This document shows positions 1-57,580 of a stretch of DNA of 57,580 nucleotides, one piece after another; positions within the stretch are counted from its first letter, which is position 1; the number at the start of each line of letters is the position of its first letter. The translations under genes and the position numbers were made by a program. The notes under the pieces were generated by a model, which was not told the DNA's origin, made no database searches, and saw nothing but the letters and a program-made list of their open reading frames with translations. The stretch comes from Candidatus Anoxychlamydiales bacterium (GTDB taxonomy: Bacteria; Chlamydiota; Chlamydiia; Chlamydiales; SM23-39). Location: assembly GCA_011065125.1 (NCBI GenBank), contig JAAKFI010000005.1:1-57580 (forward strand), given 5' to 3'.

Positions 1-991
1 GCTCTAAATCTTGAATAAAAAGACTTTTATCGCGCGGACGAGCAATCAGAACCCACGTATCTGTGATTTTTAATATTTCAGATGAAGTTGGAACTTTTCT
101 ATCATCAACAGAAGTCTCTGATGGCCAATATACACCCTTTGAGTCAAGAAATTTTACTCCAGATTGCAAAACAGCTTCGAAAGATTCTCGATCAAATGGG
201 GATACTCTCTGCGTTCGAGTATTCGTAAAATCTTTGTAAAATTTTAAAAGATCTATTGCACCTGGATTATCCGATAAATCAATAAAATCAAGTTCAAGAT
301 AATCATCGATATCGCGAGGTCCAATTTCAAGCGCCATAGTTTGATCATTTATATTTATATCAACAGCTTGAGTTATTAGAGGATGCTGAACTTTAACACC
401 TGCAACATTCCAACTCACAATTCCAATGCCCCAAGACAACTCTAATTGAGCATCTGTAATATTCCCTTCTAATTGATGTTTAATTGCAAAGAGTTGACTA
501 TAAATATTAATGGTCTTTCTTCGTTTCTTTTCTTCAACAGCCCAAGGCTTCCATAAGCTCACTAAATAAGCTCTAAATTTAGATTCGATTTTATTTTTCT
601 CTTTCAAATCTTTTAAGTTAACAGCCTCTGACTTTCCTTTAAAAAGTGCTTCGAGATATGAAATATCATATTTTTCTCCTTGAAGCTGACCCATATTAAT
701 AGATTGACGAAGTGAAGGATTTTTATTTGGAGCATTAGATATTTCTACCCAATGGATAAGGTCTGGATCAGTTAGATCGGGTACTTTTGTTTCATGTAAA
801 CGATCAATAACAAGCCATTTTCCGCCTTCTTCACTTTCAACATTAAAATGAATACCTGGTAAATCTTGAAATTCATGTTCAAATTGGCAAAAAAAATGTT
901 TCTTTACGTCATAACAAGAACGTAATTTTAATTTTGCAGACTCTTGTGCATATGTAATTAATGATATTAGTTTATTTTGATCTTGATTCAT
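1..991 (-). CDS. N-terminal ~330 aa of a probable large SF1 (UPF1/DNA2-like AAA) helicase - Vsr/DUF559-type nuclease family protein; truncated by the window edge
   Basis: Hand translation from ATG at 991 is open to position 1: MNQDQNKLISLITYAQESAKLK...WLVIDRLHETK...WKPWAVEEKKRRKTINIYSQLFAIKHQLEG...LELSWGIG...DNPG...SPFDRESFE...DTWVLIARPRDKSLFIQDLE. These blocks match my recollection of the N-terminus of this family; helicase motifs lie outside the window. Not in the ORF track. Confidence 0.7.
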   Translation of the reverse strand, partial: MNQDQNKLISLITYAQESAKLKLRSCYDVKKHFFCQFEHEFQDLPGIHFNVESEEGGKWLVIDRLHETKVPDLTDPDLIHWVEISNAPNKNPSLRQSINMGQLQGEKYDISYLEALFKGKSEAVNLKDLKEKNKIESKFRAYLVSLWKPWAVEEKKRRKTINIYSQLFAIKHQLEGNITDAQLELSWGIGIVSWNVAGVKVQHPLITQAVDININDQTMALEIGPRDIDDYLELDFIDLSDNPGAIDLLKFYKDFTNTRTQRVSPFDRESFEAVLQSGVKFLDSKGVYWPSETSVDDRKVPTSSEILKITDTWVLIARPRDKSLFIQDLE

Positions 992-1286
992 AAAGTCACG
1001 CTTATTTAATAATAAATCATAATTATTATAAATAAGTAGCATCGAAATGTAAATAAAAGAAAACAATAACAACAATTAAAGTTATTAATAAGTTTAAATA
1101 ATTAAATTTATTTAATAAAATAATTTAAAATATAATAAAAGATTATTACAATTTTATACATCTAGAGAATGAAGAGTAAAAAATATTTTAATTAAAATTT
1201 TTTATATAATTTATAATTTAAGCAATAAAATCATTTTTTTTTAACATAAAAAATATATCAGAAAAAATAAGAAAATTATTAAAATA

Positions 1287-1433
1287 ATGAATACCACAGA
1301 ACTAGGGCTGGATGAAAAAAGAAATTTAATAGAAGTTTTATTTACTGAATATTCCGTTATGAATTTTACGAATGCAGGAGATGAAAAGTATTTTTTCGAC
1401 TGGAATGAGAATCTATCACAAATTTATAACTAA
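1287..1433 (+). CDS. Small hypothetical ORF, 48 aa (MNTTELGLDEKRNLIEVLFTEYSVMNFTNAGDEKYFFDWNENLSQIYN), possibly a gene fragment
   Basis: ATG...TAA, more coding-like in composition than the surrounding near-pure AT spacer; no recognisable motif or SD. Confidence 0.3.
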   Translation: MNTTELGLDEKRNLIEVLFTEYSVMNFTNAGDEKYFFDWNENLSQIYN

Positions 1434-1451
1434 ATATTACTATAATTAATA

Positions 1452-1656
1452 TTAATCCAAAAAATACCCAAAAGGCTTTTTTAAGGCGCCTTTGCTATCT
1501 TTTCCAAAGTCTCAAGCGAAAGCCAACTCCAAACCCGTCTCCATGCCTAGAAATACGCTTCTACATTATCTTAGAAGCCTGTGCTAGATCGGCCTGAGTC
1601 ATATCAAGCTCTACCCTTGCCATCTTTACTTTCTTTCCTTATTTTTTAGCATCCAT
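1452..1656 (-). pseudogene. XRE-family HTH regulator pseudogene (paralog of 3158..3361)
   Basis: Reads MDAKK*GKKVKMARVELDMTQADLAQASKIM*KRISR.../SLETLEKIAK/LKKPFGYFLD*: two in-frame stops plus frameshifts. A 22-bp exact match links 1593-1614 and 3298-3319. Confidence 0.9.
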
Positions 1657-1718
1657 AATTTATTTCAATGTAGCAAAATTGGCTCAAATGACGGACGAAG
1701 TGGGTACCAATTCGTACT

Positions 1719-1928
1719 TTGTCGCTTATTTCGGTGAAGATTAAAATTACTAATAATAATATTATACCTTTATATAAAAAGCTAGCTCCGAAGATTAGGG
1801 AATTAAAAGTGCTTGGTATGAGAGATACAGAGATAGAAACAAAGCTAGATATCAGTAGAACAACTGTAAAAAATCGTTGCTTCCGCCCCATGGCATTCAT
1901 TCGCTCACAAAGCAATTTCTACCTCTGA
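1719..1928 (+). pseudogene. Small HTH-containing ORF remnant; the part after ~1872 is probably a chimeric junction
   Basis: PLYKKLAPKIRELKVLGMRDTEIETKLDISRTTVK has helix-turn-helix spacing; TTG start; after ~1872 the DNA belongs to a different gene read in another frame. Confidence 0.5.
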
Positions 1929-2244
1929 CGCAGCCCTTGTATCAGGTTTATCCTTTCAGGGAGGAAGTGGAAGTCCTGTATTCGTTGCCAGTCGCGGCAT
2001 TAAAATCAAAGCTAATGTAGGAGAGGCTCAATCTGCAGACTACTGCCCTCAAAAGATAATTGGAGTCATGACGGGCCATCTACAAACAATTAACTCAAAT
2101 AACAGTTCTCAAGAAAAAGCTCTAACAGATATTGCATGTCATCCAGGGAATGAGTTAGAGCAACATAGTGGGCTTTCTTACTTCACAAAATCAACAAGTA
2201 TTATTGAACTACTTAAAAAAATACCCAAAATTTCTCATAATTAA
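1870..2244 (+). pseudogene. C-terminal fragment of a trypsin-like serine protease (no start codon)
   Basis: Open frame after TAA at 1867: ...DAALVSGLSFQGGSGSPVF...KIIGVMTGH...HSGLSYFTKSTSIIELLKKIPKISHN*. GxSGSP catalytic-Ser motif followed by an IIGV strand; the N-terminal His/Asp half is missing. Confidence 0.7.
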
Positions 2245-2268
2245 GCAGCCAACGCTGAAAATAAAAAA

Positions 2269-3165
2269 TTATCTTGATTTATCGAAGATAGTAGAAGGAA
2301 AAAGATATTCTTGAGTAATACCTTGTTCTTTTAAAAATTTATCTATTTCTTCAAAAGAATCCTTTGGTAATACCAATTTAACAAAAACTTGTTTACCTGT
2401 TTTTTGCGCTAGTAAAGCCCATGATAATTCTAAATCAATTCTAAAATCCATTTGTGCAAAATATATTGCTTCTTGTCGTTTAGGTTTAGAATCTAATAAA
2501 TTATTAATTTGTTTTTCCGGATAAATTAATAAAGGTAATTGACCATACATTTTATTAGAATTATTTTTTAAACAATCCTTCAATGTATGTAAAACATCTT
2601 TAAATAAAACATTTCTCTGAAGAGCCTTACCTATAGCTTTTTGACGTACCATAAACAAGGATCCTTCTTCATTTTCATTGCGGTTTAAATTCGCAAAAAA
2701 TAAAGCAACTTTCCAATTATACGAAAAATCAATAAAACAAGTTCCTAGTGGTTTAATATCTGATAATTTCGGATCTTCAGGATTTTGCTGATGATGTCTA
2801 TGAAATTCAAAATATGAATCGATTCCTTGTTCTTTTTCTGATTTTTGTAGTTCAGGATTAATCAATATACAATCCATTTTATCCAAATAATGCTTAGCAC
2901 ATTGATGTTGATGAATTACATCATTTATAAGCTCCTCAGGATATAAATCAGTAACAGCCATCTTATTTTGTTCTTTTAAACTGCGTGCAAATGTTGACTC
3001 TAAAAGCCAATCACTTCTTCTATGCCCTCTAAAAAGAAAAGCTTCATTAATTTGTTTCTCAATATGTTCTAACTCAATTAATAAATCTTTAAATGAAGCC
3101 GGCTTCCATTCATAATTATTGTCTGATATAATAGTGCTTTCTAATTTAGGATAAAAATCACTCAT
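2269..3165 (-). CDS. FRG domain-containing protein
   Basis: FLFRGH...DWLLESTFAR and HHQQ...GTCFIDFSYNWKVALFFA correspond to the FRG and QHYG-PT-LLD-T-NP-VALFFA motifs. Confidence 0.85.
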   Translation of the reverse strand: MSDFYPKLESTIISDNNYEWKPASFKDLLIELEHIEKQINEAFLFRGHRRSDWLLESTFARSLKEQNKMAVTDLYPEELINDVIHQHQCAKHYLDKMDCILINPELQKSEKEQGIDSYFEFHRHHQQNPEDPKLSDIKPLGTCFIDFSYNWKVALFFANLNRNENEEGSLFMVRQKAIGKALQRNVLFKDVLHTLKDCLKNNSNKMYGQLPLLIYPEKQINNLLDSKPKRQEAIYFAQMDFRIDLELSWALLAQKTGKQVFVKLVLPKDSFEEIDKFLKEQGITQEYLFPSTIFDKSR

Positions 3166-3361
3166 CTAAAAAATACCCAAAAGACTTCTTTAATTTCTTA
3201 GCTATCTTTTCTAGGGTCTCTAAACTAGGTAATACTATCCCATTTTCATATCCGGAAATACTTTTTTGCATTATCCCCATAGCTTTGGCTAAATCGCCCT
3301 GAGTCATATCAAGCTCTACTCTTGCTAACTTAATTTTTTTTCCTAATTTTTTAGCATCCAT
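3158..3361 (-). CDS. XRE-family helix-turn-helix transcriptional regulator
   Basis: LGKKIKLARVELDMTQGDLAKAMGIMQKSISGYENG...PSLETLEKIAKKL is a canonical HTH_3 pattern; 8-bp overlap (ATGAGTGA) with the FRG start. Confidence 0.93.
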   Translation of the reverse strand: MDAKKLGKKIKLARVELDMTQGDLAKAMGIMQKSISGYENGIVLPSLETLEKIAKKLKKSFGYFLDE

Positions 3362-3449
3362 ATCAACTATGCCATAAGCTTGCCATTAAATTTTTCTCAT
3401 ATTGTTTAATATTTCTGATTTAAAGGAGGTAATGATTCAGATATAATAT

Positions 3450-4154
3450 TTATTCTCTTATCCTTGATTTTAAATATTCCCATGAACCCGCAGTCATTCC
3501 ACAAAGCTTTCTAACTGGAGAGAGAGAAGTTATGTTCTCTCCTAAATTACTCGATGCATTTATTATTATTGGTAAATTAAATCTAATAGCAAAAGAAACA
3601 CCATCAGCAATACTAGTAATAGCAGCAATACCACCAGCAGCACCAGCAGCACCAGCAGCAACACCAGCAACAGCAGCAGCAGTGGCACCAGCAGCAACAC
3701 CAGCAGCAGCAGCAACACCAGCAACAGCAAAAGCAGCAGCAACACCAGCAACAACAGCAGCAACACCAGCAGTAGCAGCAGCAGCAATACCAGCAGCAAC
3801 ACTAGCATTAACAAAAACAGTCATACCCACAATCTGCCCTATTCTCCATCCAAGATTAGGGGCATTATTAAATCCAGCCCTATACCCTCTATTGAAAGGT
3901 AAATTAGCATGCTGAAGGTTTATGTAATGTCTTTTCCAAGTTGTATTTGATGGCAGGGATTGATTTGGATATTCTACTTCACATTTTTGTCTCCAAGTAA
4001 CTTCATTAGCATCATGATATAATCCAGCAAGTTCTCGATTAACCTGAGCTAATTTTAAAACGTCTCTTCCAAGTAAATATTCTCTTATATGCTCTTTAAT
4101 CTCAGGGGGCATTCCCAAATAAGTTGGTTCGATTGCTGGGAAGTTTACAGTCAT
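3450..4154 (-). CDS. F-box protein with a long Ala/Gly/Val hydrophobic repeat region; candidate host-directed effector
   Basis: N-terminal LGMPPEIKEHIREYLLGRDVLKLAQVNRELAGL...W fits the F-box consensus; central region of AGVAA repeats. Confidence 0.8.
   Translation of the reverse strand: MTVNFPAIEPTYLGMPPEIKEHIREYLLGRDVLKLAQVNRELAGLYHDANEVTWRQKCEVEYPNQSLPSNTTWKRHYINLQHANLPFNRGYRAGFNNAPNLGWRIGQIVGMTVFVNASVAAGIAAAATAGVAAVVAGVAAAFAVAGVAAAAGVAAGATAAAVAGVAAGAAGAAGGIAAITSIADGVSFAIRFNLPIIINASSNLGENITSLSPVRKLCGMTAGSWEYLKSRIRE
3600..3808. repeat. Coding low-complexity trinucleotide repeat (GCA/CCA/ACA on +), with AGCAACACCAGC recurring
   Basis: Directly visible; encodes AGVAA-type units in the F-box protein. 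Confidence 0.9.
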
Positions 4155-4292
4155 GATTATTACCCTACTATTTTAGTTAATAATAACAATTATACCATTA
4201 TTATTTATAATAAATCTGTAAAATTAAATTAATATTTAAAGCGCTGATTTTCAAATTATTACATTTTTTGAAAAAATCAATTAATTCGAATA

Positions 4293-4352
4293 TTATTCAT
4301 CTAAAAAATACCCAAAAGACTTTTTAAGTTTTTTTGCTATCTTTTCTACTGT
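4293..4352 (-). pseudogene. 3'-terminal stub of a third XRE-HTH copy (TVEKIAKKLKKSFGYFLDE*)
   Basis: Matches the C-terminus of 3158..3361 with a 26-bp exact core AAGTCTTTTGGGTATTTTTTAGATGA and mostly synonymous differences; begins 9 nt from the tRNA 3' end. Confidence 0.88.
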
Positions 4353-4361
4353 ACAAAATTA

Positions 4362-4446
4362 CGGAAGAGGTAGGATTCGAACCCACGGTCCCTTGCAGGA
4401 CTTCTGTTTTCAAGACAGACGCAATCGGCCACTCTGCCACTCTTCC
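4362..4446 (-). tRNA. tRNA-Ser(TGA), CCA not encoded
   Basis: Acceptor GGAAGAG/CTCTTCC plus G discriminator; anticodon arm TCTGT-CTTGAAA-ACAGA; long variable arm GTCC...GGAC; T-loop TTCGAAT. Confidence 0.97.
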
Positions 4447-4486
4447 TTAAAAAAGATATTAACATAATAAAAAAATTTGAAACAAA

Positions 4487-5518
4487 TTACAAGGAAAATT
4501 GTTCTAAAAATCTCATATCGTTTTCAGTAAATGCTCTTATGTCTTTTATATCATACATGAGCATAGCAAGTCTCTCTATTCCCATACCTACAGCATAACC
4601 TGAGTATTTTTCAGGATCTATATTTGATGATTTTAAAACATTTGGATGGATCATCCCAGCACCTGCAACTTCTAGCCAACCTGAATGTTTACAAATTCTA
4701 CACCCCTGCCCTGAGCAAATTATACATTTAATATCTGTTTCCATACCTGGTTCAACAAATGGAAAATATGAAGGTCTAAATCTTGTTTCAATATCTTTAT
4801 CAAAAAGTTTTGAATAAAACTCTTTTAAGGTTGCAAAAAGATCCGCAAATGATGCGTTTTCATCAATATAAAAAAGATCAATTTGATGAAAAAAAACATG
4901 TGATCTTGATGAAATGTTTTCATTTCTAAAACATCTACCAGGAGCAATGCATCTAATTGGAGGATCTGATCTTTCCATTATCCTTGCTTGAACATTTGTT
5001 GTATGAGTGCGTAGCAATTTATTATCAGTTATATAAAAAGTATCTTGCATATCTCTTGCAGGATGATCTTTTTCGAAATTTAAACTCTCGAAATTATAAA
5101 AATCAGATTCTACGTTAGGTCCTAATTCAACAGAAAAACCCATACTTACAAAAATATCTATAGCTCTTTGCATTAAAAGAGAAATTGGATGGGATCTTCC
5201 CCAAAAGTTTTTCTTTCCGGGTAGTGTAATATCTAAAACTTCACTTGCAAGTTTTTTTTCTTCTTCTTTATTAGATATTTGACATAACTCATTTTGAAGA
5301 TGTGATGTAACCTCTTGTTTGAGATCATTTATTTTTTTCCCAAAAAGAGGTTTTTCAGTATTTGATACACCTTTTAAATGTGACATTAGGGATTGGATTA
5401 AGCCCTTTTTTCCAAGATACTTAATTTTTAGATTTTCAATGTCTTTAGAAGTATTTACTTTTTTTAAATCATTTAAAAAATCTGATCTAATTTCATTTAT
5501 ATTAGTATCTAATGTCAT
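4487..5518 (-). CDS. pheS: Phenylalanine--tRNA ligase alpha subunit
   Basis: HPARDMQDTF, LLRTHT, FRPSYFPFVEP, GMGIERLAM motifs. Confidence 0.98.
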   Translation of the reverse strand: MTLDTNINEIRSDFLNDLKKVNTSKDIENLKIKYLGKKGLIQSLMSHLKGVSNTEKPLFGKKINDLKQEVTSHLQNELCQISNKEEEKKLASEVLDITLPGKKNFWGRSHPISLLMQRAIDIFVSMGFSVELGPNVESDFYNFESLNFEKDHPARDMQDTFYITDNKLLRTHTTNVQARIMERSDPPIRCIAPGRCFRNENISSRSHVFFHQIDLFYIDENASFADLFATLKEFYSKLFDKDIETRFRPSYFPFVEPGMETDIKCIICSGQGCRICKHSGWLEVAGAGMIHPNVLKSSNIDPEKYSGYAVGMGIERLAMLMYDIKDIRAFTENDMRFLEQFSL

Positions 5519-5524
5519 TTTTTT

Positions 5525-5884
5525 TTAAGCTACCATTGCTTTCTTTGCTGTTACCACAACCTCTGTAAAAGCTTTTGGATCATGCATAGCAAGTGATGCT
5601 AACATCTTTCTATTTACTAGACAGTTTGCTTTTTTAAGGCCGTGTATAAGCTTACTATAACTCATTCCGTTAATTCTTGCAGCAATATTTATTCTAATAT
5701 TCCAAAGTTTTCTAAAATCAGATTTCTTTTTCTTTCTATGAATATAATTATATGCAAGCGCTTTCATTACAGCATTTTTAGCAATTCTTATGTGATTTTT
5801 TCTATCACCATAAAAACCTTTTGCTAGCTTTAATATTCTTTTTCTTCTTTTTCTTGAAGATACAGCGCAGGTCACTCTAGCCAT
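5525..5884 (-). CDS. rplT: 50S ribosomal protein L20
   Basis: MARV...[12 protein letters not shown]...FRKLW..RIN; infC-rpmI-rplT-pheS order. Confidence 0.98.
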
Positions 5885-5902
5885 TTTATTTTACTCCTTT
5901 AT

Positions 5903-6103
5903 TTAACTACTTAAAAGCTTTATATAAGTTTTTCTATGTGCTTCACTTACAAGAGCTTTTTTTGAAAGTCTTCTTTTTCTATTAGATGACTTTTTAGTTA
6001 AAATATGTCTTTTGTTTTGTTTAGTTCTTTTAATTTTACCGTTTTTTGTTAATTTAAAACGCTTTGCTAAAGCTTTTTTCGTTTTTGCTTTTACTTTACT
6101 CAC
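5903..6103 (-). CDS. rpmI: 50S ribosomal protein L35
   Basis: KTKKALAKRFKLT..GKIKR...KRHILTKKS. Start moved to GTG at 6103, which has AAGGAG upstream. Confidence 0.93.
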   Translation of the reverse strand: MSKVKAKTKKALAKRFKLTKNGKIKRTKQNKRHILTKKSSNRKRRLSKKALVSEAHRKTYIKLLSS

Positions 6104-6620
6104 TACTTGCTCCTTTATATTTTTTCCCAATTGGCGCTAATACAGTTACAATTGTTCTTCCCATTAATTTTAAAGGAGACTCTATTTGAGCTATATCCTG
6201 AAGGTCATCTATTAATCGTTGTATGATTTTTTTTCCTTGCTCAGTATGTAGCATTTGTCTTCCCCTAAAAGATAATGTAACTTTTACTTTGTAACCTTTT
6301 AATATAAATTCTTTTGCATGTTTTTCTTTTGTTAAAAAATCATGGTTATCAATATTAGGCTTAAATTTTATCTCTTTTAGCTTTACTTGATGTTGTGATT
6401 TCTTACCCTCTTTTTCTCTTTTTAATTGCTGATATTTATATTTCCCAAAATCAATAATTTTGCAAACAGGAGGTTTAGCATTTGAAGATATTTCAACTAA
6501 ATCCAAATCTTTATCTGCAGCTAGGTTTAATGCTTCACTTAAGCTCATTACTCCAGCTTGAGACCCATCACTGTTTATCACTCTTACTTTATCAGCTCGA
6601 ATTTGTCTGTTTATTCTCAA
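6096..6620 (-). CDS. infC: Translation initiation factor IF-3 (TTG start)
   Basis: RINRQIR...DLVEIS.NAKPPVCKIIDFGKYKY...KEIKFKPNI; SD AAGGA before TTG, with an in-frame stop just upstream. Confidence 0.97.
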   Translation of the reverse strand: MRINRQIRADKVRVINSDGSQAGVMSLSEALNLAADKDLDLVEISSNAKPPVCKIIDFGKYKYQQLKREKEGKKSQHQVKLKEIKFKPNIDNHDFLTKEKHAKEFILKGYKVKVTLSFRGRQMLHTEQGKKIIQRLIDDLQDIAQIESPLKLMGRTIVTVLAPIGKKYKGASSE

Positions 6621-6843
6621 GTTTAATCCTTAATTCAAATATTTATAGATAAAAACATATGAAATATATTAAATCATATCTATATTTTTTTTACATATTT
6701 AATTTTTATTCTTTTCAAAGAACTTATGTTTTTTAAAAAAAAAACTTTATTTTTACATAAACTCTTATATTTTAAACTCTTTTACAATTGATTTTCAAGT
6801 ATCTTTTCTTATAAACTATTAAATTAATTAAAATTTTTTTTTT

Positions 6844-7431
6844 ATGTCTGAAATAAAATATAAGCCACATATAAAACTAGCTCATGATTTATGGAGTAAA
6901 TTTTTAAAAAAAGATTTTATATGCATAGATGCTACTATAGGCAATGGATTTGATACATTATTTCTATTAGAACTATCTACAAAATATAATTTAAAAAAAA
7001 TTATTGGATTTGATATTCAAAAACAAGCAATAGACAATACAAAAAATCTTTTGAAAAAAAATTTTAATCTTGAGGATTTAAAAAAAATTAATCTTTTTTT
7101 GAGTTCTCATGAAGACTTTTCAAAACATTTAAAAGAAAAAATAAATTTATTTATTTATAATTTAGGCTATCTTCCTAAATCTGATAAATCTATTACAACA
7201 AAATCTAAAACTACTATTCAAAGTATAAAATCGGCTTTTTTGCATTTAAGTCAAAATGGGGCTATTTCTATTACAGTCTATCCAGGTCATAGTGAAGGTA
7301 AAATTGAAGAAATAGAAATTTTAAAATTTTTAGAGGAAATAGATTATAAAATTTATAATATTATGCAATATAAATGGCTCAATAAAAAAAATAGTCCCTT
7401 TGTAATTTGGATTGAAAAATTATCAACTTAA
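6844..7431 (+). CDS. ytqB: Class I SAM-dependent methyltransferase, YtqB/MnmM-like
   Basis: IDATIGNGFDT, FDIQ.QA, NLGYLP..DKSITT, VYPGH.EG. Confidence 0.8.
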   Translation: MSEIKYKPHIKLAHDLWSKFLKKDFICIDATIGNGFDTLFLLELSTKYNLKKIIGFDIQKQAIDNTKNLLKKNFNLEDLKKINLFLSSHEDFSKHLKEKINLFIYNLGYLPKSDKSITTKSKTTIQSIKSAFLHLSQNGAISITVYPGHSEGKIEEIEILKFLEEIDYKIYNIMQYKWLNKKNSPFVIWIEKLST

Positions 7432-8253
7432 TAATTTATTTAATTCTATTTCATTAATCCAAGAAGATCCAAGTGATAAATAAGGCTTAATAGACCCATG
7501 ATAGTCAGATCCACCTGTAATTAATAGATTTTTTTTCTTAGCCATTTCTAAATATCTCTTTTCATCTTTTAATAAAAGCCTTGCATAATACACTTCAATT
7601 GCATCAAAGCCTTGATCTAATATTCCTTCAATTAATTTTCTTTTTTTTAAGAAATATGGATGAGCTAGAGATGCTTTTGCACCTGCTTTATGTAATATGT
7701 CTATTATTTCTTTTGGAGAATTTTTAAAGCCTTGAACATAACACTCAGCGCCATCTTTAATGTAAAGATCAAATGCTTGTTGGAAATTATCTACATATTT
7801 TTTTTCAAGCATTAGCATTGCAATATGAACTCTTCCAACACATGATCTTGATATTTTTTTTTTCTCTTTGGCATATTTATAAAGTTCATCAAAAGTAATA
7901 TTTATATTTTTTTCTCTTAATTTTTTTAATATTTCATCATTTCTTTCATCTCTTTGAATAAGCACTTTTTCTAAAAAAGCTTTCAAAGGTTTTGACTTAA
8001 TATCAAAGTTATATCCCAAAATATGAACATTGTTATTTTTGTACTCTGAAGATATTTCCACACCAGGAATTAACAAAAGATTTAAGTCTTTTGCCAATTT
8101 TAAAAGATTCTCATCATAGGCCATGATAGTATCGTGATCTGTAATAGATAAGCCATTTAAATTCTTTTCTTTTGCTAAATGCAATAACTCAGATGAAGTC
8201 ATTGTCCCATCAGAAAAAGTAGAGTGGCAATGTAGATCGTATCTTTCATCCAT
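7423..8253 (-). CDS. PHP-domain metal-dependent phosphoesterase (TrpH/YciV-like)
   Basis: DLHCHSTFSDG, ITDHD, GVEIS, HILGY, LAHP, TGGSDYHG. Confidence 0.92.
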   Translation of the reverse strand: MDERYDLHCHSTFSDGTMTSSELLHLAKEKNLNGLSITDHDTIMAYDENLLKLAKDLNLLLIPGVEISSEYKNNNVHILGYNFDIKSKPLKAFLEKVLIQRDERNDEILKKLREKNINITFDELYKYAKEKKKISRSCVGRVHIAMLMLEKKYVDNFQQAFDLYIKDGAECYVQGFKNSPKEIIDILHKAGAKASLAHPYFLKKRKLIEGILDQGFDAIEVYYARLLLKDEKRYLEMAKKKNLLITGGSDYHGSIKPYLSLGSSWINEIELNKLLS

Positions 8254-9116
8254 TATTCATTACCTCTATAAGGAATTAGTCTTACTTCTTCATGAAGCCT
8301 AATGTTTTTTTTCTTATATACAATATTTTTAACATGCTTTATCAAGTTTAAAACATCACTTGCTTTAGCATTATTCTCATTTACAATAAAATTAGCATGC
8401 TTTTCACTTATTTTTGCCCCACCTATTTTAAAGCCTTTCAAATCACACTCATCTATTAATTTTGCAGCAAAGTTATTTTCAGGATTTTTAAAAATGCAAC
8501 CACAATTTCTTGTGTTAATCGGTTGAGTCAAAGTTCTTTTTTTTATTAGATCTCTTTGATGATCAATTATATTTTCTTTATATTCTAGTTTGAATTTAGC
8601 AGATAATATAACACCTTTCATTTCTTGAAAAATTGAGTATCTATATCCAAAATTTATATCTTCTTTTTTGAAATTTATAATTTCAAAATTTTCATTTAGA
8701 TATGTAACATTAATTAATGTGTCGAATGTTTGTTGATTATTAGCTCCAGCGTTCATATATACAGCGCCACCAACGCTTCCTGGAAGAGGAGCTGCAAACT
8801 CAAATCCTGATAGATTTCTTTTAGAACATTCAATTGCAAATTTTGCAACACTTGTCCCTGAGGCAGTTTCTATTTCATTTTCATGAAAATTTATAAAATC
8901 AATTTTATTTAAAATTACAAGACCATCAAATCCCCTGTCATCAAATACAACATTAGATCCTTTAGCTAAAATAAAAGTTTTTAAATTATTTTTTTTTGCA
9001 TATATCAATGCATTTTTAAGATCTTCGATATTTGTAACTTTTACGAAATATTTTGCATTTCCGCCTATTCTAAAAGTTGTAAATTCTTTAAGAGATATGT
9101 TGTTTTGTATGTTCAT
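8253..9116 (-). CDS. murB: UDP-N-acetylenolpyruvoylglucosamine reductase
   Basis: TTFRIGG, GSN, PGSVGGAVYMNAGA, FGYR.S, GCIFKNP, KHANFIVN; second ATG chosen as start. Confidence 0.97.
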   Translation of the reverse strand: MNIQNNISLKEFTTFRIGGNAKYFVKVTNIEDLKNALIYAKKNNLKTFILAKGSNVVFDDRGFDGLVILNKIDFINFHENEIETASGTSVAKFAIECSKRNLSGFEFAAPLPGSVGGAVYMNAGANNQQTFDTLINVTYLNENFEIINFKKEDINFGYRYSIFQEMKGVILSAKFKLEYKENIIDHQRDLIKKRTLTQPINTRNCGCIFKNPENNFAAKLIDECDLKGFKIGGAKISEKHANFIVNENNAKASDVLNLIKHVKNIVYKKKNIRLHEEVRLIPYRGNE

Positions 9117-9516
9117 AGCTTTGATAAAATCCATCTACTATAGCATTTACAAAATTTGCCCCTTCTTTGGTCGAAAATTTTTTACACAATCTAATCGCTT
9201 CAGCTATAGATACTTTAGCAGGTAAATCTTTTATGTATTTTATTTCATAAATGCATTGTCTGATTATATTAAGTTCTACCTTTGAAATTCTATTAAAATT
9301 ATATGATTTTGAAATGTTTTTTATGATTTCATCAATTTCATCTTGCTTTGATCTGATATCTTCTACTAATTCAAACAATGATTTTATGTTTTTTTTAGTA
9401 GTCTTTATAAGTTCCATTAATAATTTAATTAGATCAGTTTTATCAGAAACAGAATAATCCAATGCGTATAAAGTTTGAAAAATAACTTCTCTATTTTTTT
9501 GTTTAGCAAATGCCAT
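9088..9516 (-). CDS. nusB: Transcription antitermination factor NusB
   Basis: REVIFQTLY, V.IAEAIRL.KKFS, FVNAIVD. Confidence 0.93.
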   Translation of the reverse strand: MAFAKQKNREVIFQTLYALDYSVSDKTDLIKLLMELIKTTKKNIKSLFELVEDIRSKQDEIDEIIKNISKSYNFNRISKVELNIIRQCIYEIKYIKDLPAKVSIAEAIRLCKKFSTKEGANFVNAIVDGFYQSYEHTKQHIS

Positions 9517-9713
9517 TTAATTCACCATATTCTTGAAAAGAGTATATCATATAACAATCTTTTTATAGTACTTTTTCTTAAATTACCCAAATTAGTTTAA
9601 ATTAAGCATCCAATTAAGAATTAGCATTTTAATTAATAAAAAATAAAAATACATTATTAATTTCTTGAATAATAATAAAAATATAATCAAACTATATTAG
9701 AAGGGATAGAACT

Positions 9714-10307
9714 ATGTTTGGAATTTTTTTAGATACAGAAACAAATGGACTTAACCCTTATATAAATAAAATATTTGAAATTGCTTTTAAAATAATTGAT
9801 TTATATACAGGAGATATTATTGATGAATATCAATCATTAATAAAGATTGATAAGTCAATTTTTGAATCTAGTAATTTAAAAAGTTTAGAAATAACAGGTT
9901 TTACTTTTGAAGAACTCCAAAAAGGAAAAGATATTTCAATAATTCAAAATGAACTTATTACAATTTTTAAGAAATATACTTTAACAGATGAAAATTCTTT
10001 TTTTATTTGCCAAAACCCCTCTTTTGATAGAATTTTTGTCTCTCAAATAATTCCTCCTGAACTGCAAACTGAATTTAATTGGCCATATCACTGGCTTGAT
10101 TTAGCTTCAATGTTTTGGTCTATTTCAATTAAAACTAAAGAGTCAAATAAACCTTTTTTATGGCAAAACAATCTTTCAAAAGATATAATTGCTACTACTT
10201 ATAACCTACCTAAAGAAAAGTTGCCACATAGAGCAATGAATGGTGTGAATCATTTAATCCTATGTTATAAATCAGTTGTAGGGTTTCCATTTGAGGAAAC
10301 TAAATAA
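9714..10307 (+). CDS. DEDD-family 3'-5' exonuclease
   Basis: ExoI FLDTETNG, ExoII QNPSFD, ExoIII-like HRAMNG. Confidence 0.85.
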   Translation: MFGIFLDTETNGLNPYINKIFEIAFKIIDLYTGDIIDEYQSLIKIDKSIFESSNLKSLEITGFTFEELQKGKDISIIQNELITIFKKYTLTDENSFFICQNPSFDRIFVSQIIPPELQTEFNWPYHWLDLASMFWSISIKTKESNKPFLWQNNLSKDIIATTYNLPKEKLPHRAMNGVNHLILCYKSVVGFPFEETK

Positions 10308-10408
10308 ATTTGCATTTTTTTGATTTTTATGTTATTTTAGTAAAAAAATCGCTTTTATAAATCTTTAAATTAAGATATATATCTTATATAAAACAATAAA
10401 TTAAAATT

Positions 10409-11206
10409 ATGGATTTTATACACGCACTAATACCCATCATAGAAGTATTAATAATTGCTGCTGCAATTAATTATTTACTTTCTTTTTTTTGGAATACAAA
10501 ATCAATGGATTTAGTATGGGGGGTTTTAGCATTTGTTATATTATTTGCTATTGCTACATACCTGAAACTGCCTGTTATTCATAAAATAATGTTACAGTTA
10601 GGTAGCGCTGCGATTGTTGGATTTATAGTAATTTTTCAACCTGAGCTTAGAATAGCTTTATCAAAACTTTCTTTGAAAGGTAAGAGATATAAAGAAATAA
10701 CCGAATTCGATAGGTTTTTAGAACACTTAGCAAACTCAACATATAGACTAGCTGAAAAAAGAATAGGAGCTCTAATTGCCTTAGAAAAAGAAGATTCCTT
10801 AGAAGAATTTGCTCAAAAAGCTGTTATGCTAAATGCAGATTTTTCATCAGAATTATTAGAAACAGTATTTGCAACAACAACCCCACTTCACGATGGAGCT
10901 ATTATAATAAGAAGTAAAACTATTGTTTCTGCAGCTAGTATACTGCCTTTAGCTGAAGACATCTCTCATATCACCAAATCAATGGGAACAAGACACAGAG
11001 CTGGCATTGGGCTTTCTAATATTACAGATGCATTGGTTATTGTTATATCTGAGGAAAGTGGTAAAGTATCCATTGCAAGGGATGGGATTATTACAAGAGG
11101 AATCAAAATAGATAGATTTAAAGGAATTATTAGAAGTGTATTCAATCCACCAAATAAAATTCCTTTTCAAAACAAATTTAAATTTAAAGAATGGTTAAAA
11201 AAATGA
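10409..11206 (+). CDS. dacA: Diadenylate cyclase CdaA/DacA
   Basis: Three N-terminal TM helices, FQPELR, TPLHDGA, GTRHRA, SEE.G.VS. Confidence 0.96.
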   Translation: MDFIHALIPIIEVLIIAAAINYLLSFFWNTKSMDLVWGVLAFVILFAIATYLKLPVIHKIMLQLGSAAIVGFIVIFQPELRIALSKLSLKGKRYKEITEFDRFLEHLANSTYRLAEKRIGALIALEKEDSLEEFAQKAVMLNADFSSELLETVFATTTPLHDGAIIIRSKTIVSAASILPLAEDISHITKSMGTRHRAGIGLSNITDALVIVISEESGKVSIARDGIITRGIKIDRFKGIIRSVFNPPNKIPFQNKFKFKEWLKK

Positions 11207-12456
11207 TTAGCTTTTTAAAGAAATTATTTTTAGACAATTGGCAAAGAAAATTACTTTCAATTATTTTAGCAATGATAGTATGGATTGTTGTAAACCATTC
11301 ACTTAGTTCTACTAAAATAATAAGCGATATACCCATAAAAATAATTAATATTCCTAAAAACAAAACCCTTATTGGCCTTGGATCCAATGGTTTTTTAAAA
11401 GATAAAATAACCTTAAATGTTATGGGAAATAAAAACTTTTTAGACCATTTAACTTCAAATGATCTTTTTGTATTAATTGATGTAGAAAATATGCCAAATC
11501 ATTTTGAAGAAATAATAACAAAAAAAAACCTAGTCTCTATTGATTCTAAATATAACCTGGAAAGATCGATAAAAAAAATCAAGCCCTCAGTTTACGAAGT
11601 GCGTTTAAGTGAATTAATTACTGAAAAAGTTCCAATTTATTTATCAGATCCAATTGGAGAGGCTCCTTTAGGGTACGAGTTTACAGATATCTTTCCATTT
11701 AAATTAAATATTACTATAACAGGACCTGAAGAGATGATAAAAGAAATCAAATCAAATTCACTTAACCTAACTTTTAATTTAAATAATATTACTAAAACAG
11801 AACTTGATGCTTTATATAATGAAAACAAAAATTCAAGAAAAGATGTAATTAATTATTTAGTTCCAACTTCATGGAAAAAAATAAATATTCCTTCAATCTC
11901 TTCTAATTCAATTACTATTGATGATCCCGAATCTAAATATATGAGAATAGATTTCATTAAAAAAGATTTAATTCCAATAAATGCATCTATTCCAATTCAA
12001 TTATTTTTCCCAACCAAAAATAATTCTAAGTACAACCCTAAAACTACATATTTAGAAGAAAATGATCTTATTAAAAATATGAATGATGTATTTTTAGTAA
12101 CAACTCCACTTTTTGCAAAAGGAGTTAGTGAGTTATTTTTAGATATAATAAAAGATAAAATTGTAATAGTCATTTCAGTAGACCCTAAAGACCACTCTCA
12201 CAGTTTAAAATGGAATATTAATTATATTTTAGCAATCGAAGCAGAAAAAGAGTATGTTGCAAAAGCACTGTCTGAAGAGACTGATAATGAACTTAGAAAA
12301 ATTCAACCTCATTTGAGAGAAAAATATTTAAAAAATAGATTCAGATCTTTTTTAAATAAATTTAGATTATGGTCATCCTCTGAAAAAAAATTAAATTTAA
12401 AAATTAAACTTAAAAATGACAAAGTTGTAGTTAGTTCAAGTAAATCCACTAAATGA
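11203..12456 (+). CDS. ybbR: YbbR/CdaR-like regulator of diadenylate cyclase
   Basis: NWQRKLLSIILAMIVW TM anchor directly after dacA (ATGA-type overlap region); chlamydial dacA-ybbR order. Confidence 0.85.
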   Translation: MISFLKKLFLDNWQRKLLSIILAMIVWIVVNHSLSSTKIISDIPIKIINIPKNKTLIGLGSNGFLKDKITLNVMGNKNFLDHLTSNDLFVLIDVENMPNHFEEIITKKNLVSIDSKYNLERSIKKIKPSVYEVRLSELITEKVPIYLSDPIGEAPLGYEFTDIFPFKLNITITGPEEMIKEIKSNSLNLTFNLNNITKTELDALYNENKNSRKDVINYLVPTSWKKINIPSISSNSITIDDPESKYMRIDFIKKDLIPINASIPIQLFFPTKNNSKYNPKTTYLEENDLIKNMNDVFLVTTPLFAKGVSELFLDIIKDKIVIVISVDPKDHSHSLKWNINYILAIEAEKEYVAKALSEETDNELRKIQPHLREKYLKNRFRSFLNKFRLWSSSEKKLNLKIKLKNDKVVVSSSKSTK

Positions 12457-13586
12457 AAAACATTACTTTAATAAAATATCATCTAAATAAAAAAGGTGGT
12501 TTAGAAAAATATTTTTTCTCTTTTTTAGACTATTTAATAAAAAATAATTATTTTATTACAATCATAACTAGTGACGCCTCTATTTTAGAAAGTTCTAAAA
12601 ATATTAAAATAGTTACATTAAAATTAAAAAAAACTTTAAAATTCTTAAAGCTAAAAGAGTTCGATTTACTTTTAAATGATTATTTAAAAAACAATAAGAT
12701 TGGTAAAGTTTTTTCCTTCGATAGAGTTTCTTTTCATAATTATACAAGACTTGGAAATGGAGTGCATTTATCTTTCTTAAATAAAAGAAAATTAACAGAA
12801 TCCTTTTTTAAAACCTTTCTAAATAAAATAAATCCACTTCATAAAACAATACTGGATATTGAAAGAAAATCTTTAAAATTTGTTCATTTAAAAAAAATAA
12901 TTGTTAATTCTAACATGGTAAAAAATGAGCTTATAAATTATTACCAAGTAGACTCTAAAAAAATACAAGTAATTCACAATGGAGTTGAGATTAAAAATAA
13001 TGAAGAAGACTTCTTGTCTTCTTTTAAAAATCCAAATAATTGCTATGAAAAAACAAGTTTAAATCCAAATAATTATAATCTCTTATTTATTGCAAATGAT
13101 TTTAAAAGAAAAGGGCTATTACCTCTATTGAAAGCAATTTATTTACTAAAAGAAAAAAATATTTTTTTATCAATAGTTGGAAGCGATAAAAAAATAGATA
13201 AATATAAAAAACTTATAAAAAAATTAAATATAGAAAATAAAGTAAAATTTTTTGGATCTTTAAATAATGTAAATGATTTTTATAAATGTTGCACAATATT
13301 TATATTACCAACTATATATGATCCTTTTTCAAATGTTGCTATTGAAGCTTTATCTTATGGTCTTTTTACAATAACTACAGAGCATAACGGCGCTTGCGAA
13401 GTGATTGATAAAAAAAATGGTTATATACTTAAAAATGCAGTAGATATTTATGAAATTAAAAAATCAATAAGTCTTGCTATGCAATATAAAAAAAATCTAG
13501 AAAATGCAACTAAGATCCGAAATTCTATTTTACATTTAGATTTTTCTAATCAATTAAACAAACTTTTAAATGTCATAAATGAATAA
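12453..13586 (+). CDS. Glycosyltransferase family 4 (WaaG/RfaG-like)
   Basis: GGLEKY, IHNGV, F.RKGL, PTIYDPFSNVAIEALSYGL. Confidence 0.9.
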   Translation: MKNITLIKYHLNKKGGLEKYFFSFLDYLIKNNYFITIITSDASILESSKNIKIVTLKLKKTLKFLKLKEFDLLLNDYLKNNKIGKVFSFDRVSFHNYTRLGNGVHLSFLNKRKLTESFFKTFLNKINPLHKTILDIERKSLKFVHLKKIIVNSNMVKNELINYYQVDSKKIQVIHNGVEIKNNEEDFLSSFKNPNNCYEKTSLNPNNYNLLFIANDFKRKGLLPLLKAIYLLKEKNIFLSIVGSDKKIDKYKKLIKKLNIENKVKFFGSLNNVNDFYKCCTIFILPTIYDPFSNVAIEALSYGLFTITTEHNGACEVIDKKNGYILKNAVDIYEIKKSISLAMQYKKNLENATKIRNSILHLDFSNQLNKLLNVINE

Positions 13587-14835
13587 AAACACTTTATCCT
13601 ATTATTTTATTAGATTTATTACTTTTCCAATTCAATATATTCCTTATAAAGTCTTACATAAGTTTGGTAAAATTATTGGCTATATTTCTTTTTATTTATT
13701 GAAAAATTACAGAAAAAGAGCCCTTAGTAATTTAGCTTTAGCTAAAAGCTTAAATTTATCCAATAATGATATAAAAAAAAATGCTATTAAATCCTTTCAA
13801 AATTTGGCAATCACATTATTAGAATACCCTAAATTCTTTTATGAAAAAGATTTGTCTAAATTATTTGTTTGTGAAAAAGAACAACCAGCTCTTGATTTAT
13901 ACAAAAAAAATATTGGTATAATTTTTTTTGTATCTCATTTATCTAACTGGGAGACTTTATTTTTAAATGGCACTTTAAAAATGAAAGGAATAGCAATTGC
14001 AAAACCAATAAAAAACAAAAAATTATATAACTGGATAAAAAAAATAAGAGAAAAAAATAATGGTCAAATAATTGAGCCTAAAAATGCTTTAAAAGAATCC
14101 TTAAGAAATTTAAAAAAAGGCGTTTTTGTTGGCTTAGTTGCTGATCAAGGAATGCCTGATAGCAATTATTCATATCCTTTTTTTAATAGAAGAGCATGGA
14201 ATACAACCTCTCCTGCTCTACTTTCTTATAAAACCTCATCTCCTATAATTATAGCTACTACTAAAAGAGAAAATGGACGATACAAAATAAAATATTCAGA
14301 TCCAATATGGCCCAACTTAAATAATAACAAAGATTTTGAGATTAAAAGGTTGATGGATAAATCTTTAAATATTTTAGAAACAGAAATTAGAAAAAGTCCA
14401 GGAGAGTATTTTTGGCAGCATAATAAATATAAGCAACAAAGTTTGAGATACATTTATAAAAGATTTAGATATGACAGTATTTTAATAGTTTTACCAAAAG
14501 AAAAAGAAAATTTTCATAAAATACTAAATGATTTAAAAACATTTAAAGAAATATATTACAGAGAATTTTTATTTATTTTATGTCCTATAAATTTTAAAAA
14601 TGAAAAATTAATAGATTGCGAAGAAGTTATCTATTATGAAAATTATAATGATACCTTACTTGATGATTATAGATTTAAATTAGTTTTTAACTTTACAAAC
14701 TTCAAAAAAATAAATAAATATTATTTAAAAAAATCATCTTTTGAAACTTTTGATATAAAAAAGTTACAAAAAATATCTAAATTAAATACCATAAATCTGT
14801 CAATTTTATTAAAAAAAACAATTTGTAGAACTTAA
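13579..14835 (+). CDS. htrB: Lipid A late acyltransferase (LpxL/HtrB) with chlamydial C-terminal extension
   Basis: HLSNWE (H-x4-E), ADQ, P.EYFW.H motifs; synteny with dacA-ybbR. Confidence 0.9.
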   Translation: MNKNTLSYYFIRFITFPIQYIPYKVLHKFGKIIGYISFYLLKNYRKRALSNLALAKSLNLSNNDIKKNAIKSFQNLAITLLEYPKFFYEKDLSKLFVCEKEQPALDLYKKNIGIIFFVSHLSNWETLFLNGTLKMKGIAIAKPIKNKKLYNWIKKIREKNNGQIIEPKNALKESLRNLKKGVFVGLVADQGMPDSNYSYPFFNRRAWNTTSPALLSYKTSSPIIIATTKRENGRYKIKYSDPIWPNLNNNKDFEIKRLMDKSLNILETEIRKSPGEYFWQHNKYKQQSLRYIYKRFRYDSILIVLPKEKENFHKILNDLKTFKEIYYREFLFILCPINFKNEKLIDCEEVIYYENYNDTLLDDYRFKLVFNFTNFKKINKYYLKKSSFETFDIKKLQKISKLNTINLSILLKKTICRT

Positions 14836-14837
14836 AT

Positions 14838-15539
14838 ATGCCAATTAAAAGATTTTATCAAAAAGATTTAAAAAAAGATGATTTAACTATTGAAATTCAA
14901 GGATCTGAATTTCATCATTTAAAAAATGTAATGAGAGTAAAAGAAAAAGAAGAAGTTGATATTATTAATGGAAAAGGATTAATTGCCAAAGCAAAGCTTA
15001 CAAAAATTCATAAAAGCTATTCTACTTTCAATATTTTATCTAAAACTTTTCAAAAAGAGAAAGATTATAAAACGATACTTGTACAAGCAATCATACAACC
15101 TTTAAAATTAGATTTTTTATTAGAAAAATGCACTGAGCTAGACGTTGATGAATTTTATTTTTTCTGCTCAAAAAATAGTGAAAAAATAAATTTTTCAAAA
15201 AATAGACTAGAGAGGATGAATAATATTTTAATATCTTCCATCAAACAGTGCTCAAAATTATATCTTCCAAAAATCAATATTTTAAAATCTTTATATGAAA
15301 TATCTTTTGATGGAACTATATATTATGGTTCTACTAAAAAAGCACCTTTATTAAAAAACTCAATAAAAAAAAGCAAAAAATCCTATTTTGTAATAGGTCC
15401 ATCTATGGGCTTTGATAGTAAAGAAATTGAATTCTTATCAAATATAAATGCCCTATCAGTTAGTTTAAGTGATAATATTTTAAGATCAGAAACAGCGTCC
15501 ATTGCATCTATTTGTCTTTTAAATCATTTAATTAAATAA
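14838..15539 (+). CDS. rsmE: 16S rRNA m3U1498 methyltransferase
   Basis: HHLKNVMR, EKCTEL, IGP..GF, NILRSETA. Confidence 0.93.
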   Translation: MPIKRFYQKDLKKDDLTIEIQGSEFHHLKNVMRVKEKEEVDIINGKGLIAKAKLTKIHKSYSTFNILSKTFQKEKDYKTILVQAIIQPLKLDFLLEKCTELDVDEFYFFCSKNSEKINFSKNRLERMNNILISSIKQCSKLYLPKINILKSLYEISFDGTIYYGSTKKAPLLKNSIKKSKKSYFVIGPSMGFDSKEIEFLSNINALSVSLSDNILRSETASIASICLLNHLIK

Positions 15540-15638
15540 CTAAAAATATAAATTTCCTTAAACACCAACAGCTTACAACTTCTTAATTATAAAACACTTA
15601 TGTATGTGTGAATAAAAACCATTATTAAAACTTCTCTA

Positions 15639-15700
15639 AATCAATAACTTGTAATTACACTATTTAAAGAATTTGTTAATTATGGTATAATTAAACCATA
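15639..15700 (+). promoter_or_regulatory. IHF-consensus site followed by an extended -10 (TGGTATAAT) inside the inverted repeat TATGGT-N8-ACCATA
   Basis: AATCAATAACTTG (15639-15651) matches WATCAANNNNTTR; TGGTATAAT at 15683-15691; inverted repeat 15681-15700. Confidence 0.4.
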
Positions 15701-15747
15701 TATATAATATGATTTTAATACTAATAAGTAAAAATAAAGGTAAAATT

Positions 15748-16257
15748 ATGACATGCATAAAATTGTCCGGTAAAAATAAACTAGATACTGAAGTAATTAA
15801 ACAAGTTGAAGATGATGCTATTTTGCAAAATATTTTAAAGAAAACAGATCAAGAAATTAAAGCATTTATGAAGAAATTTCTTCGTGACATGGATACTTTG
15901 AAAACAGCTTCTAAGGATGAAAAAACATCTCCATCTTTCAAAGATAGAAGCATAGCAGATTACACAAATATACTTATGAATTTAGAATTAAGTATTGAAA
16001 AAGCTAAAACCTGTTCTACAATGTATGACGAACACCTAACAAATTTTGATCGTTTTTGGTATGATCTAGGATCGAAGGCTAATGATTTAAAAAATGCACT
16101 ATATAAATTAGAAACATTGCGAAGACAATTAAATTCTACTCCAACATCATCTCAAAAATCAGGGGCTAGCTCTCCATCAACAGGATTAGATAAAACTAAC
16201 TCAAGAGCCGAAGCAGCTCCTTCTGCTATACCGCCATTACCTTTAATGCCTAAATAA
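15748..16257 (+). CDS. Orphan hypothetical protein, helical with Ser/Pro-rich tail
   Basis: Long ORF; AAGGT before ATG 15748; C-terminal STPTSSQKSGASSPST...PPLPLMPK. Confidence 0.75.
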   Translation: MTCIKLSGKNKLDTEVIKQVEDDAILQNILKKTDQEIKAFMKKFLRDMDTLKTASKDEKTSPSFKDRSIADYTNILMNLELSIEKAKTCSTMYDEHLTNFDRFWYDLGSKANDLKNALYKLETLRRQLNSTPTSSQKSGASSPSTGLDKTNSRAEAAPSAIPPLPLMPK

Positions 16258-16268
16258 TAACTGAAAAT

Positions 16269-18032
16269 TTAAGAGTTATCATTTGCTTTGTATACTATAG
16301 CTTTTTGAGGATCTAAATAAACCTGTTCCTCATCTTGAAGTATTTCAAAAGCATTTTTAGCTCTTATAATTATTGGTATTTTCTTTTGTGCAGCAAAGTT
16401 TAATAAAATATTTTCTGAATAGGTATCAATTTTAGAGTTTTGTAAAATGATTCCTTTTACATTTTTTAAAAGCAAAAGATTTGAATCCAAGCATTTTCTT
16501 AAAACTACAATTTTATCTTTAATATCTTTTTCATTAATGCTATCCAAACTAATTATTTTATGAATCTTAGCATTTATTAATGACCCCATTCCTTTATAAG
16601 CTCTAACTAATATATTCCCAATACTTTCTACAACCATTAAATTAGTTAAATTACTTTTTTCAAAGGGAAAGGAAGATATTAATACGATTAAATCACCAAA
16701 AGATATCAAATTATTATTTATTGCATAATGGCTCATTATTTTAAAAGCTTCTCGTTCATTATTCCAATTTTCAAAAAATATAGGAATTATGCCCCAATAA
16801 AAAGCTAATTGATTGTATCTTTTAATACTATTCGTTAAAACGATAACTGGTATCTTAGGTCTAAATCTAGTAATTAATCTAGCAGTAAATCCTGTTTTAC
16901 TAATTGCAAATATAGCAGAAGCAGAGCAAGAATACGCTGTTTTTACAGTAGCTATTGAAACAGCTGTTGCGATATCTTCATACTCTGTATGAGATAATTT
17001 ATAAAAAAAGTTTTTATAATCAAAATCGATTTCCGTTTGATGTATTATTTTTTTCATTTGAGTAACTGTTTCTATTGGATATTTTCCAATAGCAGTCTCT
17101 CCTGATAACATAACGCAAGCTGCGCTATCATATATAGCATTTGCAACATCTGATACTTCAGCTCTTGTAGGTCTTGGATTATTAATCATAGATTCTAGCA
17201 TTTGAGTTGCAATAACAACAGGTTTACAAGCTTCATAACATTTTAAGATCATAACTTTTTGTAACTTTGGAACTAAACTAAGATCAACTTCTACTCCAAG
17301 ATCCCCTCTTGCTACCATTATTCCATCTGCAGCATCCGCTATTTCTTCGAAATTATCAACACCCTCTGAACTTTCTATTTTAGCAATTACTAAAACATCA
17401 TTTACTTTTTCTTCTTTTAAAATATCTCTAATTTGCTTTATATGATCTGCTGATCTAATAAAAGATGCGGCTATTATATCTATATCATTTTTACAACCAA
17501 ATTTTAAATCTAAAATATCTTGGTCAGTTACTGCTGGAAGAGGAAGTTTTGCATTTGGAAGATTTATTCCTTTTTTATTTTTTAAAACTCCTGGATTCTC
17601 TATTTTAACAGTTGCATAATCTTTTGTAACTTCTACAACAGAGCTTGTAATATACCCATCATCAAATAAAACTTTTTGATTTGGTTTTAAAATATCGATT
17701 ACATCACATGGAAAGACTGGAATTTCATCATCTTTTTTAGCTTCTTTTCTTACAAGTTTTACTATTTGATCAGTTTTTAGATCAATTTCGTTATTTTTTA
17801 AAATTCCGACTCTAATCTCAGGACCTTTTGTATCTAAAAGAATAGAAAGTGGTCTTTTTAAAATTTTTCGAGCTTCTTTAATATTATTGATCGTTATTAA
17901 ATGCTCTTCATGAGTACCATGACTAAAATTTATTCTAGCTACATCCATCCCAGCTTTAGCAAGCTTTAAAATCATTTCTACAGAAGAAGTGTTGGGACCA
18001 AGTGTACAAATTATTTTAGTTCTAGTGTGCAT
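16269..18032 (-). CDS. pyk: Pyruvate kinase with C-terminal PEP-utiliser-like domain
   Basis: TKIICTLGP, ARINFSHG, DTKGPEIR, IAKIE, MVARGDLGVE, ATQMLESM, MLSGETA. Confidence 0.98.
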   Translation of the reverse strand: MHTRTKIICTLGPNTSSVEMILKLAKAGMDVARINFSHGTHEEHLITINNIKEARKILKRPLSILLDTKGPEIRVGILKNNEIDLKTDQIVKLVRKEAKKDDEIPVFPCDVIDILKPNQKVLFDDGYITSSVVEVTKDYATVKIENPGVLKNKKGINLPNAKLPLPAVTDQDILDLKFGCKNDIDIIAASFIRSADHIKQIRDILKEEKVNDVLVIAKIESSEGVDNFEEIADAADGIMVARGDLGVEVDLSLVPKLQKVMILKCYEACKPVVIATQMLESMINNPRPTRAEVSDVANAIYDSAACVMLSGETAIGKYPIETVTQMKKIIHQTEIDFDYKNFFYKLSHTEYEDIATAVSIATVKTAYSCSASAIFAISKTGFTARLITRFRPKIPVIVLTNSIKRYNQLAFYWGIIPIFFENWNNEREAFKIMSHYAINNNLISFGDLIVLISSFPFEKSNLTNLMVVESIGNILVRAYKGMGSLINAKIHKIISLDSINEKDIKDKIVVLRKCLDSNLLLLKNVKGIILQNSKIDTYSENILLNFAAQKKIPIIIRAKNAFEILQDEEQVYLDPQKAIVYKANDNS

Positions 18033-18111
18033 TTACAGCCTTTTAATTTGAGTTTTAGCAAAATATTATATATAATATAATATTAGCTTCTAATTAACAA
18101 TTAAAAGAAAA

Positions 18112-21100
18112 GTGAATAATCGTCAAATAGTTTTAAAAAAAGTAAGTGTTCATAACCTAAAAGAAACGGATCTTATTTTAGAGCCTTTTGAACTTATAGT
18201 ATTTACAGGAGTATCCGGATCTGGTAAATCTTCTATGGCCTTTGATACAATTTTTGTAGAAGGACAAAGAAGATATATTGAATCTTTACCTAATGCATCT
18301 AAAAGACTTTTAAAAGAGATGCAAAAACCTACTTTCAAATCTATTACAGGACTTTCTCCAACTATTGCAATAGAACAAAAGACTGTTTCTAAAACACCTA
18401 GATCAACAGTTGGAACAATTACTGGAATTTATGATTTTTTAAGAGTTTTATATTCAAAAATAGCAACTGCCTACTGTCCTATTTCGAATGAAAAAATACT
18501 ATCCCAAAGCAATGATCAAATTATTTTTAATATCTTAAATATTTTTTTTAATAAAAAATTAATAATAATCTCTCCTTACATTCAAAATAAAAAATCTTCT
18601 TTTAAAGAAGAGATAACAGATCTTCAAAAAAAAGGTTTTTCTAGATTTAGAATTGATAATACAATTTATTTAGCTGAAGATATAAAAGAAATAGACCCTT
18701 CTAAAACTCATTCTTTAGATGTTGTAATTGATAGAATTAATTATACTAAAGAAAATACATCTAGATTAAAAGAAGCTGTTTTTCTAGCACTTGATCTATC
18801 TAAAGGATCTGTAGTAATTTTAGATAGTAACACAGACAAAGAAAAATATTATTCTACATATGGCTATTCTAAAAAGTCTAACATTTCATATCCCCAACTT
18901 ACTCCCCAAGATTTTTCATTTAATCATCCTCTAGGAATGTGTGAAAAATGCCAAGGTCTTGGTGATGTTTATGAATTTGATATGGATAAAATAATAGATG
19001 AAAATTTATCAATAGCTGAAGATTGCTGCAAAATAGCTCCTCATTACAACACTGTTAGATATAAAAATATTTATGATAATTTAGGCAGAATTTATAAGTT
19101 TAAAACAACAACGCCTTGGAAAGAGCTAAGCAAAAAAGACCAAAATATTTTTTTGTATGGTTCTGATAAAAAATGGATAAAAATGAAATTTTCTCATCCT
19201 AGAAAAAAAATGAAATGGGATGAATTTATTTCATTTAAAGGAGTTATTCATGAAGCTCATAAAAGATTAGATATTGCAAAAAGTGAGCATTACAGAAATG
19301 AGATGCGATCATATATGTCTCATATGATCTGTCATAAATGCGAAGGATCTAAGATAAAACCTTATCCATCTAATGCAAAAATCGATGATAAAAAGATTTT
19401 TGAAATAACGAAACTAACAACTCAAGAAGCATATGACTTTTTTAAAACCTTAAAACTATCAAAAGAAGATAGTTTGATCGCAAAAGATTTGATTTCAGAA
19501 ATTTTAAAAAAATTAAATTTTTTAAAAAATGTAGGCCTACATTATTTAACACTTGAAAGATCCTCTCCTAGTTTATCTGGAGGAGAATCTCAAAGAGTAA
19601 GATTAGCATCTCAAATTGGCTGTTCTTTATCTGGCGCTACATATATTTTAGATGAGCCTTCTATTGGTCTTCATCCAAAAGATCATAAAAAATTAATAGA
19701 TACTTTAATTGAGCTTAAAAATCTTAAAAATACAGTAATAGTAGTTGAGCATGATAGAGATACTATAGAAGCTGCTGATACTATTGTAGACTTTGGTAAG
19801 TATGCAGGAAAATTAGGTGGAGAAATTATTGCTAAAGGATCTATTGAAGATATTATGAATTCAAAAGACTCTATAACCGGTCAATATTTTGCAAATAAGT
19901 TAAATATTAATTTTTTTAAAAATAGAAAAAACATAAAAAAAGTAATAACTTTAAAAAAAACATCTTTAAATAATTTAAAAAATATTGATTTAAAATTATA
20001 TTTAGAAAATTTTATATGTGTAACAGGTGTATCTGGATCTGGTAAATCCTCTCTTATATCCGATACGCTATATCCAGCAATTTTCAATAAATTAAATAAA
20101 TCCAATCATAAATGCGGGAAATTTGAAAAAATTAATGGAATAGAAAACATTGAAAAAATTATTTTTGTAGATCAATCTCCAATTGGTAGAACAATACGAT
20201 CAAATCCTGCAACTTACATAAAACTTTTCGATGATATAAGAATTTTTTATTCCTCTTTAAAAATATCTATGTCCAAAGGACTTACCCCCTCTTTTTTTAG
20301 TTTTAATGTTAAAGAAGGCTCATGTCCCTACTGCAAAGGTCTTGGCGAAATAAAAGTGGATATGGATTTTTTGGAAGATGTATCTTCAACATGTGAACAA
20401 TGCTCTGGCAAAAGATTTGATCAAGATGTTTTATCAGTGCTTTATAAAGATAAAAATATCTACGACATTTTACAAATGGATGTTGATGAAGCTTGTTTAT
20501 TTTTTGATAAAATCCCAAATATCAAAAAAAAGTTAGAGCTATTGAAAAAAGTAGGACTTGGTTATTTGCCAATTGGTCAAAGCTCTACTACACTCTCCGG
20601 TGGAGAAGCGCAAAGAATAAAACTAGCAAAAGAACTTGTAAAACCATCTCTTGGAAAAACGTTATATATTTTAGATGAACCAACAACTGGACTTCATTTT
20701 TATGATATAGAAAAGCTTTTATCGATATTGCAAGAGCTTGTAGATAAAAAGAATACTGTTTTAGTAATAGAACATAATATGGATTTTGTAAAAAATGCAG
20801 ATTATGTAATAGAGCTTGGCCCTAAAGCCGGCAACGATGGTGGGGAAATAATAAATGAAAATTTTTTAAATGACTTTTTAAAAAAACAAACTTCGACTTC
20901 ATTGTATATCAATGAATCCTTAAAAAAGAAAAAATATAAAAAAACAAAAGTTTCATCTAAATCTAACTACCCAAAAGAAATAATAATAGAAAATGCACAT
21001 TCAAATAATTTAAAAAATTTGAATTTAAAAATTCCCCATGAAAAAATAACAGTATTTACCGGACCTTCTGGATCCGGTAAAACAACTATTTGTTTTGATA

Positions 21101-23739
21101 CTATATATGCTGAAGCTCAAATCAGATATTTAGAAGCTCTTCCTGCATATACAAGACAGTTTTTAAAACAACTACCAAGAGCTAAAGTTGATAAGATAGA
21201 GAATCTCTTTCCCTGTATAGCATTAGAGCAAAAAGGACATTTACTCTCACCTAGATCAACTGTTGGAACTATTACAGAAATATATGATCACTTAAGAATT
21301 TTATATACTCATCTAGCTAAAGCGTACTCTCCTACAACACAAAATGAAATTAAATCTATTACAAAAGAGTTTATTTTAGAAAAACTATTAAAATTAAAAG
21401 AAAATGAAAAGATAATTATTTTAGCTCCAATATCTTTATTATCTAATGAAACTTTTGATACTTTCAAGCAAAGATACCTTCAAATGGGTTATTTAAGAAT
21501 TAGAATAAATAATAAATACTTTGAACTTGATGAAGAAATCGAATTTGATAAAAATTTCAAAAATAAAATTTATCTAGTAGTAGATAGATTAAAAATATCT
21601 AAAAAATTAAAAGATAGAATATATGATGCACTTACTTTAGCTGATAAAATTTCAAATGGAATAATAACAGTTGAATATCAAAATAAAGATCTATTTTTTA
21701 ATTTAGCATTTGCAGACCCTATAACTGGTGAATCTTTTGCTAAAATCACACCACAGAGTTTTTCATTTAACTCTGAAAAAGGGATGTGTTTAGATTGTCA
21801 AGGAATTGGGTATTTATATGGGTTTAATATCTTAGATGATCCAATGTTTTTAGATTATTCTATTATTGATATATGTTTCATGTTTTTAAATGATGATGCA
21901 ATTGATTTAATATTTGATTTTTTTAAAAGTCTAAAAATAAATCCTCAAGTAAATTTAAAAAAACTAAAAAAAGAAGATTTAAACTTTTTTTTAAATGGAA
22001 ATGACAAAACATTTACATTTAAAAAAACTACCTTTAAGTGGAAAGGATTAAATAACACATTAGCTAAGCTTGCAAAACACTCAAATAAAAATATAAAAGA
22101 AATATTATCTATTCACATGGATAAAAAAACATGTTCAACATGTAATGGAAATAGATTAAATCCATTTTCCTTAAATATTAAAATTGATAATTTATCAATT
22201 ATCGATTTTTGCTCTCTTTCTATTGATAAGGCTTACTTATTTATTAAAAAAATTAAATTAGAAAAAGATAAAGAAAAAATACTTAAAGACACCCTAAAAG
22301 AAATTATTAACAACTTAGAATTTTTAAAAGAAATCGGCCTTGATTATTTATCTCTTGATAGATCAGCACCAACACTTTCAAATGAAGAAATGCAAAGAAT
22401 AAAACTTGCAAAACAATTAGGATCAAAATTAACTTCATGCATATATATTTTAGATGAGCCGACAATTGGTCTTCATCCTCATAATAGTTTTCTTTTAATA
22501 AACGCTCTAAAAAAACTAAAAGATCTAAAAAATACTCTTATAATAGTAGAACATGATCCTATGGTAATAAATATAGCAGATTATATTTATGATATTGGAC
22601 CTTTTGCAGGAAATAGAGGTGGAAAAATAGTGTCTCAAGGAAATCTTGAAAAAATAAAAAAAGATCCTAATTCTATTACAGGAAAATACCTTTCTAAAAA
22701 AGAAAAAATAGATCTACCTAAAAAAAGAAGAGATACATCTAAAAAACTTTTAAAAATAAAAAATGCTAAATTACATAATTTAAAAAACATCAATGTAGAT
22801 ATTCCAATTGAAGCCTTTGTATGCATTTCTGGAGTTTCAGGCTCTGGAAAATCCACTTTAATGCATGACATATTAAAAAAAGCAGCAATTACCTCTATTA
22901 AACAAAATAAAGATGAAATTATCTTTGACTTTGCAAAAGTCAAAGGCCTTAAAAACTTTAATGATGTAATTATTTTAGATCAATCACCTATTGGACAAAC
23001 TTCTAGATCAGATGTTTCTACATATTCAAATGCTATGCCATTTATTAGAGAGCATTTTGCTTCTTTAAAACTTGCAAAAATAAAAGGGTTAAAACCAAGA
23101 CATTTTTCAACAAATCACATCTCAGGAATGTGCAGAACTTGCTGGGGACTTGGTTATAAAATAATAAATCTTCAGTATCTCCCTTCTGTTAAAACAAAAT
23201 GTTCAACATGTAATGGAAAAAGGTTAAACTCATTATCTTTAGAAGTTAAATATAAAGATAAAAATATAGCAGATATTTTTGATATGAGCGTTGATGAAGC
23301 AATCATATTTTTTGATGTTGTTCCAAAAGTTATAAAAAAATTAAATACACTAAAAGAAGTAGGCTTATCTTACTTAAAGCTGGGACAAGATTTAAACTCT
23401 CTATCTGGAGGAGAGGCCCAAAGAATAAGACTTGCAAAAGAGCTTTCTAGAAGATCTAATAAAAATATGCTTTATCTATTTGATGAACCTACAACTGGAC
23501 TACATTTTGATGATATAAAAAACCTACTTAAAATCTTTCATAGATTAGTAGATAAAAAAAATACACTGATCATTGTAGAGCATAATTTAGATATTTTAAA
23601 AAACGCAGATTACATAATTGATTTAGGACCAGATGCTGCAGAAAATGGTGGAGAAATTGTAGCTGTAGGATCTCCAGAAGAGATAATAAATAATAGAAAT
23701 TCCCACAGCGCTAAATATCTAAAAGAATATATGTTGTAA
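18112..23739 (+). CDS. uvrA: Excinuclease ABC subunit A, tandemly fused double UvrA (four ABC domains)
   Basis: Four Walker A motifs (GVSGSGKS x3, GPSGSGKT), four DEP Walker B motifs, repeated CxxC.G zinc modules; GTG start. Confidence 0.97.
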   Translation: MNNRQIVLKKVSVHNLKETDLILEPFELIVFTGVSGSGKSSMAFDTIFVEGQRRYIESLPNASKRLLKEMQKPTFKSITGLSPTIAIEQKTVSKTPRSTVGTITGIYDFLRVLYSKIATAYCPISNEKILSQSNDQIIFNILNIFFNKKLIIISPYIQNKKSSFKEEITDLQKKGFSRFRIDNTIYLAEDIKEIDPSKTHSLDVVIDRINYTKENTSRLKEAVFLALDLSKGSVVILDSNTDKEKYYSTYGYSKKSNISYPQLTPQDFSFNHPLGMCEKCQGLGDVYEFDMDKIIDENLSIAEDCCKIAPHYNTVRYKNIYDNLGRIYKFKTTTPWKELSKKDQNIFLYGSDKKWIKMKFSHPRKKMKWDEFISFKGVIHEAHKRLDIAKSEHYRNEMRSYMSHMICHKCEGSKIKPYPSNAKIDDKKIFEITKLTTQEAYDFFKTLKLSKEDSLIAKDLISEILKKLNFLKNVGLHYLTLERSSPSLSGGESQRVRLASQIGCSLSGATYILDEPSIGLHPKDHKKLIDTLIELKNLKNTVIVVEHDRDTIEAADTIVDFGKYAGKLGGEIIAKGSIEDIMNSKDSITGQYFANKLNINFFKNRKNIKKVITLKKTSLNNLKNIDLKLYLENFICVTGVSGSGKSSLISDTLYPAIFNKLNKSNHKCGKFEKINGIENIEKIIFVDQSPIGRTIRSNPATYIKLFDDIRIFYSSLKISMSKGLTPSFFSFNVKEGSCPYCKGLGEIKVDMDFLEDVSSTCEQCSGKRFDQDVLSVLYKDKNIYDILQMDVDEACLFFDKIPNIKKKLELLKKVGLGYLPIGQSSTTLSGGEAQRIKLAKELVKPSLGKTLYILDEPTTGLHFYDIEKLLSILQELVDKKNTVLVIEHNMDFVKNADYVIELGPKAGNDGGEIINENFLNDFLKKQTSTSLYINESLKKKKYKKTKVSSKSNYPKEIIIENAHSNNLKNLNLKIPHEKITVFTGPSGSGKTTICFDTIYAEAQIRYLEALPAYTRQFLKQLPRAKVDKIENLFPCIALEQKGHLLSPRSTVGTITEIYDHLRILYTHLAKAYSPTTQNEIKSITKEFILEKLLKLKENEKIIILAPISLLSNETFDTFKQRYLQMGYLRIRINNKYFELDEEIEFDKNFKNKIYLVVDRLKISKKLKDRIYDALTLADKISNGIITVEYQNKDLFFNLAFADPITGESFAKITPQSFSFNSEKGMCLDCQGIGYLYGFNILDDPMFLDYSIIDICFMFLNDDAIDLIFDFFKSLKINPQVNLKKLKKEDLNFFLNGNDKTFTFKKTTFKWKGLNNTLAKLAKHSNKNIKEILSIHMDKKTCSTCNGNRLNPFSLNIKIDNLSIIDFCSLSIDKAYLFIKKIKLEKDKEKILKDTLKEIINNLEFLKEIGLDYLSLDRSAPTLSNEEMQRIKLAKQLGSKLTSCIYILDEPTIGLHPHNSFLLINALKKLKDLKNTLIIVEHDPMVINIADYIYDIGPFAGNRGGKIVSQGNLEKIKKDPNSITGKYLSKKEKIDLPKKRRDTSKKLLKIKNAKLHNLKNINVDIPIEAFVCISGVSGSGKSTLMHDILKKAAITSIKQNKDEIIFDFAKVKGLKNFNDVIILDQSPIGQTSRSDVSTYSNAMPFIREHFASLKLAKIKGLKPRHFSTNHISGMCRTCWGLGYKIINLQYLPSVKTKCSTCNGKRLNSLSLEVKYKDKNIADIFDMSVDEAIIFFDVVPKVIKKLNTLKEVGLSYLKLGQDLNSLSGGEAQRIRLAKELSRRSNKNMLYLFDEPTTGLHFDDIKNLLKIFHRLVDKKNTLIIVEHNLDILKNADYIIDLGPDAAENGGEIVAVGSPEEIINNRNSHSAKYLKEYML

Positions 23740-23748
23740 TGAAAATAT

Positions 23749-24084
23749 TTAAAGCCTTCCACTAATTAAACTTTCCATTCTTTTTCTACAAATTTCTATT
23801 TTTTGTTGAAGATTGCTATTTTTAAAAGTTTCATCACACTTTTGAAAAGTTGAATAGCTCTCATTTAAACATTGGTGGATTATTCTATATGTCTCTATAG
23901 AAGATGGATTATTTTGAGATAAAAAAACATCTAAATAATATCTTTGAATTTTATCACTTTCAGAACATACACCAATTAAAAAAAATCTATCTTCTCTAGT
24001 TAGTGCATTTATTTCTTCAAACACTTTGACCTCAGAAAAATCTTCAATCTGTTTTTGAAGACTAATATTACTAATAATACCCAT
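23749..24084 (-). CDS. Orphan hypothetical protein
   Basis: 111-aa ORF with AAGGA SD upstream, convergent with uvrA. Confidence 0.65.
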   Translation of the reverse strand: MGIISNISLQKQIEDFSEVKVFEEINALTREDRFFLIGVCSESDKIQRYYLDVFLSQNNPSSIETYRIIHQCLNESYSTFQKCDETFKNSNLQQKIEICRKRMESLISGRL

Positions 24085-24228
24085 TTTTATATCCTTATTT
24101 TTAAATACAATTAAAATAAAAAAACTGAAATGATATATTAATACAATTAAGATTCAAGAATTAAAATTATTTTTAATACTAATTAAACCAATGTAAAAAA
24201 AATAATTTAAAAAATATAGAATTTTTAT

Positions 24229-25218
24229 ATGAAAAAACTATTATCTTTAATATTTGTTTTAACATTTTTTGTTATTTCTTTTAATATTGCAAATGAACAG
24301 GAAAACATAAAAAAAACTCCTATGCAAAATGTAAGTCCTTTGAAAAAAAAAGTTAGGTTTATCATAAATCCAAAGTCTGGAACTAAGAAAAAAAGAAGAG
24401 TTTTAGATTTGATTGATATTTATTTAGATAAGAATAAATTCGACTATGAGATTAAGTATACAACTGCTCCTAATCACGCTACTACATTAGCAAAAGAAGC
24501 TGCAAATCAAAATTACGATCTAGTGATTGCAATAGGCGGTGATGGCACTGTTAATGAAGCTTCTAAAGGACTAATAAATTCACCTTGCGCTCTTGGTATA
24601 ATACCAATGGGCTCTGGTAATGGATTTGCTAGAAATTTGAAGATTCCAATGAACACAAAAAAAGCAATAATTGCTTTAAATAATTCTTATACAAAAAGTA
24701 TTGACATAGTAAGTATTAACGATACTTATTTTTTAGGAATTGCAGGTATTGGCTTTGATGCTCATATAGCGCATAAATTTGCAAAAGCTAGAAAAAGAGG
24801 TTTTTTAAGTTATGCTAAAATTGTTTTAAACGAACTAAATAACTTCAAAGAAAAACCATTTGAAATGGTTATAGATGAAAAAAAAGTTATAAAAAAAGGT
24901 TTTTTGATTAGTTTTGCAAAAAGCTCACAATATGGAAATAATATAAAAATAGCCCCAAGCGCTAAAATAGATGATGGATATATATATTTAACAATTTTGA
25001 AAAAACCACCTTTTTATAAATTCTTAAATCTTTTTTTTAGGTTAACAAATAACTCTATTGATAAATCTAAATATTTAGAAACCATAAAATGCAAAAACAT
25101 TAAAATTGCAAATGAAAAAATAATTACTCATATAGATGGTGAGCCTATTTTATTTGAAAATGGAATAAATTTAAAAATATTACCCAATTCATTAAAAGTA
25201 TTAATTAATAAACTTTAA
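24229..25218 (+). CDS. YegS/DgkB-family (diacylglycerol/sphingosine kinase-like) lipid kinase
   Basis: FIINPKSG, AIGGDGTVNE, PMGSGNGFAR, GIGFDA, IDGE. Confidence 0.92.
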   Translation: MKKLLSLIFVLTFFVISFNIANEQENIKKTPMQNVSPLKKKVRFIINPKSGTKKKRRVLDLIDIYLDKNKFDYEIKYTTAPNHATTLAKEAANQNYDLVIAIGGDGTVNEASKGLINSPCALGIIPMGSGNGFARNLKIPMNTKKAIIALNNSYTKSIDIVSINDTYFLGIAGIGFDAHIAHKFAKARKRGFLSYAKIVLNELNNFKEKPFEMVIDEKKVIKKGFLISFAKSSQYGNNIKIAPSAKIDDGYIYLTILKKPPFYKFLNLFFRLTNNSIDKSKYLETIKCKNIKIANEKIITHIDGEPILFENGINLKILPNSLKVLINKL

Positions 25219-25348
25219 AATAAAAAAAAATGAATCGATTTTAAATCTCATCCTCCTTTAATAATTTTAATTTTAAAAATTTGATATTTTTTACATTATA
25301 TAAAATTTATAAAAATGATATAATTCTTTCAAAAAAACAATATTATTT

Positions 25349-26368
25349 ATGTTAGTATTAGGTATTGAAAGTACATGTGATGAAACAGCAGCTTCTGTTG
25401 TTGAAGATGGTGTTAAAATCCTATCAAATGTTATATCCTCACAGGTAGATTTACATAAAAAATATGGTGGAGTTTTCCCAGAGCTTGCATGCAGAGCACA
25501 TATTGATATGATCTTACCTGTAATAGATGAAGCTATAAAAAAAGCAAATGTTACAATCAATGATATAGATTTAATTTCTGTAGCTCAAGGACCTGGGTTA
25601 TTAGGCGCTCTTCTTATTGGTTTAAATACTACAAAAGCACTATCTTTTTCTACTAGCATCCCATATATAGGAGTCAATCACATTGAAGCTCATTTATATG
25701 CTGCAATGATGGAAGGTAATAAAAACATTTTTCCATCGTTGGGGGTTGTAATATCTGGCGGACATACTATGTTACTTAAAATAAACAGCATTGGATCCTA
25801 TGAAAAAATTGGAACTACAATAGATGACGCTATTGGCGAGTGCTTTGATAAGGTAGCAAATATTCTAGATCTATCCTATCCAGGTGGACCTGAAGTTGAA
25901 AAACTAGCCAAAGATGGAGACCTCTCAAAATATAATTTTAATGTTGGAAGGGATAAAAATTCAAAATTCAACTTTTCATTTAGCGGTCTTAAAACTAAAA
26001 TTTTATATACAGTAAAAGGCAACCGAGCAAAAAAGAACTTTCCAACGCTTATTAAAGAAGAAGAGAAAAAGCATATAGCAGCTTCTTTTCAAAATACAGT
26101 CTTTGAAGATTTAATTAGTAAAGCATCTCTTGCTTGTAAAACCTTTAATTTAAAAGCTATTTATTTTGGTGGTGGAGTATCTAATAGCAAAACATTAAGA
26201 GCGTTAGTACAAAATAAAAATTTGAATATTCCTATATATTTTCCAAACTTTGGTCTAAGTTTAGATAACGCTGCTATGATAGCAGGACTGGGATATCATA
26301 AATATACCGAAAAAAAATCATCTGATCCATTAGATCTAATTGCAAAAACTTCTTATAGTAAATTTTGA
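25349..26368 (+). CDS. tsaD: tRNA N6-adenosine threonylcarbamoyltransferase
   Basis: LGIESTCDET, GGVFPELA.R.H, NHIEAH, SGGHT, DDA.GE.FDK, DNAAMIA. Confidence 0.98.
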   Translation: MLVLGIESTCDETAASVVEDGVKILSNVISSQVDLHKKYGGVFPELACRAHIDMILPVIDEAIKKANVTINDIDLISVAQGPGLLGALLIGLNTTKALSFSTSIPYIGVNHIEAHLYAAMMEGNKNIFPSLGVVISGGHTMLLKINSIGSYEKIGTTIDDAIGECFDKVANILDLSYPGGPEVEKLAKDGDLSKYNFNVGRDKNSKFNFSFSGLKTKILYTVKGNRAKKNFPTLIKEEEKKHIAASFQNTVFEDLISKASLACKTFNLKAIYFGGGVSNSKTLRALVQNKNLNIPIYFPNFGLSLDNAAMIAGLGYHKYTEKKSSDPLDLIAKTSYSKF

Positions 26369-26374
26369 TTTCAC

Positions 26375-26402
26375 TTGTTTATTTTTCATAATATGGTATA
26401 AA
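26375..26402 (+). promoter_or_regulatory. Putative sigma66 promoter for rpmG
   Basis: TTGTTT-N16-TATAAA with TG at the extended -10 position. Confidence 0.4.
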
Positions 26403-26436
26403 ATTAGCTTTAAATTTAAAAGAAAGGTATGGAATC

Positions 26437-26598
26437 ATGGCAAAAAAGAAAGAAAGAGAAATAATCAAATTAAAAAACTCAGAAACTAAAGAATGCTACT
26501 GGACAGTAAAAAACAAAAAAAACACTACTGATAAGTTAGAAAGAAAAAAATATTCTAAAAAACTTCGTAAACATATAGTCTTTAAAGAAGCTAAGTAA
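26437..26598 (+). CDS. rpmG: 50S ribosomal protein L33 (no zinc-ribbon cysteines)
   Basis: Hand translation MAKKKEREIIKLKNSETKECYWTVKNKKNTTDKLERKKYSKKLRKHIVFKEAK; AAGG SD; below the ORF-track cutoff. Confidence 0.96.
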   Translation: MAKKKEREIIKLKNSETKECYWTVKNKKNTTDKLERKKYSKKLRKHIVFKEAK

Positions 26599-26610
26599 AT
26601 AAAAATATAA

Positions 26611-28647
26611 ATGTTCGAGCTAAAGCTTGCTTTAAAATATTTAGTACCAAAAAAAAGAAGATTATCCTCTTCTTTAATATCTTTAATTTCGATATTTGTA
26701 ATAACAATTGTAGTTTGGCTTGTAATTGTATTCTTATCAGTGACCTCCGGAATAGAAAAAAATTGGCTTGATAAATTAACTACAATTAATGCTCCTATTA
26801 GAATATCTCCATCAAATCAATATTTTTCATCCTACTATTATAAAATTGATACCTTATCCTCAAACAGTGACTTTCAATTAAAAACAATTAATGAAAAATT
26901 AAACACCTCAATTTCTGATCCATATGATCCTGAAATGGATATGGAAATCCCCTCATACTTCCCTAAACCAGTATTAGATGAAAATAATAAATTATTGGAT
27001 CCAATAAAAAAAGCAGATGAAATACTATCAAAAATAAAAAAAGAAAAAGCAATTTCTTTTCAAGATTTTGAAGTAAGTTCTGCTATGCTAAGACTCAATC
27101 TTGATAGAATAAGCATTGATCCAAATACTTTAAATAAAGAAGAAAAGTTAAGTTTTTTAACTCAGATGAGTTATGTTTTATCACTTTGTGATGACAACCC
27201 TAAATTAAAATCAATAATTTTACCTTTAAACTCACAAGACATCTTTCAATTAGCTTACAAGGCAAATAGATCATTTGAAAACGCTATAACTGATCAAACA
27301 TCTTTTTTAACATACATTGATAAAAATAGTTTTTCAAAGAATCTAACTTCTATTTTTGAAAATATAAAAATAAAAAAAATTAAAATTTTAAATAATTATA
27401 AAATTGATACAAGCTTTCTTTTAAAAAACAAGGCATACAGCGCTTATTATTCAAGTGATAATTCATCAATATACATAACTAAAAACTCAAAACTTTCAAA
27501 AGGAAAAATTCTATTTGAAAATAATAATTTTATTTTCAAAGACAATAAAAATAAAAAGTTATTAAGTAATGAAAATATTTACATAAAAGATGACAGTTAT
27601 TTAGGTAATAATTTTTTAGTTGATTATAAAAATATAAAAACGATTAAAGATTTAAAAATACTTTGTAAAACAAATAATTTTAAAAAAGATCTTAGAATTC
27701 CTTTTTATAATTTAGATATTTTAGATTTTACATATAAAAATTTAAATGATTCTTCTATTAGTTTATATCAAAAAAATTCAAAAATATCCCTTCCTAAAAT
27801 AGAAGATTTTAATTCTATAATTTTACCTAAAAGTTATAAAAAAAATAATGTTTTAGTGGGTGATAGAGGATATCTATCATATACCACTTTAAGCGCAGCT
27901 TCTTCTCAAGAGATGAGAATACCAATATATGTCGCAGGTTTTTATGATCCAGGGGTATTTCCAATTGGTAATAGATGTATTATTACAGATCCTGAAATTC
28001 CAAGACAAATCAACTCCTTAGTAAATAACATCTCATACGACAACTCCCCTACAAATGGAATATTTGTTTGGCTAAATGACATAAAAAAAACAAATGAAAT
28101 AAAAACTGAGCTTATAAAAGAGTTTAAAGAAGCAAAAATCTTAGATTTTTTTGATATTTCAACTTATAAAGATTTTGAATTTTCAAAAGATATGATGCAG
28201 CAATTTCAAAGTGATAAAACTCTTTTTACCCTAATTGCAATTATTATATTAATAGCAGCATGCTCTAATATAATTTCTATGTTAGTACTTCTTGTAAATG
28301 ACAAGAAAAAAGAAATTGCTATTTTAAGATCAATGGGAACTAGCAAAAAAAGCATTGCTTTAATTTTTGGATTAACTGGAGCTATTACTGGAATAATAAG
28401 CTCACTACTTGGATTTTTATTAGCTGTTTTTACACTTAAAAATTTAAATTTTGTAATAAATATATTATCAAAAATTCAAGGCCACAGCTTCTTTAATGAA
28501 AACTTTTTTGGATCCACCATGCCAAATACTTTAAGTGTTAGTTCTTTAATATTTATAATCGTTACAACTACAGTTTTATCGATTTTAGCAGGATTGGTAC
28601 CTGCTATAAAAGCTACTTTAATAAACCCTTCTAAAACTCTTAGATAA
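26611..28647 (+). CDS. LolC/E (FtsX-family) lipoprotein-releasing ABC permease
   Basis: ALKYL.PK...ISLIS N-terminal TM; NIISMLVLLVNDKKKEIAILRSMG; adjacent to a LolD-like ATPase. Confidence 0.88.
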   Translation: MFELKLALKYLVPKKRRLSSSLISLISIFVITIVVWLVIVFLSVTSGIEKNWLDKLTTINAPIRISPSNQYFSSYYYKIDTLSSNSDFQLKTINEKLNTSISDPYDPEMDMEIPSYFPKPVLDENNKLLDPIKKADEILSKIKKEKAISFQDFEVSSAMLRLNLDRISIDPNTLNKEEKLSFLTQMSYVLSLCDDNPKLKSIILPLNSQDIFQLAYKANRSFENAITDQTSFLTYIDKNSFSKNLTSIFENIKIKKIKILNNYKIDTSFLLKNKAYSAYYSSDNSSIYITKNSKLSKGKILFENNNFIFKDNKNKKLLSNENIYIKDDSYLGNNFLVDYKNIKTIKDLKILCKTNNFKKDLRIPFYNLDILDFTYKNLNDSSISLYQKNSKISLPKIEDFNSIILPKSYKKNNVLVGDRGYLSYTTLSAASSQEMRIPIYVAGFYDPGVFPIGNRCIITDPEIPRQINSLVNNISYDNSPTNGIFVWLNDIKKTNEIKTELIKEFKEAKILDFFDISTYKDFEFSKDMMQQFQSDKTLFTLIAIIILIAACSNIISMLVLLVNDKKKEIAILRSMGTSKKSIALIFGLTGAITGIISSLLGFLLAVFTLKNLNFVINILSKIQGHSFFNENFFGSTMPNTLSVSSLIFIIVTTTVLSILAGLVPAIKATLINPSKTLR

Positions 28648-28648
28648 A

Positions 28649-29323
28649 ATGAAAAAAATACTAATCGCTAAATCCATTTTTAAATCTTATACAAGCAACA
28701 AAACTAAAAATATTATTTTAGAAAACATTGATTTAAATGTTTTTGAAAATGAATCAATTGCAATAATGGGAGCATCAGGTGAGGGAAAGACTACCCTTTT
28801 ACATATCTTAGCGGGATTAGAAAATATTGATTTAGGAAATATTGAAATTCTTGGAGAAAAAAAATATAGTAATAAACTCATAAATGAAAAAATTGGATTT
28901 ATATTCCAAAGTTACAATCTATTAAATGATTTAAGTGTAATCGATAACATTTTAATGCCAGCTAAAATAGCAAGAAAAAATATCTCTAAAACTTCCATTT
29001 ACTACAATAGAGCTATAAAAATGCTAGAAGAGATAAATTTAATAAATAAAAAAGATGATTTAGCAATCCACTTATCGGGCGGGGAAAAACAAAGAACTTC
29101 AATTGCAAGAGCTTTTTGTAATAATCCTGAAATTATTTTTGCAGATGAGCCCTCTGGTAATTTAGATAGTAAAAACTCTAAAGTAATTCATGATCTTTTA
29201 ATAAACAGCTGCAAAACTTATAAAAAAACACTAATCTTAGCAACTCACGATCTAGAGCTCGCAAAAATGTGCGATAAAATTTTTCAATTAAAAGATAAAA
29301 AATTAACCTCTTATACTTTTTAA
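28649..29323 (+). CDS. lolD: Lipoprotein-releasing ABC ATPase LolD
   Basis: GASGEGKT, LSGGEKQR, ADEPSGNLD, ATHD. Confidence 0.85.
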   Translation: MKKILIAKSIFKSYTSNKTKNIILENIDLNVFENESIAIMGASGEGKTTLLHILAGLENIDLGNIEILGEKKYSNKLINEKIGFIFQSYNLLNDLSVIDNILMPAKIARKNISKTSIYYNRAIKMLEEINLINKKDDLAIHLSGGEKQRTSIARAFCNNPEIIFADEPSGNLDSKNSKVIHDLLINSCKTYKKTLILATHDLELAKMCDKIFQLKDKKLTSYTF

Positions 29324-29378
29324 TCTACATATAAATTTATAAATTATTTACAATCATCCTTTTTAAAAGGAGAAATCA

Positions 29379-30728
29379 ATGAAAATTTTAATACTTGGAA
29401 CAGGATACGTTGGTTTAGTAACAGGCGCTTGTTTTTCTGAGATGGGACATTTAGTTACATGCTTAGACATTGATGAAGATAAAATTAATAAGTTAAATGA
29501 TGGAATAATACCAATTTACGAACCGGGACTTGAAGAGATAGTAAAGAGAAACAAAAAAAACAAAAGACTTCAATTTACAACTGATTATAAAAAAGCAGTA
29601 GAAAAAAATGATGCTATTTTTATATGCGTTCCAACTCCATCAAATGATGATGGATCTTGTAATTTATCTTTCATAAAAAAAGCTGCCATCTCCATTGCAA
29701 AAAATTTAAATGAATATAAATTAATAATAAATAAGTCAACAGCTCAAGTAGGGACTCTTTTTGAAGTAAGAGAAATAATAAAAAAAGAGTTAACAAGTCT
29801 AAATAAAGAAATAAATTTTGATGTTGCTTCTAACCCTGAGTTTTTAAAAGAAGGCTGTGCTATTACAGATTGCATGAAACCAGATAGAATAGTAATTGGA
29901 ATAGACTCTGATAAAGCTAAAAATATTTTATATGATATATATTCTGCTTTCAATATTAGAAAAGATAAGATAATTACAATGGATATTTTATCATCTGAAA
30001 TGACAAAATATGCAGCAAATGCAATGTTAGCTACTAGAATTTCTTTTATGAATGAGATAGCAACTATTTGTAAAAAAATAAATGCAAATGTAAATAATGT
30101 TAGAAAAGGAATAGGCTCTGATTCTAGAATAGGCTATTCATTTTTATATCCAGGAGTTGGTTACGGAGGATCATGCTTTCCAAAAGATTTAAAAGCGCTT
30201 GCATATATTGCTAAAAAAAATAATGTAAATCCAAAACTTTTAAATGCAGTTGAAGAGATAAATAATGATCAAAAAAAATATTTATCTAAAAACATTGAAA
30301 ATTACTTTAAAAATACAGGCGGAGTAAAAGATAAAACAATTGCAATTTGGGGACTTTCTTTTAAACCTGACACAGATGATATAAGAGAAGCGCCATCTCT
30401 TAATTTAATAAAAGATCTATTAAAAAAAGGAGCTACCTTAAGAGTATTTGATCCTGTTGCAATGGACAATATAAAAAAATACTTTGATAAAGAAAAAAAT
30501 ATTTCTTTTTGTGAAAGTGAAATAGAGGCTGCAAATGGATCCCATGCTATTGCCCTATTAACTGAATGGAAACAATTTAGGTTACTTGATTTCAAATCAA
30601 TTTTAAAAAATCTAAAACACAAAGTTATATTTGATGGTAGAAATCAATACCATCCAATAAAAATGAAAAATTTGGGATTTAATTACATTGGTATTGGAGT
30701 GCCAGATCAAATTCAAAATGAAAAATAA
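29379..30728 (+). CDS. ugd: UDP-glucose 6-dehydrogenase
   Basis: GTGYVGL, PIYEPGL, SNPEFLKEG, GYGGSCFPKD, FKPDTDD.R. Confidence 0.95.
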   Translation: MKILILGTGYVGLVTGACFSEMGHLVTCLDIDEDKINKLNDGIIPIYEPGLEEIVKRNKKNKRLQFTTDYKKAVEKNDAIFICVPTPSNDDGSCNLSFIKKAAISIAKNLNEYKLIINKSTAQVGTLFEVREIIKKELTSLNKEINFDVASNPEFLKEGCAITDCMKPDRIVIGIDSDKAKNILYDIYSAFNIRKDKIITMDILSSEMTKYAANAMLATRISFMNEIATICKKINANVNNVRKGIGSDSRIGYSFLYPGVGYGGSCFPKDLKALAYIAKKNNVNPKLLNAVEEINNDQKKYLSKNIENYFKNTGGVKDKTIAIWGLSFKPDTDDIREAPSLNLIKDLLKKGATLRVFDPVAMDNIKKYFDKEKNISFCESEIEAANGSHAIALLTEWKQFRLLDFKSILKNLKHKVIFDGRNQYHPIKMKNLGFNYIGIGVPDQIQNEK

Positions 30729-31569
30729 AATTGAAAAAATTAATAATAAATTATCTAATTTATTTGAAGTAGAAAAAAAGCCTCATAAAATTTTATATGA
30801 AGCTATTAATTATTCTATATCTTCAAAAGCTAAAAGACTAAGACCTCTACTTACGCTTTTGATTTGTGAAGCTTATAATGTAAATTTAGATAGCTCAATA
30901 GACGCTTCTATTGCAATAGAGCTGATTCATACATACTCTTTAATACATGATGATCTTCCATGCATGGATGATGATGATTTAAGAAGAGGAAAACCTAGTT
31001 TACATAAAAAATATAATGAATGGCTTGCTATACTTACAGGAGATAGTATTTTAACTTATGCATTTGAGTTGATTTGTAATATAAAAAACTTAAGCCATGA
31101 AAAAAAAATAAAATTAATAAGTTCTTTATCAAAATATGCTGGAAAAGATCATTTAATAGCAGGACAAGTAATAGATTTGATGTCAGAAAATTCTAATATA
31201 AATTTTGAAACATTAAAATTCATGCATGTAAATAAAACGGCATCTTTATTTATTTGTGCAGCGGAATTTGGTGCGATACTTTGTGATGCAACAAAAAGCG
31301 ATTTTGAAAATCTAAAATTATTTGCTTATAATTTAGGTTTAGCCTTTCAAATAAGAGATGATATTTTAGATGAAAATTCTACAACGAAAGATCTTGGAAA
31401 AAAAATAAAAAGTGATATTAAAAAAAATAAATCTACAGCTCTTACTATACTAGGCTTAGAAAAAGCCAAAAACTTGGAGAAAGAATTATATGATTTAGCA
31501 TATAATCACTTATCTAAGCTTTCTATTAATACACAATCATTAAATGACTTTATAAAGATTTTGAAATAA
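30718..31569 (+). CDS. ispA: Polyprenyl (farnesyl/geranylgeranyl) diphosphate synthase
   Basis: KRLRP, IHTYSLIHDDLPCMDDDDLRRGKP, GQ..D, FQIRDDILD. Confidence 0.93.
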   Translation: MKNKIEKINNKLSNLFEVEKKPHKILYEAINYSISSKAKRLRPLLTLLICEAYNVNLDSSIDASIAIELIHTYSLIHDDLPCMDDDDLRRGKPSLHKKYNEWLAILTGDSILTYAFELICNIKNLSHEKKIKLISSLSKYAGKDHLIAGQVIDLMSENSNINFETLKFMHVNKTASLFICAAEFGAILCDATKSDFENLKLFAYNLGLAFQIRDDILDENSTTKDLGKKIKSDIKKNKSTALTILGLEKAKNLEKELYDLAYNHLSKLSINTQSLNDFIKILK

Positions 31570-31648
31570 TTTTTAAAAAAAAATCAAATATTTCTAACCC
31601 TAAAGTAAATTATATAAAAAATATTAATACTTTGTTAGAATCAAAACC

Positions 31649-32326
31649 ATGCTAAACTTTAATAAAAGAAATTACAGATATCCTATTAAACACAAACCTA
31701 TAAAAAGGATCTTTGATATATTTTTTTGTATATTTATTGTAGTTTTATTACTTCCTTTGTATCTAATAATATCGTTAATTATTTTATTTTCTACTAAAGG
31801 ACCAATTTTTTATATTTCCAAAAGACTTGGTAGAGGTGGAGTAATTATAAATTGCATAAAATTCAGAACCATGCACACAAATGCAGATCAAAAGTTAAAA
31901 GACCTTTTAAATAAAAATATTGCTTTAAAAAAAGAGTGGAGAAAATTTCAAAAATTAAAAAAGGATCCAAGAATTACTAAAATTGGTCAATTTCTAAGAA
32001 AAACATCCTTAGATGAACTTCCTCAATTTTTCAATGTTTTAAAAGGAGATCTTAGTATTGTTGGCCCTAGACCTTTTGTTTTAATGGGTCCTGTTAATGA
32101 ATTTGATAAAGAGATAAAAATTTATCTAAAAGATAAAACTAAAAAAATACTATCAATTAGGCCTGGGATTACTGGACTCTGGCAAGTATCAGGAAGAAGT
32201 GAAATCACAATAGAAGAAAGACTTAAAATAGAAGAAAACTACATTGACACTCAATCTTTTTTTAAAGATCTATATTTAATTTTAAAAACTATAAAAATTA
32301 TATTTTTTCCAAAAGGTGCTTTTTAA
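31649..32326 (+). CDS. Small monotopic polyprenyl-phosphate phosphoglycosyltransferase (WbaP/WcaJ C-terminal type)
   Basis: KRIFDI, KFRTM, DPRITKIG.FLRKTSLDELPQ, GPRP, RPGITGLWQVSGRS. Confidence 0.93.
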   Translation: MLNFNKRNYRYPIKHKPIKRIFDIFFCIFIVVLLLPLYLIISLIILFSTKGPIFYISKRLGRGGVIINCIKFRTMHTNADQKLKDLLNKNIALKKEWRKFQKLKKDPRITKIGQFLRKTSLDELPQFFNVLKGDLSIVGPRPFVLMGPVNEFDKEIKIYLKDKTKKILSIRPGITGLWQVSGRSEITIEERLKIEENYIDTQSFFKDLYLILKTIKIIFFPKGAF

Positions 32327-33321
32327 TGAGCCAAAATATAATAGTAACTGGCGGAGCTGGGTATATTGGCTCTCATATGTGTAAAGTACTAAAAGAAAAA
32401 AACTATCATCCTATTACAATAGATAATTTATCAACTGGCCATAAAGAATCAGTAAAATATGGTGATTTTATACAAGGTGATATAAAAGATTATGATCTTT
32501 TAATTGATACTTTTAAAAAATATAATCCGATAGGTGTAATGCATTTTGCAGCATGCGCAATCGTCTCTGAATCTATGGAAGATCCAAAAAAATATTATTC
32601 GAATAATACTTCAAATACCATTAACTTATTAAATGCAATGATTGAAGCTAATATTAAAAATATAATATTTTCATCAACTTGCGCAACTTATGGAATTCCA
32701 CAATTCACTCCCTTAACTGAAGATCACCCAACAAATCCTATATCTCCTTATGGACAATCCAAACTTATGATTGAAAAGATCTTAAAAGATTATTCAAAAG
32801 CATACTCTTTAAACTATGCAGCGCTTAGATATTTTAATGCAGCTGGTGCTGATATAGATTTAGATATTGGTGAAAAACATGAAATGGAAACACATTTAAT
32901 ACCAATTGCAATTGAAACCGCTTTAAATGTAAGAGATATTTTAAATGTCTATGGCTGTGATTTTGAAACAAAAGATAAAACAGCAATAAGAGATTATATT
33001 CATGTTTTAGATTTAGCATCTGCTCATATTAAAGCACTAGAATATATTCAAAAAAACAATAAAAGCATCACTTTAAATTTAGGTACTGAAAATGGTTTTT
33101 CTGTTCTTGAAGTTGTAGATATGGTTGAAAAAATATCTGGTAAAAAACTAAAAATTAAGTTAACAAATAAAAGAGAAGGCGATCCGGCTAAACTATTTGC
33201 AAATGCAAATTTAGCTAAAAAACTTTTAAATTGGGAATTAAAACATTCCTCTTTAGAAACAATAGTAAATACGGCATATAGATGGCATCAAAAACAACAG
33301 AAAGTAGTTTTAAAGAAGTAA
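32326..33321 (+). CDS. galE: UDP-glucose 4-epimerase
   Basis: TGGAGYIGSH, FSST.ATYG, YGQSK, LRYFNAAG, RDYIHV.DLA.AH. Confidence 0.96.
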   Translation: MSQNIIVTGGAGYIGSHMCKVLKEKNYHPITIDNLSTGHKESVKYGDFIQGDIKDYDLLIDTFKKYNPIGVMHFAACAIVSESMEDPKKYYSNNTSNTINLLNAMIEANIKNIIFSSTCATYGIPQFTPLTEDHPTNPISPYGQSKLMIEKILKDYSKAYSLNYAALRYFNAAGADIDLDIGEKHEMETHLIPIAIETALNVRDILNVYGCDFETKDKTAIRDYIHVLDLASAHIKALEYIQKNNKSITLNLGTENGFSVLEVVDMVEKISGKKLKIKLTNKREGDPAKLFANANLAKKLLNWELKHSSLETIVNTAYRWHQKQQKVVLKK

Positions 33322-33839
33322 TATTTTTATTTTTTTTAACAGTATTTTATACTTTTTTTTTAAATAAACATTTACATTTTATAAAGCTTATTTATTTCGC
33401 ACCTTTTATTACTTTAATATTTTATAAAACATCAATTTATACATCACTTTGGCTAAGTATTATCTGTGGATTAATTATCGATCTTTTTTCTTCTTCTTAC
33501 TTTGGACTCAATGCTATTTGCTATAGTGCAACTACAATATTTTTATATAATGAAAAAAAATATTTTTCTTATAAAAATATAAATATATTTATTTTTACAA
33601 CTATTTATTCATTTATATTTTCTATGTTCTATCCCCTTTCTTTATTTATTTTTGAAAAAGGAATTAAAATTACTTTAAAATGGATGATAAGTGATCTGGT
33701 AATAATGCCTTTAACGGATGGGGCCTATGCATTTTTATTATTTTCACTACCCTTAATTTTATTACAAAAAACTAAAACAATTAAACTACAAAATTTATGG
33801 AAAAGATTCAAAAGAAAGAGTTTTCGAAGATCACAATAG
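33282..33839 (+). CDS. Multi-pass membrane protein, MreD-like
   Basis: About 5 hydrophobic helices; GLIIDLFSSSYFGLNAICY resembles the MreD G-L-x-x-D...G motif. Confidence 0.55.
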   Translation: MASKTTESSFKEVIFLFFLTVFYTFFLNKHLHFIKLIYFAPFITLIFYKTSIYTSLWLSIICGLIIDLFSSSYFGLNAICYSATTIFLYNEKKYFSYKNINIFIFTTIYSFIFSMFYPLSLFIFEKGIKITLKWMISDLVIMPLTDGAYAFLLFSLPLILLQKTKTIKLQNLWKRFKRKSFRRSQ

Positions 33840-34606
33840 TTGCAATAGATGCAGCTATAATTGCAGGTGATCTTTTAAAAAAAGGTTTTTTTACTAAATA
33901 CAAAATTGATAAAAAACAAGGAAAACATAATTTAGTCACTGAATATGATTTTTTATCGGAAAAAACAATAATATCATATATAAAAAAAATATTTCCAACA
34001 CATAGTTTTTTGTCAGAAGAATGTGGTAGAATAAATAACTCTAATGAAGTTATATGGATAATCGATCCTCTTGATGGCACTGTGAATTTCGCACATAAAG
34101 TCCCTATTTTTTCAGTAAGCATTGCAGCTATTGAAAAAAATCAAACTGTATCTGGAGTAATATATCAACCTCTTTCAAATGAGCTTTTTGTAGCTGAGAA
34201 AAACACCGGATCTTTTTTAAATTACAAAAAAATAGAAGTTACACAAACCAAAATGTTAGATGATGCTCTTTTAGCTACTGGTTTCCCATATAATTTTGAT
34301 GAGAACCCAAATCATTGCTTAGATAGATTTTCAAATATTTTAAAAAAGGGACTTCCTATCAGAAGACTTGGATGCGCTTCAATTGATTTAGCATATGTAG
34401 CCAGTGGTATTTTCGATGCATTTTGGGAGACAGGCCTTGGTGCTTGGGATGTTGCAGCTGGTAATTTATTAATTGAAGAAGCGGGTGGTATAATAAGTGA
34501 TTTTGAGAATAAAAAATTTCAAATTAAAGATACAAATAATGCTCTTTTAGCAAGTAATAAAATATTGCACAATGACATTTTAAAGGTTTTAAATGAAAAT
34601 TATTAA
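33797..34606 (+). CDS. suhB: Inositol monophosphatase family protein
   Basis: LVTEYD, WIIDPLDGTVNF, ATGFPY, WDVAAG. Confidence 0.92.
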   Translation: MEKIQKKEFSKITIVAIDAAIIAGDLLKKGFFTKYKIDKKQGKHNLVTEYDFLSEKTIISYIKKIFPTHSFLSEECGRINNSNEVIWIIDPLDGTVNFAHKVPIFSVSIAAIEKNQTVSGVIYQPLSNELFVAEKNTGSFLNYKKIEVTQTKMLDDALLATGFPYNFDENPNHCLDRFSNILKKGLPIRRLGCASIDLAYVASGIFDAFWETGLGAWDVAAGNLLIEEAGGIISDFENKKFQIKDTNNALLASNKILHNDILKVLNENY

Positions 34607-35462
34607 TGGAAAAGAGATAGCTGATAAGATTATTTTAGATATAAAAAATGAAATAATTTCTAAAAATTTAAATGTAGGTCTTGCTGTTATTTTAATAGGT
34701 GACGATTTTGCATCTAAAACGTATGTAAGAATGAAAAGAAAAAAATGTCTTGATGCAAATATTAATTCTTATTTATTTGAATATTCAAATTCCATTGATG
34801 AAAAGACAATTATAGATAAAATTCATGCATTAAATAATGATGATAAGATAGATGGAATTTTAGTTCAGCTTCCCCTGCCAAAACATATAAGTATAAAAAC
34901 AGTAATTGAAGCAATTGATCCTAATAAAGATATAGATGGATTTCATCCAATAAATGTTGGTAAAGTGCTTCTTGGATACGATGATACTATTTTTCCATGC
35001 ACTCCACTTGGAATTAAAATACTACTTGAAAAAACAAAAATTGATCTTACTGGCAAACATGTTGTAATTATTGGAAGGTCCAATTTAGTTGGTAAGCCTC
35101 TTTTTGCTATGCTTGTTCAAAATAAAAAAAAATTGAATGCAACAGTTACTATATGTCACTCTTATACAAAAGATCTAAAGCAAATTGCCTTATCTGCTGA
35201 TATTATAATAGCTGCAATTGGCAAAGCCAATTTTATAACTAAAGATTTTATTAAAAAAGGTAGTATAGTTATAGATGTTGGTATAAATTATGAAAACCAA
35301 AGTGATGGAACTAAAAAAATAGTAGGCGATGTTGACTATGAGAATGTAAAAGAATTATGTTCATATATTACTCCAGTACCTAAAGGAGTAGGACCTATGA
35401 CGATAGCAATGCTTTTAAAAAACAGTTTAATTTGCCATAAAAAAAATAAAAAATATGAATAA
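34593..35462 (+). CDS. folD: Methylenetetrahydrofolate dehydrogenase/cyclohydrolase
   Basis: GILVQLPLP, KDIDGFHP, PCTP.G, GRSNLVGKP, TPVPKGVGPMT. Confidence 0.97.
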   Translation: MKIINGKEIADKIILDIKNEIISKNLNVGLAVILIGDDFASKTYVRMKRKKCLDANINSYLFEYSNSIDEKTIIDKIHALNNDDKIDGILVQLPLPKHISIKTVIEAIDPNKDIDGFHPINVGKVLLGYDDTIFPCTPLGIKILLEKTKIDLTGKHVVIIGRSNLVGKPLFAMLVQNKKKLNATVTICHSYTKDLKQIALSADIIIAAIGKANFITKDFIKKGSIVIDVGINYENQSDGTKKIVGDVDYENVKELCSYITPVPKGVGPMTIAMLLKNSLICHKKNKKYE

Positions 35463-37335
35463 AAGAATAATTGGAATTTTTCATGCAAATCCAAGAGGAT
35501 TTGGATTTGTAGAGACAGAAGATAAAGATACAACCGGTATTTTTATTTCTAAGGCAGATAAAAATAAAGCAATTGATTTAGATATTGTTGAAGTTGAGAT
35601 TAAAGAAAACCCTCTTAAGGGAATAGAAGGCAAAATTGTAGAAATCATAAAAAGAGAAAAAAATACTTTTGTTGGCATTGTAAAAGATACATCAAAAAAA
35701 AATTATCTTGTCTACGTTCCTATTTTAGGGTTTAAATCATTAGTAGAATTACAATCAGAAGAACTCCTAAAAATCGGTGATAGAGTAGAGATTCTAATCA
35801 CAAAATGGCCTAAAGATGAAAAAGATATGATTGAAGCTAAATTAAAAAAATATTTAGCTCATATAAGCGAAGCTTCCAAAGACACCTACTGCGCAATAAT
35901 AGAATATAATATTAAAGAAGAGTTTGATGATAAAACAAAAAACGAAGCAAAAAATCTAAAAATAACAAATGAAGATTTAAAAAAAAGAAAAGACTTAACT
36001 AATTTAAATGCAGTTACCATAGATCCTAAAACAGCTAGAGATTTTGATGATGCGATATCTATTACAAAACATCCAAACAATACTTTTAGTTTAGGTGTTC
36101 ATATCACGGATGTTTCTTTTTTTGTAAAAGCAAATTCATTTTTAGATATTGAAGCTGCGAAAAGAGGAAACTCTGTATATTTCCCCTCTCAATGTATTCC
36201 TATGCTCCCAAAAGAGTTGTCTAATAATTTATGTTCCCTAAAAGAAGATCAAAAAAGAATAACTGTAAGTGTTTTAATGGATTTTGATGAAAATGGGGAT
36301 TTAAAAAAATATGACATTGTAAGATCATATATTAAAAGCAAAAAAAGATTTTCCTATGAACAAGCTTACTCTATTTTAAAATCCAAGAAAGAAAACAAAT
36401 ATAAAAATGATCTTGAAAATATGACTAAGCTATGTGAAGTCCTAAAAAAGAAAAGATTTGATAGAGGATCTATAGACTTTGCACTTTCTGATAGCATAAT
36501 AATATTAGATGAAAATGAAAATCCGATAAAAATAGAAGTTGTTGAATATGATATTACACATCAAATGATAGAAGAGTTCATGTTAAAAGCTAATGAAGTT
36601 ATTGCTTATCATTTGGATAAAAAAAAGAAAAAATTAATTTTTAGAATTCATGAAGAACCTTCTGTTGAAAATTTAGAAGAATTTTTTGGTTTTGCAAGAT
36701 CACTTGGTTTTTATCTTCCTAAAAATCCAAAAACAAAAGACATCCAAAAACTTTTTATAGAAGCTAAGAAAACAAAATATTTGAAACTACTTTCTATAAA
36801 TTTCATAAAAAGCATGAAGCTTGCAATCTATTCAAAAGAAAACATAGGACATTTTGGTTTAGCGCTTGAGCATTATACTCATTTCACCTCTCCTATTAGA
36901 AGATATAGCGATCTTGTAATTCAAAGAATATTATTTGAAGAAGAAGATATAGATATAAATTTAAAAGATATTTCAAAAGCAACATCTGAGAAAGAAAGAA
37001 ATGCAGCTAAAGCAGAAAACTCTGTTATTTTTTTAAAAAAAATTAGATTATTAAAAAAATTCTATAAAGAAGATCCCAATAAAAAATATCAAGCTACAAT
37101 TACAAAAATCAAACCTTTTGGGATAATTTTTGAAATAGATGAATTAATGTTAGATGGATTTATAAATTTAGCAGACATTGAATATGATTATTTCTTATTT
37201 GAAGAGACTTATTTAAGAGGCAGAAGAACTAAACAAAAACTAACTTACTCTGATAAAATACATATCCAAATTAAAAGCATAGATCTAATAACCCAAGATG
37301 TTAGATATTTTATTTCTAGAAGAAAAAGAAAATGA
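35455..37335 (+). CDS. rnr: Ribonuclease R (RNB family)
   Basis: GFGFV CSD, TIDP.TARDFDDA, EEFMLKANE, HFGLA...YTHFTSPIRRY.DL, C-terminal S1. Confidence 0.95.
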   Translation: MNKRIIGIFHANPRGFGFVETEDKDTTGIFISKADKNKAIDLDIVEVEIKENPLKGIEGKIVEIIKREKNTFVGIVKDTSKKNYLVYVPILGFKSLVELQSEELLKIGDRVEILITKWPKDEKDMIEAKLKKYLAHISEASKDTYCAIIEYNIKEEFDDKTKNEAKNLKITNEDLKKRKDLTNLNAVTIDPKTARDFDDAISITKHPNNTFSLGVHITDVSFFVKANSFLDIEAAKRGNSVYFPSQCIPMLPKELSNNLCSLKEDQKRITVSVLMDFDENGDLKKYDIVRSYIKSKKRFSYEQAYSILKSKKENKYKNDLENMTKLCEVLKKKRFDRGSIDFALSDSIIILDENENPIKIEVVEYDITHQMIEEFMLKANEVIAYHLDKKKKKLIFRIHEEPSVENLEEFFGFARSLGFYLPKNPKTKDIQKLFIEAKKTKYLKLLSINFIKSMKLAIYSKENIGHFGLALEHYTHFTSPIRRYSDLVIQRILFEEEDIDINLKDISKATSEKERNAAKAENSVIFLKKIRLLKKFYKEDPNKKYQATITKIKPFGIIFEIDELMLDGFINLADIEYDYFLFEETYLRGRRTKQKLTYSDKIHIQIKSIDLITQDVRYFISRRKRK

Positions 37336-46731: not shown

Positions 46732-48906
46732 ATGTTAGTAAGATTTAGTGCTATATTTTTATTTTTTTTTACAGTTTGCTTTTCAGATAAAGCAGAAGAA
46801 AATGAAAACGAATTAATATCTAGTTTTAAACAATCTCTTTTAAATAGAGCCTCTAAATTTCTTGACAAATCAAAAACATCCAAACCTTTAAAGCCTCATG
46901 AGATCATAGTTGATTTAAGAAATCCTTCTTACAAAAATGGTATTTTAACAACACATGAAGGTGGCGTGATTACAGGAGATGATATAAGAATACAAGCTAA
47001 ATGCATTCAATATATTAAAAAAGACAATTCTATCCCCCCTGTTCATAAAATTGAAGCTGAAGGTGATTTAATAATTCAATATAAAGGAAGAGTATATGTT
47101 GGTAGTGAATTAGAATATGATTTTTTATCAAGAACAGGAACTGTATATGATGGAAGAACATTTGCTTCTATGTGGTATTTAGGAGGAGATAAAATCGAAC
47201 TAAATCCTGATGGAAGTTATAGAGTTGACAATGTATTTATAACTACTTGTGAAAATGTTGATAGCACATGGGCTATTCATGCAGGAAAAGTAAATGTTTT
47301 AAAAAAAGATCTTTTAGAAGCTAAAAAAGTAAGATTTAGATTTTTTAAATTTCCAACACTTTGGCTTCCTTCTTTTAAAGTAAATCTTAAAAGATTTTTT
47401 CAAACACCATTAATTAGATATAATATTAATTGGGATAAAGCATCCGGCCCCAGAGCAGGACTTAGATATAGGATATATTCATGGAGAGACTTTGCTCTTT
47501 GGGCTAGAGTTGAATATAGACTTAAAATGGGTTGGGGCGGCGCCATTGAAGGAGAATATTACCCAGAAAATGGAAGAGAATTTTTTGAAACTAAAAACTA
47601 TTTAGCATCAGATATAATTCCTCAAGAACTAATTAAAAAAAGAAGATATAGAACACAAGGTGTATATAGAGCTACAAGTTTTGATAAAAAAACAAAAACA
47701 GACATTACTTGGGATAAATATAGTGATATAAATATGCCAGGTGATTTTAAAAGCGATGATTTTGAATTAAATACTGCAAAAAGAACTGAACTTACAATAA
47801 GACATATAGAAGATTCTTTTTTATCTATTTTATATGCAAGACCAAGACTTAATACTTTTAATTCTGTAAAGCAAGAATTTCCAACTGGTTATTTTAATGT
47901 TAGACCTTTTAAATTAGAGAACTTAGGCTTTATTATTTATAATAATTTTAAAGGATCTTATTTAAACTATTCTTATTCTAATGATCTATCTCCTAGTTTA
48001 AAAGATTTTCATTCTGGAAGAATTGAAGAAAGATTTGAACTTTCAAGACCTTTTAAGACAAAATATATTTCTTTAATCCCATATGTTGGATTCGAAGGTA
48101 TATATTTTAATAATAGTCCAAATCATTCTTCTAAAACACTTCTTATGTGTTTATATGGAGGAGAAATCAAAACAGATTTTTATAGAAAATACATAGATTA
48201 TAAACATATAATCCAACCCTACATTAAATACACTGGAATTACAGATCCTAAAAAAAAGATAGATTCCTTTTATATTTTTTCAATTCAAGATGGTTATAAT
48301 GAACTGAACTATTTTAAATTAGGCTTTAAAAATCAATTTTATAAAATTGATTCATTAAATCCTTTGCCAAAATTTGAGACTAATCTTTATGCTAATACTT
48401 TTTTAGACCATGATTTCACACTAAGAACACTTCCTAAATTATATTTAGATTTTGATTTGAATCTCTCTACTGTATTATTTAAAACATCACTTGCTTGGAA
48501 TTTTTATAAACAAATTTTAGATTATTCTAATTTCAACCTTCATTTTACTGTTAATGAAAATTTAGCTTTTAGAATTGAGTTCAGACATAGGTCTGCTTAT
48601 GATTTTAGAAAAGCAGACCATACTAATTTTATTTTAGATGTTTCAAGGCCAATATCTGTTTTAAAAACATCTTCTATTTCAGATAGAAGAAATACTATTT
48701 TAACACATGCTTATTTTAGATTAAGTCCATATTGGACATGTGAATTACAATCCCATCATGGTTGGGCTAGAAAAAATGAACCTTCCTATAATGAATATAG
48801 AGTAGATCTATATACTAAACTTTCAGCATCTTGGAAAGGTAGACTTACCTATCAACATACTCAAAGTGACGATAAATTTTCTGGATCTGTCGACCTGATA
48901 AAATAA
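46732..48906 (+). CDS. LptD/OstA-like outer-membrane LPS assembly protein
   Basis: Signal peptide, beta-jellyroll-like N-terminus (IEAEGD...G.ELEYDF...G), ITTC, aromatic beta-strand-rich C-terminus. Confidence 0.7.
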   Translation: MLVRFSAIFLFFFTVCFSDKAEENENELISSFKQSLLNRASKFLDKSKTSKPLKPHEIIVDLRNPSYKNGILTTHEGGVITGDDIRIQAKCIQYIKKDNSIPPVHKIEAEGDLIIQYKGRVYVGSELEYDFLSRTGTVYDGRTFASMWYLGGDKIELNPDGSYRVDNVFITTCENVDSTWAIHAGKVNVLKKDLLEAKKVRFRFFKFPTLWLPSFKVNLKRFFQTPLIRYNINWDKASGPRAGLRYRIYSWRDFALWARVEYRLKMGWGGAIEGEYYPENGREFFETKNYLASDIIPQELIKKRRYRTQGVYRATSFDKKTKTDITWDKYSDINMPGDFKSDDFELNTAKRTELTIRHIEDSFLSILYARPRLNTFNSVKQEFPTGYFNVRPFKLENLGFIIYNNFKGSYLNYSYSNDLSPSLKDFHSGRIEERFELSRPFKTKYISLIPYVGFEGIYFNNSPNHSSKTLLMCLYGGEIKTDFYRKYIDYKHIIQPYIKYTGITDPKKKIDSFYIFSIQDGYNELNYFKLGFKNQFYKIDSLNPLPKFETNLYANTFLDHDFTLRTLPKLYLDFDLNLSTVLFKTSLAWNFYKQILDYSNFNLHFTVNENLAFRIEFRHRSAYDFRKADHTNFILDVSRPISVLKTSSISDRRNTILTHAYFRLSPYWTCELQSHHGWARKNEPSYNEYRVDLYTKLSASWKGRLTYQHTQSDDKFSGSVDLIK

Positions 48907-49058
48907 TTTATAAAAAATTGTTTTAAATTAAAAAAAATATTTTAATTGTTTAGCTAAATTAACAAAGCAACAAATAATATTATTTTTAAAATCAGCTATC
49001 AAAATTAAATTGAATTTTATTTTTTCTTCTTCTATAATATTTAAAAAAAGGAAATTAA

Positions 49059-49505
49059 ATGACTTTAAGAACACTTTCAGATCCAGTTTTGTTAAAAGAA
49101 AAAAGCCGTATAAATATATCGCTTTCTCTATTAGCTGAAACAAGAAGAGCAGTTTTAGCTAAAAGACTCGCAGAAGAACATTTCAGACAAACTCAAAGTA
49201 GACCGACATCCCCCGATTCCGATCAAACATCACAAAGCGATCTTTCAGAGGCTATCCAAGTAACCTCTGTTACTTATGTTCCTAATACCTCACCAAAAAC
49301 ACCTACTCTTGCTAGAGAATCTATTTCACCTACTCATTCTGATAAATCAACTATCACACAACCATCCGATAATACTACAAAAAAAACAATGGCCCTTTCA
49401 TTACAATTTATTGGCACTAGAGTCGAATCAACAAAAGCTCCGACGCATAGGCCAAAACAAGGATTTTTTAGTGAAGGATTATCCATTCAAGGACATAGGG
49501 TATAA
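49059..49505 (+). CDS. Orphan Ser/Thr/Pro-rich disordered protein
   Basis: AAGG SD; 148-aa ORF with repeated S/T-P dipeptides. Confidence 0.7.
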   Translation: MTLRTLSDPVLLKEKSRINISLSLLAETRRAVLAKRLAEEHFRQTQSRPTSPDSDQTSQSDLSEAIQVTSVTYVPNTSPKTPTLARESISPTHSDKSTITQPSDNTTKKTMALSLQFIGTRVESTKAPTHRPKQGFFSEGLSIQGHRV

Positions 49506-49512
49506 AAAAAAA

Positions 49513-50037
49513 TTAGTTATATTTTTTGATTATTTCTTTTAAAAGATGATCAATTTCTTTTTTTTGATCTTCTTTTAATCTATCTATAAATAAAGTTCCA
49601 TTTAAGTGATCATTTTCATGCATGATCTCTCTTGCTTTAAAACCTTCAATATCTTTAGATATTCTCTTTCCGTTAATATCTAAATATTCTACATGTATCT
49701 TACATGGTCTTTCAACTTCCATATGTATACCTGGAACAGATAAACACCCTTCAGGCATGATCTCAGTTTTTTGAGATGGGTTTGTTATTTTTGGATTTAT
49801 AAAAACTTCAGGCTCCGCTAGATATGAGTCTCCATTTTCATTTTCTAAAACTTCTCTAATAACAAAAATTCTTTTTAAAACACCTATTTGAATGGCAGCA
49901 AGTCCAACGCCGTTATTTACATCCATTGTTTCGATTATATCATTTGCTAATTGTTTGATTTCATCTGTGATGTTATCAACTTCTATGCATTGTTTACGAA
50001 GAAGTGAATCACCAAGATAAACTAACTTTAGTTTCAC
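49513..50037 (-). CDS. def: Peptide deformylase
   Basis: GVGLAAIQIG, EGCLS, HENDHLNG. Confidence 0.98.
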   Translation of the reverse strand: MKLKLVYLGDSLLRKQCIEVDNITDEIKQLANDIIETMDVNNGVGLAAIQIGVLKRIFVIREVLENENGDSYLAEPEVFINPKITNPSQKTEIMPEGCLSVPGIHMEVERPCKIHVEYLDINGKRISKDIEGFKAREIMHENDHLNGTLFIDRLKEDQKKEIDHLLKEIIKKYN

Positions 50038-50321
50038 TCTTGAACCTCTTCAATAACAGTGTCTGCTTTGGTAGCTTTTCTCGCTAAAGCTGAAGTCCAA
50101 AACGATAAAAAGATACAACTTACCATAAAAATAACAACTAAATATGCAGTAAATTTTTTTAAAACATCTGCTGTTGCGGTTCCAAATAATGAAGTAGAAG
50201 CATCAGATCCAAAAGAAGAGCCAAGTCCCATACTTTTTGATTCTTGCATTAAGATTACAAACATAGTAAGCGCACATAAAAATAAAAAAGAAAAAATAAG
50301 TAAATAAAATATAAATGACAT
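50034..50321 (-). CDS. secG: Preprotein translocase subunit SecG
   Basis: Two TMs, ILMQESKSMGLGSSFG; tpiA-secG order. Confidence 0.93.
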   Translation of the reverse strand: MSFIFYLLIFSFLFLCALTMFVILMQESKSMGLGSSFGSDASTSLFGTATADVLKKFTAYLVVIFMVSCIFLSFWTSALARKATKADTVIEEVQE

Positions 50322-50329
50322 TGTTAACC

Positions 50330-51082
50330 TCAGCTTTTATTAATAATTTCTAAAAAAGTGTCTATTTTAAGTGATGCTCCTCCGATTAAAGCACCATCTA
50401 TATTGTGTTGCCCTAAAAGTATTTCTATATTATCTGGTTTAACAGAACCACCGTATAAAATATATGTGCTATTAGCTATATCTTTATCATATAGCTTTGT
50501 AATAACTTTTCTAATATATAAATGAGCATTCTCTGCGATATCTGGTGTTGCTGTTTTTCCTGTTCCTATAGCCCATACTGGTTCATATGCAATAATTACA
50601 TTTTTCATTTGAGTTTTTGAAACATTTAAAAGATTTTTAGTTAGCTGATCTTCTAAAACTTCATTTGTTGAATTACTATCTCTTTCTTTTTCTGTTTCAC
50701 CTATACATAAAATGGGCTGAATATTATTTTCTAATGAGCTCAAAACTTTTTTATTTATTAAACTATTATCTTCTTTAAATACATTTCTTCTCTCTGAATG
50801 TCCTAATATAACAAAATCCATATCTATTTCTTTTAACATTCCAGGTGAGATCTCTCCAGTAAAAGCACCTTCTGATTCATAGTGCATATTTTGAGATCCA
50901 ATTTTTATTTTTGTATCTTTTGCAATTTCTTTTGCAAAAAATAAAGAAATAAAAGATGGAGCTATGTAAACATTTGCTCTTTGATTATTTAATGAAGATG
51001 ATAATTTTTCTAAAAAATCTTTTGTTTCTTTGATAGTTTTATACATTTTCCAATTGCCTGCGATAATTGGATTTTTTTCCAT
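50330..51082 (-). CDS. tpiA: Triosephosphate isomerase
   Basis: AGNWKM, GAFTGEIS, GHSERR, AYEPVWAIGTG, YGGSV. Confidence 0.99.
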   Translation of the reverse strand: MEKNPIIAGNWKMYKTIKETKDFLEKLSSSLNNQRANVYIAPSFISLFFAKEIAKDTKIKIGSQNMHYESEGAFTGEISPGMLKEIDMDFVILGHSERRNVFKEDNSLINKKVLSSLENNIQPILCIGETEKERDSNSTNEVLEDQLTKNLLNVSKTQMKNVIIAYEPVWAIGTGKTATPDIAENAHLYIRKVITKLYDKDIANSTYILYGGSVKPDNIEILLGQHNIDGALIGGASLKIDTFLEIINKS

Positions 51083-51207
51083 AAAGCATACCTTTTTTAT
51101 TAAAAAATATATTATAGTAATAAACCTAATCTAATATCAAGACAAATTAATATAGAAATATATATGCTTTTTAAGTTAAAATTTGAATTTTATTTAATAT
51201 TAAAGTT

Positions 51208-52548
51208 ATGCAAGATATACAAAACAAAAACATATTAACAGTTTCACAAATTACTTTTGCTATAAAAAATTTACTTGAAAGAAGTTATAGATCTATTCTA
51301 ATCAAAGGAGAAATTAGCAATTTCAAAAAACAATCTTCAGGCCATTTATATTTCAGTTTAAAAGATAACAATGCTCAGATTTCTTGTGCTATGTTTAAAA
51401 ATAATTCTTTTTCTCTAAAACAACTTCCAAAAGATGGTGATGAAGTAATTGTACAATGTGAGATGAGCGTTTATCCTCCAAGAGGCAATTATCAATTAAT
51501 TGTTAGAAGTTTATCATACGTTGGAATTGGAGAACTTTTACAAAAACTTCATTTTTTAAAAGAGAAATTAAAAAATAAAGGATATTTTGATCCAATCAAT
51601 AAAAAAAAGATACCCATGCTTCCTAAAACAATTGGAGTAATCACATCCCCTACAGGTAGCGTTATTAGAGACATTTTAAATGTTTTAAAAAGAAGAGCTC
51701 AAAATTTTCATTTAATATTAAATCCGGTAAAAGTACAAGGCGACGGAGCTAAAGAAGAAATCACAAAAGCAATTTATGATCTTAACAAATATAACTTAGT
51801 AGATGTGATAATAATAGCAAGAGGAGGAGGATCTTTAGAAGATTTATGGGCATTTAATGAAGAGATTGTAGCTGATGCTATATATGAATCAAAAATCCCA
51901 GTAATCTCAGCTATAGGCCATGAAACAGATATGTCTATTAGTGATTTTGTAGCGGACATAAGAGCTCCAACTCCATCTGCTGCTGCTGAAATAGTTGTAA
52001 AAGAAAAAAGCACTCTACTAGATACCCTTTTAAATTTTAAACATCAAATTTATAAATCTTTAATAAATCAAAAAAATACTTATAAATTAAATTTAGATAA
52101 TATTAAAAAACATCTTGTATTTTCTTCATCCAATGTAATTTTAAGAGAGAAATATCAAATGTTAGATGAGATAAAATCAAATGTTTTTTCTAAAATGGAT
52201 ACTATTTTACAAAGAAAAAAAGAAGCTTTAGAAATTAGAAAAAAACAGTTAAATTCAATAAAACCAAATAATCAAATAATTAATTTACAAGAAAATTTAA
52301 GTATTATTAAAAAAAGATTATATTTAGCAATCAATAATACTTTAGACATACATAAAGAAAGATTTATTAAATTAAAAAACCATTTAAATGATCTAAATCC
52401 AAAAAAATTACTTAAAAAAGGATATAGTATTTTGTATAATAAAGACTCATCTATTATCCTTAGCAAACAAGATGTAAATATAAATGAAAATATCACTGCA
52501 ATTGTAAGTGATGGTAAAATAATCACAAAAGTAGAAAAAAAATTATGA
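51208..52548 (+). CDS. xseA: Exodeoxyribonuclease VII large subunit
   Basis: GEISN...SGHLYFSLKD, RGGGSLEDLW.FN, GHETD, RAPTPSAAAE. Confidence 0.97.
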   Translation: MQDIQNKNILTVSQITFAIKNLLERSYRSILIKGEISNFKKQSSGHLYFSLKDNNAQISCAMFKNNSFSLKQLPKDGDEVIVQCEMSVYPPRGNYQLIVRSLSYVGIGELLQKLHFLKEKLKNKGYFDPINKKKIPMLPKTIGVITSPTGSVIRDILNVLKRRAQNFHLILNPVKVQGDGAKEEITKAIYDLNKYNLVDVIIIARGGGSLEDLWAFNEEIVADAIYESKIPVISAIGHETDMSISDFVADIRAPTPSAAAEIVVKEKSTLLDTLLNFKHQIYKSLINQKNTYKLNLDNIKKHLVFSSSNVILREKYQMLDEIKSNVFSKMDTILQRKKEALEIRKKQLNSIKPNNQIINLQENLSIIKKRLYLAINNTLDIHKERFIKLKNHLNDLNPKKLLKKGYSILYNKDSSIILSKQDVNINENITAIVSDGKIITKVEKKL

Positions 52549-52805
52549 AAGAGATGGAATTTGAAAAAGCCTTTGAAAGGTTGGAAGAGATCCTTCAAAA
52601 TATGAATGAAAATAAAATTAGCTTAGATAACTCTTTAAAACTTTTTGAAGAAGCAGATCTTTTAATTAAAACATGTAATAAAAAACTTTTAGATGCTGAG
52701 AGCAAAATAGAAACTTTAATTAAAAATAGAGATCAAGATTTAAAAATTGATGAAAATGGACCTGTAAAAGAAAATTTTAATATGGATACAAATCAAGTTT
52801 TATAA
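52545..52805 (+). CDS. xseB: Exodeoxyribonuclease VII small subunit
   Basis: FEKAFERLEEIL...LDNSLKLFEE...C.KKL..AE.KI. Confidence 0.95.
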   Translation: MKEMEFEKAFERLEEILQNMNENKISLDNSLKLFEEADLLIKTCNKKLLDAESKIETLIKNRDQDLKIDENGPVKENFNMDTNQVL

Positions 52806-54716
52806 ATGGAAATTTTAAAAAATATAAAAGGCCCAAAAGATATAAAAAATTTAAGCATAGATGACTTAAATATTTTATCAAATGAGATTAGACAAAGAAT
52901 AATAAATGTCTTATCTAAAAATGGTGGTCATTTAGCATCTAATTTAGGAGCTGTAGAATTAACTATTGCTATGCACTATGTTTTTAATTCTCCAATTGAT
53001 AAATTTATATTTGATGTATCTCATCAAACTTATACTCATAAGCTTTTAACTAACCGAAACAAAGACTTTGATACCATAAGAGAATTTAATGGTCTTTGTG
53101 GTTTTTCTAATCCAAAAGAGTCTATTCATGATCATTTTTATCAAGGGCATGCCGGAACTAGTGTATCCCTTTCTCTTGGGCTTGCAAAAAAAAGAGATCT
53201 ATTAAAAGAAGATGAGCATATTTTATCATTTATTGGCGATGCATCTTTAACTTGTGGTCTTACTCTAGAAGCTCTAAATAATATTGATAAATCTTTAAAA
53301 AAATTTATTATTATTTTAAATGATAATGATATGGCTATTTCTAAAAATGTTGGAAATATAAAAAACATACTTAGAAAAATATTATCAAATCCAAAAGCAA
53401 ATAAATTTTATTTAGAAATCCAAAACCTTTTACTTAAAATCCCAACTCTTGGAAAAAAACTAGTAAAACAAAATGAAATCATAATAGATGGAATAAAAAA
53501 AATTGTAACACCTGCTGCTTTCTTTGATTATTTCAATTTATCTTATACTGGACCAATAGATGGTCATGACATTAAAAAATTAATAGATACTTTTAACAAT
53601 ATTAAAAACAGAGACAAGCCTATTGTTTTACATGTACTTACCACTAAGGGAAAAGGCATGGAAAAAGCTATTTTAAATCCTATTTCTTATCACGGCGTAA
53701 AACCTTTTAATATTGAAACTGGAAATTTTTTACCTTCTGGTTCTAAAACAACTTTTCCAAAAACCTTTGGAAAGGAGATGGTAAAACTAGCAAATAAAAA
53801 TTCAAATATTGCAGTTGTAAATCCTGCAATGTTAAAAGGCTCTTCCTTAGATGAATTTCAAAAGAGTTATCCAGATAGATGTTTTGATGTAGGGATAGCT
53901 GAAGGACACTGCCTAACTTTTGCTGCAGGATTAGCTCAATCAAAAAAATTAAATATTGTAGTATCAATATATTCAACTTTTATACAAAGAGCTTTTGATA
54001 ATTTATACCATGATATTTGCCTTCAAAACCTTCCAATTGTTATAGCAATTGATAGAGCTGGAATATCAGGACCAGACGGCGCTACTCACCATGGGATTTA
54101 TGATATTGCTTTTTTAAATGCTATGCCCAATTTAATAATATCACAACCAAGAGATGCAAACATTTTAAAAGACTTGCTTCACTCTGCTTTTGATTTTAAA
54201 AAACCAATAGCTATTAGATATCCAAATTTAGAAACTATAGAAAATAAAGAAGCTAAAAAACTTACGTTAAATTCTTTTGATATTCTATCAAAAGGAGAAG
54301 ATCTTTTAATTATTTCAATTGGTCATATGTTTGAAATAGCAAAAAAAACAAAAGACCTTTTACTTAAAAAAAACATAAACCCAACTATTTTAGATCCAAT
54401 CTTTTTAAAACCCTTAAACAAAAAATTATTTTTAGATTTATTATCATCTCATAAATATGTAGTTACTATTGAAGAAAATAGTATTAAATCATCATTTGCT
54501 TCTATCTTAAACACTTTCATAGTAGAAAATGCATTAGATGTAAAAGTTTTAAATTTTGCTCTTCCTGATCAGTTCATTGAACATGGAAAAAACATAGATC
54601 TCTTAAACTATTATGGATTAAATGAAAAAAATATCTCTTCTAAAATATTAAATAATTTCTATACTGATATTTTAAAGAAGGATAAAAAATATGATTATAG
54701 CCCTATTTGCAAATGA
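52806..54716 (+). CDS. dxs: 1-deoxy-D-xylulose-5-phosphate synthase
   Basis: GGHLASNLG.VEL, GDASL..G...EALN..NDN, DVGIAE.H, DRAGI.G.DG.TH.G. Confidence 0.97.
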   Translation: MEILKNIKGPKDIKNLSIDDLNILSNEIRQRIINVLSKNGGHLASNLGAVELTIAMHYVFNSPIDKFIFDVSHQTYTHKLLTNRNKDFDTIREFNGLCGFSNPKESIHDHFYQGHAGTSVSLSLGLAKKRDLLKEDEHILSFIGDASLTCGLTLEALNNIDKSLKKFIIILNDNDMAISKNVGNIKNILRKILSNPKANKFYLEIQNLLLKIPTLGKKLVKQNEIIIDGIKKIVTPAAFFDYFNLSYTGPIDGHDIKKLIDTFNNIKNRDKPIVLHVLTTKGKGMEKAILNPISYHGVKPFNIETGNFLPSGSKTTFPKTFGKEMVKLANKNSNIAVVNPAMLKGSSLDEFQKSYPDRCFDVGIAEGHCLTFAAGLAQSKKLNIVVSIYSTFIQRAFDNLYHDICLQNLPIVIAIDRAGISGPDGATHHGIYDIAFLNAMPNLIISQPRDANILKDLLHSAFDFKKPIAIRYPNLETIENKEAKKLTLNSFDILSKGEDLLIISIGHMFEIAKKTKDLLLKKNINPTILDPIFLKPLNKKLFLDLLSSHKYVVTIEENSIKSSFASILNTFIVENALDVKVLNFALPDQFIEHGKNIDLLNYYGLNEKNISSKILNNFYTDILKKDKKYDYSPICK

Positions 54717-55542
54717 GACAAAGCCAAATTCTTTTAAACTAGCAAAAGATATATCTTCTTTTTTAAAAAAACATAAAATTCAAGTTGTTACAAAAGATAA
54801 CATAGCTAAAAAAATTGATGCTCTTCCCCTTTCAAAAATTAAAAAGAAAAAAATAGATTTTTTAATAACCATGGGTGGTGATGGAACTATTTTAGAACAT
54901 ACTCATAAATATTTAAATTTAGAAGCAGCAGTTATTGGCATTAACTTGGGTTATTTGGGCTTTATGGCTGACATTCCTGAAAATGACATATACCCCTCTC
55001 TTAAAGAGCTTATAGACGGTCAATACAAAATAGATGAAAGGATTATATTAGAAGGAAAAATATCTAATAAAAAAAGTTTTTTTTCAATAAATGAAGTTGT
55101 TTTTCACAGAGCTACAAATCCCTCTTTAATAGATCTAAAAGTAAATATAAATAAAAACTATTTAAATACCTTTGCAGCGGATGGGTTAATAGTATCTACC
55201 CCAAATGGTTCCACGGCTTATTCCTTAGCTGCTGGAGGTCCTATTTTATCTCCTGATCTAAATGGGTTGGTGCTAACACCAATATCGCCTCATACAATAT
55301 CTAATAGACCTTTTGTTTTTTCATCAAATGATATTATTGAAATAAAATATATATCTAATAAAAAAAATAATATAGAAGTATATTCTGATGGTATTTTGTA
55401 TCATAAAATGAAATCAAATGAATCTTTAACTCTTAAAAAAAGCAAAAAAACATTTAAATTAGTAAAACTCAAAAGACATAATTATTATTTAACACTAAGA
55501 ACTAAATTAAACTGGTCTGGAAAACTAATGCTAACAAATTAA
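54691..55542 (+). CDS. nadK: NAD kinase
   Basis: GGDGT, GINLG.LGF, NE, DGLIVSTPNGSTAYSLAAGGP. Confidence 0.97.
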   Translation: MIIALFANETKPNSFKLAKDISSFLKKHKIQVVTKDNIAKKIDALPLSKIKKKKIDFLITMGGDGTILEHTHKYLNLEAAVIGINLGYLGFMADIPENDIYPSLKELIDGQYKIDERIILEGKISNKKSFFSINEVVFHRATNPSLIDLKVNINKNYLNTFAADGLIVSTPNGSTAYSLAAGGPILSPDLNGLVLTPISPHTISNRPFVFSSNDIIEIKYISNKKNNIEVYSDGILYHKMKSNESLTLKKSKKTFKLVKLKRHNYYLTLRTKLNWSGKLMLTN

Positions 55543-55641
55543 CTTTTCAATCAAGCTAATTTTTATTTAAATTTAATTAGCTATTAAATATATAAACTCA
55601 TCTGATATCATATTCTTAAAATTTTACAAAAGCAGTTTCCC

Positions 55642-56919
55642 TTGAAATTTAAAGATATAAATTTACACCCTTTGATATTAAAGGCAATTAAAGATAGTAA
55701 ATATGAAGATGCAACGCCTATTCAAGCTAAATCAATTCCAGAAATATTAAAAGGATCTGATATACTTGCATCCGCACATACAGGAACTGGAAAGACAGCA
55801 GCTTTTTTACTTCCAGCATTGCATAAATTAGCAAATCAAAACACAAAATCAAAAAATGCTAAAGTTTTAATTTTAGTACCAACTAGAGAACTTGCTCTTC
55901 AGGTATATAAACAAGCATTAAAATATTCAAGATATTTAAGAAATATTAAAACTGTATGCATATATGGAGGAATTCCATATTACAAACAAAGAAAAGAGCT
56001 TAATAAAAAACATGACATTTTAATAGCTACACCTGGAAGATTAATAGATTATTTAGATAATGATAAAATATCTTTAAATGAAATTGAGTTATTAATTTTA
56101 GATGAAGCAGATAGAATGCTTGATATGGGTTTTATTCAACCTGTTAAAAAAATAGCTAGAAGTTCCTCATCAAAAAGACAAACACTTTTATTTTCAGCAA
56201 CTTTAAAAAACAGTATATTAAACTTAACTAAAGACCTTTTAAAAAATCCAATTACTATCAAAACAAATGATAAAGATATTAATTTAAAAAATATCAAACA
56301 TTACTTATATAAAGCTGATGATTTAAATCATAAATTAAAACTTTTAAATCACTTTTTAGATGATGAAAAATTAACTAAAGCAATTATTTTTACATCTACT
56401 AAATCTTTTTCTGAAACCCTTTGCAAAAAACTTAAAGAAACTGGTCATAAAATCGAATTTTTACATGGAGATATCCCTCAAAGAAAAAGAGAGAGAATCA
56501 TAGCTTATTTTTCTCAAAATAAAACAAAGCATTTAATTGCAACCGATGTTGCAGCTAGAGGAATTGACGTTAAAAACATATCACATGTTATAAACTTTGA
56601 TATACCAATGTGCGCTGAAGATTATATTCATAGAATAGGCAGAACTGGAAGAGCTAATGAAAATGGGACTGCATATTCATTTTCATTGAATAAAGACACC
56701 AAAAAAATAAATGAAATTGAAAATCTTCTTTCTAAAAAAATAGATTCAGCAACTGTTGAAGGTTTAGAGCCTAAAGAAAGGCCTAAACAAAGAAAAGAGT
56801 TTGGAAAAAAGGACTTTAAAAAAGGTTTTAAAAAGAAATTTTTTAAAAAATCCTTTAAAAAATCTAATGGTTCAAAAAACAAAAATTTCAATAATAAATC
56901 ACAAAAAACTTTTAGATAG
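55642..56919 (+). CDS. DEAD-box RNA helicase with basic C-terminal tail (TTG start)
   Basis: TGTGKT, PTRELA, TPGRL, DEAD, SAT, ARGID, HRIGRTGR. Confidence 0.96.
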   Translation: MKFKDINLHPLILKAIKDSKYEDATPIQAKSIPEILKGSDILASAHTGTGKTAAFLLPALHKLANQNTKSKNAKVLILVPTRELALQVYKQALKYSRYLRNIKTVCIYGGIPYYKQRKELNKKHDILIATPGRLIDYLDNDKISLNEIELLILDEADRMLDMGFIQPVKKIARSSSSKRQTLLFSATLKNSILNLTKDLLKNPITIKTNDKDINLKNIKHYLYKADDLNHKLKLLNHFLDDEKLTKAIIFTSTKSFSETLCKKLKETGHKIEFLHGDIPQRKRERIIAYFSQNKTKHLIATDVAARGIDVKNISHVINFDIPMCAEDYIHRIGRTGRANENGTAYSFSLNKDTKKINEIENLLSKKIDSATVEGLEPKERPKQRKEFGKKDFKKGFKKKFFKKSFKKSNGSKNKNFNNKSQKTFR

Positions 56920-56942
56920 AAAAAATCTATTAATCACTTAAA

Positions 56943-56984
56943 AAAAGAAACAATTTTTATATATGAATAAAAATTGTTTCTTTT
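56943..56984. terminator. Long AT-rich hairpin between convergent genes, probable bidirectional terminator
   Basis: 18-bp perfect stem AAAAGAAACAATTTTTAT / ATAAAAATTGTTTCTTTT with a 6-nt loop. Confidence 0.75.
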
Positions 56985-57010
56985 AGTAATTTTGAATAAT
57001 TTAATTACAA

Positions 57011-57409
57011 TTAACCCACTGAATTTAGAGGTATCTCAAAGAATCTTCCAGATAAAACTATTTGTTTTGCAGTTGATTCAAATTCAGCCACTCTATAGCA
57101 GAAAGGGTTTATTAGAAAATTAAATACAGACCAAACTATTGCAAAAGATGAGCTTTTAAGCCATTCAGCTGAATTATTAAAAATTTTACTTGTAAATGGA
57201 AGTGATAAAGTTGATAGGGCTGTAAATACAGTTGCAACAGCAGTTTCTACTAATGCTACTGTTGTAATAACTGGATAAACTGCCTGAGCTGCTACCTTTG
57301 GTAGTATACTTGGTTTATTTCTTAAGTAATTTACCGGCTGCATTAAAGCTGCAGATAAGCTTTTTGAAATATAAGCCGCATATGATGGATTAGATGAAAG
57401 AGTTGCCAT
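57011..57409 (-). CDS. Orphan small hydrophobic protein; Inc-like candidate
   Basis: AGGAG SD; Ser/Thr-rich N-terminus; long hydrophobic stretch VAAQAVYPVITTVALVETAVATVFTALSTLSLPF plus a second hydrophobic segment. Confidence 0.75.
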   Translation of the reverse strand: MATLSSNPSYAAYISKSLSAALMQPVNYLRNKPSILPKVAAQAVYPVITTVALVETAVATVFTALSTLSLPFTSKIFNNSAEWLKSSSFAIVWSVFNFLINPFCYRVAEFESTAKQIVLSGRFFEIPLNSVG

Positions 57410-57580
57410 ATTATTTCTCCTAGGTTAAATTTTATGCCTATAGTTTAACACATTTGTTTTTTTTTACAATTAATAATATTCTTAAAATAAATTAATTATA
57501 ATTATAAAAAAAACTTTAAATAAAGTTTATTGATAGAAAAAAGCTCTCTAAAGCAACTTTTAATTTTATATTTCTTGAAA

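Follow-up and report, generated by a model that had tools for sequence, protein, structure and literature searches.

A locus beside tRNA-Ser in a Candidatus Anoxychlamydiales genome is probably a decayed tandem array of serine-integrase elements

The closest published parallel to the locus described here is the set of ssrA islands of Dehalococcoides. In the available sections of McMurdie et al. (2011; PMC3146451), these islands are arranged in tandem downstream of a tRNA-like gene. [quoted passage not shown] For islands without an integration module, the authors discuss mobilisation in cis or fixation by accretion. Islander tDNA islands, as the accessible part of Hudson et al. (2015; PMC4383910) presents them, are flanked by an intact tRNA on one side and a displaced fragment of its 3' part on the other. 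Their integrases, of the tyrosine type, lie beside the tRNA, and both tandem arrays and decayed islands occur. Prochlorococcus tycheposons are small cargo elements at tRNA genes that form variable islands with tandem junctions. According to the consulted portion of Hackl et al. (bioRxiv 10.1101/2020.12.28.424599), 910 of 937 use tyrosine recombinases, many have replication genes and a minority has a large serine recombinase (LSR).

We analysed a stretch of 57,580 nt (the window) from contig JAAKFI010000005.1 of a Candidatus Anoxychlamydiales bacterium. Our main reading, to which we assign a probability of roughly 0.8, is that positions 1–4361 form the end nearest the tRNA of an array in which decayed copies of a single integrative-element family lie in tandem. 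The locus is of a familiar genomic-island kind, built by a little-described family of serine integrases. Likened by description, it shares with the ssrA islands tandem units, bounding repeats, variable cargo and, in its family, a serine recombinase by attL. The target differs (tmRNA in Dehalococcoides, tRNA-Ser here), as does the phylum. The six-gene Dehalococcoides integration module (DsiA and RecF-, ParB- and Mom-like genes), as far as the available sections describe it, is not seen here; the backbone is instead an LSR, a small ORF, an XRE gene and a tail ORF. Islander islands resemble the present locus in all the features listed above except the enzyme, which here has Resolvase, Recombinase and Zn_ribbon_recom domains. 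The general layout of tycheposons is also shared, but the portion of that preprint consulted does not describe an XRE/tail backbone. Large serine integrases of phages and ICEs (A118/LI, phiC31, Bxb1, SPbeta SprA) have the same recombinase domain architecture and short two-arm att sites. In the sources consulted, they have separate directionality factors, none of which was identified here, and target protein-coding or intergenic sites, unlike tRNA-Ser. We know of no such enzyme that carries attP inside its own ORF. Integron cassette arrays comprise serial short cargo units, repeated sites between them and a fixed anchor alongside, and our locus has serial cargo units, repeated sites and a fixed anchor. 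An integron was considered and rejected: the repeats consist of the ends of XRE coding sequences and of tRNA-like sites, a tyrosine IntI, attI and attC-bounded cassettes are absent, and each unit is a complete small element that has its own regulator and once had its own integrase.

The array is anchored by tRNA-Ser(UGA) (4362–4446, minus strand), identified by ARAGORN and the sole tRNA of the window. The pheS gene occupies 4487–5518 (minus strand). Linkage of pheS and tRNA-Ser was found at 18 of 21 family loci examined; no tRNA was found at the other three, and one of those contigs stops ~100 nt past pheS. The 3' end of tRNA-Ser(UGA) is attB, the chromosomal attachment site of the family. Three XRE copies lie on the minus strand where the preliminary description placed them. 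The intact gene (3158–3361) encodes a 67-aa Cro/CI-type HTH protein (Pfam HTH_3 E 4e-16; 59.2 bits against a cut-off of 23). A pseudogene (~1455–1656; 75% nucleotide identity) starts 13 nt past an att junction, and is interrupted by two TAG stops, one TAA stop and two indels of 2 nt each. Immediately beside the tRNA-proximal att arm is a 56-nt 3' stub (4293–4348), comprising the last 18 codons and stop (87% identity over 60 nt). It is untranslatable, with an in-frame TAA just upstream and no start codon. A fourth copy, overlooked in the preliminary description, is a short 3'-end relic (2216–2244, minus strand), recognised by a shared 15-mer and by local alignment (score 32, equalled by 4 of 500 shuffles). 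Across the 1.39-Mb assembly, the 15-mer TTTTGGGTATTTTTT is present at no site other than these four XRE 3' ends, and a whole-assembly search found no further copies. An extra match on contig C33 falls inside a secretin-like ORF and was dismissed as chance.

Over 18 aligned codons, the stub and intact XRE differ with pS 0.50 and pN 0.045. The changes (GCA/GCT, AAA/AAG, CTT/TTA, AAA/AAG, GAA/GAG and TAA/TGA) match those listed previously, and the difference is, as claimed, almost only synonymous; the junction codon and one Leu path account for the whole non-synonymous count. The pS value is about that between XREs of different genera (0.50–0.57). Judged by these substitutions, the stub diverged from the intact copy while a functional gene, in agreement with the proposal that the copies evolved as functional genes and not by fresh local duplication. 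Purifying selection on XRE is strong (pN 0.03–0.20 versus pS 0.5–1.2).

The units are bounded not by the XRE copies but by tRNA-like att repeats accompanied by a small HTH ORF. Briefly, attL consists of the tRNA and a P' arm ending ...CCAATTCGTACC, attR consists of a tRNA-like P arm (GGTACGAATTGG...TCCG) and flank, and complete P+P' sites are found at tandem junctions. Att sites inside the window are degenerate. At 4349–4361 (minus strand) a P' arm remnant, TAATTTTGTACAG, represents the element-side half-site; it aligns with the canonical flank of relatives and with the site at 1670–1682. The junction between this arm and the XRE stub recurs in genome G095. An attP-like tandem junction at 1670–1717 (minus strand) contains a tRNA-T-arm-like P arm (1692–1717), a spacer (1683–1691) and a degenerate P' arm (1670–1682). 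This junction marks where one element remnant stops and the following one begins. It also supplies the tRNA 3' duplication that was to be sought leftward, in diverged rather than exact form. Two more T-arm-like repeats lie on contig C34, likewise diverged.

The HTH tail ORF (1677–1928, plus strand) is 61.5% identical to the C34 copy. What had been noted as an HTH remnant (1719–1928, plus strand) is real, and is now read as this tail ORF of an element's far end. The tail ORF is a conserved coding segment of ~60 codons at the attR end, reading inward from the att repeat. It was detected in 23 of 103 family genomes, with at most eight matches per genome, and its median pN/pS is 0.35 (27 copies). 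Homologues lie downstream of tRNA-Ser in G008, G010 and G017. The end of contig C34 carries two further tail/att sites beside chromosomal genes. This contig probably continues the array. We infer that it joins contig C45, a link for which public runs gave low-depth contigs only.

To place the locus among relatives, we surveyed 43 loci with an XRE at least 61% identical, from Chlamydiota, Omnitrophota, Verrucomicrobiota and Planctomycetota. An LSR gene or LSR remnant is divergent from, and directly upstream of, XRE at 28 of 39 assessable loci. A tRNA-Ser lies upstream of XRE at 24 of the 43 (UGA 11, GGA 5, CGA 2, GCU 6), and at 17 of the 43 the 3' end of the LSR gene overlaps the tRNA or directly adjoins it, the LSR genes of relatives reading into tRNA-Ser. 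XRE orthologues adjoining LSR genes are 73–90% identical; both copies in one family genome, G047, lie 250–260 nt from LSR genes. A relative's 585-aa protein matches Resolvase (1.6e-27), Recombinase (5.7e-20) and Zn_ribbon_recom (1.5e-8), domain content that marks it as a true LSR. No LSR match was found at 11 of the 39 assessable loci. Four LSR-less loci (L102, L105, L106 and L131) have cyclase genes on the opposite strand as neighbours, so some XRE copies need not belong to elements. The palindrome TATACC-N6-GGTATA occurs 37–65 nt upstream of XRE at 25 of 43 loci; its canonical form precedes neither of the two XRE copies here, nor XRE in G008. XRE may be an autoregulatory repressor acting at this palindrome. 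We conclude that the intact XRE of the window is the regulator gene of a mobile element.

Cargo after XRE varies by locus and is mostly defence: restriction–modification types I, II and III, Abi_2, AbiEii, SMODS, SIR2, PLD-helicases, RHS and Cas5. The whole backbone order (tRNA-Ser, LSR, XRE, cargo, tail, att repeat) is seen in L093, L095 and L098. The window retains XRE, cargo, tail and att repeat in this order and orientation, without the LSR. Occupancy of the pheS–tRNA-Ser locus is also variable. FRG occurs in 3 of 61 family genomes, and a full-length XRE at least 64% identical in 10 of 103. In G072 the site is empty, the tRNA being followed by neither an element nor a P' arm; its congener G008 has XRE–FRG at that position. 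In G010 and G017 the cargo comprises AbiE and further genes. Of 59 pheS contigs, at least 13 stop no more than ~750 nt away on the side of the tRNA. No gene is fixed at the locus, and XRE homologues elsewhere accompany variable cargo, recombinases and tRNAs; the suspected hotspot is borne out on both counts. An intact tRNA and distal tRNA 3' repeats, as in other tDNA-anchored island arrays, are found here, and sites are occupied or empty among relatives; the integrase next to attL is found in relatives and not at this locus.

Among the cargo of the window, the FRG-domain protein (2269–3165, minus strand) was correctly named (Pfam FRG 36.2 bits against a cut-off of 25; PADLOC PDC-S15 E 3.5e-14). 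The start of its gene and the stop of XRE share 8 nt, and the same XRE–FRG pair in G008 has the identical overlap. The protein is a candidate single-gene defence effector. In the accessible part of Iyer et al. (2022), the FRG domain is assigned to the ART superfamily and as an NADase, and XRE–FRG may be a regulated NAD-directed defence module. The accessory protein encoded at 3450–4154 (minus strand; 234 aa) has a weak F-box-like N-terminus (17.1 bits, E 0.0047; Pfam cut-off 24.3) and an Ala/Gly/Val-rich repeat region, with periodic 9–15-nt repeats in the gene. Weak matches alone were found, in 2 of 102 other family genomes. The open frame at 1882–2244 (plus strand) has a GGSGSP motif in translation; it had been called a protease fragment, a label that found no backing, with no Pfam family at E ≤ 0.05. 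Finally, a large gene at positions 2–1075 (minus strand) is truncated by the contig end, which leaves its N-terminal 358 codons. The gene was described as a helicase-nuclease and has no family match of its own. Its product aligns at 24% identity (E 5e-8) with the N-terminus of a 1634-aa protein encoded after XRE in an Omnitrophota element (L122). That helicase and REase protein has AAA_11/AAA_12 and MTES_1575 domains and matches PDC-S37 and Hhe. By this similarity, the truncated gene is probably an Hhe/PDC-S37-like helicase-nuclease, the cargo of the second element remnant.

Outward from the tRNA-Ser 3' end (attL), an intact element begins with a ~585-aa LSR on the opposite strand, its last codons running into tRNA-Ser. 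A ~250-nt control region with TATACC-N6-GGTATA follows, then the 67-aa XRE gene reading inward and 1–10 kb of variable, mostly anti-phage cargo. At the far end lie the ~60-codon HTH tail ORF, reading inward, and the tRNA-like att repeat (attR). In the proposed history, new copies would insert at the tRNA and displace older ones outward. At least three units appear to be left in this genome, all having lost the LSR through deletions ending at or beside an att half-site. Unit A would comprise the tRNA, arm remnant, XRE stub and F-box-like gene. Unit B would comprise XRE–FRG, the XRE relic, the fragment at 1882–2244, the tail and the att repeat. Unit C, the XRE pseudogene and helicase-nuclease, would run off the contig. 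The boundary between A and B would have been deleted; the F-box-like gene and intact XRE no longer have an att repeat between them, so this split is a reconstruction. The integrase anticipated near the locus was not found: none of the ORFs of positions 1–7000 was recognised as an integrase, whatever its type, and the 96%-complete assembly (G000) has no LSR gene, just an 18-aa remnant on C34. Hence, LSR-mediated integration is deduced for this genome from its relatives. The array is presumably now immobile.

The preliminary description saw stacked XRE-headed modules and offered either repeated integration of one element family or cassette capture. The first is supported: XRE is linked to LSR and tRNA-Ser, cargo varies and the att repeat is present. 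The second is neither needed nor shown, and is unlikely. It would make the conserved ~55-nt XRE 3' end, with the 15-mer, an attC-like site at which single cargo genes are inserted or exchanged independently of whole-element integration. Four same-strand XRE 3' ends do bracket single genes (F-box-like and FRG), and the 15-mer is unique to them. The arm–stub junction in G095 has a different gene behind it, with homology limited to 37 nt, and more stubs abut att sites in L130 and G007. However, the 28 loci with an LSR or LSR remnant have one XRE match each, save L130 and L125, and the XRE end has no associated recombinase. Stub breakpoints vary (XRE residue ~30 in L130, 45 in G007, 49 in G000/G095), which fits deletions with no fixed crossover point. 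Since XRE codons 45–50 resemble the P' arm, recurrent short-homology deletion explains the arm–stub junctions. XRE does not head modules or capture genes; rather, it is the element's own regulator beside a lost integrase.

Very unlikely is an ordinary defence island, in which selection and illegitimate recombination gathered toxin or defence pairs under XRE regulation and the tRNA-like repeats are there by coincidence. Many defence operons are headed by XRE-type regulators, PADLOC matches this XRE to HTH_VI, RmrA and capH models, and the integrase is absent here. Against this, the att repeats share a two-arm structure with attL and attR of LSR-bearing elements from several phyla, and the tail ORF and LSR remnants lie at expected positions. 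Duplication in place of one resident XRE, whose copies decayed among unrelated insertions, would account for the confinement of all copies to 3 kb and a single strand, with none elsewhere in the genome. This explanation, already disfavoured, is extremely improbable: the stub is as distant from the intact copy as other-genus orthologues, with almost no non-synonymous change, the pseudogene is just 75% identical, and every copy, relative to its att site, occupies the XRE position of intact elements.

On the tandem-array reading, the puzzling repeat pattern is the footprint of a specific, widespread mobile-element family. Defence islands of environmental chlamydiae and other PVC bacteria would be assembled at tRNA-Ser by a serine integrase, a role at tRNA genes usually credited to tyrosine integrases. 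XRE, the palindrome, the tail ORF and the two-arm att site form a marker set for such islands and for new defence candidates. In addition, the family is a source of serine integrases whose natural target, the 3' end of tRNA-Ser, is conserved and universal, and which may have a built-in directionality switch. The locus in the window is itself a decayed relic, which contributes anatomy and no new principle.

The directionality switch is part of a tentative reading in which attP lies inside the LSR gene. Its joint form, that an HTH-tail switch sets direction, that LSR-less units are mobilisable in trans and that arrays are working stores, is possible but doubtful. The LSR would then take two forms: an excised or tandem copy would encode an LSR with a ~65-residue HTH tail, and a freshly integrated copy one whose last dozen or so residues are encoded by the tRNA. 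Switching between the two forms would contribute to the direction of recombination. LSR-less units with both att half-sites and a tail would stay mobilisable in trans, including those headed by a full XRE or an XRE stub, such as the G000/G095 stub unit with its different cargo. Arrays like that of G000 would be working stores of exchangeable defence cassettes, not dead relics. In Myxococcus phage Mx8 (intP/intX), attP lies inside the integrase ORF. SSV-type archaeal integrases have the same arrangement in the available sections of Badel et al. (2020; PMC7253208). In both, as here, integration cuts the integrase frame. Those enzymes are tyrosine recombinases, whereas here the last ~60–70 residues (HTH) would be exchanged for the tRNA-encoded ones. 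The sections of PMC3146451 consulted do not mention attP within a recombinase gene for the Dehalococcoides islands. In our data, the frame across the att core is seen at natural tandem junctions and in metagenome proteins. The LSR C-terminus, att core and tail share one frame in L036, L077, L073 and L089; on C34 of G000 this frame is out of register and degenerate. Among five metagenome proteins spanning the LSR–tail junction, none is a full-length fusion; the longest has 314 aa, and the five include proteins from high-GC lineages.

The tRNA-Ser end of the window appears, from sequence comparison, to hold tandem copies of a widespread serine-integrase element family, decayed and without an integrase gene; this array would be a relic. 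The window forms the whole of contig C45 in a MAG of 1.39 Mb (57 contigs, 96% complete). On the minus strand, pheS (4487-5518) is followed by tRNA-Ser(UGA) (4362-4446) and then by a degenerate half-site of 13 nt (4349-4361). Next are a 56-nt stub of an XRE 3' end (4293-4348), a gene whose 234-aa product has a weakly F-box-like N-terminus (3450-4154) and an intact XRE gene of 67 codons (3158-3361). The latter overlaps an FRG-domain gene (2269-3165) by 8 nt. A short, fourth XRE-end relic follows (2216-2244). On the plus strand, an anonymous open frame (1882-2244) is accompanied by the tail, a small HTH ORF (1677-1928). The minus strand then carries a two-armed site of 48 nt (1670-1717), an XRE pseudogene (1455-1656; 75% DNA identity) and a large gene that the contig end truncates after 358 codons (2-1075).

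The three longer XRE copies, their coordinates and the near-exclusively synonymous differences between stub and intact gene, all noted in the preliminary description, were borne out. The label of protease for the frame at 1882-2244 was not; a Pfam search returned nothing. In the whole MAG, a 15-mer from the XRE end has four occurrences, all within this locus. One further match to the XRE 3' end, on contig C33, was a chance match inside a secretin-like ORF. Using tblastn against the other 56 contigs, we found neither the remainder of the large helicase-nuclease gene nor a large serine recombinase (LSR) gene. The sole trace of the latter is an 18-aa remnant on contig C34.

We kept 80 XRE loci for comparison. 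Close homologues, 61-87% identical across all 67 residues, were present at 43 loci, with record titles from Omnitrophota (14), Chlamydiota (12), Verrucomicrobia (7), Planctomycetota (4) and other or unnamed groups (6). The other 37 loci are 46-51% identical, all but one from Streptococcus, and were left out of the counts. At four of the 43 the contig begins less than ~100 nt upstream of XRE, leaving 39 assessable for an upstream LSR. An LSR gene or remnant lies directly upstream, on the opposite strand, at 28 of these 39. The LSR has Resolvase, Recombinase and zinc-ribbon domains, and the 3' end of its gene overlaps or abuts the tRNA at 17 of the 43 loci. tRNA-Ser is found upstream on the XRE strand at 24 of the 43 (UGA 11, GGA 5, CGA 2, GCU 6). 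At 25 of the 43 loci, the XRE start is preceded, at a distance of 37-65 nt, by the palindrome TATACC-N6-GGTATA, likely the XRE operator; nearly all loci with an intact recombinase are among these 25. Neither of the two XRE copies of the window MAG has the palindrome upstream, nor does the XRE in G008, a genome of a different genus. XRE orthologues are under strong purifying selection. Given the linkage to LSR and tRNA-Ser, the palindrome and this selection, we infer that XRE is the conserved regulator gene of an integrative element, sited like a phage repressor beside the integrase.

The ends of the element can also be described. On the tRNA side, attL consists of the tRNA and then a conserved arm, ...CCAATTCG(T/A)ACC. 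At the far side, attR consists of an arm resembling the tRNA T-arm, GG(T)TACGAATTGG...TCCG, beyond which the flank is unrelated. Each arm is the inverted copy of the other; the left one mimics the tRNA T-arm, and the crossover would be located at the final bases of the tRNA. Both arms occur together at junctions of two tandem units. Window positions 1670-1717 form such a junction, with a degenerate outer (element-side) arm. The tail, previously taken for an HTH remnant, is a real ORF. G008, G010 and G017 have homologues of it downstream of tRNA-Ser, in each case on the other strand from the tRNA. It is present in 23 of 103 family genomes, with at most 8 matches per genome, and copies are often spaced by 0.8-3.7 kb and often at contig ends. 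In the complete elements L093, L095 and L098 the tail is at the far end.

In the window, XRE, cargo, tail and att repeat have the order and orientation of this family plan. The plan, together with the XRE divergence and the unit-by-unit cargo, supports the earlier proposal of repeated integration of one element family. Stub and intact XRE differ with pS (synonymous differences per site) of 0.50 and pN (non-synonymous) of 0.045. For comparison, pS between the intact XRE and those of other genera is 0.50-0.57. The stub is untranslatable, with an in-frame stop directly upstream. Hence, the divergence appears to have arisen while both copies were working genes in different element lineages, or to have been imported by gene conversion.

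Cargo, mostly defence genes, differs from unit to unit and across the family. Its restriction-modification (R-M) systems are of types I and III, AlwI, and HpaII, the last accompanied by Vsr and a SMODS protein. Other cargo comprises Abi_2, AbiEii, SIR2 with a PLD-helicase, an RHS protein, Cas5, CPT-family and APH-family kinases and a Tad2-like protein. At the same tRNA, G010 and G017 carry AbiEi/AbiEii and AAA_14 ATPases. G008, whose pheS is 61% identical, has in order the tRNA, an arm, the last ~46 LSR codons, XRE, FRG, IS-like fragments, a DUF4379 protein and the tail. Its XRE is 73% and its FRG 42% identical to those of the window, and the two genes again overlap by 8 nt. A congener of G008, G072, has none of these genes and no arm after the tRNA. 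The window FRG matches PADLOC candidate PDC-S15. According to Iyer et al. (2022), FRG is an ART-superfamily domain and may act as an NADase effector. The truncated gene at 2-1075 resembles the N-terminus of a 1634-aa helicase and REase protein with matches to PDC-S37 and Hhe, encoded after XRE in an Omnitrophota element. The F-box-like gene was considered as recurrent cargo and rejected: of 102 other family genomes, just two have matches, and these are weak. Within the gene, at 3566-3840, a periodic GCTGCTGGTGTT-type repeat of 9-15 nt is present in ~15 overlapping copies, encoding an Ala/Gly/Val-rich segment that is open on both strands.

Three deletions are evident against the family plan. 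At 1657-1669, the XRE pseudogene begins 13 nt past the outer arm; at 4349-4361, the stub directly follows the degenerate outer arm; at 3362-3449, the F-box-like gene and the intact XRE are not separated by any att site. The window junction between outer arm and XRE, at ~residue 49, recurs in G095, a different genus. There, only the arm and 37 nt of the stub are homologous, and the gene behind them is another one, encoding 318 aa. Other arm/XRE junctions fall at ~residue 30 (a Planctomycetia locus) and ~residue 45 (G007). XRE codons 45-50 (window ~3212-3229; also L093-L133) resemble the outer arm, as in the Omnitrophota elements (CAATTGAAAC vs CAATTCGAAC). Hence, the junctions could have been produced by recurrent deletion via short homology. 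Alternatively, the stubs could go back to a common ancestor whose cargo was exchanged afterwards, or units lacking a recombinase could have been mobilised in trans.

Element remnants also occur on C34, where they begin directly after an RRM-type RNA-binding gene and adjoin chromosomal genes. At C34 57195-58236 (locus L068, 7196-8237), a degenerate recombinase tail is followed by a complete junction with an intact 71-aa tail ORF, a 132-aa anonymous ORF and a second junction. This second junction and its tail are cut by the contig end. All three tails, one in the window and two on C34, point in the same direction. Hence, the end of C34 probably precedes the start of C45 and is probably the far end of the window's array; the missing part of the helicase-nuclease gene would lie between the two contigs. 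At least 13 of 59 pheS-bearing contigs of family genomes stop within ~750 nt on the tRNA-Ser side, which suggests that assemblies often break at this hotspot. Public reads comprise four runs from one sample, giving contigs of 2-5x depth, none of which spans the window locus. Several of these contigs, each a single low-depth record, diverge from the window at 1692-1767 and 3357-3363. One runs on into the C34 tail copy; in another, the sequence that follows resembles the canonical region upstream of XRE in G047. Such contigs may come from related elements or strains, or from variant arrays, within that community.

At four natural tandem junctions (L036, L077, L073 and L089), the LSR frame runs on through the att core into the tail. 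The frame is not continuous in the degenerate C34 copy. Five metagenome proteins of 155-314 aa, some from high-GC lineages, span the recombinase C-terminus, core and tail. Among 1.84 billion representatives searched, no full-length LSR-tail fusion was found, the longest junction-spanning protein being that of 314 aa. The largest open frame at the tail is 192 aa across the 103 family genomes. Our tail table has 36 rows, with one place entered twice (L066, L084). The tail is at least 59 codons long in 33 rows. An ATG lies no more than 12 codons upstream in 13 rows, and in 14 the open frame lacks ATG, GTG and TTG alike; no conserved independent start codon was found among the 36, though one may exist. 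The tail is under purifying selection (median pN/pS 0.35; 27 copies, 351 pairs), with pS near saturation.

Integrase genes that are split have been described among tyrosine integrases of the SSV type (PMC7253208). The Islander paper (PMC4383910) states that no serine integrase is known to use tRNA genes as its target. The closest published system found is that of the Dehalococcoides ssrA islands. As outlined in PMC3146451, these are tandem, bounded by ssrA 3' repeats and have a 540-aa serine recombinase beside attL; some lack the integration module. Word searches of open-access text turned up no account of PVC-bacterial LSR elements that target tRNA-Ser, and the family is apparently undescribed. 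The interest lies in this family, not in the window locus itself.

Further observations concern individual loci. A small conserved ORF of ~60-65 codons, on the LSR strand, separates the XRE control region from the LSR gene in L098 (~5753-5950; G047:C21) and at the equivalent place in L091, L093-L095 and L099. In L099 it stops just short of the ribosome-binding site and recombinase ATG. This ORF may be a further backbone gene, possibly a directionality factor. Two short contigs (L117, L119) with XRE 67-69% identical are binned to an archaeal MAG and a Sulfurimonas MAG, reflecting either mis-binning or transfer beyond the PVC group. Database records of the relatives carry the titles Chlamydiales or Anoxychlamydiales. 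In a third genus (G014:C20, L040), a distant XRE-like ORF (459-641; 31% identity) and a distant FRG-like ORF (1060-1458; 27%) lie less than 3 kb from pheS-tRNA-Ser. On a Planctomycetales contig (L112, 1983-4012), tRNA-Ser genes UGA, CGA and GGA lie within 2 kb, and the element occupies the third.
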